A stretch of DNA of 64,000 bases from Octopus bimaculoides. Lineage: Eukaryota. The stretch covers positions 42,794,182-42,858,181 of the forward strand of contig NC_068985.1 in the NCBI RefSeq assembly GCF_001194135.2, read 5' to 3'. Both the position numbers and the translations under genes were made by a program. A model generated the notes under the pieces. That model saw nothing but the letters and a program-made list of their open reading frames with translations, had not been told where the DNA came from and searched no databases. This document shows, piece after piece, positions 1 through 64,000 of the stretch. Positions within the stretch are counted from its first letter, which is position 1. Each line of letters begins with the position of its first letter.

Positions 1-233
1 GGCACATAAAAGACACCATTTCGAGCGTGGCCGTTTTCGTGCGGGTGACACGTAAAAGCACCCACTACACTCTCTGAGTGGTTGGCGTTAGGAAGGGCAT
101 CCAGCTGTAGAAACTCTGCCAAATTAGATTGGAGCCTGGTGTTGCCATCCGGTTTCACCAGTCCTCAGTCAAATCGTCCAACCCATGCTAGCATGGAAAG
201 CGGACGTTAAACGATGATGATGATGATGATGAT
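1..233 (+). mobile_element. SINE family A (RTE-like 3' tail ending in (GAT)n), 5' part cut off by the window edge
   Basis: ...cccatgctagcatggaaagcggacgttaaacg(atg)n tail; near-identical inverted copy at 17606-17918. Confidence 0.85.
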
Positions 234-354
234 ATAAAGCAGAAGAGATGGCTTACTTTTTCTAGATAAAATAGATATTCTTATAATGTGGAGTATATAA
301 TCTCTCTACTGTTTAATTAGTTTGTAAATTCTGGGATTTCTTCTTACTTTCCAG

Positions 355-486
355 GTTTCTCGAATTCGGAATAGGTATGTCTCAGTGAATGGTTATTCAT
401 TCTTAGCACCAGAATGTCAGCAACAATCTTCAGTAGAACCATGTCCTGCCACAGATGTCTATCAATTAGGCTTAATGACTTTACTG
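355..486 (+). CDS. kinase exon, subdomains VIII-IX (44 codons, phase 0-0)
   Basis: ttccag|GTTTCT acceptor, CTG|gtaat donor; encodes FLAPE and DVYQLG. Confidence 0.9.
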
Positions 487-3400
487 GTAATATACTTTTT
501 CTCTCTTCTAACCCTCATAGCAATTTGTTTTACTTCACTTTTGATATCTTAAGATATTTTTTTTAAAAACTTTGCCTTGATAACTCTTTTTTTCTGTCTA
601 ATTGTGTGTAACATATTTATATACATTTACACCACTTGCTTTATAGTTGTTTATCTTAGCCTGGTAGATTTTTTTTTTTTTTCCAAAGTTGGTCTGACAT
701 GACCTCATTTAGCACTACCACTGGGCTGTTAAGTACCTTGAATTGTGTTTATTCTGTTGCAAGTATTTAAACTAGACTCTTTGTTTCTTCCTTGGACTAA
801 ATTTTCCTGAATACATTGATATACAAATGTTCAAGCTGGATATCAGATATACCAATATCACTGGTCTGAGGGACACTGACTGAAAAATATTCAGGCTTAT
901 CACTCACTGTCACTAGTCTGGAAGACATTGACTTTGAAAGTAAAATAATGTTCTACTCTTAAATAAATGACATTCTTCTAATGTCCTTTGTTTTTAAATA
1001 TTTATTTTATTTTTTCAGTGGCATGATCCAGAAAACAAACTTTCTAGTCTTACTGATTTATCAGAAACAGATTTTGTGAGTATATTTTGTTGATATATTT
1101 TTACAAAAATGTAGCCGCTAGCTCCTCAATTATTTTGTTATTTAGCTTACTTCACTTTTGTTTCCATGAATCAAAACAATGTCTTTAGGTGAGCCATACT
1201 CTAATGGTTTATCTTATTACATAACAATCTCCTCATTTTCTTTGTCAGTACTTCCATACTTGTCTGGATTGCTCTCTCTCTTTCTCTCTCTCTCTCTCTC
1301 ATTCCTACAGTTTTTTAAACACTTACCATTTCCTACTTCTAATTCCATACTGCATTACTTCCATAAAATCAGCATTCTTTATTTATCTATATTGTCTCAG
1401 AATCTTTTTACTTCGATCATTCCCAACAGGTTATATTGCCACACTTAGCTTTTGTTTAATTGTAATTAAATTACAAAAGCTCTCTTTTGAACAATTATTC
1501 CAATTTGTCATTGGTCATTGATTATTTTGATTGCTAAATAGTAATTATTGCTTGTTGACAACTCAGTATTGCTTAGTGAATGCAAAGAAAGAAAGAAAAT
1601 GACATACAAGTTAGAAATCTTATATTCTACAATATACTTTTAGATGTGTGTAGTGGGTGTAGCCTAGGAAATTAACCTCAGTGTATTACAGGTATTCATA
1701 TATTTGACTGCAGAGAGATGGGAAACGAAATTTACCTTGTTGAGATTGAAAGTCAAGATAAATACATATGAAACTGAATTATGTCATTTTCTGCACTCTC
1801 ATCCCCTCCATTACCCCTCAACATTATAATCATCATTTTAATAGCCACTTTTATGCTTGCATCAGTCAGGTGCAGTTTATTGAGGCAGATTTTCTACAGC
1901 TGGATGCCTTTCGTGTTAGCAACCCTTATTATCTTGACTGTTTTCCAAGCAAGGAAATAATTCCCCATAGCCTGACGTTCTCGCAGAATATTGGAAATGA
2001 ATGATACTGCTTGTATGACAGTGATACTCATTTTCAGACAAGGAGACAGACACACAAACACACATACACAATGGGCTTTTTTCAGCTTCCATCCACCAAC
2101 ACATACAAGGTTTTGGTTGACCTGGGGCTATTGTAGAAAGCTGGAACCATGTGGTTGTAAATGGATTTTTTTTTTTCGAAAAACAAAACATAAACATCTA
2201 TGAAGAATATATTCTATGAGATTCCTGTAAAATGTTGTAAATTCTTGTTTTAAATAATTTATGAATTTTCTTTTCAGCCAACTCCTGTGAAGCTTTTCCT
2301 CCAGTATTGTCTTCGAGAAGATCCTCGTATGAGAGTATCAGTCAATCAATTATTGGCCTCTGAATATCTTAACTTGCAGATTAATGAAACTCCAGCAGAC
2401 TCTCACGAATCACAAACAAATTCAAAGTAAATATTTTATAATGTTTTTTTAATGCAAAGTGATATTAACCATTATAAAGGCACTGCTTCAACATAGTCAA
2501 AACAAATTAAAGGATCAAAAGCACCAGTTTTAGACTGAAAAAAAAAAGGAGCCAGCTCAACAGTGGGGCTTGTTTCTCTTTTCAGTCTCAAAGTGATGAT
2601 TATATGTCTGTTTTATATATTTTGGAAAAGGTACAAGATGTTTGGAATACTTTCTTGTCTAACTCTTTAGCATCCAGATTACTCTGTCTAATGTCATGCT
2701 TATTTATTCACATTGTTTTGAATTAATCATGCATTATTTGGTAGCTTCAAAATTTTGTTTGTTTTTAGAATGACATTGTAGGATAAGTGTGAGAGGCCAG
2801 ATCTGGCCAGTTTGAACATAAAACAAGTAGAAAATTCAACTCAGAAATGGCTTGTTTAAATACTAAAGGGTTAAACTGATTCTATTTTCATTTGATGACC
2901 TAATTCTAAAGTTTATTAATGAAACCACAAAACCATTTATAAGCCAAATAGTTTCTACATGCTATTTAGTGTACAAATCTTCTGGCATTGCCTCTAACTT
3001 TTAGATAGCAATGCCTATATCTGAGTGAATGAGAGGATGTGTTTGTGTTACAAATCGATAAACATTGATGAAATGGCAGTGTTTCATTTGACTTGTCATA
3101 AGAACATCATGATTGTATGAGGTTTTGGGCTATACTGTTCTATGCTAATTTATTGCATGTTGATGCACATCAGTATTCAGTTACATCAGCCTCAGCACTT
3201 TATTTTATCAACCTTGGAAGGATTAAATGTTAAAGGTTGCCCTTAAGATATAACTTGAGAATGTAAGGAGCCAGAAGAAGCATCTCAAGGCATTTTTCCC
3301 AATGTTCTAACAATTCTGCTAATGTATCAACCTGTTATAGACTGAAAATATTTAGGGAAATATTTACATGAATGTAAAATATTTCCTGTTGGTTTTAGTT

Positions 3401-5497
3401 ATTAATTTAAATTTGAGAAAAATATATTTTGTTTAAAAAATTGGTAGGCAAATTTACTGTAGGATTACTGAATATTTAACTTCATGTTCAAGTATTACTT
3501 AATTTATATTATTATAAACCTTTTTTCCACTTTGTTGTATAAATAAATACCAAACATTTTCTCTTTATAGCTCACCTTGTTCATCTCCTCAAGAAAGTCC
3601 TGTACAACTGAATTCTTCTTTATCCGGTTTAGTCCATCCTGATAACTACAACTCACCCACAGAGGACAATGGCTGTAAACAAGCATCTATTTCATCTGAT
3701 GACTCTATAGTAACAAGTATCTATGAAAACCTGCAGTCTCCTGTTTCCAATGTTGTACAGCAGCTTTCTAAAATGATGCAACTTTCAGATTTGTATTCAA
3801 ATTGTCATCAATCTCCTATTGATCTGAGTTCATTACAATTTGATAATCTTCAAGCGATGTCTGACCAAGCCACAAACCAAATGAACATGGCACAGATGTC
3901 ATTTCACCAAATGAGTGAAGTTGGTGACAACACTTCTGCTGGTTCTAATCTGCTTAACAATACAACCCATGAGGAATTTTTCGATGGTTCAATCGCAGAT
4001 TGTGGTTTGAACTCAACTCCACCTCTCACTCCTATGCCAGCAGACTTTACTCAAACAACTTCCTTCTCACATTCAGATAGTAGTGGAAATTCTTGCTCTT
4101 TTTCAAACACGCCCAATCTTGAAGATGGACTTTGCCATGACAGTAATCATCTTGATAATGAAGATAGTAGTTTATTACAAAATAGAGACTCTACTCAAAT
4201 TCAACCTCAAGATACGCTCTCTCCAACATCCCCTTTGCCACATCTTGACACAGCTTGTATAGGTGAGTAAATTAAACTTCTGACCAGAAATCTTTTTAGT
4301 AGTGGCACAGTTATAGTTTTGAAGTGCCAAGAAGTTCACTTACCATTGTCTACCTCCATTACTATCTTTTACTTTTCACAACCCTCTCACAATTTCTACC
4401 ATCATACTCTAGTTACCTTCAGTCAAGAATCTTGGTTCTTTTATCATTGCTTTCTCTTCTATTCATTTTTTTTTGTTTAGTTCCAAGAAATTCACTTTCC
4501 ATTGTCTACTTCCGTTACTATCTCTTACTTTCCCCAACACTCTCACCCCTGTCACAATTTCTACCATCATACTCTTGTTACCTTCACTCAAGAATCCTGG
4601 TTCCTTTAACATTGCTTTCTCTTCTATTCAGCCCCTTGATCATATGGCTTTGAGTAAATAAACACTTCATTGAGTAGTGAGGACTCTTTAGTTTTGCAGA
4701 TATAGAGTAACCTCACTAATGGTGGTGCCATGATAAAATGTATCTTGAGTGCTTTTAACAGTCTATGTTATTTTAAGGTCTCTGGTCTAAGGATAACAGC
4801 ATGCTACTAGTCGAAGGGGCCACAAAAATGTCCATGAGTGATGCAATTTCATATTTGGCTACTAAACTATTTTAAAAAACAGATGGGTGGAAAACAGTTA
4901 TTTTAAGAGGCACTGTACAGCACCTTGGGCAAGTGTTTATCTTCACATGTTACATAAAATATCTATTTTACAATAACACTGTCAGTTGTTTGCTGTCAGG
5001 GCACTGCATTCTTCCAAAATTTGCTAACACTACCTTCTACACATCTTTGCTTCCTTTCCTCTTTATGACTTCTGTACTTTTCACTTTTATTTTTGTGTAC
5101 TGTGTATGTACTTTTGGCTTTTGTTTCTGTCTTTCTTTTATTGACTTATTCCCATTTTTTGTCCCACTTTTTACCCATTTCCAATTAGTTATATTATATC
5201 AGAGATCTGTGCTCATTATTATTTTAACAACGAAATGACATTTTAAATTTTCAGACCCAGACCCCCTCATATCTCATATTAGTGGAATTTTGTAGCCTAG
5301 TTCATAAACTGTTTCCTTAAATCATAGACTTGTTTTTGTCTTTAATATTTTTATTGTTAACTTTTCTACTTGAAGGTGCTGTGTCTGCTCAGGAACAATG
5401 TAGTCCACCTATAAATGTTCAAAATCTTCAGAATTCTATTTCTCAAGTAAATTCCTCACTACTTTCACAAGTGGAGCCTAACCAGATTAGTGGCTGA
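355..5497 (+). CDS. 3' part of a protein kinase/pseudokinase gene (5 coding exons: 355-486, 1019-1075, 2278-2426, 3571-4262, 5376-5497), tentatively STK31/TDRD8-like; the 5' part lies upstream of the window
   Basis: GT-AG exons join in frame: VSRIRNRYVSVNGYSFLAPECQQ..ATDVYQLGLMTLL|WHDPE..|PTPVKLFLQYCLREDPRMRVSVNQLLASEYL. These give the APE (VIII), DxYxxG (IX) and CL..DP..R (XI) kinase motifs, followed by a low-complexity tail. Confidence 0.85.
1019..1075 (+). CDS. kinase exon WHDPENKLSSLTDLSETDF (phase 0-0)
   Basis: tttttcag|TGG acceptor, TTT|gtgagt donor; in frame with neighbouring exons. Confidence 0.8.
2278..2426 (+). CDS. kinase exon, subdomain XI (phase 0-2)
   Basis: ttttcag|CCA acceptor; FLQYCLREDPRMRVSVNQLLASEYL; AA|gtaaat donor. 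Confidence 0.88.
2659..2874. mobile_element. piggyBac-type MITE family 1 (TTAA-CCCTTTAGCAT termini)
   Basis: left ctaa-ctctttagcat, right atactaaaggg-ttaa; related copies at 22183-22393 and 26508-26880. Confidence 0.75.
3571..4262 (+). CDS. large Ser/Gln/Asn/Asp-rich low-complexity exon of the kinase gene (phase 2-1)
   Basis: ctctttatag|C acceptor; 692-nt open frame containing ORF 3773-4270; AG|gtgagt donor; phase matches the 2426 donor. Confidence 0.8.
4324..4630 (+). repeat. two-copy tandem duplication, period ~155 bp
   Basis: ccaagaa.ttcactt.ccattgtctac...tctcttctattca occurs twice. Confidence 0.85.
5376..5497 (+). CDS. last coding exon of the kinase gene (GAVSAQEQCSPP...NQISG*)
   Basis: tttctacttgaag|GT acceptor in phase 1; TGA at 5495-5497; AATAAA signals downstream near 5707, 5797 and 5899. 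Confidence 0.75.
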
Positions 5498-5919
5498 ATT
5501 AACATTACAATGAAGATCTTATGCATCTGGTGTAAACAATACAGGGTATTAGATCTGGACATCTGGCAAAATATTATATGGAACATTATAGGAATTTAAT
5601 TTTGTTCCAGTTACTTTCAAAACAGCTTCTTTTAACTCAAATGAGTTTAAAGGAACTTTCACTTTTTTTTCTTAAATCTAATTTCTTTTATTTCAATTTC
5701 TTTTTTAATAAAAATTTTTTTTCATTTGTAAATATTCTTAATTTATTTTTTTATATTTTACTTAATTTTTTTAAAACTAGTTATTTCAATTACCATAATA
5801 AAAATATAATTTCCTGTGTGCTTTACTCAGCTCACCTTCCATTGTTTTTTTAATCCATTGTCATGATGAGGAAATATTTCAATGTTTATCATTAAAGCAA
5901 TAAAGACAAGGATAAATCT

Positions 5920-6120
5920 CTGACTCAAATAGACAAATCCATAACTGTTGTGAAACGAAGATATAATTGTCATATAGACAAATTTATGACTCAAAAAGAT
6001 AAATATATGACTTTCATAAATACAACAAGTCTACAAATGTCATAAGCAAAGCCATAAGTTATGACTGACATGAAGACAAACTTATGACTGTCATACACAA
6101 TGACAGATCTATAACTTATT
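5920..6120 (+). repeat. degenerate minisatellite, unit ~22 bp
   Basis: recurrent agacaaat.tatgactgtcat. Confidence 0.7.
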
Positions 6121-6237
6121 TAAATTTGATCTCAAATTATTTTCTCATGGTTTTTCTGTTTTTTTAAGAATACTCATTAGTTTTGAAGGTTATTCAAGTT
6201 GTGCATTTAACTGAACTATTTGTTCATTGAATTAGAG

Positions 6238-6405
6238 CAGTACTCTGCAACCTTTTTTTACTTGCAGCACACATATTCTTTTCAAAATTCAGCAGCACAC
6301 CTGAACTGAAAATATAACTAAAAGTATAAGGGAAAAAAAATTATATTTAGGTTACACTGCAGCACACCTAGCATCGTCTCATGACATGCCGGTTGCAGAG
6401 CTCTG
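6238..6405. mobile_element. hAT-type MITE with a perfect 8-bp target-site duplication
   Basis: TIRs cagtactctgcaacc / ggttgcagagctctg (13/15); TSD AATTAGAG at 6230-6237 and 6406-6413. Confidence 0.9.
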
Positions 6406-9400
6406 AATTAGAGTGTGTATGGCTAAGTATTCCTCGGACACATGTAATTTTAATGTTAGACAGAATCAGCATGAAACTTCACCAGTTCTGGTGCAATGGA
6501 AAAAGTACCCATTGCATTTTGTATAATGGTTGGCATTAGGAAGGGCATCCTGCTTTAGAAACAATGCTAAAACAGACATTGGAACACTATGCAGTCATGT
6601 GTGCAGTTGTGGCTAAAAGTTTGGAACATAGGTCTGAAAATTAGAATTTCATATATCTGAATTGAATTGAACTTGGACATAATTTTAATTTTAAAAACAA
6701 TGTTCCAAACAGGATTTTCAGAGTGATACGCAAGTGGGGGTGCTTTCATTTCATATTACCAGCAGCCGTTCCTCCCAGAAGAAGCATCATGATTTTTAAA
6801 AGCATTAAATCCAGCTGTTGATTTTTCTTCTCAAACTAAAAGTTCTAACAAGCATGAGTTTCTAGGAGAGTGCAGTTTCATCAGCATTGTATACTCATTC
6901 AGCTATGTAGCCTCCTTCAGCTATCAACTTTTTTTTCAGTTGCTCAGGATTAGTAGCAGCCTCTGTATCAGCACTGACAGCTTCACCAGTCATTATTATG
7001 ATGTGCAAATTTGAGTGTTTCAACCTTGAAAAGATTTCCCATAAGTTTTACTTTCCTTTTTCTACAAATTGTCATACAAACTTTTGGCTTTTTTAAAAAC
7101 CATTTTGTTTATTGCCTTTCATCCTGTCTAGGATCAGTAAATATAGTAGCAGTTTGCTTCTAGGATGTCAGTTCTCTCTCTTTCTAGTTATAATGAGCTG
7201 TGTTTAAATCTAGACAGGGAGGGATCCCAACAGGTTTAAAAATTACTCAAAACTTGCATTAATGGCACATCTACAACTGGGGGTGTAATACACACACGTA
7301 ACTAAATCTGACACTCACAAACTTTTCTGTAAAATATTTACTGTTTCGTTTCCTGCAAAACTCCAATGCAATTCTCACCAGTTTTTCATCCCATTAATAA
7401 AAACAATAGACAATATTAGAGATAGAAAAATGTTTTATTCAGTTGTATTTGCTTGCCAAGATTTTTGTACACTAGTTCCACAGATACAGCTTCTGGACAG
7501 TTGAAGAAATGGGACTTAGAACAACTTTATGGTCAGTTAGTAGATTAGATGTCTCCAATATTTGTAACAACAGCAGGAAATGGTGAAGAGATCAAATATT
7601 CCTAGTTATTCATGTAAAATGGTACATTTACAAGTGAAATCATTCAGTTATTGAGCATTTTCTCTCATTTGTTCCAAATTGTTGTGACAGTTTCTAAATT
7701 ATTGCTTCCTTGCAGAATGCTGTGACACAACTTGAAATTTAAAACTAACATTTCATAGAGTATTGTGCAATTACAAGGTTCATTTATAAAACTGCATCTT
7801 CATAAATTATCTGTATCCTAGATTAATTATATTTAAAAATTTGCACATATTTCTTAAATGCCAAAAAGTTGCATTTAGACATTACTAATGATATTTTAAA
7901 ATTTCTAAAAATGAGGTTTTCTTGTCTAAATTGATTTCAATCAAAGTATAGAAAGAATGCCATGTATTTTGATGGATATTAACTGTCAAATTCTAATGTA
8001 AATGATTTTAAGCAATATAGTTTTAATTTTCGAAATTGCTACATACAAATATTTGATTGAACACCAAAGACTTATGAAAGTAATGTTCAGTGTGTATAAA
8101 AAAATCATATGAAACCAAATAATTTAATGATATTTGTATGTATATCATCTGATTTATAATTTTTTTTAAAAACAGTGATTGAGTAAAAACATTGTTTAAA
8201 CTTCTTTGATAAGCTTCATTTGTTTTCTAGAACTCACACGAAATTTATTGATTAGATATTCCACATGAAGCAGAGTGTATTGCTTGATTTGTCAATATAA
8301 ATCACAGCTTTGTTTTGTGTATTTTTCTATATTTTAGAGGATCATCATTGTCATTAAAAGAATAAATTATTATTTGACCCATCCGTAAGAGCTACTACAA
8401 ACAATTAAAAAAAAATATTTTGCTTCAGTGCGTATTGGAAATAATATAATGTCTATTGCTGTAGGAATTGGAGTTATTTTACTTTATTGCACTTCAAACT
8501 TAAACCACTTAAAATGGATTAAGATTTTTTGATTATTAAAAATAATAAAATAAAAAAGAAATCTGAGAATACAAGCCAATGACTGGTTTAAACATTCAAT
8601 GAAATCTCGATTGTAAATATGAATCTTTCATTATTTTTTTACAGTTGGGTCATCTTAAATATCAGTCCAACATTAGACAACGAAGAGGATCATTTTTGTT
8701 CATACAGTTGGTGTGACCCACTCACTTTAAGATTCAGCCAACTTTGAACCAACCACAAAATGGTTTACAAGCCATCTCCTTTCATAGCAGTCCTAATTAG
8801 TAGCTTCTATTATCTTTTTTGTTCACTCAAGAAATCTTTAGCCATTTCTGGCACCACTAGAGATCAACAATTGTCTACATCTTATCATTCTGGAACTGGC
8901 AAGTAAGGTAAGGCAAAGAAATAGTAAGGACTCTGACAACATCCCCACTTTGGTCGTGTATGGTGATTAACCTTTAAAGGAAGACATTTTTGGGCGGGGG
9001 CGAAAATATATTGAATGTTATCATCTCCCTATTTTATATTTTGGAGAAATGTTGGGACAAAAAGGAAAGAATTTTTAATGACAATTGTTTTAGTCATGCA
9101 AGGCACTTTGTTTTGTTTTTTTTGTTGTTTTTATATTTTTGATTTAATGTGTTTCTTTCCTTTCTAGAACTGTTATTCCAGTTACAAAAGAAAATAGAAC
9201 AGGGAGAAATGATCGCAAAAAAGCATGCAAAAATAACTTTTCAACATCTGGACGGATTGTTTTATCACCAACATTAACTTTATATCTATTTAGTTTCCCA
9301 GGTTTGGCTGTTTCTTACTGTCAGGAGAACTAATCAATCTTTTATTATATATGTTAGAAATTATTATTATTATTTGCTAGAGATATAAGCCTTTTCAAAA

Positions 9401-10351
9401 TTGTATGGTTACAATCTTAAAATATTTTCACAATTTTAGCTCAGATTATGACAGTCTCTTTGAATGGATGCTGAAACCATGATGAATAAATATTTTATTC
9501 ATGGTTTTTCAAAAAATTATTCTGTTAGCATTAATTATAAATATGTGTGAGTTTGTTTATATAAAGCAAATTAGAATAGTTAACTCACAATCACTTTCCC
9601 TAGAAATCATAAAATGGAGTTGTTTCCAATGAATTGCTAGTATAGTATACAATAGTTTTATAGTGTTGATATTAAAGATCAAAATATGCTAGCAGAAAGA
9701 ATCAGTGATATGAAGTCAAACATTTTTTATTTATCTATAGCTAATATTTTATTATTTTGATTAGAAAACTTATAACTCTCTCTCAACTCATTAATTTAAA
9801 GCATCTTTAAAATAAAATGTTTACATCATTACAGATTAAAAATGTCATAATTTTGCTAGTAGTTGCAACAATTTTAACAACTGTTTTCATCCTATATTTC
9901 ATACAGCTTTAATTCTCAAACTGTTCAATAGCTTTTTTGTGTTTTGCCTTTTTAATTTTAATAATTTTTTTTTACATTAGTCTCAATAGTCGTCTTACAG
10001 TTTCTAACCATTGTTTAAAATTTCTTAATTTTTGACCTAAAAATAGTAATTTGTTGAAATAATCCAGACTGTAAAGATCATTAGTTTTTTTTCTATTTTT
10101 TTTTTAAAAACATTGATCAATAAGTTGTCTTTTAGAAATCACCTGTAAAATATGTTAGATCCCATGTAGTAATGTTTATTCAGAAGAACATTTCTCGAAA
10201 TTTAGTAGATTAAACCAAAAATCCTTCTTATGTTAAAACAATACTCAAGGATCATAATCTTCAAATATGCTGTTTAGCTAGCTTTTACCGCTAGTTGCAA
10301 GATGTGTGTGTGTTTGCAGAAAACATCAGATTAACCAGGTGTGTATATAGG

Positions 10352-10710
10352 TGCAGGTGTGGCTGTGTGGTAAGAAGCTTGCTTCCCAACCACATGGTTC
10401 TGGGTTCAGTCCCCCTGCATGGCACCTTGGGCAAGTGTTGTCTTCTATAGCCTCAGGCTGACCAGTCTTGTGAGTGAATTTGGCAGATGGAAACTGAAAT
10501 AAGCCTGTCGTGTATGTGTGTATATATATATATATATAGTTGAAATTTACAGAAAAGCAAAAGATGGGGCAGGTGTATGAACAACAAATTGGTGTATTAG
10601 ATTGATGCTCAGGAAAAAAGGCTTGAAAAGTAAGTCCTGGGGTTGATTTGTTCAGCTAAAACCCTTCAAGATGAGGCCCAACATAGCAGCAGTCAAATGA
10701 CTGAAAGATG
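10352..10710 (+). mobile_element. SINE family B copy with internal (TA)/(TG) tracts and a short Penelope-like insert
   Basis: head and 3' tail match 24529-24920; 10540-10615 resembles 39770-39850 reversed. Confidence 0.75.
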
Positions 10711-11262
10711 TGTGTGTGTGTGTGTGTGTGTATTTATGTATGCTTTAGGTTGTCAGATAAATACATTCACTTTTTTTTTCTACTTATCTTAATCCTAATT
10801 TTTCATCAAGTTTTAATAAACTAGTCAGTAATGTATTATTGACTGTGAGAATAGGTAATGAAAAATAAAGATAAAATAAATGGGAAAAAAAAACCCAAAT
10901 TAATCCGACAACCTTATGTGTGTGTATATTTGTGTATATATACACCTGATTAATTTATTTGTTTTTGGCAAATAAAAATCCTGTAAAAACAACCCTCCTT
11001 TCAGTGCAGCCATTTGGGAAATCTAACAGTAAATATTAAAGTAGTTTGGTGATCAAAACAAATAGAAAATTTTGGAAAAAAAAAAAATGACTAGAATAAT
11101 TGTTGATAGTTGTGATAGTCAACCATTGTCCAACAATAAGGCTGGCCATTGCCTCAGTCATTATAGCGAATAAATGCCATAATTACACTTGTATCTTTGG
11201 TACTATGAGGTGTCTGCACATATATGTGTGTATGCGTGTGTGTGTGTGTCTACTGGATTTTT

Positions 11263-11411
11263 TTACCATCGTCCACTTAAACTTCCCATGTCCACTCTTG
11301 GATTGTTCATCCATGCAGTAGCCTCGTTTTCCTGAAACGAGTTGTTTGAGTTTATTGCTGTCGATGCCGTCATTGCTGTTGTCGTAAGTTGGGGTTTCAT
11401 GTGATTCAACT
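11263..11411 (-). CDS. BICC1: BICC1 last coding exon (ELNHMKPQ...MGSLSGRW*)
   Basis: ttgtcag|AG acceptor; SGRW-stop terminus. Confidence 0.93.
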
Positions 11412-14400
11412 CTGACAAAAGAAGATTGTACAATAGAATTACCAAAAAATAAAATAAGTTTTTAAAAAGATGGGATTTTGAAGGATTGTAACATTCATAA
11501 CGGAAGTGAATGGTATAAATTTTGGTAAGAAATTCAATTAAAATAGACTATTTAAAAACTTTTAGAAACAAAGTAAAATGTTAATAAATAGGTCCTTTTA
11601 TCAGTTTGGTTTGTTAGGAAAATTCATTTGTATTTTTCCATTTATTTTAATCCTTTTTGTTTTTTTCTTGAATGAACATGAAAAATATTTTTATCGTATT
11701 TTGTGGTGCTCTATTCTTCCTCTACAACTTTTGACTAGGGCTAAACAACTATGATGCCAACCATTATCTATTCTGTCATTCATTCTACTATGTTGTTGAA
11801 CAATATGGACTGCTCTAACTTCGAGGTTCAACCATTATCATTAGGAAGGGGTTCCAGCAGTGAATAACTTTATCTAGATGTCTATAGATGTGTCTCACAT
11901 GTAAAAACTACCGAAGCCATGATGATATTTGTATTTTTTATTTTCATTGTATAGTCTGAAGAGAAAGGACAGCAGCCTTGCCCAGTTTTTAGGGTCTCCG
12001 AAACTGGTGGGAGCTTTAAATTGTCCCCAAACTGGGAATTTGGCCTGAACACAATGGAGCAAACCCTGCTAAAGGTAGCCTAGGACCAGGTGGTCGTGAC
12101 TTATAAAAACAGTAGAAATCATCACAAAAGAATAAACTCACCTGTAATAGCCAGCAACATTTTCTTGCGTGCTCCAAAAGTGGAGATACCCAGCATGCGT
12201 AAGTCATTGTCATTCATTGTTCTAAAAGTAGGAAGATCAATCTGAAAAATTAAAAGTTCTGGGTTAGAATTGGATTTTTCTCAGTCTGTGAGTATTTTAT
12301 CATTTTGTTATAAACTCACTTTAAGTTAACAACTAAAGACCAATAGCTAGATACTTTCCAATTATCAACAACCAATTTTTTTTATTTATGAAAAGATTAG
12401 TAAATTACACTCATGAGACAGGTGTTATAGTTGATCAGTAGACTTTCAAAATAACTATCATGATCTCATGGAGAAAAGTATCAGTAAAATTCTTCTGGTA
12501 AAGGACTCAGAACTGGGGGGCAAAAATGTAGAAAAAAAATTTAATGTTTTGAACAAAAAGTTCTTTCACCCTATTCCTTCTCCATGAGGTAGGCAGACTT
12601 TTGGAATAGCTATTACTATCATCTATTACACCCAGCTCACAAGTATAATAATTTACTAATCCTTCAGTAAATAAAAAATTGTCTGTTGATAATAGGAAAG
12701 TACCACCCTTTGATTATAGAGACAGAATGTAAGAGTCCATGATTGAGAATCCCAAGGAAATATTTTTAATACTGTTTTAAGGGTAGATGAAGATGTAAAA
12801 CCTAATGTCCTCTGTCCCTATGAGGAACAGTGATCCTAGATATTATTAGTTTTGTAAGACATTGTATCAGATACAAGTTGATTCAAGCTTAGCCTGTGTC
12901 ATGAACCAGGGATTAGCTCTGTTTCAAGGTCTATAAGTGAATGAGATTGCAACAATCCCACTGGAACAGGACACTAGTCAGTTGCAGAGTTAACTTCCCA
13001 GCTATTGCTGGAACTCATTTACTGTTGAGTGGCCTGGAGCAACATGAAATGAAGTGTTTTGCTCAATAACACTGCACAGCCTGATCTGGAAATTGAAACC
13101 ACAACCGTATGATTGAGAGTGCAACACCTAAACCACCAGGTCACATGCCTTCAATGATATCAACAGAAGAATGTAAAGTCAGTTGAATGCAACATTAGAA
13201 TGGTGTCTCTCTACTGGCATTGCACTGTCCTTAATAAATATAATTCTTCATGAATCTGTCTATTTAACAGAAACAGCACTTGTGTGGAAGAACAGCTCAC
13301 ATCATTAAGTTGATTCGATACTGTATAATTTTTAGTGTTGATCATGAATACTCCTTATAGTATTCCAACAGAGTAAGAAGAAACGATTTCAAAGTACCTT
13401 CCATTGATTCTCATCATAATAGTGGTTTCCATTGGCATCACAAAGCTAATAATAATAAATCAGACAACACGGAGAGATTTAGAGATTCAAGTCAGAAATA
13501 TTATCTCTTAAGACTGACATTTTGATTCATTTCATATTCATCAGAGGAGTTTTTTAAAGCATAAACTAGAAATAGTAATGTATCAGTGTGGTTGAGTAGA
13601 CCTATATTAACATAGATAAGCCAGTAATGTATGTTGAGGCTTTACCCAGCAATGGCTTAGTAAAAAATTAATTGGCATGGAATATCCTTGTTATTGGCAG
13701 AGTAAACATTATAAAGGAACCTCTAAATGTTTGCTCTATGATCTTAAAAATAGGAAGGGTAATATTATGATAATGTATTCCTCGAGAGCCCTAAAAAGAT
13801 TGTGTGGTCATACCTGGATTGTCTTTAATCATAGGTCTACTTGATCAAATATGACCGAAGACTAAACAACGACTCCAGTTGTGGTATACGTCTGAGGAAG
13901 ACGTGTTACTTGCTTAGTGCCAGGTCATCTGTCACAGCAGATGTATGAGCAAAGACATTTGTTACACATTATAGATTGTATTATTCCTGAATGGTCGTTT
14001 GATGTAATTTCTTGCAGATTAAACTACAAATTGCTGTTACTCATCATCATCATCATCGTTTAACGTCCGCTTTCCATGCTAGCATCGGTTGGACGATTTG
14101 ACTGAGGACTGGTGGACCAGGTGGCTACAATCTGATTTGGCAGAGTTTCTAAAGCTGGATGCCCTTCCTAACACCAACCACTCCGAGTGTGTAGTGGGTG
14201 CTGGAAATTTCAATACAGATCAGAGATTTGAGTTAAGCCTCTGTTTATTTCCATTGCCATTTCATATCTTAATAAAAAGACACAGACTAACAAGCTAATT
14301 GGAAATCATCTACACGAAAATAGTTTTAGCATTATTACCTCCACCTTAGCGGCGGTATTGTTTTCAGTTGTGTTTGTTTGTTAGTCCATGAACAAGATAT

Positions 14401-17400
14401 CTCAAGAACTGCTGGATGGATTCTGATGAAACTTTCAGGGATGTTTGGCCTCATGACTGGCATGAACTAATTAGATTTTGGGATCGATCCAGTACTGGAC
14501 AAGGATTCTGGATTATTTTTACTTAATTTTTGAGAGCGGTTGGGTTCATTTTTAGTATTCTCATTTGTAAGAGCAGTTGAGTTTATTTCAGATATTCTCA
14601 TTTTAAAAATCATCTCTGGCTAATCGTTGAGAGGACTTTGGTGTTACCTTGGCAGAGGTTTGTGCTCTCTGAGTGTTCTTGTTAATATTTAGAATTAATA
14701 GTGGTGAACTGGCAGAATCATTAGTACACCGGACAAAATGCTTAGCTGCATTTTATCCATCTTTATGTTCTGAGTTCAAGTTCTGCTGAAGTTGACTTTG
14801 CCTTTTATCCTTTCAGGGTCAATAAAATAAGTACCAGTTGAATATTGGGGTCAGTGTAATTGACTTAATCCCTTAACCTGAAATTGATGTGTATCAAAAT
14901 TTGAAACCAATATTTAGAATTAAATGGTAATATATTATCAACATATTTCTTTTCACTAAAAAGTGTTCTCTTTTAAACTGAGGGAAGAATTTGTATCTAT
15001 GTCTGTACACAGGCAGAAGACCCAACATTGTAAATAATAGGGAGTTGTTGGGATGGATATTGAAATAATGGTTTTGATGTATTTATTTGTTCTCTCAAAC
15101 TGTGTAATGTTAGGAGAGAGAGAGAACCCCCACTTCCGTTGATATGTTCTTTGTTAATCTTCAAGTCCATTATTTATTACCAAACTGCATTAGAAACTTA
15201 GTTTTTCGTTACCTCTTGCTGCTGAAAAATATCTGTATATTTGCCAAGTCCTAATTTGCTGAATAACTCAGCCAGATCTGTTTCAGATGACCAAGCCAAT
15301 ACCTTTGTGGGGAGAGTTGCACTATCTGCATGGTTGCTATTACTTAGACCAAATTCAACTGAAAAATAAACATGGAAAAGAAATTAAGTGAATATATACA
15401 AAAACACGTGCAGACACACACACATGTATATACATTTATTTTTTATGCTAGCATGAATTAGATAAGTATATTATTTAAGGCATTGCTTTATAGCTGGATG
15501 CTCTTTCTGTCACTAAAGTTTACCTGCGTCTCAAGTAAGGGATCTCGAGTAAGTTATCAAAGGAGCAAAGTTGATGGACAGCTTGTTGACAATAGCATCA
15601 ACCCATAACTGAGGGATATTCAAAGATGGGCAAATGTAAACAAATGCACAGACAAACACACATGCTTGTACATTCTCTCTCTCTCTCTCACACACACATT
15701 TGTTTCTGTTTACCAAATCCACTAACAAGGCTTTGGTCAGCCCAAAGCTCTTAGTAGTATGCACTTGTCTAAGATTCTGTACAATAGGACTGAACCCTGA
15801 AAATGACTTTTCTTATCAAGAACTGCAAAGCTGAAAACATTTTCGAGCTCTCTGTTTTCATCTTTAATTTTAACAACATCCACAAGGAGTTTTAATGATG
15901 GATAAACTTTTCACTGCATCATTCATTATGTGTTACAGCAAAGAGTGTGACGTGAAGGACCAGGTTAGCAAAAATAAGTATTCTACTAGAACTACATAAA
16001 AGTGAATTTCACCTTATGCATTATAGACATAATGAATTACTAAAATTCTACTGTCTTAAACTATGTGAGTGTGTGTGCGCACACTGCACACATAGAAATC
16101 TTTATGTATGTATATTATGGTCAATAAAAACGAGGGAAGATTATAGGAGGAATACTTTGCTACTGTTAGCCTATGTCAACATGGGAAAATAAACATTAAA
16201 ATGATGAGAATAATGGGTTGTATTTATCAACCATTTTTGCTTGCATAATTAATACAACTACAATAATAGGATGAAGTAAAATTAAAACTTACATCTCTTT
16301 TTAGGACTGGAATATTCCCACAATGGTGTGGGCATTTGAGTATTTAAAGCTTTTGTAGAATCCTTCCAAGGATCGCGATTAACTTCTGGAAAATCTGTCA
16401 CATTTTGCTATGAAAAGAAAGAAAGCTTCTGTCTAGTCTAATCATACGAAGAGATGGAACAAATTTTGATAAGTTTAAACCACAAAATAAATTGTTTTTT
16501 AATTAATTGATTGAACATTTGAAAACATTTTTTTTTTCAAGTCTGGAAAAGAAAAATAAACAAAAAATATGAAATGTTGCAATTTCTTTTTATTGTACCA
16601 TTATTTGTAGATTATGTCAATATACCAGTTATCATGATTTCTAAAATGGGGTCTGGTTATTCTAATAGAATGTAAGGCATGCTGAAGGTGATAGTTATAT
16701 CTTGTCTGGCTACTCCTACATAGTAAAGTAGGTTTATCTACCTTATTTCACCCACCCTCAGCTACAATGAGCCCTCAACTTCTGATAGGAGCACAATCAT
16801 GACATACAATAAGTCTTGAACTTTTAAAAATCTGGCAAAGGTCCAGTCGTCTCTAGAGAGGACTGGACTTTGCCAGACGGTTTTTCCAGAAAGAGACAGA
16901 AACAAACAGTTGGGTGGGTGGGGGTGAGGGGTTGGTAAAAACAATCCCAGTACTGAGCTGGTGCTTTATTGACCTGAAAGGAAGGAAGGAAGGAAGGGAA
17001 GAAGGAAAAATTTATCACACCAAATTTGAATTGAGAGTAGATGGAACTGGAGTAACTATCACAAGGTATTGTATCTGGATGCTCTAGCGACTCTGCCAGT
17101 TTACCACATATAATGACAATATATGACTAAATTCAGAATTAATACAATTTCTATTTAATCTTTCTTCATTTCTTTCATTGATTTCAGCCACTAAAATAGA
17201 GGCCATACTGAGCTGGTTACAAGGTTTTTAGTTGATTATACTGACACTAATACTTTTTCTGGCACTTAGTGGATCTGATAAGGGACAAAAAATCTAGTTA
17301 ACATTAGTATAAAGGGACATGACTTTATACGGAACTAAACTGTATTTTTGTTCACTGCATTCCCTTCATCTCTGACTGTCTACCAAATTTCACTTATAAG

Positions 17401-20100
17401 GAAACCATTCATCTCAGACCATGGTAGACGACAGTTACCTCAGGTACTATGCAGAAGGATTATACTCAGAACAAAGGAGCTGCAAAATTAACATTGTAAC
17501 CATGTGGCTATATAAAAATAAGATATTAGAAATTTACTTGTTAATTAGATTAAATGTGAGACAAGCCTTCCTTATTATTTTTACTATTATCGTGTGTGTG
17601 TATATATCATCATCATCGTTTAACGTCCGCTTTCCATGCTAGCATGGGTTGGACGATTTGACTGAGGACTGGTGAAACCGGATGGCAACACCAGGCTCCA
17701 GTCTGATTTGGCAGAGTTTCTACAGCTGGATGCCCTTCCTAACGCCAACCACTCAGAGAGTATAGTGGGTGCTTTTACGTGTCACCCGCACGAAAACGGC
17801 CACGCTCGAAATGGTGTCTTTTATGTGCCACCCGCACAAGCCAGTCCAGGGGCACTGGCAACGATCTCGCTCGAAAACCCTACAGGAGCCAGTCAGGCGG
17901 TACTGGCAACGGCCACGCTATATATATATATATATATATAGGTTGGTGGATTAGCAGAGTCATTAGAGTGTCAAGCTGCCTTGTAGTAATTATGGCCTTT
18001 TATGAGTTGAACATTTATAGATCAATGTTCACAAAAAGACCTGGTCAGAGTGCATGTTCTGGAAGAGAAAGACAGGTCAAATGTTTCATTTGTTTGTATG
18101 TGTGTGAACACAGCATGGCTGCCAGGGAGAGGAAAGAGAAAGATAGGTGGATGGAAGGAGTATGTAGTTGAGAAGCTGTTGCTGTAGTGATATAAGAAAA
18201 AGAGAGGAAACTGCATAAGAGTAGTTTTATTAATAGAACTGAAGAGAAACAATTAGAAAGTAATTAAATAATTAATTATATAAAAAGCAATTAAAGTAGA
18301 CCTACTTGGTAGGGAGGAGTTATGAGATTATAGTCACTGTAGTTTGATGTGCTTTGTCCAAGACGATTCCGAATAACTGATTCTGGTAAAGACTTTGAGA
18401 ATCCCATGCCAGACCAAGTGTTGGTTGGAACCCTAGACTCGCCAACTGGTTTCTTTTGCATTGCTAATAAAAAATAGAAGAAGAAACAGGATCATGAAAG
18501 ACAGCAGGCTCTCATTTGAAGTTATATTTGGGTTTAACAGATTTTAACTAATAACTGTTTATCATAGTTTTAAAACAGGTACACCAAATCCTTGCATGAT
18601 GTTAGATGTGACTTGCCTAAAACAAAACAAAACAAAGAAACCCCATGCTAGCATGGAAAATCACATACAATCCCCCAAAAGACAATGATACTGATGAAAA
18701 AAAAAACTTAGGTTTAAAATTTTCTGACTCTTCAAGGTTACAGTCATCACAACATGTTTACTCTTTCATACTAAGAAATAAGAAATTCATTCTTGAAAAA
18801 CATGTAGCATTTATTCACCATCTTTCCTACAACAACCTTGAGTACCTTTTTGAATTCCATATATCTAACACCAGTGGATATGCTTGCAAAATCAAAAAAC
18901 AATACAGCACCTATGACTTTTGGAATCATTTTTTCATGCTGGATATTGCTGAAGCATGAAATAAAATACCTGCACTAGTTGTTAGCTGTTGGGGCACTAC
19001 ATCTTTCAAAACTTTTATGGTTCCTGAAACTCACCAACAGTACCCCTGATGCTACCCACCCCCACACTTTTGTGTGTGGTAACTTCAGTGAGAATGTGTA
19101 GAAAGGCGGGTACTATTCTGAATGAACAAATTTTAAGGGGAACAATTAACTATTTACTATTCTAGTAACAAAAAATCAAAAATAGAAAAGAGATAACCAC
19201 AAATTTTAAATTAAGTTAAATATGGAATATAGCGGGGATTAAGTTTAATCTTTAAGAAAATAGTGACAACTTTGGGAATGTTTCGGTGGAGCTACTAAAG
19301 TAAGATTACAAAATGATAGAACAACCAGAGATGTAGGATTTTTGCAAATGAATACAGAACGACATAAATAAATAGCGAAGTCAAGGAAAACAACTCTTTG
19401 CAGTTAAATTATTTCCCTTAGTATTTCTTTTTCACTATAATCCTGGCCATGTGTAAATTATTGAAGCACAATCATAACTATATAAACAAATTGTTTTTAA
19501 GTAAGGCCTGTAGGGTGAGAGTCTGGAGTTAAAATAGGTAAAATATTTTTAATACTTTTTCATTAACTTTTCCCAGTGAAATGAATTTAATGTCATATTT
19601 TAAAAATTTATAAAGACTTCTTTCAAAGAGCTCACTTTCACATATGACCTTCTTTGAAAGTGTTCCATACTCGTTACCAAGACCTTTTCTAAAACTAAAG
19701 CTTCATTTCTATATGTAATTTCTGATGTTATACAGTTTGTCTTGTCCAGTGGTGAGTTTATTAGGTATCAGAGCTATATATATATATATATATGTATGTA
19801 TATAAATTTAAATAATAAGGGTGAAAAATTGAATATTAATTTGATTAATATCAATTTAAAACCAGTGGCCTAGCATATTGAAAAAGTCTGAAGATTCAGA
19901 AAAATTATATTACATACATATAAGAGGGATGACCACTAAGTGAACATCCATTTTCCTAGAAGTAGACCACCTATGGTCTGACCACTGATGGAAACTGCAG
20001 TGTTGTTCATCAGAAAATCATTTCTTAGTGGTCAGACCATAGGTGGTCTACTTCTAGCAAAATGGATGTCAACTTAGTGGTCATCTCTCTTATATGTGTT

Positions 20101-20146
<46 letters not shown>

Positions 20147-23100
20147 TACACACGCACTTTATTAGAAAGCAGCAAAGATATCACAAAAACTGTTACTCAG
20201 AGTTTCACGTTCCTGTGATGTTTTTAAAACGGGAATGTGAAACTCTGAGTAACAGTTCTTGTGATATTTTTGCTGCTTTTTAATAAAGCATATTACTCTA
20301 CCTCTGGTATTTGAGTACTATTTTTTCTACCATGTTTTGCATTTATGTGCTTACTCTGGTGCGTGTGTGTGTGTGTGGTCTTTAAGGTAGTGAATTGACA
20401 GAGTTGTTAGCATGTTGAGCAAAATGCTTAGTGACAATTCGCCCATATTTACATTCTAAGTTCAAATTCTGTCAAGGTTGATTTTGCATTTTAACCTTTC
20501 AGAGTTGATGAAATATACCAGTTAAGCACTGGGGTCAATGTAATTAACTCATTCTATCTCATGAAATTTCAGGCTTTGTGCCTATAGTAGAAAGGATATA
20601 TTTGAGCTTTTGTCTGACAAGTACAAAACATGGATTCAAATTTTTCCAGAGATGAATATCTGATTTTATGGAGGGGTTTCATAGTTTTTCCAATGATTGT
20701 TTATCTGAAGTTCTTTTGTATGGTGTTTTCCAATGAGAAGTCTTTTAAGTGGGAGACTCCTACTAATTTTATCAATGTTATAATATTAATAACAGTTTTA
20801 TGGACAAGTTTATATATAGAATCTATATAGTCTCTGCCTCTTGTGTTCACACGTGTGTGAGTACGTGCATGTGTGTGTGAGTGCGAGCATGTGTGTGAGT
20901 GAATGCATGAGAGAGAGAGAGAAAGAAAGAGGGAGAGAATGAAAAAGATATATGTTAATGAAAATAAATGTTTGAATTGCAAAGTCATTTTTTTTTTTAG
21001 GCATGAACTGAAAAATGAAGTATTGCAAATTTCTTTACCTTTCGTAGCTAATAACTTCCTGTGTTCATAATCAACATCAGTTGTTTGTTGAAGACTAGAG
21101 TTATTTGGAAAGAAACCATTACCACTTGTGGCACATTTCTTCCTTTCACTTCCTGGGGCCCATTTATCAGATCCTTCAGAGTCATTGCCAGATTCAGATG
21201 ATCGTTCACTACTGAAATTAAAATCAGTTTAAGTAAACAAGTCAGAATTTACTTTGAAAAAACACAACATTAGTTTTTCTGAGGGAAGATTTGAAGGAAG
21301 ACTTAATGCCATCATCATTACTTAACATCCACTTTTCTATGCTTTCATGGGTGATACAGAATTTATTGAGGTTGATTTTTCTATGACTGGATGCCTTTCC
21401 TGTCACCAAACCTCACATGTTTCCAAAGCAAAGTAATAATTTCTCATGGCCAGACATACTTTCCATGGAAGACTAGAAACAAACAACCTTATTTGTATGA
21501 CAATGCTACATCCATCAAGGCAGGGAACTTGAGTATGAAAAGTTCACCATCTGTGGCTCCAAGAAGTTTCAATCATCAGTGATCAGTAGAGATCATGACT
21601 ACTCAATATTTCAACAAGGGATACGGTCATGAGGAGGAAATGGAGCACAGAGCACCACAAGCTGTATAACAAAGATCGGTTCATTGAAAGTAGACATATA
21701 AGAAATATTCAATAGACATAGTAGCTGAGTCTGTTGGTAGGTTTACTACTTACTGAAGAGAGGATGCTAGTTCTCCATTTGAAATTGTTGTCTGCAACTT
21801 GGCCATGGGTGACGATGGTTTACCAAGGTCAAGTAAGCCCAAAGTTAGGTCATTGTTAAACATGTTGTTGAATTTACTGGAATACTGGAAATCAGCTGGA
21901 ATAGAAAATTTGTATTATATTATATTACATACACACATACATTATTTTAGGTAGTTGTTGGTTATGGCCAATCAGCAATATAGGCAACTTATCAGATGCT
22001 GGAGAAGTGTTGGAAAAGGCAGTCAAGCTAGTATTTATGACTGGTTATGCTGACCACTTATTGGTAGGATTACAGCAGTTGCCAGATATTGAGGCCATAG
22101 CAGTGGTTAGAGTGGGACAGAGTGCAATGAGATAGAAAATGTGAGCAATGAGGGCCAGTTAGAGGGAAGGGGACAAGTACAAACATTTAAACCAGCTATA
22201 TGAGGTCCAAATATTTTACCTGTTTAATGAACAAACCAGCCAGATCTGGCCTCTCGCACCTGCCCTATAATATCATTCTAGAACAAACCATCACACCATC
22301 GAAATCTTAAAGCTATGAGATAATGCATGATTAATTCAAAATAATGTGAATAAAGCTTTACATTTGACAATAATCTGACTGCTAAAGGTTTAAGATGTCA
22401 CAGTCCTTACTATGATCGGATATTGTAAGGAGTTCAAGCCTAAGTTGATGTGCAACTAATGTAACCAGGCAAGTCATATAGCAAGCCATTGTAGCCTGAG
22501 AAAGGAAATGTGGTAGAGGGAAGGGGGATTAGTGTGCTGGTAGCTACTTCGTCAACTGCTTATGGTGAAAGTCCCAGTAGTGGAGAGCACAACAAGAGCC
22601 TTGATTGGTACAAGTTGCATGATCACTCTAGTGACTTAATTGCTGGTGGAATGAGCAGCATAAGGGTGGTTGTTGAGAGAAAGGTTCAGTGTAAGGATAC
22701 CAGTACCATAAAATTGATGGTACAGGAGTGCAGTTGACAGTCAAGGTGATTGGCCAACTGGGAGTATGAAACTATTTCCATTGTTCACTCTTTTCCATTA
22801 CATATATGTATGAACCAATCAAGAAAAAACCTTACATGGTAACTAGACCTGCATGAAACACCCACTAAATTTCCCTTAAAGCACACCTTACTGTCTTATG
22901 AAAGAAAACATTGGACAATGTAGCATTGGCTATATCAACACACAGAATGGTCACAGAATTTCTTTATAACATAGGTCTATTAAACCAGGATTGAACTGTG
23001 ACTAAACAGCAATCTAAGGAGATGAGAGAAGTTGTCATGACCTCAACAAGACTTAAAGGGTGCTCTCAGACCTAATTTGTCTCCGTTCGTTCACTAATTA

Positions 23101-26100
23101 CTTTACAGAGTGTACCAGGAAGGCATTTTATCATCACACTAGCATGAGTTAAAGTCATTTTGTGCCTAAAGCTAAAGAGTTTTCTCTATTTTGTGGTGTC
23201 TCTTTTCGTTCAAGGTAACATGATCAAGAGTATGAATAGTGAACCATATATGAAGGAGGATGTTTTAACCTACAGAATAGTAGATAGAAGAATAGAATGA
23301 CAAGCTAAAAGATATTTCTTCAAAGGAATAGAAATAAAGCTTACTTGGAATATCACAATGATTTTGAAGTGGAGTTGGTGATATATTTTCATTAGGGTTT
23401 TGATTACCTTCAAAGAGAAGAAACAAAATATTATTTAGTGAAATCCTTTCAAAAAAATCCCAAATATTGCAAAACTGCAAGTATTGACATATGTAAAAAT
23501 TTAAATTAAAAAAAATAAAGATGCTTGATAAAGAGCAGGCATGGCTGTGTGTAAGAAGTTTACTTCCAAATCACATAATTCGAAATTCAGTCCCATGTGT
23601 CACATTAGGCAAATGTCTTCTACTATAACCTTAGGCCAACCAAAGCCTTGTAAATGGATTTGATAGGTGGAAACTGAAAGAAGCCTGTCGTGTGTGTGTG
23701 TGTCTTTGTGTCCCCCACCACCACCACCACTTAACTGGTTTTGGTTTGTCTACATCCCCATAACTTAAGAGACCAATAGAATAAGTATCAGGCTTTAAAA
23801 ATAAATACTAGAGTTGATTCATTTGACTAAAACCCTTCAAAATGGTACCCTAACATGACCACAGTCCAAAGATTGAAACAGGTTAAAGAAATAAAGGTTA
23901 TAAAAAAAAACAAAAAGAACCTGCTAGAAACTAGCCAACTTTCTTTTAAATAACATTCTACTGTGTTAAAAATAAAGGGAACACTGAATAATATAGTCCA
24001 TTGCTTGAAAAAAAAAACAAACAAAGACGGGACAGTCATGGTTGGAATGCTCTTTGTAGGTCACTGGTTCAAATGGAACATCTTCAATAACAACCACCAC
24101 CACCACAGGACAGACCATAATAGATTACTGTTTACCTTGATCTGTATTAGTAGATATGGTTGGAATAGTTTGAGATGCTGAGCCATTGGTTTGGTTAGAA
24201 TATCCTTTATGGAGACCATTGCACTGTGAGGAGAATATATCTAATGGTGAAGGTATGGAGGCTTGACTACCTGTATTGATTACCATCATACGATGACCGT
24301 ACACACCTGGTGGAGACAAAACTGGAAATATTAAAGCAATGTAAATGGAGAAATTATAATGTTGTCAGTAATTACAGCGGGTAAGGAATATAACAAGATA
24401 CACTTAGCAATGTAGAATCAGGTGGAAAAATGTATGTTTATTAAATGTTTGGACTTTTGCAAGCAATATTGAAAGATTAAATATCAAACTGAAACATCAA
24501 AATTCTTAAGTACTGAAATTCTTAACATGTAGGCACAAGAGTGGCTGTATGGTAAGTAGCTTGCTTACCAACCACATGGTCACGGGTTCAGTCCCACTGC
24601 GTGGCACCTTGGGCAAGTGTCTTCTACTATAGCCTTGGTCCAACCAAAGCCTTGTGAGTGGATTTGGTAGATGGAAACTGGAAGAAGTCCGTCGTATATG
24701 TATGTGTGTGTGTATATGTTTGTGTGTCTGTGTTTGTCCTCCCAACACTGCTTGAGAACTGATGCTGGTGTGTTTACATCCCCATAACTTAGCGGTTCGG
24801 CAAAAGAGACCGAGAGAATAAGTACTAGGCTTACAAAGAATAAGCTCTGGTTTGATTTGCTCGACTAAAGGCGGTGCTCCAGCATGGTCACAGTCAAATG
24901 ACTGAAAACCGTAAAAGAATATGGGAAAGAAGAGATTATTAGATGTGTGAAGGGTAGATATTTGGTAGCCCAGAAGTTCTTAATGTTACTTAATGGTTGT
25001 AAGTGTATAAAGAATATTACTTTTTCAATATACATATATTAATGCTCAGATTGAAAATCTTGCAAAAAACTTTTAGCAGCTGACAGATGTCTTAGGTTAT
25101 GAGGTTTGTGATGTATATAGTGAGCAATATGTAATACAAAATGGTAAATTGCATAGATTTTCAGTTGGCCAGCTTGAGAGTGAATGAAACCTGTCAGGAC
25201 TGGCAGTCTGATTTTGACAGGGGTGATTCCTTAAATAAAGTCCTAAAAGAGTGAATTATGATATTCAGCTATTCTCCATATTGTAGGTCTAAATTAGTAG
25301 ATGATTATTCTACTTAAATATTGAATCCTAAACCAGTAAGTCTACTGAAGTATCACTTAATTTTTTTCTCCTTTTTGGTTGCATTCTCATAAAATTCTCA
25401 GAGTATCTTGTTTTATTTTAAAATGTTACAGAGCTTCATAATATCTTTGAATTTATTTTCTACATTGTTACATTTATTGTCAGGGTTTTTAATCACATAT
25501 TAATGTGATTAAAGAGTAAAGAACAAACAATGGCAGAGGAAACTGACTGGAATTAATCTTAATGAACAAATTTTATATAGAAACTGGATGGTGAAGTTAA
25601 AGACAGTATTCTAAAGGAAGTAGCTGTCTGTCATATTTAATCCTTTTGATATCAACTTGCCTGAGACTGCTCTGGTTCTATGATACAAATTTCTTGTTTA
25701 AAAGTGATCTAAATTAAAATCTTTCATCAAAATTGCTTGCTAATTTACATTCCAAGCACCATTTTAATAATGGCAAAGGTATTGTACAAACTTCATTATT
25801 TTCAAAATTATCTGAAAGTAACGTATTTCAACAGAAATATGTTAATAACAAAAATGTTAATAATAGCATTGTATGAAGAAAAGTGTGAAAGATATTGCAT
25901 GTGACTTCATAAAAGCTGTGAACAGTAAAATGTCATCTCTGTATTTCATGAAGAATTTTCAGGAGTAATATAGTATTACTAAGTACCTTGCATTCCAACA
26001 TGTTCTCATACCAAGCTGCTGGAATCCACAATAGGCTTGATCCTATTTCTAAGCCTTAGAATGTGTGTGTGTGTAAGAAAGAATAACAAAAACAAAGTGT

Positions 26101-29100
26101 GGTTCTAAGCATAAAGATGTTGTAAGTAGAATAATACAGAACATGGAGGAGACAAAAAAAAAAATCTATATAAAAAATATAGTCTGTGAGAATACAGAGG
26201 ACTAAAGAACTCACTTGGTGGAGGTGCAACCCATTGGTTTAACTGACAGTTTGAACTTGGGCTGTTGGCTGGACTGAGCATAGTTGATAAATTACTGTGG
26301 CCATTCATCACATAACCTTCAGAGAAATAATTCAAAACTGATTAAATCTAACGAAAAGTAGAATATATCAAACATCATATTAATATAATTACAGTGATAC
26401 TTTCAAATATTGTCGATCAGTATATGACAGGTGTAAGCCTAATTTCATTAAATCTTTGCATTATGTTGTTCATGAAAATGACCCTTCCTAAATTAAAATT
26501 CATTATTTTAACTCTTTAGCATTTGAACTGACCATATCTTCCCAAAATATTTCACTTGTTTAATGTTCAAATTAGCCAGATCCAGCCTTCAACGTACCCT
26601 ACAATGTCATTCTAAAAATGACAATCACAACATCAAAATCTCCAACCTTATGAGATCAGATCTGGCCTTTCACACCTACCCTACAATGTAATTCTAAAAA
26701 GAACAATCACATCATCAAAATTTCAAAGCTTATAAGATTAGATCTGGCCTTTCACACCTGCTCTACAATGTCATTCTCAAAATGACAATCACAACATCAG
26801 AATCTCCAAGCTATGAGATAATGCATGCTGAATTCAAAACAATATGACTTAAATAAGAATTACATTTTACAGAGTTATCTAAACAAATAAGAATTACATT
26901 TTACAGATTAATCTAAACAAAATCCTTATTTTTAAACAATCAGCATTTAATATTTAGAAGAGAAAAATCCAAAGTTGTACTTACCTAGAGAAGACAATCC
27001 AAGCATATTAGTATTTGGATTGTTAATGGTACCATTAGTGCTAGCACTGCAAGGTGGTGGTAGACTGTTGTTATTGGTTTCTTTATCCAAACCCAACAAC
27101 TGAATTCGAGCATCATACATGTTAGCAGCATTCCTCTCAACACTTTTCACAATGACAGACTGCTCATGTAAAGAAATGTATAAAAAGATGGAATTACAGG
27201 ACAGTTATTCTCGTTTGGTTTCATTTTTAATAGACGCTTCATCACAACCAACAACTTCCTTGAAATACCACTTTCCTTGAAGCTAGACTTAGAGAGTTTA
27301 CTTGACTAATGCAGGGATATATTTTCTGTACTCAAACATGATGAAAATGACATGATTAAACAGACACCATGGTAATCGGTGTTGGTCTGCATTAGTAAGA
27401 CTTGAACCATTTAGTAAAATTGATAAAAAGTGTACAGTTAACTTGCTGTGAGGAGTGGAAAACCAAATGTTTTGGACAGAAGCCTTCTTCAAGGACAGGC
27501 TGATAGGAGAGAAATTATGGAGAGACAGCAGAGTTTTGCAACCAATTTTGCTGTCTTTCATTAACTTCTCTCTTGTCAACTTTTACCCAAAGAAGGACTC
27601 TGTCCAAAATGTTGGATTCCTCACTCCCCATAGCAAGTTCACTCTTTTTATCGAATTTACTTTCTAATAACACACATCCAAGCATACTGTAGCATATTGT
27701 AGATGCTGATACCTCTCTAGCACAATAGGAAGAATAGCTCACAGCAGTAAGCAGTGGGAGTACTATGTGAATTAGGAGTGCTTTGTTAGTTTTCAATGGG
27801 AGTATCTTTGAGAAGAATATGTTCTAACAGGCATGGAGAGTATCTTTGAGTATGTTCTAACAGGCTGACAAATTGAGACAGACCCCCACTAACAAGTACC
27901 TCACCCTTACACTATGCAAAAAAATTTGCTTTCGTTGAGCCATCGAAGCAGCCTCTGTGCTATCGCTCCCCTGATAGAAATAACAGCCAAATTTTCAAAT
28001 CAAATTAAATACCAAAGCACATTAAATATTGTAGTTCTAGGTAAACAATGCCTGAACAAAAGATGAGTGTGATCATAGCTGGTATGCCTTTTTTTTTTTT
28101 GTCACAGGACTGCTGTGCTGGAACAAAACTTCAACATGTTTTAAATTAGACAAAATCAGGATTTGAAGACGTCTCCAACCCCTTGCTAAGATATATAAAA
28201 CAAAAGGAAGGATTTACCTTGCTGGGTTGTTTTGGTTTTGACTTGATACTGATAAATACATCCAGTTGCTCCATCAACATGCTAATTCTAGCTGTAATAC
28301 ACAAAATTTATTGTTATTTAATGAATATCTCCCATTAAACCAGATAAAACAATGAATACTGGAGGGCATGACAATTAAAATGTGTCAAAGATGAAGATTG
28401 GCCAGAAACACATACATCACCTTACACTCACCTCATAAAAAGATATTGATAATTATTGATGTTTACCAAACATAAATATATATAGAGATAATTATTTTAG
28501 TCTAATAACTTAAAATTAAGACGTCAATACGTCAATACATCACTGTAAGAGGTTAGAAATTCAGACCTATTTGACAAAATATGCTTTATGATTATCATCA
28601 TCATTTAGCATCCATCTTCTATGCTGGCATGGGTTGGACAGTTCAACAGAATCCAATAACCTGGAGGAATGAGTCAAGCTTTACAGAGTGCACTGGGAGT
28701 TTTTTCAAGGTACTGGCTCTTGTGAGGTCACCATGCAGCTTGCAAGACTAAGATTCCTTTTAATTGAGTAAAGAGGGAGGCACCTTTATGCTAGGCAATG
28801 AGAGAACGGACCAAAAGAAAATGGGGATTTTTGCTGCAGAGGAGCTACATGGCTAATAACAATTTAGAAGAGAGGAGGAAGTGGCCAAGGTGGAGCTGGA
28901 AAGAGATAAAACGGTGGTGATGATGAGTCAGGGGGGGGGGGGCTCAAGATATAAGGTGAGTAGAAGTGGGGATCAAAGAACAAGGAGTGTGAGTGAGTAG
29001 AGATTGAAAGAATATATGGGGAGAGTGAGAAATTGTTAGGTATGGGGAATGGGTGAGGGGATGAATATAATGAGTGGAACAAGTTTTGAGGGATGATAAT

Positions 29101-32100
29101 TATATGTTGTATGGAAGAGTAGATGATGACTGTAGTGATTCTCAACCAGGGTTCATATGGCCCTTATAGGTCCATATAACATTTTGTTGTTAAAATTTAT
29201 CAGCGCAGTAAATTGGTTACACTTCTAAAATGCACAAAATATCTTAATAATTTTCTTTATACAATTCCTAATGATATTTAATTATAAAACTATAATAGGA
29301 TATTTTAAACATCAAATTACTACAGGGGTCCAGTTGAGTGAAATAAGAATCAAAGAGGGTCCATAGGTAGAAAATGGTTGAGAACCACTGCTGTAGAGAT
29401 TAACATTCCTAGAAGTTAGGCAGGTGCCAACCATTTATCTGAATTCCCCCTGCAACATCTCTAGTAGTAGCCAGACTGGTGTCAACTGTCTATTTGAGAT
29501 CCTTCATTAAAAACCTCCAGTAGCCAGGCTGGTGCCAATAATTTGTCTGTGGATCCTAAAAGGGCAGGTAAGGAATAATCTCATGCACTCAGAAGAGAAA
29601 GTTTTTTACAGAAATATCTGTTAACTTACCAGGTTCAATCTCAATGTCTTCTTTGATATCAAACATCAATACAAGGGGCAAACATCCCTAAAAAGAAAGT
29701 AATGAAGCTTATTAAGAAATTATTAATAATTTAGCAGTCAAATATATTCTAGAAACATGTTACAATTTCAGGAGAGAATTCAGGGTGGCAGTTAGAATAC
29801 AACATACAGGATGACAGTCATAACACAACATACAGGGTGGTAGTTGCAATACAGCCTACAAGATAACAATCACCATACAACATACTGGATGACGGTCTCC
29901 ACAGAGCACTCAGGACAACAGTCACAGCACAACATAATGGATGACAGTCACAGCATCATATATTAGATGGCAGTCACAATACAAAATACAGGATGACAAC
30001 ACAACATATTTGAGACTGACTAAAATCCTAATAGCTTACATCACGAGTAGATATGTGAAGGTAATTTATTTTATAAGGAAGGAAGATAAAGGAAAAGGTC
30101 AGTGTTTATAACCTTTGACTTTTGTCCCAACCTGATCAAATGAATGTGGTTGATGTTCATTCTGAACATCTGCAGGAAAACATGGGAGGGAGAGGTGGGA
30201 GACGATAGAAGAGATGGGGGTGGGTTTGTCAGACATGGTATCATCAAATCAGATGAGTGTGCACACACACACACACACACACACACACAACATCACAAAG
30301 ATCTTGACTAGGACTGCTCTCCCTGCAACTCCCTAACTACCCTCAAATATCTTGTTAATGCCTATTTAATATTCAAACTAAACATTAACATCCCCTACTT
30401 TTGCCCACGTGAGTGTCCTCCATGTTCAGATATTATGTCAGTTGATGCAAACAGTTGATTGGCCTCCAGTTTCCATAGTGATTACAGATATTAAACACAC
30501 CTGCAACCAGCTAGTTTATTGTGGGGGACCTAACTATAGCAGGTTGAAGCAGGTAGAATTAATAACTATATATAAGAGTTTAACATACACACACTAATAA
30601 AATACACATACACACACATATATATATAAATATATATATTAGAACTTAATAAAATATAATCATAGACATATATATATATATATATATATANNNNNNNNNN
30701 NNNNNNNNNNNNNNNNNNNNNNNNNNNNNNNNNNNNNNNNNNNNNNNNNNNNNNNNNNNNNNNNNNNNNNNNNNNNNNNNNNNNNNNNNNNNNNNNNNNN
30801 NNNNNNNNNNNNNNNNNNNNNNNNNNNNNNNNNNNNNNNNNNNNNNNNNNNNNNNNNNNNNNNNNNNNNNNNNNNNNNNNNNNNNNNNNNNNNNNNNTAT
30901 ATATATATATATATTAATATATATATATACACACACAAGAGGTAAATAAAATATATATATAACTATATGCATTTGTTACCAATGTTCTACAAGAGCTTAT
31001 TAAAACACACACATTTGCCTCCAATGTTGCACTCAGTTTGTATCACAAATTCTTTTTGTCTCACTCAAGCCATTGTACTTGGAAAATAAGTTTATTGCCA
31101 TTGTTGTTCAATGGAAATAAAATATTTTCTGGGTCTTTATAGACTTGACTTTACCATGGAAGACACTTAGAAGCACAGATTACACTGTGGCTAATGATTA
31201 TGTCAACCAATCATATTGTTACACAAATACAATTAGACATGTTCTGTAAAGACATATAAAGTTTTACTATAATTTCTACATTGTGGCATTCAACTTGAAC
31301 TTGTGATATTGTATTCCAACAGGAGTGAATTAGCAACAGCATGCTTGACTGTTGAATATCATCACACAACACACACACACACAAAATAGCACAAAGGTAC
31401 CTTTATCTACATACCAATTTTCATAAAGATTTCAATACCTAAATGTTATAAAGACTGGCTCAGACAGAAACAATGGAGTGAGGAAACTATACTAGTACAT
31501 AAAAAACAATATGGCTGTCCTATAGCAGCTGAAGACAAAGGAAGTAAATTGTTATTATCAACATAGATTCAGGCATGGTCGTGGAGTTAAGAAGATTGCT
31601 TTGTAATCAAATGGTTCTGGGTTCAGTTTCACTCTGTGGGACCCTAGGCAAGTGTCTTCTACTCTTGGCTGATCACTACCTCATAAGTGAATTTGGTAGA
31701 TATGGGGAAGCCTATTATAAATGCATGTGCGCGCGCGCGTGTGTGTGTGTAAATGCATGTATGTATGTGTGTGTGTGTCTGTGTTTGCCCTCTCCTCCAC
31801 TACTTGACTTAGATTTCCATAAGCTAGCAGTTCAGCAAAAGAAACCAATACAACAATAGCAGAGTATTGGGGTTGATTTGTTCAACTAAAACCCTTCAAA
31901 GAGGTACCCCAGTATGACCACTGTCCAATGACTGAAACAAGTAAAAGGTAAAGGATAATTCCATTACTAGAAAGAAAAAGAAAACTAAAAGCAACTGTCA
32001 ATATTAATTTCAAAAATCGTCTGTCTTTATATTCTGAGTTCAAATTCTGCCAAGGTCAACTCTGCCTTTCATCCTTTTGGATCGATAAATTAAGCACCAG

Positions 32101-34457
32101 TTGCGTACTGGGGGGNNNNNNNNNNNNNNNNNNNNNNNNNNNNNNNNNNNNNNNNNNNNNNNNNNNNNNNNNNNNNNNNNNNNNNNNNNNNNNNNNNNNN
32201 NNNNAGGGTGGGTGGGTGATCTTATCAACTGGCCCCTCCCACAAAATTTCGAGAGCCTTATGCCTAGAGTAGAAAAGAATATTAATTTCAAAATATTCTT
32301 TTTATTCTGTTTCCAAGTTGGTATGTATCACATTGGTCTAAAGAATTTGATGGCCATCTGTATTCATAATTATTTTACACATGAAAAGCTTGAGTGGTAC
32401 CTTGAAATCACTTGTGGCATTTGGTACTTAGGTATTCTTAAGTATGTTAATTAAGAAACAATATGACTTGACTTTTGATACCAAACTGCCTTAGACTATC
32501 CCTGGCTCTATAATAAAACCTTCTTGTTTTAAAATGATATATAATAAAACTGGCCATCAAAATTTCATAATAATTTTTGTTCCAAACAGCAGCTTAATAA
32601 TGACAAAATTATTTTACTAAATTTGTCATTATTTTCAAAATTATCTGAAACAAAAGCAATGTATTTCAACAGATGTGTGGAAACAAAAAGGTTAAATGAA
32701 AGACTTAAAGAGGAAGGCCAGAGTCATTCAGCATTTAGATATTGCTTGTTTCATTGACTTTTAGATATTTAATTAGAAAAAAATATTCTATATACAAATT
32801 AACAAAAATATTAATTTTTACTTTGAGGAAATCTATTCTTCATGTATATACTTTCAATGTCCAGTAATTTAGCAAATGAGTTACCAAATCTCTAAGATTA
32901 TTCGTTTCGAATTTTGGCACAAGGCCAGCAATTTTGAGGGAGGTGGGTAGTTGATTACATTGACCCCAGTGCTGAACTGATACTTAATTTATTGACCCTG
33001 AAAGAATGAAAGGCAAAGTTGATCCTGGCAGAAGTTGAACTTAGAACATAAAGATGGACAAAATTCTGCTAAGCATTTTGTCTGGCACAGTAACGATTCT
33101 GCCAGCTTGCTGCCTTCCATATTGTCTAAGATTATTTACAAAAACCAATTACAGACACCTGGTTATTAACTGTTTGGAAAATGGTTAACTATTAAGATCT
33201 GTTTTGAGTTTGTGTGCAAAGTTCAGAGAAAAATCGTCCACAAAAAAGAAAAGTAAACAAATAATTCAAAAAGATGGTAAAGGAAGAGTAGGCATTCATA
33301 GAAAATACTGAAGTAACATAGCATTTCCTACACTTGGAAATATTTTACATGTGTTCATAGAACACTATAAATAGCAATCAGGGTTGTTGTGTCATAGTAA
33401 CCATTTCACAAGAAACTTTAGGGCTAATCTTTTATGCAATGCTCTAAGACTTGCATAAATATATTATTTTTAATAAAAGTACTTTCACCAAAATACTTCT
33501 TCAACCAATATCTGCAACAGCTACTTTCAGGAATTACATTTATTATTTCTAACACAGCCTATATTTAGGAACTCAGCATGGATTCTTACATGGTAGCAAG
33601 GTTTTAGTATTCTCAACGTGCAATAGATATGCACAGTTTTATACATATTTACTTTGTAAAGAAAACGAAATAATTAATTTTTTGTTTCGGAATTAAGATA
33701 GTATCAAATTTAATTGAGTGTCTTAAATTTCTTGTTCCTATATTTTTTAGTATGGCAATTTTTTCCATACAGAAAGAAGTCTTTAATTTTTTATTCAAGT
33801 AATACCAGATAGGTCTCAAATCAAAGAACATCTCCTGGGTGACAATAATGGACAAAATTTAGTGAATTTGGAAGGGTTAGTCTATGTTTTTTAACATATG
33901 TAATGAATAACTTTGCAAATTTCTGACTAATATTACACACTATTTTAACAATATGAGGTGTCAAATGTTTACATAAGAAAGTTCTGGAAACTATAATTAT
34001 ATTTTTAGTTGTAAAAGTGAGATTATTATCCTTATTATCCAGGCAGCAAGCTGGCAGAATTGTTAATACACCAGACAAAATACTTAATGGCATTTCTTCT
34101 GGCACTTTACATTCTGAGTTCAAATTCTGCTGAGGCTGACTTTGCCTTTCATCCTTTTGGGTTGATAAAATAAGTACCAGTCAAGTACTGGAGTCAACGT
34201 AGTTGATTCCCTCCTCCAAAATTGCTGGCCTTGTGTCAATAATAAAAGGAATTATTATTATTCAATTTCTACTGAGGTCTGCTTTGCCTTTCATCCTTTT
34301 GGGATGGTGATGAAATAAGTACCAGTTGAGTACTGGGGTTGTAATATCCCCTTCCCTCAAAATCTGATATTTAACAGTTTCTTTTGGCAAACTGCTAAGA
34401 GTTAGGAGATGTAAACAAACCAGCATTGGTTGTCAAATGGTGTGTGTGTACAGGGGT

Positions 34458-34495
<38 letters not shown>

Positions 34496-37400
34496 AGATT
34501 TCCACAGTTTTCATCTATCAAATTCACTCACAAGGCATTGGTCAGCCCAGGGCTATAACAGAAGACACTTGCCCAAGGTGAGCATGCAGTGGGACTGAAA
34601 CTGAAACCATGTGGTTGAGAAAATATCCTCTTAACCACACAGCCATGTCTTTGCCTGTATTAAGTATATTATCAGCCCACTTCACTAATAGAGATTATAA
34701 ACTGTCCAACATGTATTCCTCAACTGCCTTCTCACAACAACCCTATTAATTAGGAGATTCTCAATATTCAGTCTATCTTAATTTATTTACACACTCCTTA
34801 GTATAATCTGCTAGAAATGGCAGCAAAATCTCCTTCAAAAATCCCATCATACACTTCCTATCATAGAAAAACAACACGAATATGCTAAAAGAAATAAGCG
34901 AGATGGTTATGGTTGGAATGCTTTTACATAGATTTGTTTGATCCCAGCTGGCCCAGGATTAAATAATCACATTCATTCTATATCACAGACATAACTTTTA
35001 TCATCATGGTAGCCTCCTAAGTTTGAGTAAAATGGTTCTGCAATGTCTTACTGAACAACCTGCATCGATAATTTGTTTATAGTGATGAAGTGATCACTAT
35101 AAACAATGTGCTGTACATTAGCTCACTCCCTCCATCAAATTGACATTGTATGAATAGGAGCATGGTGTGCCATACATCAGATATTGAAATGATTGCACAG
35201 CAATGAAAGACGAAGTGTTTTGTTCAAAACCACAACACATTGCCTGGTCTGGGAATCGAACCCACGATATCATGTTTGTGAGTGTAACACCCAAACCACA
35301 GACATTACTACTTACTGTTTAAATCTCCTTTAATTTCTACATACAGACCTTACCCCTATATAACACATTTAAAACCTACAAACCCTTGTCATAAATAAGG
35401 CAGTATGTGTGTGTGTGTGTGATCAAAATGCTTTCTACAACGGAGACATGATAACTTGATATTGTTAAGAAATGTCACAACACCACTATTTCACATGTTA
35501 GCTTTAATCCTTGGTATTATATCAGATGTACAGAATATCATGGCACAAAATATGGTAAATGGTTTATTAGAAAATGTCACACTGTCTCAGACTTCAAAAA
35601 CGAAAACTAATCCCCCTACCTCACTTTTTTTTTAATATCATTATCTCAGAATATTATTTTCTGGTCTGGAATTAAAATTTTCTTAATACTTTACAGAACT
35701 GAAAAGTTCTAAAACAACAAAAAAAAAAAATTAAATACAGCTCTTCTAGTTGTTGTTGCTTAACTCTAGTTCAATTTTAATCAAGGGCATTCCAGCCATG
35801 GCCATCCCATCTTTTATTCATAGTGCATCTAAAACTACATTATTTAATGTTTTCTTCATTGTTGTAGTTGTTATTTGGTCCTTGGTTTACACAGACCAAA
35901 TAAATCCATGATCAAAGATACCCTGCCATAACCATAGGACTGCATTATCTAATGTGTCCCACCATTTTTTTTTAAAGCTGATGTAGAGTGATTTAAGGGA
36001 AATTTAAATACTATTTCTAGCAAATCAAATAACCACATGGAAATCCATTTATTATTTCATTTGGAAATAATGAAAATACAGAGAAAGAAATAATAAACAA
36101 TAGAGACGGTATGTAAATCAAAACTCACAATTAGTTGTTGTCGGGCTTGATAGACACTTTCAATGGGTCCAGTTATGAAAACAGTCCCCTTCCGTAAAGG
36201 GCTTACATTATTGGGATCAGGAAAGTAAACACTGGCCCCTGTCCGTTGCATTATCTGTTTAATATTCACATCTCCACGACCAATCATGAATAAATGGTGC
36301 TGAGGAGCAATTTCCAACTGCATACTGACAGTTAAACTTACCTAAAGGAGAAATATAGAGACATAATAGAACAATCATCATTATCATCATCAACACTGCT
36401 ATCATCACCATCAACACCACCACCACAATACTGTCACCATCATCATCCCCTCCACCAGTACTATCATTACCCTTACCACCATGGGAATAAATAGTACTAA
36501 TCCATGATACCAGTAGTGATGTTAATGATATATTTAGTACAGGAAATATTCATAAGTTAATTAGTAGTAGTTCTGTAGTGAGGAAAAAAATATCAATTAA
36601 TGATTACTATCATTTTAAAGATTTTGGCAGCCATAGTTGACAATAATTGTCATGTTTCAGTGTTATTCTGATTCCGTCAGTGAAACAGATTTCACTGTAC
36701 TTGCTAAAAAGCTGTGATGGAAGAATCACTAAGATGGTACATTGGTAGATGTAAGAATATAGATTTGTTTAGAGATGATTAGGCACTGAACAATTCGTGA
36801 TTATTAAACTGACATATTAACCATCATGGTTATAGATCCAAAATAACATTAACCATCACAGCCACACTGCCAACATACCATTAATTATTACAACCACGCC
36901 TCCAACAAGACATTAATCATCGTTGCCACAGCTCCAAAATGAAATATTAACCATCATGGTCACACCTCCGACATGATCTATTAACCATCACAGCCATACA
37001 CCAAAAATGACATAACCATTAAACTCACATCTCCAATATGATGCATTAACCATCATGGCCACACCTACAACATGACATAGTAACTGTCATACTTAGCTCT
37101 CCTACATGACACATTAACCATCAAAGTTAGACCTCCAACATGACATATTAACCATCATACCTGCACCTTCAAGATGATACAAAAGCTATTATACTCACAC
37201 CTCCAACATTATTCAACAAATGTTCCATGAGACGAGCTGTTGCTTCTTTCACCATTTTGGCATTATAGACAGAACCTCGCACTGTTATGATGGTCATGTA
37301 TGACCGAGGTTTCTGCTTAAAGCTTATCGTTACATTGTAAACCTTCTGTAAATGCACCAGGTGAGAGGAGGCTGGGTCTGCTAATGAAGGTGATAATGAC

Positions 37401-39846
37401 ATTTCAAATATGAATACCAGAGGGAGCAAGTCCTGCAATAAAAAAAAAAGGAAAATACAGAGATTTAAGGTAAATTTAAGGCACAAGGCTTCAACAAGTG
37501 AAGAAAGATAAACCCCAGTACACAACTGGTACTTTATCTTATTGTCCCTGGTAGGATGAAAAACAAAATCAACTTTAGCAGGATTTAAAATAAGATAGTA
37601 AGTAGCCGTAAATAAATATTAAAAAGATAAATACATATAAAACATAATTTTTTTTAATGTAAAGAAGGTTTAAAGTGCAGAGTTTACTTCCATATTTATA
37701 GCATTAAAATATTTCTTTCTCAATGGTAGTCTTCTATTCCAAGTGACATTCTCAGATGGATAATCTGGAGTCTCTAATGTTAGGTGAATTGATATGTTTA
37801 GTAAAATGATAACACTACCCAAAAACACAATAGTAGTTTGGGAGTTAAGAGCCATAACAATGGTACCCAATAAACAGAAACCTTTGATTTTTTTTTATTT
37901 CTGTTAAAAGATGGAGATGATAGATTATTTCTGTTCATTTAAATGATACATGACATCATTCCTTTTAAAGATTAAGGTGACATCCACCTATATAAAAGTT
38001 AACAGGTGACATTCATCTATATAAAGGTGACAGGTGACATTTGTCCATATAAAAGTGAGAGGTGACATTTGTCCATACAAAGGTGACATCTGTCCATACA
38101 AAGGTGGCATCTGTCCCTACAAAGGTGACAGGTGGCATCTGTCCCTACAAAGGTGACAGGTGGCATCTGTCTATACAAAGGTGACAGAAGGCATCTGTCC
38201 ATACAGAGGTGACAGGTGACATCTGTCCATACAAAGGTGACAAGTGGCATCTGTCCCTACAAAGGTGACAGGTGGCATCTGTCCCTACAAAGGTGACAGG
38301 TGGCATCTGTCCCTACAAAGGTGACAGGTGGCATCTGTCCATACAAAGGTGACAGGTGGTATCTGTCTATACAAAGGTGACAGGTGGCATCTGTCCCTAC
38401 AAAGGTGACAGGTGGCATCTATCTCTACAAAGGTGACAGGTGGCATCTGTCCATAGAAAGGTGACAGGTGGCATCTGTCTATACAAAGGTGACAGAAGGC
38501 ATCTGTCCATACAGAGGTGACAGGTGACATCTGTCCATACAAAGGTGACAAGTGGCATCTGTCCCTACAAAGGTGACAGGTGGCATCTGTCCCTACAAAG
38601 GTGACAGGTGGCATCTGTCCATACAAAGGCGACAGGTGGCATCTGTCCATACAAAGGTGACATGGGTCTACATAAAGGTAACAGGTGACAACTGGCCACA
38701 TAAAAGTGACAGGTGGGAATTGTCCATATAAATTTATAGGCTAAAGAGACCCATCTATCCAGTAAAAAATGAGGCCAAGGACTGAATCAATTAACCAGTT
38801 AACTCATGAAGAATGACAAAAAGTTAATTATAGTTAATTAATTAGAGTAAATTAATTACAGTAGACAATATCATGTAACATTACCCGAATTTGGATACGA
38901 GCACTTTCCACTCCAGATGGTTGGCCAGCAATAGAAACCTGAAGGATAAATAATTAAAAAGTAATTAATGGATTAAATATATTGTAATGAGTTTGCATTG
39001 AGGCAGGTGTATATGCAATGTGTGCATGTGAGTGTATATGTGTGATACATACACACAGATATATATGTGTGTGCGTATAAATATATATATATATTCACAC
39101 ACACGCACACAGACATACATATAGAGGGAGAAGGAAAGGGAATGAGAGGGAGAGAGGGAACATGTGAGTAGATGTGAGAGAAATAGAGACAAGACATGTG
39201 TCAGTGTATGTAAGCATGGGTGTACGGAATTTCCTTGGAACTATTTGTCATTGGAAGTAATATTTGCCATGTAAATTCAAAGAACAAAGATTCCTTTTAA
39301 AGTTTCAAAATGAAAATAGACATGTTTGTGAGTTACGATTAAAGAGTACAGATGGAAGTGATGCTTCAATGAGGCTCACTATCAGATACAGCATATCTAC
39401 CTATCAAGAACTTGGAAACACTGGACTTTGTAGTTCACCCAGATTAATCTAGCGAACTGAAATATGACTTATAAATAATCAGAAAATGGAGAGGCAAGAG
39501 TTATTCTACTAGCAATACATTGAATAAAAGTCATCCATGTTTTAACCCTTTGCCTGTCCAAAGCATTTTCATAAGTTTATCCTAAACATCCATATTTGTT
39601 TCCAGACTTTTAATTAGCCCTAGCTTCATATGCTCCGAGTAATAAAAAGCTTTCCTTTCATAAGTCCTAACCTACTCTTGTGGTTGGAAATATTTTTTCT
39701 CCGTGTTTTTCTCCTTATTATTTCTGTTGAAGAGCGTAGCTCGAAACATTAAAGACTTTCTCTATTCCCGAGCGTTAAACTAATACATCCTTTTGTTGTT
39801 TACACCACCTGTCCTCGTCTGTTGTTGTTTTTTTTCGTAAATTCTC

Positions 39847-39907
<61 letters not shown>

Positions 39908-42900
39908 TATATACATATATAGATATATATATATATTCACATATACATATACATACATATATAGATATATGTTTGTGTGTGCGTGTGTGTGTGCTTATTA
40001 AACATATGCATGTAAATTTACATGCTTTTGTTTTATAAACACATTGTGCATGTGTATGTATGTGTTTGTGCATAAATGCTAAGAGTAACATCAAATATAG
40101 CAGATATGACTGGAGGTTTATTTTTGCTTAGCACAGCTAAAAATAGAAAGTTTTCACATCACCATAGGTTGGTAAAAAAATATTTTCGTTGCCATAGAAA
40201 CAGTAAACTTCAGTCAACAGTTGAGTTTAGAAATATTATTAATAGCTTCATACAAGGCTATTTGGGAAATGATGGTACACGAACACATACACACACATCA
40301 CACACAGTCACAACCACACACAATCATACAATCTACAAGGCAGATCTTTCAAAGTCATCTGAAATTCATTAAGGACCTTACCTGTTGTGTAGACAGAAAT
40401 TGTTGTGTAATATAGACAAGTTAGAAACAGCTGAGGAATAATCTTGCCAAATAAATTATTTTATCATTTTATTAGAGTAGTGTTAGTTATCTTTGGACCG
40501 ACATATGTCAATGAATTACTTAACCAAATATTTGGAGAAATCCACAATTCTATCACAGAATACATTGTGTTCACAGTTTAGTTCCAGACTATGCTGGAAT
40601 GAATGGCAAACCACAGAGACCCATTAATGAAGATGCACCATATTTTAATGTAGTTTGCAATTATGACAATTTAAGTGGAGAATCTAATTCACCCAACGTT
40701 TGGGTACATGTAGTGGAGACCACTCTGTTGTAAGCATATAAACTGTCTCTAGTTTTAATAAAACTCAGTAGCTTGATATACAACACAGCTTCCTATAGTA
40801 CCATACCTTACATAATGCCACTGTTTGTCAGAGAGTACAAATGGAAGTGATGCTTCCATGAAGCTCACTATCAGATACATCATATCTACCTGTTGAGGAC
40901 TTGGAAACACTGGACTTTGTAGTTCACCCAGATTAATTTAGTGAACTAAAATATGACTTATAAATAATCAGAAAATGGAGAGGCAAGAGTTATTCTACTA
41001 GCAATACAGTGAATAAAAGTCATCCATGTTTTAACCCTTTGCCTGTCCAAAGCATTTTCATAAGTTTATCCTAAACATCCATATTTGTTTCCAGACTTTT
41101 AATTAGCCCTAGCTTCATATGCTCTGAGTAATAAAAAGCTTTCCTTTCATAAGTCCCAACTTACTCTTGTGGTTGGAAAAAATTGGGTTGTGTATCATAT
41201 ATGATGTATGGACACCAGGGAAATATGCCTTGTGTATCCCATGTGATACACAGGACAAGCAAAGGGTAAATATAATATCAGTGGACTACATAAAATACAA
41301 TATATCATCAAACACAGAACAGAGCTATAAATATTTACAACTGTAGCAAATATAGTAAAACAGAAAAAGAAATTTCAAATTAAGTTAGATTCTCTTTGGA
41401 ACATTAATATAAAACAGTGCAATTGGAATGATAATCAAGTATGATCATAGAGAATGTGAAAAATTAAAGACAACTCACCTGGTTGCTTTTTTCTTGGACA
41501 TTATTGCCACGATTAGAATCTGGGAAATGAATATGGCAGCCTGTTCCTTGCATGACTTTCTTGATGTTGTTACCACCTTTTCCAATAACATGAGAGTGGT
41601 CAGTGTGAGAGACATCCATTTTCAGTGTAACCCGATTACCCTGGAGTGTGAAATGATAAACAATATAATTCAGTTACCCCTTAAACCCCTTCTGTTGAAA
41701 TACACTACCTTTGTTTCCATTAATTTTGAAAATAATGAAGGATTTAAGTAAATAACTATTATTAAGCTGGTGTTTGAAACAAATTAACATGAAATTTTGA
41801 TGGAAGATTTTAATTTAGATCAATTTAAAATTGGAAGTTTGTGTCATAGAACCAGAAGTTGTCTCAACAATTTGATATCAAAAGGTGAAATGGTGAAGGC
41901 ACATGGTTTGGGCTCACAATCATGAGGTAGTGAGTTCGATTCCTGGACAGGGCTGTGTGGTGTGTTCTTGAGCAAGACACTTTATTTCATGTTGCTCCAG
42001 TTCACTCAGCTGTAGAAATGAGTTGCGACATCACTGGTGCCAAGTTGTATTGGCCTTTGCCTTTCCCTTGGATAACATTGGTGGCATTGAGAAAGGAGGC
42101 TGGGATGCATGGATGACTGTTGGTCTTCCATAGACAACCTTCCCCAGACTTGTGCCTCAGAGGGGAACTTTCTAGGGGCAATCCCATGATCATTCATGAC
42201 CAAGGGGGGTCTAAACCCTAATGTGAAATGAAAAAAAGTTTCTTTTTTTATGTGCTGGGTCAGAAGGAAGGGACAGTACGTATGGTCTTTTAAGGCCTTC
42301 CTAGACTAGTGAGATTGGTATCATTAATATTTCTCTTGAATTTTGTAAACCAACACCTACAAGAAAGCTATAAGCAAGAAGGAAATTCCAGAGGGCTAAT
42401 GTTGTGGAAAGGAAGAACTAGGCAGAGTAATTAGTGTGCAGGGCTAGGAAAGGATTTGGACACAAAGGTGATGAGAGGAGGAGAGGCAAGTGGGATGAGA
42501 ATGCCTGAGTGGAGGTGGCATGGGCTAAGTCAACTCTGAGGAGTCTAGGCTATTATAGTAGAAGTTGAAAAGGCAGAGAGAAGAAATATAACAGCCTATG
42601 GCACATAAGCTGGAGTATGTTTGTGAACGACTTAATATCAATCAGTGGACATTGGCCCAGGATGTCTATGAGCAGCAGCATTGTCCCAGACATGAGAGCA
42701 ATACTCCATTGTAAGCTGCAACTGAGCTTTGTAGAGTATTCATTAATTATTGGATGCTAGAGTAGCTTCTGGTCCTGAAGAGAAGGACCAGTAATTAGGA
42801 CGTAGTCCTAGATTTGTTAAGAATGCACTTTTACAAGGTGAGACCGTCAGTGATAGTGAAATCCAAAAGTTGGATAGATTTTGAGGGCTGTAGCTGAGTG

Positions 42901-45273
42901 CTGCTTATTAAGAGGGTGTCAGACAACGATGTTTTCATAACATGAGTAGTATTTTTGTTTTGCTGCTGGATCTATTTTATGGACCCTTACTGGTGGTCAT
43001 TGTGGTTAATACGAACAGTATAATATATTTTAGGGTTGTTTTTAAAACTGAAAATACCAAAGGACTTTTCAGTGAACACATTTTACTGTCAGATACAACA
43101 ATAGATATAATCTATCTTAAACCAACAATCTAATGAGGAGCTGTTCTAGTATTTCTTTAAATACTCCACATACTTAACATGCTTTCTCAGTTACCTTATT
43201 TACAACATTTATCTGATACCGACATAAGAAAAGCCACTAATGTTTTGTTGCCATTATTTATTTATCCTGTGTCTCTGTTTCTCACAGCCACATTAACCCT
43301 TTTGGTATCAACCTGCTGGAGACTGCTCCTAGTTCTATGGTATAACTTACAGCTTGAAAGTGATCTAAATGAAAAACTTTCCATCAAAATTCCATGTTAA
43401 TTTATGTTCCAAAGACCAAGTCAGTAATCAAATTCTTTCATTATATTAAAAATTAAGTGAAACAAAAACAGTGTATTTCAACAAAAATATGGTAACAAAA
43501 TGGTTAAACTATTCTTTGTGGAGTATGTTCCCATATCATCATCATGTAACGTCCATTTTCCAAAGGTTATAAATTACAATATGATTTATATTGTCACCTG
43601 ATGTCTCCATTTACCATTGTCTTTAGTTCTTGCTGCCATGTTTATGGTCACTTATTTGTAAGACCTAAGTATTTGATTTTTATTCTTATATTTTCCTTCA
43701 AACCTTGTTTTCTTATAGATAGAATTAATAGAATTATCATTAGTAGTAGTAGTAGTAGAGAGAATTTTTCAATTAGTTTCTATCTTCCTGTTTCCATATC
43801 AAATGAAATGGTTGTACTCCACTCCTCTTCTTACAAAGTCACCATCAAAATTACCACTACAAGCAACAATAAAGAGCTGTTATACATGTGAACACATACA
43901 TACCTTTGTATCTAAGATGCTCATTATTTTATCTTTGGCCACTTTGACATCATTTTGCATCCCAATTACCTTAATGTGAGGATCTAGAAAGACAAACAAA
44001 GAGACAATGCAATTACATATAATGTATCATAGAATAATTATAAACATGTAAATTTGTTTTATCAAACTGACTGTTGGACTGCTATAATACAATAGCATAC
44101 CCATGCTGCCAATAATGAAAGCAAATATATTTATTGCATTTAAATGTATTGAAAATGAAGCTACAACATAAAAAAAACTAAATTTACTTCTTAAGATAGA
44201 TAGTTATAAGCTGTAATAGATTTTGTGCTGCATAAACTTGGTGAAGAGAAAAAAAAACATTTTTTCAGTTCAATATTTACTTTGACAGTTTACAAACATT
44301 ATCCAAGGAATAACTGCAATAAAATTGTAATTATCTCACTTTGTGTGGCAGGAAATACAACAGCATTTATCATAAGAGTGATTGAACATTAAATATCAAA
44401 TATATTGGCCACTACAAGATATAAACCTCTTCTGTCAGTCTACGATGAATTAATGAATTAGGATATAAAAATATGAAGAGAACATTTGATCTGATTGTTG
44501 TTGCTTAATCCCTGATTGAGAAGACCTGTGATCAACATTTTATTTTGCATATCAGGATATATGAGGATTTGCTGAAAAGTTCCTGGTTTTGGCAAAAAGA
44601 AAATACAGGAGGATCAGTTAATTATGATTTTATTCACCATATTCCCCTCTCAGATTCACACACTTATTGCAGTGGTCCTTCAATTTTTCTACGCCCTGTA
44701 AAAGAACTTGGATGGTTGGGCCTCCAGCCAGGCCTTTCACGATACCCTTAAAGCCAGGAACTTTTCAGCACCCCCTTGTAAATTATTTATTGTAATTTCC
44801 TTTATTTAATTTACTGGGGTGTGATTTGAAGGTGATTTCTAACAGGTCCACAGACCATGTAGCACCTCCCATCTTAGCGATACAATCAAGTCTCAATCAG
44901 GCCCAACCTAGGGTTAAACAACAACAGTTATTTTTAATATTGGTTTCAAATTTTGGCATACGGCCAGCAATTTCAGAAGGGAGAAGTCGATTGCATCAAT
45001 CCCAGTGCTTAACTGATACTTATTTTATCAACTATGAAAGGATGTAAGGCAAAGTCAAACTTTACAGAGTTTGAACTCAGAATGTAAAGGCAGATGAAAT
45101 GTTAAGCATTTAGTCTGGCACAGTAATGATTCTGCCAGCTCATCACCTTAACTATTTTTAATATTTGAACGTAAATGATATTAGACATTATAATGATAAA
45201 TACCTTTTTTAGATTTAGCTCCAATCTTCAGTTTTGATGGCCACGTAACTTCTGTATTAGTTTCTTTCATAAT
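11263..45273 (-). CDS. BICC1: Bicaudal-C (BICC1/BicC) KH- and SAM-domain translational repressor; 18 coding exons in the window, 5' end missing
   Basis: Joined exons give [125 protein letters not shown] and C-terminal SGRW*, all hallmark BICC1 segments. Total 2391 nt, frame continuous. Confidence 0.97.
12142..12241 (-). CDS. BICC1: BICC1 SAM domain exon ([33 protein letters not shown])
   Basis: tttttcag|ATT acceptor, ACAG|gtgagt donor; SAM motif. Confidence 0.96.
14041..14200 (-). mobile_element. SINE family A, truncated copy
   Basis: (cat)n-cgtttaacgtccgctttccatgctagcat matches 1-233 reversed. Confidence 0.85.
14332..14683 (+). mobile_element. Helentron/HINE-like non-autonomous element; inverted copy at 50985-51300
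   Basis: subterminal inverted motifs acctccacc / ggcagaggt, (gttt)n near the 5' end and a short 3' stem-loop; second copy on the opposite strand. Confidence 0.55.
14698..14905 (+). mobile_element. SINE family C (tRNA-like head, core gttctgagttcaaatt..gactttgcctttcatcctt..gataaaataagtaccag)
   Basis: Same core at about 20390-20600(+), 32010-32280(+), 32905-33120(-), 34045-34255(+), 44945-45150(-), 51885-52070(-), 52655-52872(-) and 53430-53580(-). Confidence 0.8.
15213..15358 (-). CDS. BICC1: BICC1 exon, SAM N-terminal half ([22 protein letters not shown])
   Basis: tttttcag|TT acceptor, GAG|gtaacg donor. Confidence 0.96.
16293..16407 (-). CDS. BICC1: BICC1 linker exon ([16 protein letters not shown]...SSPKKR)
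   Basis: ttcatag|CAA acceptor, AGAT|gtaagt donor; phases 0-1 fit. Confidence 0.88.
17606..17918 (-). mobile_element. SINE family A, young copy
   Basis: about 3 differences from 1-233 over ~220 bp; bounded by (TA)n. Confidence 0.9.
18306..18463 (-). CDS. BICC1: BICC1 exon ([28 protein letters not shown]...)
   Basis: conserved PTNTWSGxGFSKS motif; ttattag|CA acceptor, CAA|gtaggt donor. Confidence 0.95.
19913..20290. other. two adjacent long hairpins (~72-bp and ~56-bp stems)
   Basis: arms ~19914-19986 / ~20027-20100 and ~20161-20216 / ~20229-20284 are reverse complements with about 4-5 mismatches each. Confidence 0.9.
21039..21211 (-). CDS. BICC1: BICC1 exon ([10 protein letters not shown]...[11 protein letters not shown])
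   Basis: conserved APGSER and DYExxKLLATK motifs; GT-AG sites. Confidence 0.94.
21754..21895 (-). CDS. BICC1: BICC1 linker exon ([14 protein letters not shown]...GELASSL)
   Basis: tattccag|CT acceptor, CA|gtaagt donor; supplies the phase 1-2 link needed between 24136 and 21211. Confidence 0.82.
24136..24321 (-). CDS. BICC1: BICC1 linker exon ([10 protein letters not shown]...TNTDQ)
   Basis: atttccag|TT acceptor, CAAG|gtaaac donor; open frame, phase 1-1. Confidence 0.82.
24529..24920 (+). mobile_element. SINE family B (tRNA-like head, central (TG)n, conserved 3' part), best-preserved copy
   Basis: gtggctgt.tggtaagtagcttgc..ggttcagtcccactgcgtggcacc head with A/B-box-like motifs. Related copies at about 1990-2200(-), 10352-10710(+), 15620-15800(-), 23537-23885(+), 31571-31950(+), 34365-34660(-), 52895-53200(+), 56938-57365(+) and 60780-61030(-). 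Confidence 0.85.
26215..26316 (-). CDS. BICC1: BICC1 Ser/Pro-rich linker exon ([22 protein letters not shown]...WVAPPP); alternative acceptor possible at 26337
   Basis: CCAA|gtgagt donor; two in-frame AG acceptors 21 nt apart. Confidence 0.8.
26577..26825 (+). repeat. three tandem copies of an ~82-bp internal segment of MITE family 1
   Basis: agatctggcctttcacacct..ctacaatgtcattct..aagcttat.agat x3. Confidence 0.85.
26985..27159 (-). CDS. BICC1: BICC1 KH-like exon ([25 protein letters not shown]...)
   Basis: matches the BICC1 [18 protein letters not shown] motif; CTAG|gtaagt donor. Confidence 0.95.
27410..27662. other. imperfect inverted repeat with ~100-bp arms and an 8-nt spacer
   Basis: 27436-27535 vs reverse complement of 27544-27643 aligns nearly without gaps at roughly 70-75% identity. 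Confidence 0.9.
28218..28291 (-). CDS. BICC1: BICC1 KH-like exon ([24 protein letters not shown])
   Basis: matches [20 protein letters not shown]; GT-AG sites. Confidence 0.96.
29133..29390. mobile_element. hAT-type MITE
   Basis: TIRs tagtgattctcaacca / tggttgagaaccactg; TSD not clearly preserved. Confidence 0.65.
29630..29687 (-). CDS. BICC1: BICC1 exon ([19 protein letters not shown])
   Basis: matches [10 protein letters not shown]; ttttttag|GGA acceptor, CCTG|gtaagt donor. Confidence 0.96.
29781..30008 (+). repeat. 26-bp minisatellite, ~9 units
   Basis: consensus caggatgacagtcacaatacaacata; units phased at 26 bp. Confidence 0.85.
30691..30897. other. assembly gap flanked by (TA)n
   Basis: N run. 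Confidence 1.
32116..32204. other. assembly gap inside a family C SINE (G-run)
   Basis: N run. Confidence 1.
36129..36341 (-). CDS. BICC1: BICC1 KH3 exon ([43 protein letters not shown]...QARQQLI), phase 0-0
   Basis: KH fold motif; ctcctttag|GTAAGT acceptor, ATT|gtgagt donor; 71 codons. Confidence 0.93.
36805..37210 (+). repeat. 34-bp minisatellite, ~11 units, in phase with the exon 37199 splice donor
   Basis: unit starts at 36932, 36966, 37031, 37065, 37099, 37133, 37167 and 37201; consensus ctccaacatgacatattaaccatcatggtcacac. Confidence 0.88.
37199..37432 (-). CDS. BICC1: BICC1 KH-like exon ([11 protein letters not shown]...[11 protein letters not shown]), phase 0-0
   Basis: ttattgcag|GAC acceptor, GGT|gtgagt donor; 78 codons. 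Confidence 0.93.
37960..38735 (+). repeat. 28-bp minisatellite with an 11-unit higher-order repeat
   Basis: unit gacaggtggcatctgtcc(a/c)tacaaaggt; variant block recurs at offset 308 bp (38161 and 38469). Confidence 0.95.
38885..38938 (-). CDS. BICC1: BICC1 exon ([18 protein letters not shown]), phase 0-0
   Basis: matches VSIAGQPAGVESAR; GT-AG sites. Confidence 0.96.
39343..41179 (+). repeat. 348-bp direct repeat pair (39343-39690 and 40832-41179)
   Basis: agagtaca.atggaagtgatgc ... tactcttgtggttggaaa aligns without gaps. Confidence 0.95.
39691..39850 (+). mobile_element. Penelope-like terminal fragment followed by (TA)n
   Basis: T-rich tail with tgaagagcgtagctcgaaac motif; degenerate reverse copy at 10540-10615. 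Confidence 0.4.
41479..41640 (-). CDS. BICC1: BICC1 KH2 exon ([44 protein letters not shown]...EKSNQ), phase 0-0
   Basis: canonical GKGG loop; CAG|gtgagt donor. Confidence 0.98.
41674..41889 (-). mobile_element. piggyBac-type MITE family 2, inverted copy ~30 nt from a BICC1 acceptor
   Basis: reverse-complement similarity to 43293-43507 and 25637-25860. Confidence 0.7.
42420..42950 (-). mobile_element. degraded LINE ORF2 relic (region after the RT domain)
   Basis: minus-strand translation [20 protein letters not shown] at ~42680-42738 resembles the LYK...EYCSxxW motif of CR1/L2/Jockey-group ORF2; stops present. Confidence 0.6.
43293..43507 (+). mobile_element. piggyBac-type MITE family 2 (TTAA-CCCTTTTG termini)
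   Basis: ttaa-cccttttggtatcaacc ... ggtaacaaaatgg-ttaa; related copies at 25637-25860(+), 32469-32695(+) and 41674-41889(-). Confidence 0.75.
43904..43983 (-). CDS. BICC1: BICC1 KH1 exon ([27 protein letters not shown])
   Basis: tttctag|AT acceptor, AAG|gtatgt donor. Confidence 0.96.
44560..44780. mobile_element. Tc1/mariner-type MITE
   Basis: TA-flanked TIRs of ~30 bp sharing tgctgaaaagttcctgg / ccaggaacttttcagca. Confidence 0.8.
45204..45273 (-). CDS. BICC1: BICC1 KH1 exon ([23 protein letters not shown]), the most 5' exon found
   Basis: ctgttcag|ATT acceptor, AAAG|gtattt donor. Confidence 0.97.
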
Positions 45274-45549
45274 CTGAACAGAGAAATAAATAAATTAAAT
45301 AATATGCATAAATACTAAAACACATACGTATATATAATATGCAATGAGTAAAGAGTATGGGAGAGTTAGGAATGCCAAAGTAAGTCCTGTGTGGAGGAAT
45401 ACTAAATGCGTCATATTTGGTAAATAGGAACTGTCTGTATTTCAAGTATAACATTAAGATTCTGATGATGATTGTATAGAATAACGACCAGGGGTTGAAA
45501 CTCACAGCCATTAGATTATTGTTAAGCCTCTGGTGAGTCACAGACTCTA

Positions 45550-46170
45550 GAACAGTGATGCAAAAGTGGATTAAAGTAGTACTGGGTTAATGAAAAGATG
45601 ATTATTGCAGTAGCGGATTAATGAAGAAATGGATTATTGCAGCAGTGGATTAATGAAGAAATGGATTGTTGCAGTAGTGGATTAATTGTGATGTAAAGTA
45701 GATTAATAAAACGGTGATGCAAATTGGATTAATGAAGCAATGAATTAATAGTGATATAAACTGGATTTATGATGTAGTAGATTAATAGTGATGTAAGGTG
45801 TATGAATGAAGCAGTGAATTAATAGCAATATAACATGGATTAAAGTAGCATTGGATTAATGAAGAAGTGGATTATTGTGGCAGTAGATGAATTGTGATGT
45901 AAAGTAGATTAATAAAACAGTGATGCAAAGTGGATTACTAAAGTAGTGAATTAAAAGTGATGCAAAGTGGATTACTAAAGTAGTGAATTAAAAGTGATAT
46001 AAAATGGATTAAAGATGCAATAGATTAACAGTGATGTAAAGTGGATGAATGAATCAGTGGATTAATAGCAATATAAAGTGGATTAAAAAAAGACTGATGC
46101 AAAATGGATTAATGAATAATTAATAATAGAGATATAGAGTAATTTTTGTAGCAATAGAATAATAAAGTAT
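45550..46170 (+). repeat. degenerate minisatellite with core (a)gtggattaat / gtgatg(c/t)aaagt
   Basis: many visible repeats of the core. Confidence 0.85.
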
Positions 46171-47924
46171 TGAAGTAGGTTTAGTCAGAGGTCGAGAAGC
46201 AATGTTCATGACTATTTTTAGGTTCTTCAAGATTAATGGGAGCAAGGGAGGTAATTTCTCTTAGATTTGAAACCTGATCTGAATGCTTGTAACTGAGTGA
46301 ACCCCACTAATAGCACTTGATGACCAGGTGCTGCTCTACCTTCCCCAACACAAAAAGTATCCCTTCTACAAGTTTTTAAACAGTTTTCATGAACTGAATT
46401 TCATTTACAAAACGAAAGCACTTGTTCAATGCATTACATAGTGAGATTGAACCTCAATTCAAATAGTTGTAAACTAAATGCAGTGCAGAAAGAATAATAA
46501 TTTGGGGGGTGGGGGTGAGAAAGAGATTTAACTGACTTTGTAACAAGCTAATAATACATTGGCACAAATCAGAATGTTGTCAGGAAGATACAGGAATGGA
46601 TAAATTTAGCAGCTTGTGACAAAGTAACAGTCACATTCAAAATGAAATCAATAAAAATTACTCTTGTAAGTATTACTACTCACTTATTTGTGAAACATAT
46701 TAAATAATTATAAGACAAGCACAATTAATATCAATTTCCTAGAACAGTATTTTCAAGATTTATCAGACGTAGAAGCTAAACTCAAAGCAAGCTCTGCAAG
46801 TGGTTAACTGTTTTTTCTTTTGTAATTTTGAATTGAGCAACTCTATCTTCAGAATTCATTTGTATATCTGCTAGATACAGAAAACAATTACATTTGACTA
46901 AATATCTCTCAAATTAGAGCTTGAACTTATAAAAAAAAAGAAAGAGAGAGAGGGATGATAAAAATGTTTTACGTAGAATCAGTTGACATTTCATCTGACA
47001 TCTCTAGGAAAGGAGTCCTATTTGTTAGGTTCTCTTATACCAGAAGATAATTAGAGGGGAAAGTTTCAGGCAAGTTTCCCTTCACCATTTTCATGTCTAC
47101 ACAAGAAGATAGGTTATGTTTCGCAATAGGGAGGTTAAAGCAGCAAGTGGAGAGAATTAGTTTTGAAACCTAATCCAGAACTTTCAGCAGTCTCTCTAAT
47201 GGCTTCAGAATAATTTCTTCTCATCTATTCAGCTTTATACAAAGTGACTTGCTGAGCTGGAGTGTAAGTAATTGTGGGTTTAGTTAATACATGCCATATT
47301 GAAGATGTTAACATAGATAAACTCTCTCCTCCATTTTGAAATAAGATATTGCTGACTAAACAAGGACCATTTACAACTAAAGAATATAGTTATTAAGGGG
47401 GGAAAAATCTAATTAATTAATTAAATAGAATTAACAAGTAAAATGTTTAAATAAAGTTATTTTTGTCTTCTTTCTGTGTAAAATACTACATTTTAAATGT
47501 TTAAAATCATCTTGTAAAATGATAAAATATAACATATTTGATTGATAAAGATTACTGAGAAAGAAGGAAAGCAGAATATAGTGATGATGGCAAAAATATA
47601 GGGGTTGTAGGGGTTGTCTTTATAGGGAAAGGGATTGTTATAGTTATGGTAATAGTTATGATGATGATGGTTATGACAGTGCTGGTGATGATGATTTCCT
47701 GTGGTAGAAATATAACCAATTTAACTGTTGTATGAGAATAATTACATGGAAGAAATACAAGATGAAATTAATCTAATTCACACAGACACACACATGTGTA
47801 TGTATCCACACATTATATCTAAGAATGTACATATATGCACACACACACACGAGTATGTATCCACACATTATATATAAGAATGTACATGTGTGTGTGTGCG
47901 TTTGTGTGTGAATAATTATACATA

Positions 47925-48172
47925 TACAGGTTGGTGCAAAAGTAGATATACAGTTATGAAAAAAGAAACCATGTATAATACTTATTTTTATCAAAAAAAT
48001 TAAAAGTTACAATGAAAGTATTATTATAGTTATGATAAATGTATTATTATGATTAATGACACTGAAAATATCAAAAATGATGCTAACTAATTTAATGTGC
48101 TAATAAATTTAATGAATGAAGTATTATAACATTGATGTGATATTTACTGTATACCTACTTTTGCACCCCATT
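47925..48172. mobile_element. mariner-type MITE
   Basis: left ta-caggttggtgcaaaagtagatatacag, right ctgtatacctacttttgcacc. Confidence 0.75.
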
Positions 48173-48495
48173 ATAACTGACACCCTGTTATGATGACAAA
48201 GGTTCCAGTTGATCCAATCAATGGAACAGCCTGCTCCTGCAATTAACGTGCATGTGGCTGAGTACTCCACAGACACATGCACCCTTAACGTAGTCCTCAG
48301 GGAGATTCTGTATGACACAGAGTGTGACAAGGCTGGCCCTTTGAAATACAGGTACAACTCATTTTTGCTAGCTGAGTGGATGGAGCGATGTGAAATAAAG
48401 TGTCTTGCTCAAGAACACAACGCATCACCGGGAATTGAACTTGCAACCTTGTGACTGTGAGCTGAATACCCTAACCACTAAGCCATGTGTTTTCA
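48172..48495 (-). mobile_element. SINE family D (tRNA-like head ...agtggttagggtattcagctcac...)
   Basis: related copies at about 12885-13152(-), 35150-35300(-) and 41895-42220(+, same head, different body). Confidence 0.75.
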
Positions 48496-49429
48496 CTGTG
48501 TGCATAATTATATAAACAGCATATAGGTGTGAAGTGTTTGTATAGATATGTGCATCTGCGTTTTTGTTTGCACTTCTCTGTGTGCGTGTATGTATGTGAA
48601 AAGGTGTAATGTTTGAAGGAATTCAATGAAAATATTTTAAGAGATTTTAGTATAAACTACAGTATTCATTGGGTAATATTGCAAACTACTGCTCTCTTTT
48701 AGTTGCTCCTTACAACACACAACCATATAGTATACTTATTGTACCTAGGAATCAATAGTGATTGATAAATAAGTACTGGTGTCTATATGATTGACGAAAT
48801 ATCCTTGAAGGCAGTGCCCCAGTATGGCTGTAGTCCATCATCAAGGCAACTCAGTTTGTTGCAATTCAGGGAAGAGTGAACAGAATAATAAACTTTTACT
48901 AAGACTCAGGTTGAACTCGTATCCTTTTGAATCAATCACTGAGTAATTTGATCCCTTGGCCTCTCAACTATTTAAAAGTATTTAAATTATTTTTTTATAC
49001 AATTCCCACACACCAAAAAATTCATAGGAATAACTTCTAGCAATTCTTATAAGTGAGGAAATATCATCCAATTGTATAACAACTTTGAACATAAAGAAGC
49101 TTGACCGTCAAGAAATAGCAGGTAATCAACCCTCAAATCACATTAAAAATTGTCAGATGTAGTGGATAATGAAGTGCAAAGATATATGTATGAAAAGACA
49201 AACAGAATGGTTATAGTTAAAACATCTTTGATCATAGATCTATTTGATTAGGGTTAACCTAGGGCTAAACAACAACAACAATTGATTCTAGAACTGCTGG
49301 ATCAGGGTGATCTGGAGCTAGATAAAAACAACACAATTTAATCCTGCTAGCAAATCCTATATGGTTCTCCCCCACCTCCCAATGAACATGATCATCATCT
49401 AGGGAGACAGCTGAAACAATGGGATATCT

Positions 49430-49930
49430 TTTGTCAATGGTAAATCTTTCATCAATACTTTTAGTCAGTGGTACTTTAGCCAATGGTGACTCTTTAGTCA
49501 AAATACCTTTAGTCAATGGTAAATCTTTTGTCAATACCTTTTAGTCAGTAATACTTTAGGCAATGNNNNNNNNNNTGGTGACTCTTTAGTCAAAATACCT
49601 TTAGTCAATGGTAAATCTTTTGTCAATACCTTTTAGTCAGTAATACTTTAGGCAATGGTAAATCTTTAGCCAATGATAAGTTTTTGGTTTCTGATTGAAA
49701 TCAGTTAATGTAAGCATGGTTGTGCAGTTAAAAAGTTACTGCTGCAATTGTATGGTGTCAGGTTCAATACCACAGTATGTGGCACCTTAGGTAAGGGCTT
49801 CCTACCATAATCTCATGTCATCCAATGTTGTTTGAGTGGAATCTTTTGTCAATACCTTTTAGTCAATGATATCTTTAATCAATACCTTTTAGTTAGAAAA
49901 ATACTTTAGCCAATGGTAAATTTTTAGTGA
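49430..49930 (+). repeat. degenerate minisatellite (core cttttagtcaatggta), interrupted by a gap and a SINE fragment
   Basis: recurrent tttagtcaat. Confidence 0.8.
49566..49575. other. 10-N assembly gap with duplicated flanks
   Basis: N run; an ~80-bp sequence is repeated on both sides. Confidence 1.
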
Positions 49931-50309
49931 ATATCTGCTGCTTGGTATCTAAACTACATCAGTTACATGCTTTTTTGTTTTCGAAAAAGAGATAAACATC
50001 ACAACTTCTCCATTCCTTTCCTCCTCTTATCTCTTATCTTGTTTCTAATTTAAAACAACAATCAACATTACCCTGCTTGTTTTTAAACTTCTTAACTAAT
50101 CACCAGAATTTTCTGCCATTATACTGCTCTCTCTCTCTCTCTCTCTCTTCCCATCCCTCACACATGGAACCAACCACACCTTTACCTACACCCACATTAA
50201 ATAAATAACATAAAGAGAATTACTAATAAGTGCTTATATAAACATATACATGCAAATTTATCTTATTTTGTTCTTTCCATAAATATAATATTTCAAACTA
50301 ATAAAGACA

Positions 50310-50400
50310 GCAATAACAATAGCAGCAACATCATCAGCAACAGCAGCAGCAACATCATCATCTTCAACAACAGCAGCAGCAACCCCCATCAACAACACAG
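50310..50400 (+). repeat. mixed (CAG/CAA/CAT)n trinucleotide tract
   Basis: direct reading. Confidence 0.85.
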
Positions 50401-50984
50401 CAGTGTTCCAGGCAGGGTTTATCCATTCATTTATTTATTTATCATTCCTGCTTGCTTCAAAGATTCCACATCAAATAATCTGCACTCACAGATAGGCAGT
50501 ATCCCCCTAGTTAGCAGCTCATACAGGTTTCCACACCTGCGTTATCCCATCCCCTTCTGAAAATGTTCTTTAATCTTTGTAAGATCCGCTTAAATGGAAA
50601 CACTGTGTAGTTTAAAATTACAGGAACGGGTTAACATGTTAACAGCAACAAACCACAGATCTTGTTACAGAGATTAAAAAAATAACAACTGTAAGGGTTT
50701 TTTTTTGGTTTTTTTGGTTTTTTGACATATCAGACATGAGCAATGTATGTCCATGTTGTACATGGGGTAAGGGAGCTAAAATAACAGAAGAGAGAGAGGC
50801 ACAGATAGGTAGACAGACAGATGAGAAAAGATAGAGAAAGTGAAATAGCAAGAGACAGGGGACAGATAGTAAGAAAAGGAAGAAATAGTAGGAGATAGCA
50901 AGAAAGGGAGAGGAACAGCAAAAGCGTGAAGGATATGTTATAAATTGGAAGTTTATTTTCAGCAGGAACTGTGAAAACAGAATC

Positions 50985-51300
50985 AACAAGCGCACTCAGA
51001 GAGCGCAAACCTTTGCCAAGGCAACACCAACGTCCTCTCAATGATTAGCTAGAGATGATTTTTAAAATGAGAATATCTGAAATAAACTCAACTGTTCTCA
51101 CAAACTAATACTGAACCCAACTGCTCTCAAAAATTAAGTAAAAAAAACAGGAAAAATAATCCAGAATCCTTGTCCAGTACCAGATTGATCCCAAAATCTA
51201 ATCAGTTCATGCCAGTCATGAAGCCAAACAACTCTGAAAGTTTCATCTGAGATAGCTTGTCCATGGACAAACAAACAAACATGACTGAAAACAATACTCC
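50985..51300 (-). mobile_element. Helentron/HINE-like element, second copy
   Basis: reverse-complement match to 14332-14683. Confidence 0.55.
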
Positions 51301-52654
51301 AATACTCTAAGAATCAGTGAATGTATAGAGATGAAGTGGTGTCAAATGACAGTAAGGAGGTCTGAAGAGGGCCATTCCATTGGGCAAGGCCTGAAAAACA
51401 AAAGGTAAGTTTTCTGGATTTAAGAAACAGTTTTCGGTTTCTGATTGAAATCAGTTGATGTAGGCATGGTTGTGCAGTTAAAAAGTTACTGCTGCAATTG
51501 TGTGGTATCAGGTTCAATACCACAGGGTGTGGCACCTTAGGTAAGGGCTTCCTACCATAACCTCATGTCACCCAATGCTGTTTGGGTGGAATTTGGTAGA
51601 CAGAAACTGTATGGAAGTTTGTCAGAGTGCCCATACTTTATTCTTGGGTAGTAGATTTACTCTGTCACCAAGTTTAACACCATCACCTGGTCCATTCTGT
51701 TGTAAACATTTAGGCCACATCTTTGGTCTGAGGATAGCTTTCCTCCCACCCATGTCTCAAAAAGTAGCCATAGCACAGTATGGTGTTGTTTGAGGAAGAT
51801 TATCAAAGACAGTCCAGCTGTGATCTTTCCGCTTTTATTTAGAGAAATGGCATTAATAATCCTTTCTATTAGAAACACAAGGCCTGAAATTGTATGGGAA
51901 GGGGCTAGTCATTTACATTGATCTCAGTACTTTACTGGTACATATTTTATCGACCCCAAGAAGGTGAAAGGCAAAGTCAACCTTGGCAGAATTCAAACTC
52001 AGAACACAAAAATGGAAGAAACACTGCTATGCATTTTGTCCAATGCAGTAACATTTCTGTCAGCTTAATACCTTATAAATGTCATTGATAATATAATTCA
52101 TTCGGGACATCATCCTTAGTGGCGAAAAAATCTTCTCTATTTACATTTCTTTTTCAGTCAATTAAGATGTGAATGAAGAAGCTTTATTTGTAAACTAAAC
52201 ATAATAATGTTCTGAGTTCAAGTCTAATTGCGGGATTATGTAAACAGCTAGAAATAAGACACATAAAGATGATAAGAGATTAACCAATTGTAAATATACA
52301 ACTTAAAGACAAGCTTTGACAGTGCAGATATAAGTTAACATCTTATTAATATTTTGTTTCAATTAGAAGCATAATAGTTTTTCTGCAGCTTATCATCCAA
52401 TGTGTCCTTTGATTTAAGACAGTAAAACGTGATTTGAGAGAGATTTCTTTTTTGTTTTTACCTCATAATCAGGGAGGAAAAGGCAATACCTATGACCTTT
52501 AATTTTTCAGAGCCTCTGTGGGACGTATGATTCAGGGACAAAGTTATCTGCAAGCTAGAGACCTGCCTCAAAAACTTGCAGCAGAGTGAACTACACTAAA
52601 CCCACCCAAACACCACCAACAATAACTGAGAAGCAAAGAGCCAGTACAAATATT

Positions 52655-52872
52655 CTTTTCTACTCTAGGCACAAGGCCTAAAAACTTTGGGGGAGGGGGG
52701 GCAGTTGATTAGATCGACCCCAATATGTAACTGGTACTTAATTTATTGACCCCCAAAAGGATGACAGGCAAAGTTTACTTCAGCAGAATTTGAACTCAGA
52801 ACCTAAAGACAGATGAAATACCACTAAGCATATCACCCGGTGTGCTAACATTTCTACCAGCTCACCACCTTA
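52655..52872 (-). mobile_element. SINE family C copy
   Basis: reverse-complement match to 32010-32280 including the 3' end ttttctactctaggcacaaggcc. Confidence 0.8.
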
Positions 52873-54832
52873 GCCAATACAAATATTAGAAGATATTGGT
52901 TGTGGTTAAGAAGCTTGCTTCCCAACAAAGTGGCCTTGGATTCAGTTCTACTGCACAGCACCACCTTGGACAAGTGTCTTTTCCCTTTGCCCCAGGGCAA
53001 CCAAAGCCTTGTGAGTGGATTTAGTAGGCGGAAACTGAAAGAATCCTGCCATGGCTATGATGTAAGAAGTTTTCTTCCCAACCACACAGTTCCAGGTTCA
53101 GTTACATTGTGTGGTATTTTCTACTACAGTCCCAGGCCAATCAAAAGCCTTGTGTAGATTTAGTAGACAGAAACTGAAAGAAGCTTGTGTGTGCCCATGT
53201 TTTGTTATCACTGTCTCCATGTCTTGATACCATGTGATTGTTGTAAGTGAGCATCACCATCAATATTCTGTGTAAACATGTCTAGTCATGAAAAAATATT
53301 GCTTTGCTTGGAAAGTGGTGAGGGTTAGTGACAGGAAGGGAACCTGGTCGTAGAAAAATCTACCTCAATAAACTTAGAAAAGCAGATGTTAAATGATGAT
53401 GATGATTTAACAATTCTATTCATCTATGACTCTGGATTGATATTTCATTTATTGATCCTGAAAGCATGTAAGACAAAGTTGACCATAAGAGTTTTGAACT
53501 CAGAATGCGAAGAGGCAAAACAAATACAGCATGGAGTTTTGTCCCATGTTTTAGCATCTCTGTCAAGTCACTGCCTGTTTGGCTGTTGTTTCTAGCTGGT
53601 TATGTCACTATGTAGAGGCCCCCTTTATATCATCGCCCTATATGATCACTAATCAGACCTAATTGAATACATCTATGATCAACCATTTTCCAATTGTGAC
53701 CAAGCCATCTTGTATCCCCAAAACAGTGTATCTAGAGATACATTATCCAATGTTTCCTTCCTGTTTTGAAGACAGTATTGAGCGATTTAAGGGCTAATTG
53801 ACAACTTTTTCTAGCAGACCAAGCAATTATGTAGATGCTACTGCATTGGTTTGTAGGTGAAGATGTTGAGCATCAGGTCAACCTTGATTAAGCAAACCTG
53901 CGAACAAAGGTGCTCCAACCATGATCACCCTGTCTTTTTAGGATAATAGTCCTTTTTAGGATTATATTTTCCAATGTTTCCTTTATTAAAGACAGTTGGA
54001 TGTTATTTGGCTGATATTTCTAGCAAACAACCATATACTGTCTTTCTTGTTGGCTTGTAACTAAAGCAGTTGATACATTAGACATGATCAAAATAGTTAA
54101 AAAGAACAAAAGTCCAGTCCATTTGACATTCAAAAAATGACCATCACTGCTTCATGATTTCACTATTGTTGTTGTATCAGTTACATAGCTAAATTCTGTC
54201 TACTTCAGCTAATATGTCCTTGTACATGTCTGAACATTAAGGGACATCTCAACTCCCTGATACAACATACTGTTCTGTTCTCATGTCCCTTACACTTTTA
54301 CAAGATCCCATGTGAAGCTAGCCTTAAGGTCCTCCTTGCCACATGGTGACAGTAACAACTCCACATAATTCAATTGTGATGGGTGTGTACTAAAAATACA
54401 TGTTAAACTAACATTGTCACTTGTCATGCCTCACCAACTGATGGACGGAAAACCTTCCTCTAAGCAAATATATCTCACTCTCCCTCCACACCATTTTCTA
54501 GTAGCAGCAGTGTTTACATTGGAACATCACAGGTTGTATGAGTGTGTGTATGTGTGTGTGTAGAGAGAGAGATACAAATATAAATATATACAAACATATA
54601 CACACACACACACGTGTATGTGTGTATGAGTGTTTTTGTGTAAGTATTTTGTGTATAAATGTCTCATATATTAAGTGTAGGTTAGTATGTGTCTGTGGGG
54701 TGTGAGTGAGAGAGAAAAGAAAATGGTTATACATCACAGGTTGTGTGTGTTTTAGCATGTGAATGGGTGTGTAAGAGTTTGAATTTTAGTGTATGCATGA
54801 GTGCAAGTTTTATATGAGTGAATATAAGCATA

Positions 54833-54894
<62 letters not shown>

Positions 54895-56167
54895 TATGCA
54901 TGTATGTTAGTGCACTTATATGGAGATGAAATAAGGCATGGGAATAAGGAAATGCTATGAAATGAACTAAATACTAATTAATAACAACATATAAATATAT
55001 GTGACAGTATTTGGAAGGATATATGGAAGAATACATGCCATTGGGTACATAGAGGATGTATCACACATACACACACACACATACATGTATGCACACAGAA
55101 GTAATATGTACATGTGTGTGAGTGTATGTACATGTGTATCTATATATATATATGCATAAGAATATATTATATGTATCATATGTAAATGTGTGTGTGTAAG
55201 TAGTTTAAAATCAAATAGCATTATTAATCATTAGAGATTATAGTAGCCTGTCTAAATAGTCCCTTAGGGATGTTTTTGCCTGCTTGTCTGTCTCTCTCAC
55301 CCTCACATTGTCTCTAACTTTCTGTCTGTCTGTCTGTCTGTCTCTCTCTATTATATATAGATATATATATACACACGCATATATATATAACACACACACA
55401 CACACACATATATATATGTGTGTGTGTAGGCATCTCTCTGTCTCTCAAGAGAAATAACTTTCTTAGGATGGAAAAGAATGGAGATTGAAGTTAGTTTGAT
55501 ACAGAAAATTATTTAGTTATTTTATTTGAGAGAAGATAGGAATGGATAATTTTTGGAGGCAGAAAATTGTGTGTGTGAGTGTGTGTGTGCGTGTGTGAGA
55601 GAGAGCGAGAGAATGTAGTGAACCTTCATAATAACCTGAAATGGAATCATTTAAGGACAGAGTAAAGAAGTTCATGTAATATAATTCTATAAGACCAAAG
55701 AATGTAACTGAAATATTAAACATTCAACAAAGATTCTCCAATGAAATTATTTTCGTCTCTCAATGGAGAAATATTTGATATGATAGTCAGTTTTTCTTTT
55801 TTAATTAGAATGTATTTTAATATTTTATAAAATAAGATATTTTGATGTTGCTTTTAGACCAAAGTCAGACTTGATCAAGCAGATCATATAAATCAAAGAT
55901 GTTCCAGCTGCGAACATCTTACTTTTTATAACTACTACATTCTTCAATGTTGTCTCTTTTTTCTTTTTTTTTTTTTTAAGATGACAGGATGTGATATGAG
56001 GAAAATTTGGTTGTTATTTCCAACAGGTTGAGTAACTGTACAGATGGTCCCTCATTGGCTTGTAAAAGGTTAGTTTGCAAGAGATAAGAAGTGAGTTTTA
56101 ATGATTCAGGGAGCAGGGCCACTAGTGTATTCTTAGGTATTATGTTACATTATACTCAAGTAAGAAG

Positions 56168-56340
56168 AACAGAACAGAAGATCATTTTGGAAGAGCAGAA
56201 GATCATTCTAGAAGAGCAGAAGATCTTTCTAGAAGAACAGATCATTCTAGGAGAACAGAAGATCATTCTAGAAGAGCAGAAAATCATTCTAGAAGAGCAG
56301 AAGATCATTCTAAAAGAGCAGAAGATCATTCTGGAATAAC
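56168..56340 (+). repeat. 21-bp minisatellite, ~8 units
   Basis: agaagagcagaagatcattct repeated. Confidence 0.95.
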
Positions 56341-56937
56341 AGTAGCTAATCATAAGAGAGAAGTAGATCACTATAAGATTACTCTTAGGCCATCTAAAGT
56401 AAATGCCTTGTCAAGGATTGATATATATAATCCTGAAGAAGAAATCTTTAGAAAACAATTTCAGTCACAGAATGGTGCAAAAATATCTAAAGAAAAGCCA
56501 GCAGTGTTGAAGTACACAGTGTGCAAAATGTTTGAAGTTGGGTGTTGTTCCTGAAAATTGGAGTTACAGAAAGATCTTTCTTTAAGATAAGTAACAGTTG
56601 TAGTTTTCTATTATTACACATAACTGATGCTTTTAATGCAAACAGAGTTATTTACACAAATAACTGCCACCCAACCATCTTTTTTTTATATTGTGAATGC
56701 CAAAGAAACATTACTGACATTGTTGAAGTAAAGATAAATACTTCAGTAATAAAAAAAAAAAAAAACATTTGTAAAATATTTATAATCAGAGATAACAGAA
56801 TCAGTGAATGTTGAAATAGTAACAAAGTGAAAGGTAGCTAATAAGCTTGAATAAGTTGCCACTCTAGGTAACAGTGGTTAACTTATTAAAAACAATCAAA
56901 ATTTACAAATTTTGTGATTAATAAATAATTTCACATA

Positions 56938-57096
56938 GGTGCAGGAATGGCTGTGTGGTTAGGAAGCTCTGTTTGCAATCACATGGTTTTGGGTTCAGTC
57001 TCACTGTGCAACACCTAGAGCAGGTGTCTTCTGCTATAGCCCTGAGCCAACCAATACCTTGTGAGTGAATATGGTAGATGGAAATTATGTGGAAGC

Positions 57097-57171
<75 letters not shown>

Positions 57172-57365
57172 TGTCTGCTCCACCTTCAGCACTTGACCAG
57201 TGTTGGTTTGTTTATATCTCCATTGCTTAGTAGTTTGGCAAAAGAGACTGATAGAATAAGTACCAGACTTATAAATAAACACTGGGATCGATTTGTTTGA
57301 CTAAACCATTCAAGGTGGTGCCCCAGCATGGCCACAATACCAGGACTGAATCAGATAAAAGATAA
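56938..57365 (+). mobile_element. SINE family B copy with expanded (TG)n
   Basis: head ggtgcaggaatggctgtgtggttaggaagc and tail match family B. Confidence 0.8.
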
Positions 57366-57607
57366 TGCCAGATTGTCATGCTCTCCTGAAGATATACTCC
57401 ATCCATACCAACACATGAAATAAGTGAAGATAACAAATGATGGAGATGATGCTCAAAGATTTGTTAAATTTATTTTTCAGTGAGTATATAAGTAGCCATC
57501 TACGTATCATACTTAATGTACAGACATCACCAACAATCAAGTTATTGCAGTTTTCTAGCAAGAAAATATCTTATGGATGTGCTGATTTTAGAAATACAAT
57601 ATATATC

Positions 57608-57679
<72 letters not shown>

Positions 57680-58536
57680 AAAATCATCTCAAAAGTAGCA
57701 ATTAAGAATGCCAGCTATTTATTGAATACAGTAGATGCTGATTTACAATGAGAATAACAAAACTGGAATTATTTCCATACAGTAACTATGTATTTACAAA
57801 GTCAATCTATGGTCTAGTAGTATACTTAGGATCATGATCCACTGAGGAGGTCTAATGAGACTGAAACAGGTCCCTGAGTTGCAGCACAAAGTAACAAATT
57901 CCATTTTCAACCACAATGTTGTGAAGCAAACTTCTTAATTACAGTCTTGGCATCACCTCTACAACAAAACAGGAAGTGGTAACATTTTTCAATATTATAC
58001 ACCATTTGTTACAATATTTCCAGAATTTTCAACTTTAATATGTACCTCACATCAATACAGCAACTACAAACTGGATTGTAATTCTGGAATAAGCAGATGT
58101 GTTTCAAGAAGACACAGCTGGAATTTTACCCAACCTACATTATATATATATCATCATCATTATCATCATTGCTTATATGCTTATACACGCACACCACACA
58201 TTTTACATACTTATGCATTCGCAGGAATAAGGAATTTTAAGTGTTTTCAGTTGAACTTTTTTGTAATGTTTCTAATAATGAAGAAATAATTTAGAAACCA
58301 GAAATTGTAATTAAAAATCAAATTAGGATGCAGTATAAATGTGAAACTCAAGTTTCACATTATACTGCAAAAAATGCTCAAATTTTTAAAAGCCAAATTT
58401 GATTTTGTTTCCCTTTCATATTTCACCTTCTTTCCGGCTCAAAAGATAATATTTTAGTTTTACCAATTTGGAATATAAAAAGATAACAATTGGTATCAAA
58501 ATCTTAACCTGTGTGTGTGTGTGTGTGTGTGTGTGT

Positions 58537-59161
58537 NNNNNNNNNNNNNNNNNNNNNNNNNNNNNNNNNNNNNNNNNNNNNNNNNNNNNNNNNNNNNNNN
58601 NNNNNNNNNNNNNNNNNNNNNNNNNNNNNNNNNNNNNNNNNNNNNNNNNNNNNNNNNNNNNNNNNNNNNNNNNNNNNNNNNNNNNNNNNNNNNNNNNNNN
58701 NNNNNNNNNNNNNNNNNNNNNNNNNNNNNNNNNNNNNNNNNNNNNNNNNNNNNNNNNNNNNNNNNNNNNNNNNNNNNNNNNNNNNNNNNNNNNNNNNNNN
58801 NNNNNNNNNNNNNNNNNNNNNNNNNNNNNNNNNNNNNNNNNNNNNNNNNNNNNNNNNNNNNNNNNNNNNNNNNNNNNNNNNNNNNNNNNNNNNNNNNNNN
58901 NNNNNNNNNNNNNNNNNNNNNNNNNNNNNNNNNNNNNNNNNNNNNNNNNNNNNNNNNNNNNNNNNNNNNNNNNNNNNNNNNNNNNNNNNNNNNNNNNNNN
59001 NNNNNNNNNNNNNNNNNNNNNNNNNNNNNNNNNNNNNNNNNNNNNNNNNNNNNNNNNNNNNNNNNNNNNNNNNNNNNNNNNNNNNNNNNNNNNNNNNNNN
59101 NNNNNNNNNNNNNNNNNNNNNNNNNNNNNNNNNNNNNNNNNNNNNNNNNNNNNNNNNNNNN
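58537..59161. other. assembly gap flanked by (GT)n
   Basis: N run. Confidence 1.
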
Positions 59162-59193
<32 letters not shown>

Positions 59194-60779
59194 TTGTGCA
59201 GGTTTATGATAAAAAGCACCCCTGCCATGACCAGTCTTTGTTATTATTATTATTAATTTTTTTTTTGTAAATCTAGAACTACACTGAGCAATGTATCCAA
59301 TCTATTTTAAAATGGTAGGGTGTGATTTGAGGGAATTTAGCTGCTATTTCCAACAGGTCTAATAATAGCATAGAAGCTCCATTGGTATGTGTGTATATGA
59401 GAAAGAGAGGGACAGAAAAACAGAGAAGAGAGAGTATGCATGTGTACGTGTGTGTGTGTATGCACACATATGTATGTATGTATGTAAAATAAACATAGAT
59501 ACATATTCCTTTAAAATGGGTGTATATGTACGAGTACTACAATGGTGATGTCTGTGTTCCTGATATGATGTGCATGTGCAGGGATGGGGTGGTGGTAGTT
59601 TTTCTGTTATAAAGTTGTTTCCATGGCTATCTGGTTTGTTTAAACCTCATTCATGTAATATAACTTTCAGTAATACAGCAGCAGAATGATAGAAGCTGTA
59701 AAACAGCAGGCTAAATGCCTTTAGTTCTATTCTTCTAGGTTCTGAGTTCAAATCCCACTGAAGTCGATATTTAATTTAATTTAGCCAACAATGTATCTCC
59801 TTTACAAATTACACATCAAGTTTCTCTATAACAAACCAATCAGCACTGCATGAACTCACATATGTTAAATTCTGCCAGAATGGTAGAAAGGAAGAAGAAT
59901 TAATAAAGTGGAGGAATTGGTGGAGTAGAAATTAGTAAAATGGTAGATTTGGTTAGAGTTTCAGAACTTTCATGTTCTGAAATTTAAATGCTACTGAAGC
60001 CAACTTTGTTTTCCTTCCTTCCAAGGACAATGAAATAAAGTACCAGTCTTATATGGAGATTTTACAAAAATGCCGTCACCGCCACCACCACCATGTGTGT
60101 GTGGCTGTCTATGTAAGTTAGAAATCAATATGTCAATACTTTTACAATAATTTGTGTATAGTTACTAATTCATAATCTTGACTAATGATTCAGCTTCCTC
60201 TTGCATTTAACAATTTCTTGATCATGTTGCTGGCAAAAGGTTCTACCATTCTGTGTTGCAGTTACTGTATTTGATGATACAGAAAAAATGCTTAAAAAAT
60301 TCCCCTTGAGTCCTCTATGCAAAATTTGATTTATTTTAGATACTTTAACACTTTGCCTACCACGAGAGTCACTAGTAACATCCCATGCTATATTCTTAAT
60401 ATACCACAGGAGTCACCAATGACTGCCAGTGGTGTTGTTTTTTTTTTTGTTTTCATTTTTTGTTTTTTTCATGGAACTTCACATTACTGTGGTTCAAGCT
60501 ACAATATTTGAATTTTAGAAAATGTACAGAACACAGATATCAGCAGGGTGCAAGTCACTCCATAAAAGTTTTATTTAAAAAAAACAAGTATTAAGACTTA
60601 TATGATATAATCTGAAATATAATCAGTAGAAAAAAAAAGGTATAAATAAAAAAATTCTATAAATGAAGTTTTTTTTAAAAATTTTTAACTTGATCCAGTC
60701 ATTAGACTGCCTTGAAGAATTTTACTTGAATGAATTGACTCCAGTATTTTTTAATCTTTTAAAGTCTGATACTTACACT

Positions 60780-61030
60780 GTTGTTCCCTTTTGCTGAACC
60801 ACTAAGTTATGGGGATGTAAACACACCAACACCAGTTGTCAAGCAATGGGGTGGGGGAAATACAAGCACACAGACACACACACGCATAAATATGATATAT
60901 AGATATATATATGATGGGCTTTTTTCAGTTTCCATCTACCAAATCCACTCACAAGGCTTTGGTTGGCTCAGAGCTATAGCAGAAGAGATTTGCCAAAGGT
61001 GCCACACAGTGGGACTAAACCTGGAACCAT
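60780..61030 (-). mobile_element. SINE family B copy
   Basis: tttcagtttccatctaccaaatccactcacaaggctttgg is the reverse complement of the family B head. Confidence 0.8.
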
Positions 61031-62543
61031 GTGGTTGGAAAGCAAACTTCTTACCGCAAACACATTTTTTAATGTGTCACTGGCAACTCCTACAATGCAA
61101 AATGAATATAATATTTGTTTTGTACTGTGCTATAAATAAATGTAGTAGTTTATTTAGGGAACTAGAACATACATACATACATACATATATGTGTGTGTGT
61201 GTGTATACATATATATATACACATATATATATATATATAAGAGAGAGAGAAAGAGAGAAATATTTTTAAAATGCATAATTTTTAACAAAATGAGACTGCT
61301 AGTGCCAAAGAAAATATGGCACAAAATGGGCTTGGTCGACAAAGTGTCAATGCACTAAAAGCTTTTTTTTTCCTGAATATGCTCTGCTGAAATTGGGATG
61401 CATCAAATATGCCCATGCATCTTTTATCCTATCAAATACAGTAATTGCAGAAATAACCAAGAATTTAGAGGAACTTGGTGAGTAAAGTGACCAATAAGTA
61501 AAATCATCAATAAGCTGGAGTTTGGAAGATAACTCATCAAAAGATTCATGATTTAAAAATAGGCATTTTTAAACAGGGTTCTTTTTTGAATTATAGAACA
61601 AGAAGTAATGTCTTTGGTGGATTGCTACCAAAAGGGTTAAACACAGTCATCAGCTTGTTCTCTAGTCAAGTAATATTAGGTGTGGCAGTTTTGACTAATT
61701 CCACAATGTTCTATATAATCACATCATTTTTCTGTGACTTTGTTATTGTTGTTGTAGTAGTAGTAGTGGCAATAACAGTAATAGTTGTGGCAGCAGTAGT
61801 AGTAGTAGTGGTAGTTGCAGGAGCAAGTAGCAGCAGCAGTGAGCTGTATGCTTCTAGCCATTTCCCAATGTTACATCTGTTAGCATTAACTATCTTTGTA
61901 AATAAGTCTCAACAGGCGCTTGAAACTTATGGGCAAAATATGGAAAATGCATTAACATTATTTTCTCATTTTACTTTTTTTCTTAAAAAAAAAAAAATTT
62001 GGTCAGTGTTGAGCTCAAAATTTGTTATGAGCTCAGAAAAGACAATGCAAAGCCATTCTAATGTATCTATTCTGGAGAATATATACTTTGGTTCTTTGAA
62101 ATATAGTCCAACAGTAATAGACATTCAGTGATAGATAGCACTCACATAGCATCATTTAAATAAAGGAAATGTAGTTCACTATTTATCACACTTGTGTACA
62201 ATATGAATTATGAATGATTAGGAGGTGGTCCAGGCTTTTGAATTAATCATAATGTATTACAGGTACTTTTGTTATCAACTTTTATGAAAGCAGCCACTAC
62301 TAGCAGGATTCATATTTGATACAGCAGTCTCTGAAAAATAGCTAAATATTGTATGGCACTTATCTCCTTGCACAATGAATCATTTACAGATAAGAAGATT
62401 GAGATTGTGTGACATGGAAGCCTTTCTTAAGGTCATTAACAACATAAGTGAAGTCTAATATAATTCCTTTCACATGGAGGATGCATTATAGAAGTATAAA
62501 GTAACCTTGCCAGTACCTGAAATAAGACATCATTTGCTATATA

Positions 62544-62598
<55 letters not shown>

Positions 62599-62627
62599 AA
62601 TCAAATCAAATCAAATTGAAATCAAAA

Positions 62628-63042
62628 ATGGAAATTGTAGTTGTAGCTGATGCCAGTGCCACCTGACTGGCCCCTGTGCTGGTGGCACGCAATAAGCACC
62701 TTTTATGCATGGGTTGTTGCCAGTTCTGCCTGACTGGCTCCCCATGCTGGTGACATGTAAAAAGTGCCATCTGAACATGGTTGATGCCATCCACATCCCA
62801 CACCCCCGACTGGCTCCTGTGCCAGTAGCACGTAAAAAGCACCATCCGAACGTGGCTGACGCTAGTGCTGCCTGACTGGCTCACGTGCCAGTGGCATGTA
62901 AAAAGCACCCACTACACTTTCGGAGTGGTTGACATTAGGAAGGGCATCCAGCTGTAAAAACATTGCCAGATTAGATTGGAACCTGGTACAGCCTCCTGGC
63001 TTGCCAGTCCCCAGTCAAACCATCCAACCCATGCCAACATGG
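62628..63042 (+). mobile_element. SINE family A, diverged copy with a tandemly repeated 5' module
   Basis: shares gtggtt..ttaggaagggcatccagctgt..cccatgcc.gcatgg; 5' part repeats gccagt..gactggc / ggcacgtaaaaagcacc. Confidence 0.75.
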
Positions 63043-64000
63043 AAAAGAGTGGGGCAAGAATGCCTGAGTAGATGTGGCATGAATCCAGCCTGCTCTGTGG
63101 AGCAGAGGCAATTACAGTATCAGTTGAAAAGACAGAGACACTAAGCAGTGTACCTGTGGGCTAGAAATAGCATTCTGTATATTTTATTTAATGTGGATAT
63201 ATTGTAGAAAGTCAGAAAACTGTGGTATTTGTCATGAGAAAGCATCTCATATAGACATGTGCCAAGTTACTTGGGTAGAACTCTTGTTTCAGTTATAAAA
63301 CTGGAAAAAACCCAAAAAAACTTAGAAGTTTAAGGCTGTCTCTTTCCACTACACAGCACTCCTCTGCACTCCATACTTTACCATGCCTGACAGCAAATAT
63401 GACATAACTTTGACTGTCAAAACCCTACAATAAATGTAGCTGAAAGCATAAAAACATGTAATTATATGTTAAAGAAAGTGCATTTGTTAAAGAAGGATCT
63501 TATAGACTAGTGCATCTTATATACCAGCAAATACAGTAAGCGGTAATTATGAGCATGTGAAAGCATACACATAGAAGCAAGCTTTCAATCTCTATAATTC
63601 CCTTCTTCATCTTGTGCTTTTCTCCCACTATTTTTCTTTTTATCTTTCTATGTATCAATCCTACTGTTTACCCTAGTTTGCTTGGCTGTGTGGTGGCCTT
63701 CAATGCTCTATCTCTAAGTATCTACACATAAATCTATTTCTGTGCTTCATCCCCTCTAGCTGTGTCTCTTAACCTCTATCTGCCTGTTAGTGTCTGTCTA
63801 ATGAGTTTTCTTTATCAATCAGTCTTCCACTATCTATAAGGTCCTTTCTGCCTGCCTCCTTGTAATCTAACTTGCTAAAGGACATTTTAGAGGGCTGCAT
63901 GCGTGCGCACACACACACACACACACACACACACTCTCTCTCTCTTTCTCCCCCCCCCTCTCATTCTAAAGCCTTTAGGTTTTCACAACAATCCACTTCA

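What the first reader, a model, noticed from the sequence alone, without database searches (positions are those of the whole stretch)
36270..36281. BICC1 KH3 loop is genomically GRGD; one A-to-I edit would restore the canonical GxxG (GRGG)
Seen: the exon reads ATT GGT CGT GGA GAT GTG AAT ATT AAA (I-G-R-G-D-V-N-I-K), while KH2 in the same gene has canonical [10 protein letters not shown]. Established: KH domains bind RNA through a GxxG loop, vertebrate BICC1 KH3 has GRNG, acidic substitutions in the loop impair binding, and coleoid cephalopods recode many codons by ADAR editing. Inference: either KH3 has lost canonical binding here, or editing of the A at 36271 (GAT->GGT) restores Gly in a regulated way and acts as an RNA-level switch. 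Caveat: the 5' neighbour is G, which ADARs disfavour. Only a weak candidate complementary stretch is visible (36741-36760, three 6-nt blocks).
Basis: partly seen in the sequence, partly recalled or inferred. Interest (0 to 1): 0.75.

Follow-up and report, generated by a model that had tools for sequence, protein, structure and literature searches.

The report
Octopus BICC1 KH3 loop: fixed GRGD
The octopus gene for the RNA-binding protein BICC1 really does encode Asp where nearly all other animals have the last glycine of an RNA-binding loop, but the change is hard-wired in every octopus, argonaut and cuttlefish-type sequence found, and nothing found here suggests RNA editing reverses it.

Summary
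The minus-strand exon at 36341-36129 is the KH3 domain of BICC1. It reads I-G-R-G-D-V-N-I-K, with GAT at 36272-36270. The window matches Octopus bimaculoides BICC1 (XP_052824322.1): 100% in the KH3 exon and in five other exon matches, 71-98% in the rest.

GRGD is not an assembly error or a polymorphism. It occurs in every coleoid sequence retrieved:
- O. bimaculoides, O. sinensis, O. vulgaris and Argonauta hians;
- the cuttlefish Acanthosepion pharaonis;
- one further decapod genomic exon;
- two decapod-type mRNAs.

The Asp codon varies at its third base (GAT or GAC). Other molluscs, and 124 of 132 other full-length BICC1 proteins, have Gly. A second coleoid-specific change, His to Tyr in strand beta2, accompanies it.

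The editing-switch idea finds no support:
- the neighbours are unfavourable (5' G, 3' U);
- the proposed complementary stretch pairs more weakly than the best site in shuffled intron;
- no intron sequence is conserved with a decapod;
- spliced mRNA contigs from RNA-seq runs (12 read at the DNA level, 17 counted) all carry the unedited codon.

Minority editing, and editing in octopus itself, could not be tested.

The most likely reading is an old, selectively maintained coleoid variant that makes KH3 a non-canonical, KH-like module. KH2 (GKGG) remains the canonical RNA binder.

The parts
36129..36341 (-). BICC1 KH3 exon (71 codons, phase 0 at both ends)
   Evidence: KH_1, E 2e-13. 100% identical to O. 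bimaculoides BICC1 residues 304-374. AG/GT splice sites confirmed. The AF2 model keeps the beta-alpha-alpha-beta-beta-alpha order, and Foldseek matches type I KH domains at TM about 0.7.
36270..36281 (-). GXXG-equivalent loop, GGT CGT GGA GAT = G-R-G-D
   Evidence: It lies between helix 14-18 and helix 27-34 of the model.
36270..36272 (-). Asp codon GAT replacing the near-universal fourth Gly; the A is at 36271
   Evidence: Asp in 20 of 20 coleoid sequences and in none of 135 others, which are 131 Gly plus C, S and M. The codon is GAT or GAC across coleoid lineages.
36225..36227 (-). Tyr codon TAC, the second coleoid-specific substitution (His to Tyr in strand beta2, IHFP to VYFP)
   Evidence: Tyr in 20 of 20 coleoids; His in 124 of 135 others and Tyr in none.
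36741..36760 (-).
   Evidence: duplex -17.5 kcal/mol, against -26.3 for the best real site and a mean of -24.6 for the best site in shuffled intron.
36081..36109 (-). Downstream-intron segment that pairs with exon 36274-36243 in some predicted folds; also at chance level
   Evidence: duplex -17.4 kcal/mol, against a mean best of -23.1 in shuffled intron. Not conserved in the decapod locus.
41572..41583 (-). KH2 loop GKGG (canonical) within the KH2 exon (about 41473-41640)
   Evidence: GKGG in 19 of 19 coleoid and 123 of 132 other full-length proteins; in six more the anchor pattern found no motif.
37199..37432 (-). KHL1 exon immediately upstream of KH3 (BICC1 residues about 226-303)
28218..29687 (-). 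Two KHL2 exons (29687-29630 and 28291-28218) downstream of KH3
   Evidence: (PF22985 KH_BICC1, E 5e-11).
12143..15356 (-). SAM-domain exons (about 15356-15210 and 12250-12143); the last coding exon is at 11406-11266
   Evidence: (SAM_1, E 1.5e-13).

Best explanation
This is the KH3 exon of Octopus bimaculoides BICC1. Its GRGD loop is a genomically fixed trait shared by all coleoid cephalopods sampled, not a local anomaly. On the lineage leading to the last common ancestor of octopuses and cuttlefish or squid, a G-to-A change turned the fourth glycine of the GXXG loop (GGN) into Asp (GAY). A second change, His to Tyr, arose in the neighbouring beta2 strand. Both have been kept since, while synonymous positions around them turned over, so the Asp (or at least its middle A) is under purifying selection. 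The rest of KH3 remains highly conserved and is predicted to keep the type I KH fold. The inferred consequence is as follows. Asp sits at the start of helix alpha2, where the canonical loop offers backbone amides to the RNA phosphates. KH3 therefore probably no longer clamps RNA in the canonical way. It would then act like the gene's own KH-like domains, as a structural or non-canonical surface of the multi-KH platform. Canonical RNA binding would be carried by KH2, whose GKGG is intact. Shown here: the sequence, its taxonomic distribution, the codon pattern, the predicted fold and the unedited state of assembled decapod mRNAs. Inferred: the effect on RNA binding.
For: Identity with O. bimaculoides XP_052824322.1. 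GRGD in O. sinensis, O. vulgaris, Argonauta hians and Acanthosepion pharaonis, in decapod-type Logan mRNAs P0176, P0305 and P0177, and in the decapod genomic exon P0308. Codons are GAT, GAC, GAC and GAT in four lineages, with flanking synonymous changes. The fourth residue is Gly in 124 of 132 non-coleoid full-length BICC1 proteins, and in the chiton, gastropods, bivalves, a brachiopod, an annelid, a nemertean, amphioxus and vertebrates that were named. Only two residues are coleoid-specific: Gly to Asp and His to Tyr. The KH fold is retained. In Xenopus Bicc1 only the KH2 GXXG is needed for Cripto-1 RNA binding, although all three KH domains are needed (Dowdle 2019 as reported in 10.1101/2022.07.22.501140 and PMC9491823). 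The fourth Gly has been lost independently in animals without extensive recoding: crab GRNN, mite GRAE, loaches GRNC, Tetraodon GRNS, herring GRHS, ark clam GRGM. KH1 has no GXXG in any mollusc examined.
Against: No binding assay exists for a GXXD loop. The published loss-of-binding mutant is GDDG (positions 2 and 3; PMC3413153), not position 4. Strict conservation of the A is also what a conserved recoding site would show (PMC8382921), so conservation alone does not exclude editing. No octopus RNA and no Nautilus sequence could be examined. The coleoid sample is about eight species.
Confidence: 0.75

Rival explanations
1. Restorative A-to-I recoding. The Asp codon is edited by ADAR (GAU to GIU = Gly) at a meaningful level in some tissue or condition. 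Editing would then either have permitted the G-to-A substitution (the harm-permitting model) or serve as a switch between a binding and a non-binding KH3.
For: The ancestral state is Gly, and the change is exactly G-to-A. It arose on the lineage that evolved massive recoding, and the A is conserved in both coleoid superorders. Restorative sites are edited more often and more strongly than other sites (PMC6881472; PMC8382921). Ten Sepia-like BICC1 mRNA contigs differ only by A/G at four synonymous sites in ADAR-like context, so this mRNA may be an ADAR substrate elsewhere.
Against: The 5' G is the most disfavoured neighbour, and the 3' U is also disfavoured. The exon and its flanks are not unusually structured (z from +0.9 to -1.6). 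The mRNA folds have z from -1.2 to +2.0 and no partner shared between octopus and the decapods. Both candidate duplexes are weaker than the best duplex in shuffled introns. No intron is conserved between octopus and a decapod. All 12 spliced mRNA contigs whose DNA was read carry GAC. All three full-length mRNA-derived products, counted on 17 contigs, read GRGD, and no GRGG variant sits in their 90% clusters. The companion His-to-Tyr change (CAY to TAY) cannot be undone by editing. BICC1 was not found in the editing-site supplements that are held as text.
Confidence: 0.05
2. Assembly or sequencing error, or a private polymorphism, in this genome.
For: None beyond the rarity of a non-Gly residue at this position.
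Against: The same Asp occurs in independent genome annotations of four octopod species and one cuttlefish, in a further decapod genomic contig, and in RNA-seq assemblies from many runs.
Confidence: 0.01
3. Neutral drift. The KH3 loop is functionally dispensable, so Asp is a tolerated accident with no consequence and is under no selection itself.
For: The KH3 GXXG is dispensable for Cripto-1 RNA binding in Xenopus. Independent non-Gly variants exist in a crab, a mite, several fishes and a clam.
Against: Asp is invariant in all coleoid sequences, although the exon has diverged about 20% at the nucleotide level between octopus and decapods and the codon's third base has turned over. A free site would be expected to vary. 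Outside coleoids the Gly is kept in 124 of 132 full-length proteins, so the position is normally constrained.
Confidence: 0.15

Closest known systems
Vertebrate and Drosophila Bicaudal-C (BICC1) KH3 domain
   Same: Orthologous exon and domain within the same KH1-KH2-KHL1-KH3-KHL2-SAM architecture. Conservation around the loop is high ([20 protein letters not shown]). KH2 GKGG is identical.
   Different: Loop position 4 is Asp instead of Gly (GRNG in vertebrates, GRGG/GRSG/GRAG in other molluscs), and beta2 has Tyr instead of His. Both changes are fixed only in coleoids.
KH-like (KHL1, KHL2) domains of BICC1, and the KH domains of C. elegans GLD-3 (PDB 3N89)
   Same: KH folds in the same protein family that lack a GXXG signature and are regarded as structural or platform modules (PMC4561730, PMC9491823). 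For GLD-3 the statement rests on my own knowledge of Nakel et al. 2010; that paper is not held.
   Different: Coleoid KH3 still scores as a canonical KH_1 domain (50 bits) and differs from canonical KH3 by essentially two residues. It is not an anciently diverged KH-like domain.
GDDG loop mutants of KH domains (Hollingworth et al. 2012, PMC3413153)
   Same: Acidic residues introduced into the GXXG loop. In six test domains they abolish RNA binding without unfolding the domain.
   Different: Those mutants replace positions 2 and 3 and keep both glycines. Here the fourth glycine itself is replaced, naturally, and its effect has not been measured.
Restorative or harm-permitting A-to-I recoding sites of coleoids (Jiang and Zhang 2019; Shoshan et al. 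2021)
   Same: Ancestral G, derived genomic A, a nonsynonymous site, and an A conserved across coleoids.
   Different: No RNA-DNA difference has been shown. The neighbour context is unfavourable, there is no supporting dsRNA, and assembled decapod mRNAs are unedited.

Membership tests
Type I KH domain (Pfam PF00013) | Sequence profile match above the curated threshold | tested here: met
   KH_1 at 50.2 bits against a cut-off of 21.5, E 2.1e-13.
Type I KH domain (Pfam PF00013) | beta-alpha-alpha-beta-beta-alpha fold | tested here: met
   AF2 model with pLDDT 78 and elements E4-10, H14-18, H27-34, E37-39, E53-59, H60-70. Foldseek matches hnRNP K KH3, vigilin, PCBP and FUBP1 KH domains at TM 0.65-0.74. 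This is a prediction, not a solved structure.
Type I KH domain (Pfam PF00013) | GXXG loop between helices alpha1 and alpha2 | tested here: not met
   The loop reads GRGD; the fourth Gly is Asp. The domain is therefore a KH fold with a non-canonical loop, like a KH-like domain.
Bicaudal-C / BICC1 orthologue | KH2, KH-like (PF22985 KH_BICC1), KH3 and a C-terminal SAM, in that order on one strand | tested here: met
   The window exons match O. bimaculoides XP_052824322.1 residues 100-915: 100% in six exon matches including KH3, 71-98% in the others. Part of the shortfall is HSP extension into introns.
ADAR (A-to-I) recoding site, restorative type | A in genomic DNA and G in RNA of the same organism | not testable with these tools
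   No octopus RNA reads or transcripts covering KH3 were reachable. For decapods, 12 assembled mRNA contigs show the unedited A as the assembled base. This excludes majority editing in those runs only.
ADAR (A-to-I) recoding site, restorative type | The edited codon restores an ancestral amino acid | tested here: met
   Gly in other molluscs and in 124 of 132 non-coleoid full-length proteins; GAY edited to GGY gives Gly.
ADAR (A-to-I) recoding site, restorative type | The site lies in a double-stranded RNA structure | tested here: inconclusive
   Short imperfect helices are predicted, but their energies and z-scores are at shuffle level. No partner is shared between octopus and the decapods, and no intron is conserved. 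Structure prediction cannot exclude a real substrate.
ADAR (A-to-I) recoding site, restorative type | Favourable nearest neighbours (5' U or A, not G; 3' G) | tested here: not met
   The octopus context is G-A-U and the decapod context G-A-C or G-A-U. The preference is taken from PMC9989829.

The most novel reading that the evidence does not exclude
The Asp codon is a conserved, sub-majority restorative recoding site retained since the coleoid ancestor. In particular tissues or conditions, ADAR converts GRGD back to GRGG and so switches canonical RNA binding by BICC1 KH3 on. The strict conservation of the middle A over hundreds of millions of years would then reflect selection for an editable codon rather than for Asp.
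Probability: 0.04. Interest if true: 0.7.

Novelty: new variant of a known kind. Interest (0 to 1): 0.28.

Why it matters
BICC1 is a conserved translational repressor with roles in axis formation, left-right patterning and kidney disease. Which of its KH domains touch RNA is still debated. A natural, lineage-wide replacement of the KH3 loop glycine, kept under selection and paired with a second change in the neighbouring strand, is an evolutionary experiment. It agrees with the biochemical finding that only the KH2 GXXG is essential. It also offers a ready-made pair of variants (GRGD/Tyr against GRGG/His) for testing what KH3 contributes. For the RNA-editing field it is only an unproven candidate for a restorative site. 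Its value is that a single read pile-up at one coordinate would settle it.

Tried and rejected
1. The first homology search, with the 71-aa exon, returned only exon-sized ORFs from unnamed genomic contigs and no cephalopod. The tool appears to favour targets of the query's length class. Full-length BICC1 proteins appeared only through the representative library and a full-length query.
2. I first suspected that P0002/L001 (GQRG, sharing PNNVTPLRKG with coleoids) was Nautilus. It is 100% identical to the chiton Liolophura sinensis, so the idea was dropped. No Nautilus sequence was obtained.
3. The metagenome scan gave nine loci, none from a close relative, and all with Gly.
4. The window's own 88-aa ORF is not on record.
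5. Searches for BICC1 or bicaudal in the held supplements of PMC8382921, PMC4384741, PMC6881472 and PMC9068888 found nothing. These files are small or truncated, so this is weak evidence. Liscovitch-Brauer 2017 (tried as PMC5499236) and Nakel 2010 (PMC2957046) are not held.
6. SRA run numbers could not be traced to papers, so the tissues and exact species of the mRNA assemblies are unknown.
7. There is no second, alternative KH3-like exon in the window, so mutually exclusive exons are rejected.
8. Rfam found nothing in the window.
9. The inverted-repeat search found no arm covering 36271.
10. A third homology search with 176 aa around KH3, aimed at octopus transcript fragments, found none. It added only one decapod genomic exon.

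Full report
**What is in the sequence**

Read on the minus strand, 36341-36129 is a 213-nt exon. It is bounded by an AG acceptor and a GTGAGT donor. It encodes [71 protein letters not shown].

The loop codons GGT CGT GGA GAT occupy 36281-36270. The exon is a bona fide KH domain (Pfam KH_1, 50 bits, E 2e-13).

The surrounding exons identify the gene:
- KH2, with [10 protein letters not shown], lies at about 41.6 kb.
- The BICC1-specific KH-like domain (PF22985) lies at 29.7 and 28.3 kb.
- The SAM domain lies at 15.3 and 12.2 kb.

A tblastn of the O. bimaculoides protein XP_052824322.1 (P0290) lays residues 100-915 along the minus strand. The KH3 exon and five other exon matches are 100% identical; the rest range from 71 to 98%. 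Part of that shortfall comes from HSPs running into introns. The window is therefore the O. bimaculoides BICC1 locus or something indistinguishable from it. There is no second KH3-like exon that could serve as an alternative exon.

**How unusual the Asp is**

Exon-sized homologues from genomic contigs (30 sequences) and metagenome loci (9) all have Gly at the fourth loop position.

Among 132 non-coleoid full-length BICC1-like proteins, 124 have Gly. Named examples, are:
- chiton: GQRG
- abalone, limpet, Aplysia, Lymnaea, Pomacea: GRGG or GRAG
- scallops, mussels, clams, oysters: GRGG, GRSG or GRNG
- Lingula, Owenia, Lineus, amphioxus: GRGG
- Xenopus and mouse: GRNG

The position is not absolutely invariant. 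Isolated lineages have lost the Gly: the crab Scylla (GRNN), the mite Leptotrombidium (GRAE), Triplophysa loaches (GRNC), Tetraodon (GRNS), herring (GRHS) and the ark clam Tegillarca (GRGM). None of these is known for extensive recoding. By contrast, KH2 is GKGG in 123 of those 132 proteins; in six more the anchor pattern found no motif.

**The decisive comparative result**

The representative-library search returned Argonauta hians BICC1 with GRGD. A full-length search and cluster look-ups then gave the following, every one with GRGD:
- O. sinensis, O. vulgaris and all O. bimaculoides isoforms;
- the cuttlefish Acanthosepion pharaonis;
- three decapod-type proteins from Logan assemblies: P0176 (940 aa, on 13 contigs), P0305 (2 contigs) and P0177 (869 aa, 2 contigs; 92% identical to P0176).

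A further decapod genomic exon, P0308 on an ENA contig of 45 kb, has it too.

At the nucleotide level the codon is GAT in octopus, GAC in the Sepia-like mRNA, GAC in the second decapod mRNA and GAT in the decapod genomic contig. The neighbouring Gly and Arg codons also differ synonymously, and the exon is only about 80% identical between octopus and decapods.

So the Asp predates the split of Octopodiformes and Decapodiformes and has been kept since. That excludes an assembly error or a polymorphism. It also makes simple neutral drift unlikely.

A column-by-column comparison covered 20 coleoid and 135 other KH3 sequences. Exactly two residues are fixed in coleoids and essentially absent elsewhere: this Gly to Asp, and His to Tyr in strand beta2 (IHFP to VYFP; TAC at 36227-36225). 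The rest of the domain is as conserved as in other animals.

The predicted structure keeps the type I KH topology, with the loop between helices 14-18 and 27-34 and the Tyr at the end of strand 37-39.

**Testing the editing idea**

In its favour:
- The ancestral state is G.
- The derived A arose on the lineage that evolved massive recoding.
- The A is conserved across coleoids.

Against it:

1. Neighbour context. The 5' G is the most disfavoured neighbour across metazoans, and the 3' U is also disfavoured (PMC9989829).

2. RNA structure. The exon with 0-700 nt of flanks folds no better than dinucleotide shuffles (z from +0.9 to -1.6). A downstream-intron helix that appears in some folds (36274-36243 with 36081-36109) gives -17.4. 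The best site in shuffled introns averages -24.6 (upstream) and -23.1 (downstream).

3. Spliced mRNA. The octopus mRNA and two decapod mRNAs also fold unremarkably (z from -1.2 to +2.0). The predicted partner of the site is not shared between octopus and the decapods.

4. Intron conservation. Only the exon itself aligns between the octopus locus and the decapod genomic contig, so there is no conserved intronic partner.

5. RNA-level sequence. The Logan contigs encoding P0176 and P0177 are spliced mRNAs, with 2.6-2.8 kb open reading frames on 3-7 kb contigs. The ten P0176 contigs and two P0177 contigs that I read come from 12 different RNA-seq runs and all have GAC. The database counts 17 contigs for the three mRNA-derived products, all reading GRGD. 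No GRGG variant sits in their 90% clusters. This excludes majority editing in those runs. It does not exclude minority editing, and the tissues are unknown.

6. The companion change. His to Tyr is CAY to TAY, which A-to-I editing cannot reverse.

I could not reach any octopus RNA covering this exon. BICC1 was not found in the supplementary editing tables that are held as text.

**Most likely mechanism**

Published work on Xenopus and mouse Bicc1 shows that all three KH domains are needed but only the KH2 GXXG is required for binding Cripto-1 RNA. In mouse, the KH2 GKGG is likewise primary for Dand5 mRNA, with an additional requirement for the KH1 GXXG. Bicc1 also already contains two KH-like domains without GXXG. 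Acidic residues in the loop abolish RNA binding in model KH domains without unfolding them (PMC3413153), although those mutants change positions 2 and 3.

Taken together, coleoid KH3 is best read as a canonical KH domain converted, by two fixed substitutions near its RNA-binding loop, into a non-canonical KH-like module. KH2 would carry canonical RNA recognition. In molluscs the KH1 loop is not GXXG either, so KH2 is the only canonical loop in coleoid BICC1. The functional part of this reading is inference.

**Novelty and verdict**

The protein sequences are public and annotated. I found no paper pairing Bicc1 with cephalopods: among the 20 top-ranked papers of a loose search (any three of six terms), none contains 'Bicc1' or 'bicaudal'. 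The finding is a lineage-fixed variant of a known domain in a known gene. It is modestly interesting for BICC1 biology. As an editing candidate it is weak, but one read pile-up would resolve it. Whether Nautilus shares the change is unknown, and that would date the change relative to the rise of recoding.

Noticed in passing
window 36225-36227 (minus strand): A second coleoid-specific substitution in KH3: Tyr (TAC) where 124 of 135 other animals have His (IHFP to VYFP, strand beta2). Together with Gly to Asp, it is the only residue fixed in all 20 coleoid sequences and absent elsewhere.
   Followed up: partly
outside the window (BICC1 residues about 60-100; P0290, P0031, P0176): The KH1 loop is G(K/R)SG in vertebrates but is not GXXG in any mollusc examined (DEESAE, ADEGAE, TDESAE). 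Coleoids have ETCESAG-like sequence plus an insertion of about 19 aa. KH2 is therefore the only canonical GXXG domain in coleoid BICC1. Residues 1-99 of the protein give no hit in the window.
   Followed up: partly
L011-L020 (Sepia-like BICC1 mRNA contigs), CDS positions 2016, 2085, 2199, 2541: Ten mRNA contigs from ten RNA-seq runs encode the identical 940-aa protein. They differ only at four synonymous third-codon positions, and every difference is A/G, with 5' A or C and mostly 3' G. That context suits ADAR editing, but SNPs are not excluded.
   Followed up: partly
L001 1027-1496 compared with window 36341-29619: In the chiton Liolophura contig the exon after KH3 lies about 180 nt downstream. 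In octopus the same intron is about 6.4 kb.
   Followed up: no
window 30691-30897, 32116-32204, 49566-49575, 58537-59161: Runs of N (assembly gaps), two of them inside the intron between KH3 and the next exon. The low GC value at 58-60 kb is due to the largest gap.
   Followed up: yes
window 36270-36278 (minus strand): The substitution creates an Arg-Gly-Asp (RGD) tripeptide (GRGDV; GRGDM in Argonauta and decapods). BICC1 is cytoplasmic, so this is probably coincidental.
   Followed up: no
window, many places (for example about 62.6-63.0 kb, 0.1-0.7 kb and 47-56 kb): Repeated SINE-like segments and long (CA)n-type microsatellites appear in the six-frame translations as recurring peptides (for example ...[19 protein letters not shown]...) and THTHTH runs. 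They were not characterised.
   Followed up: no
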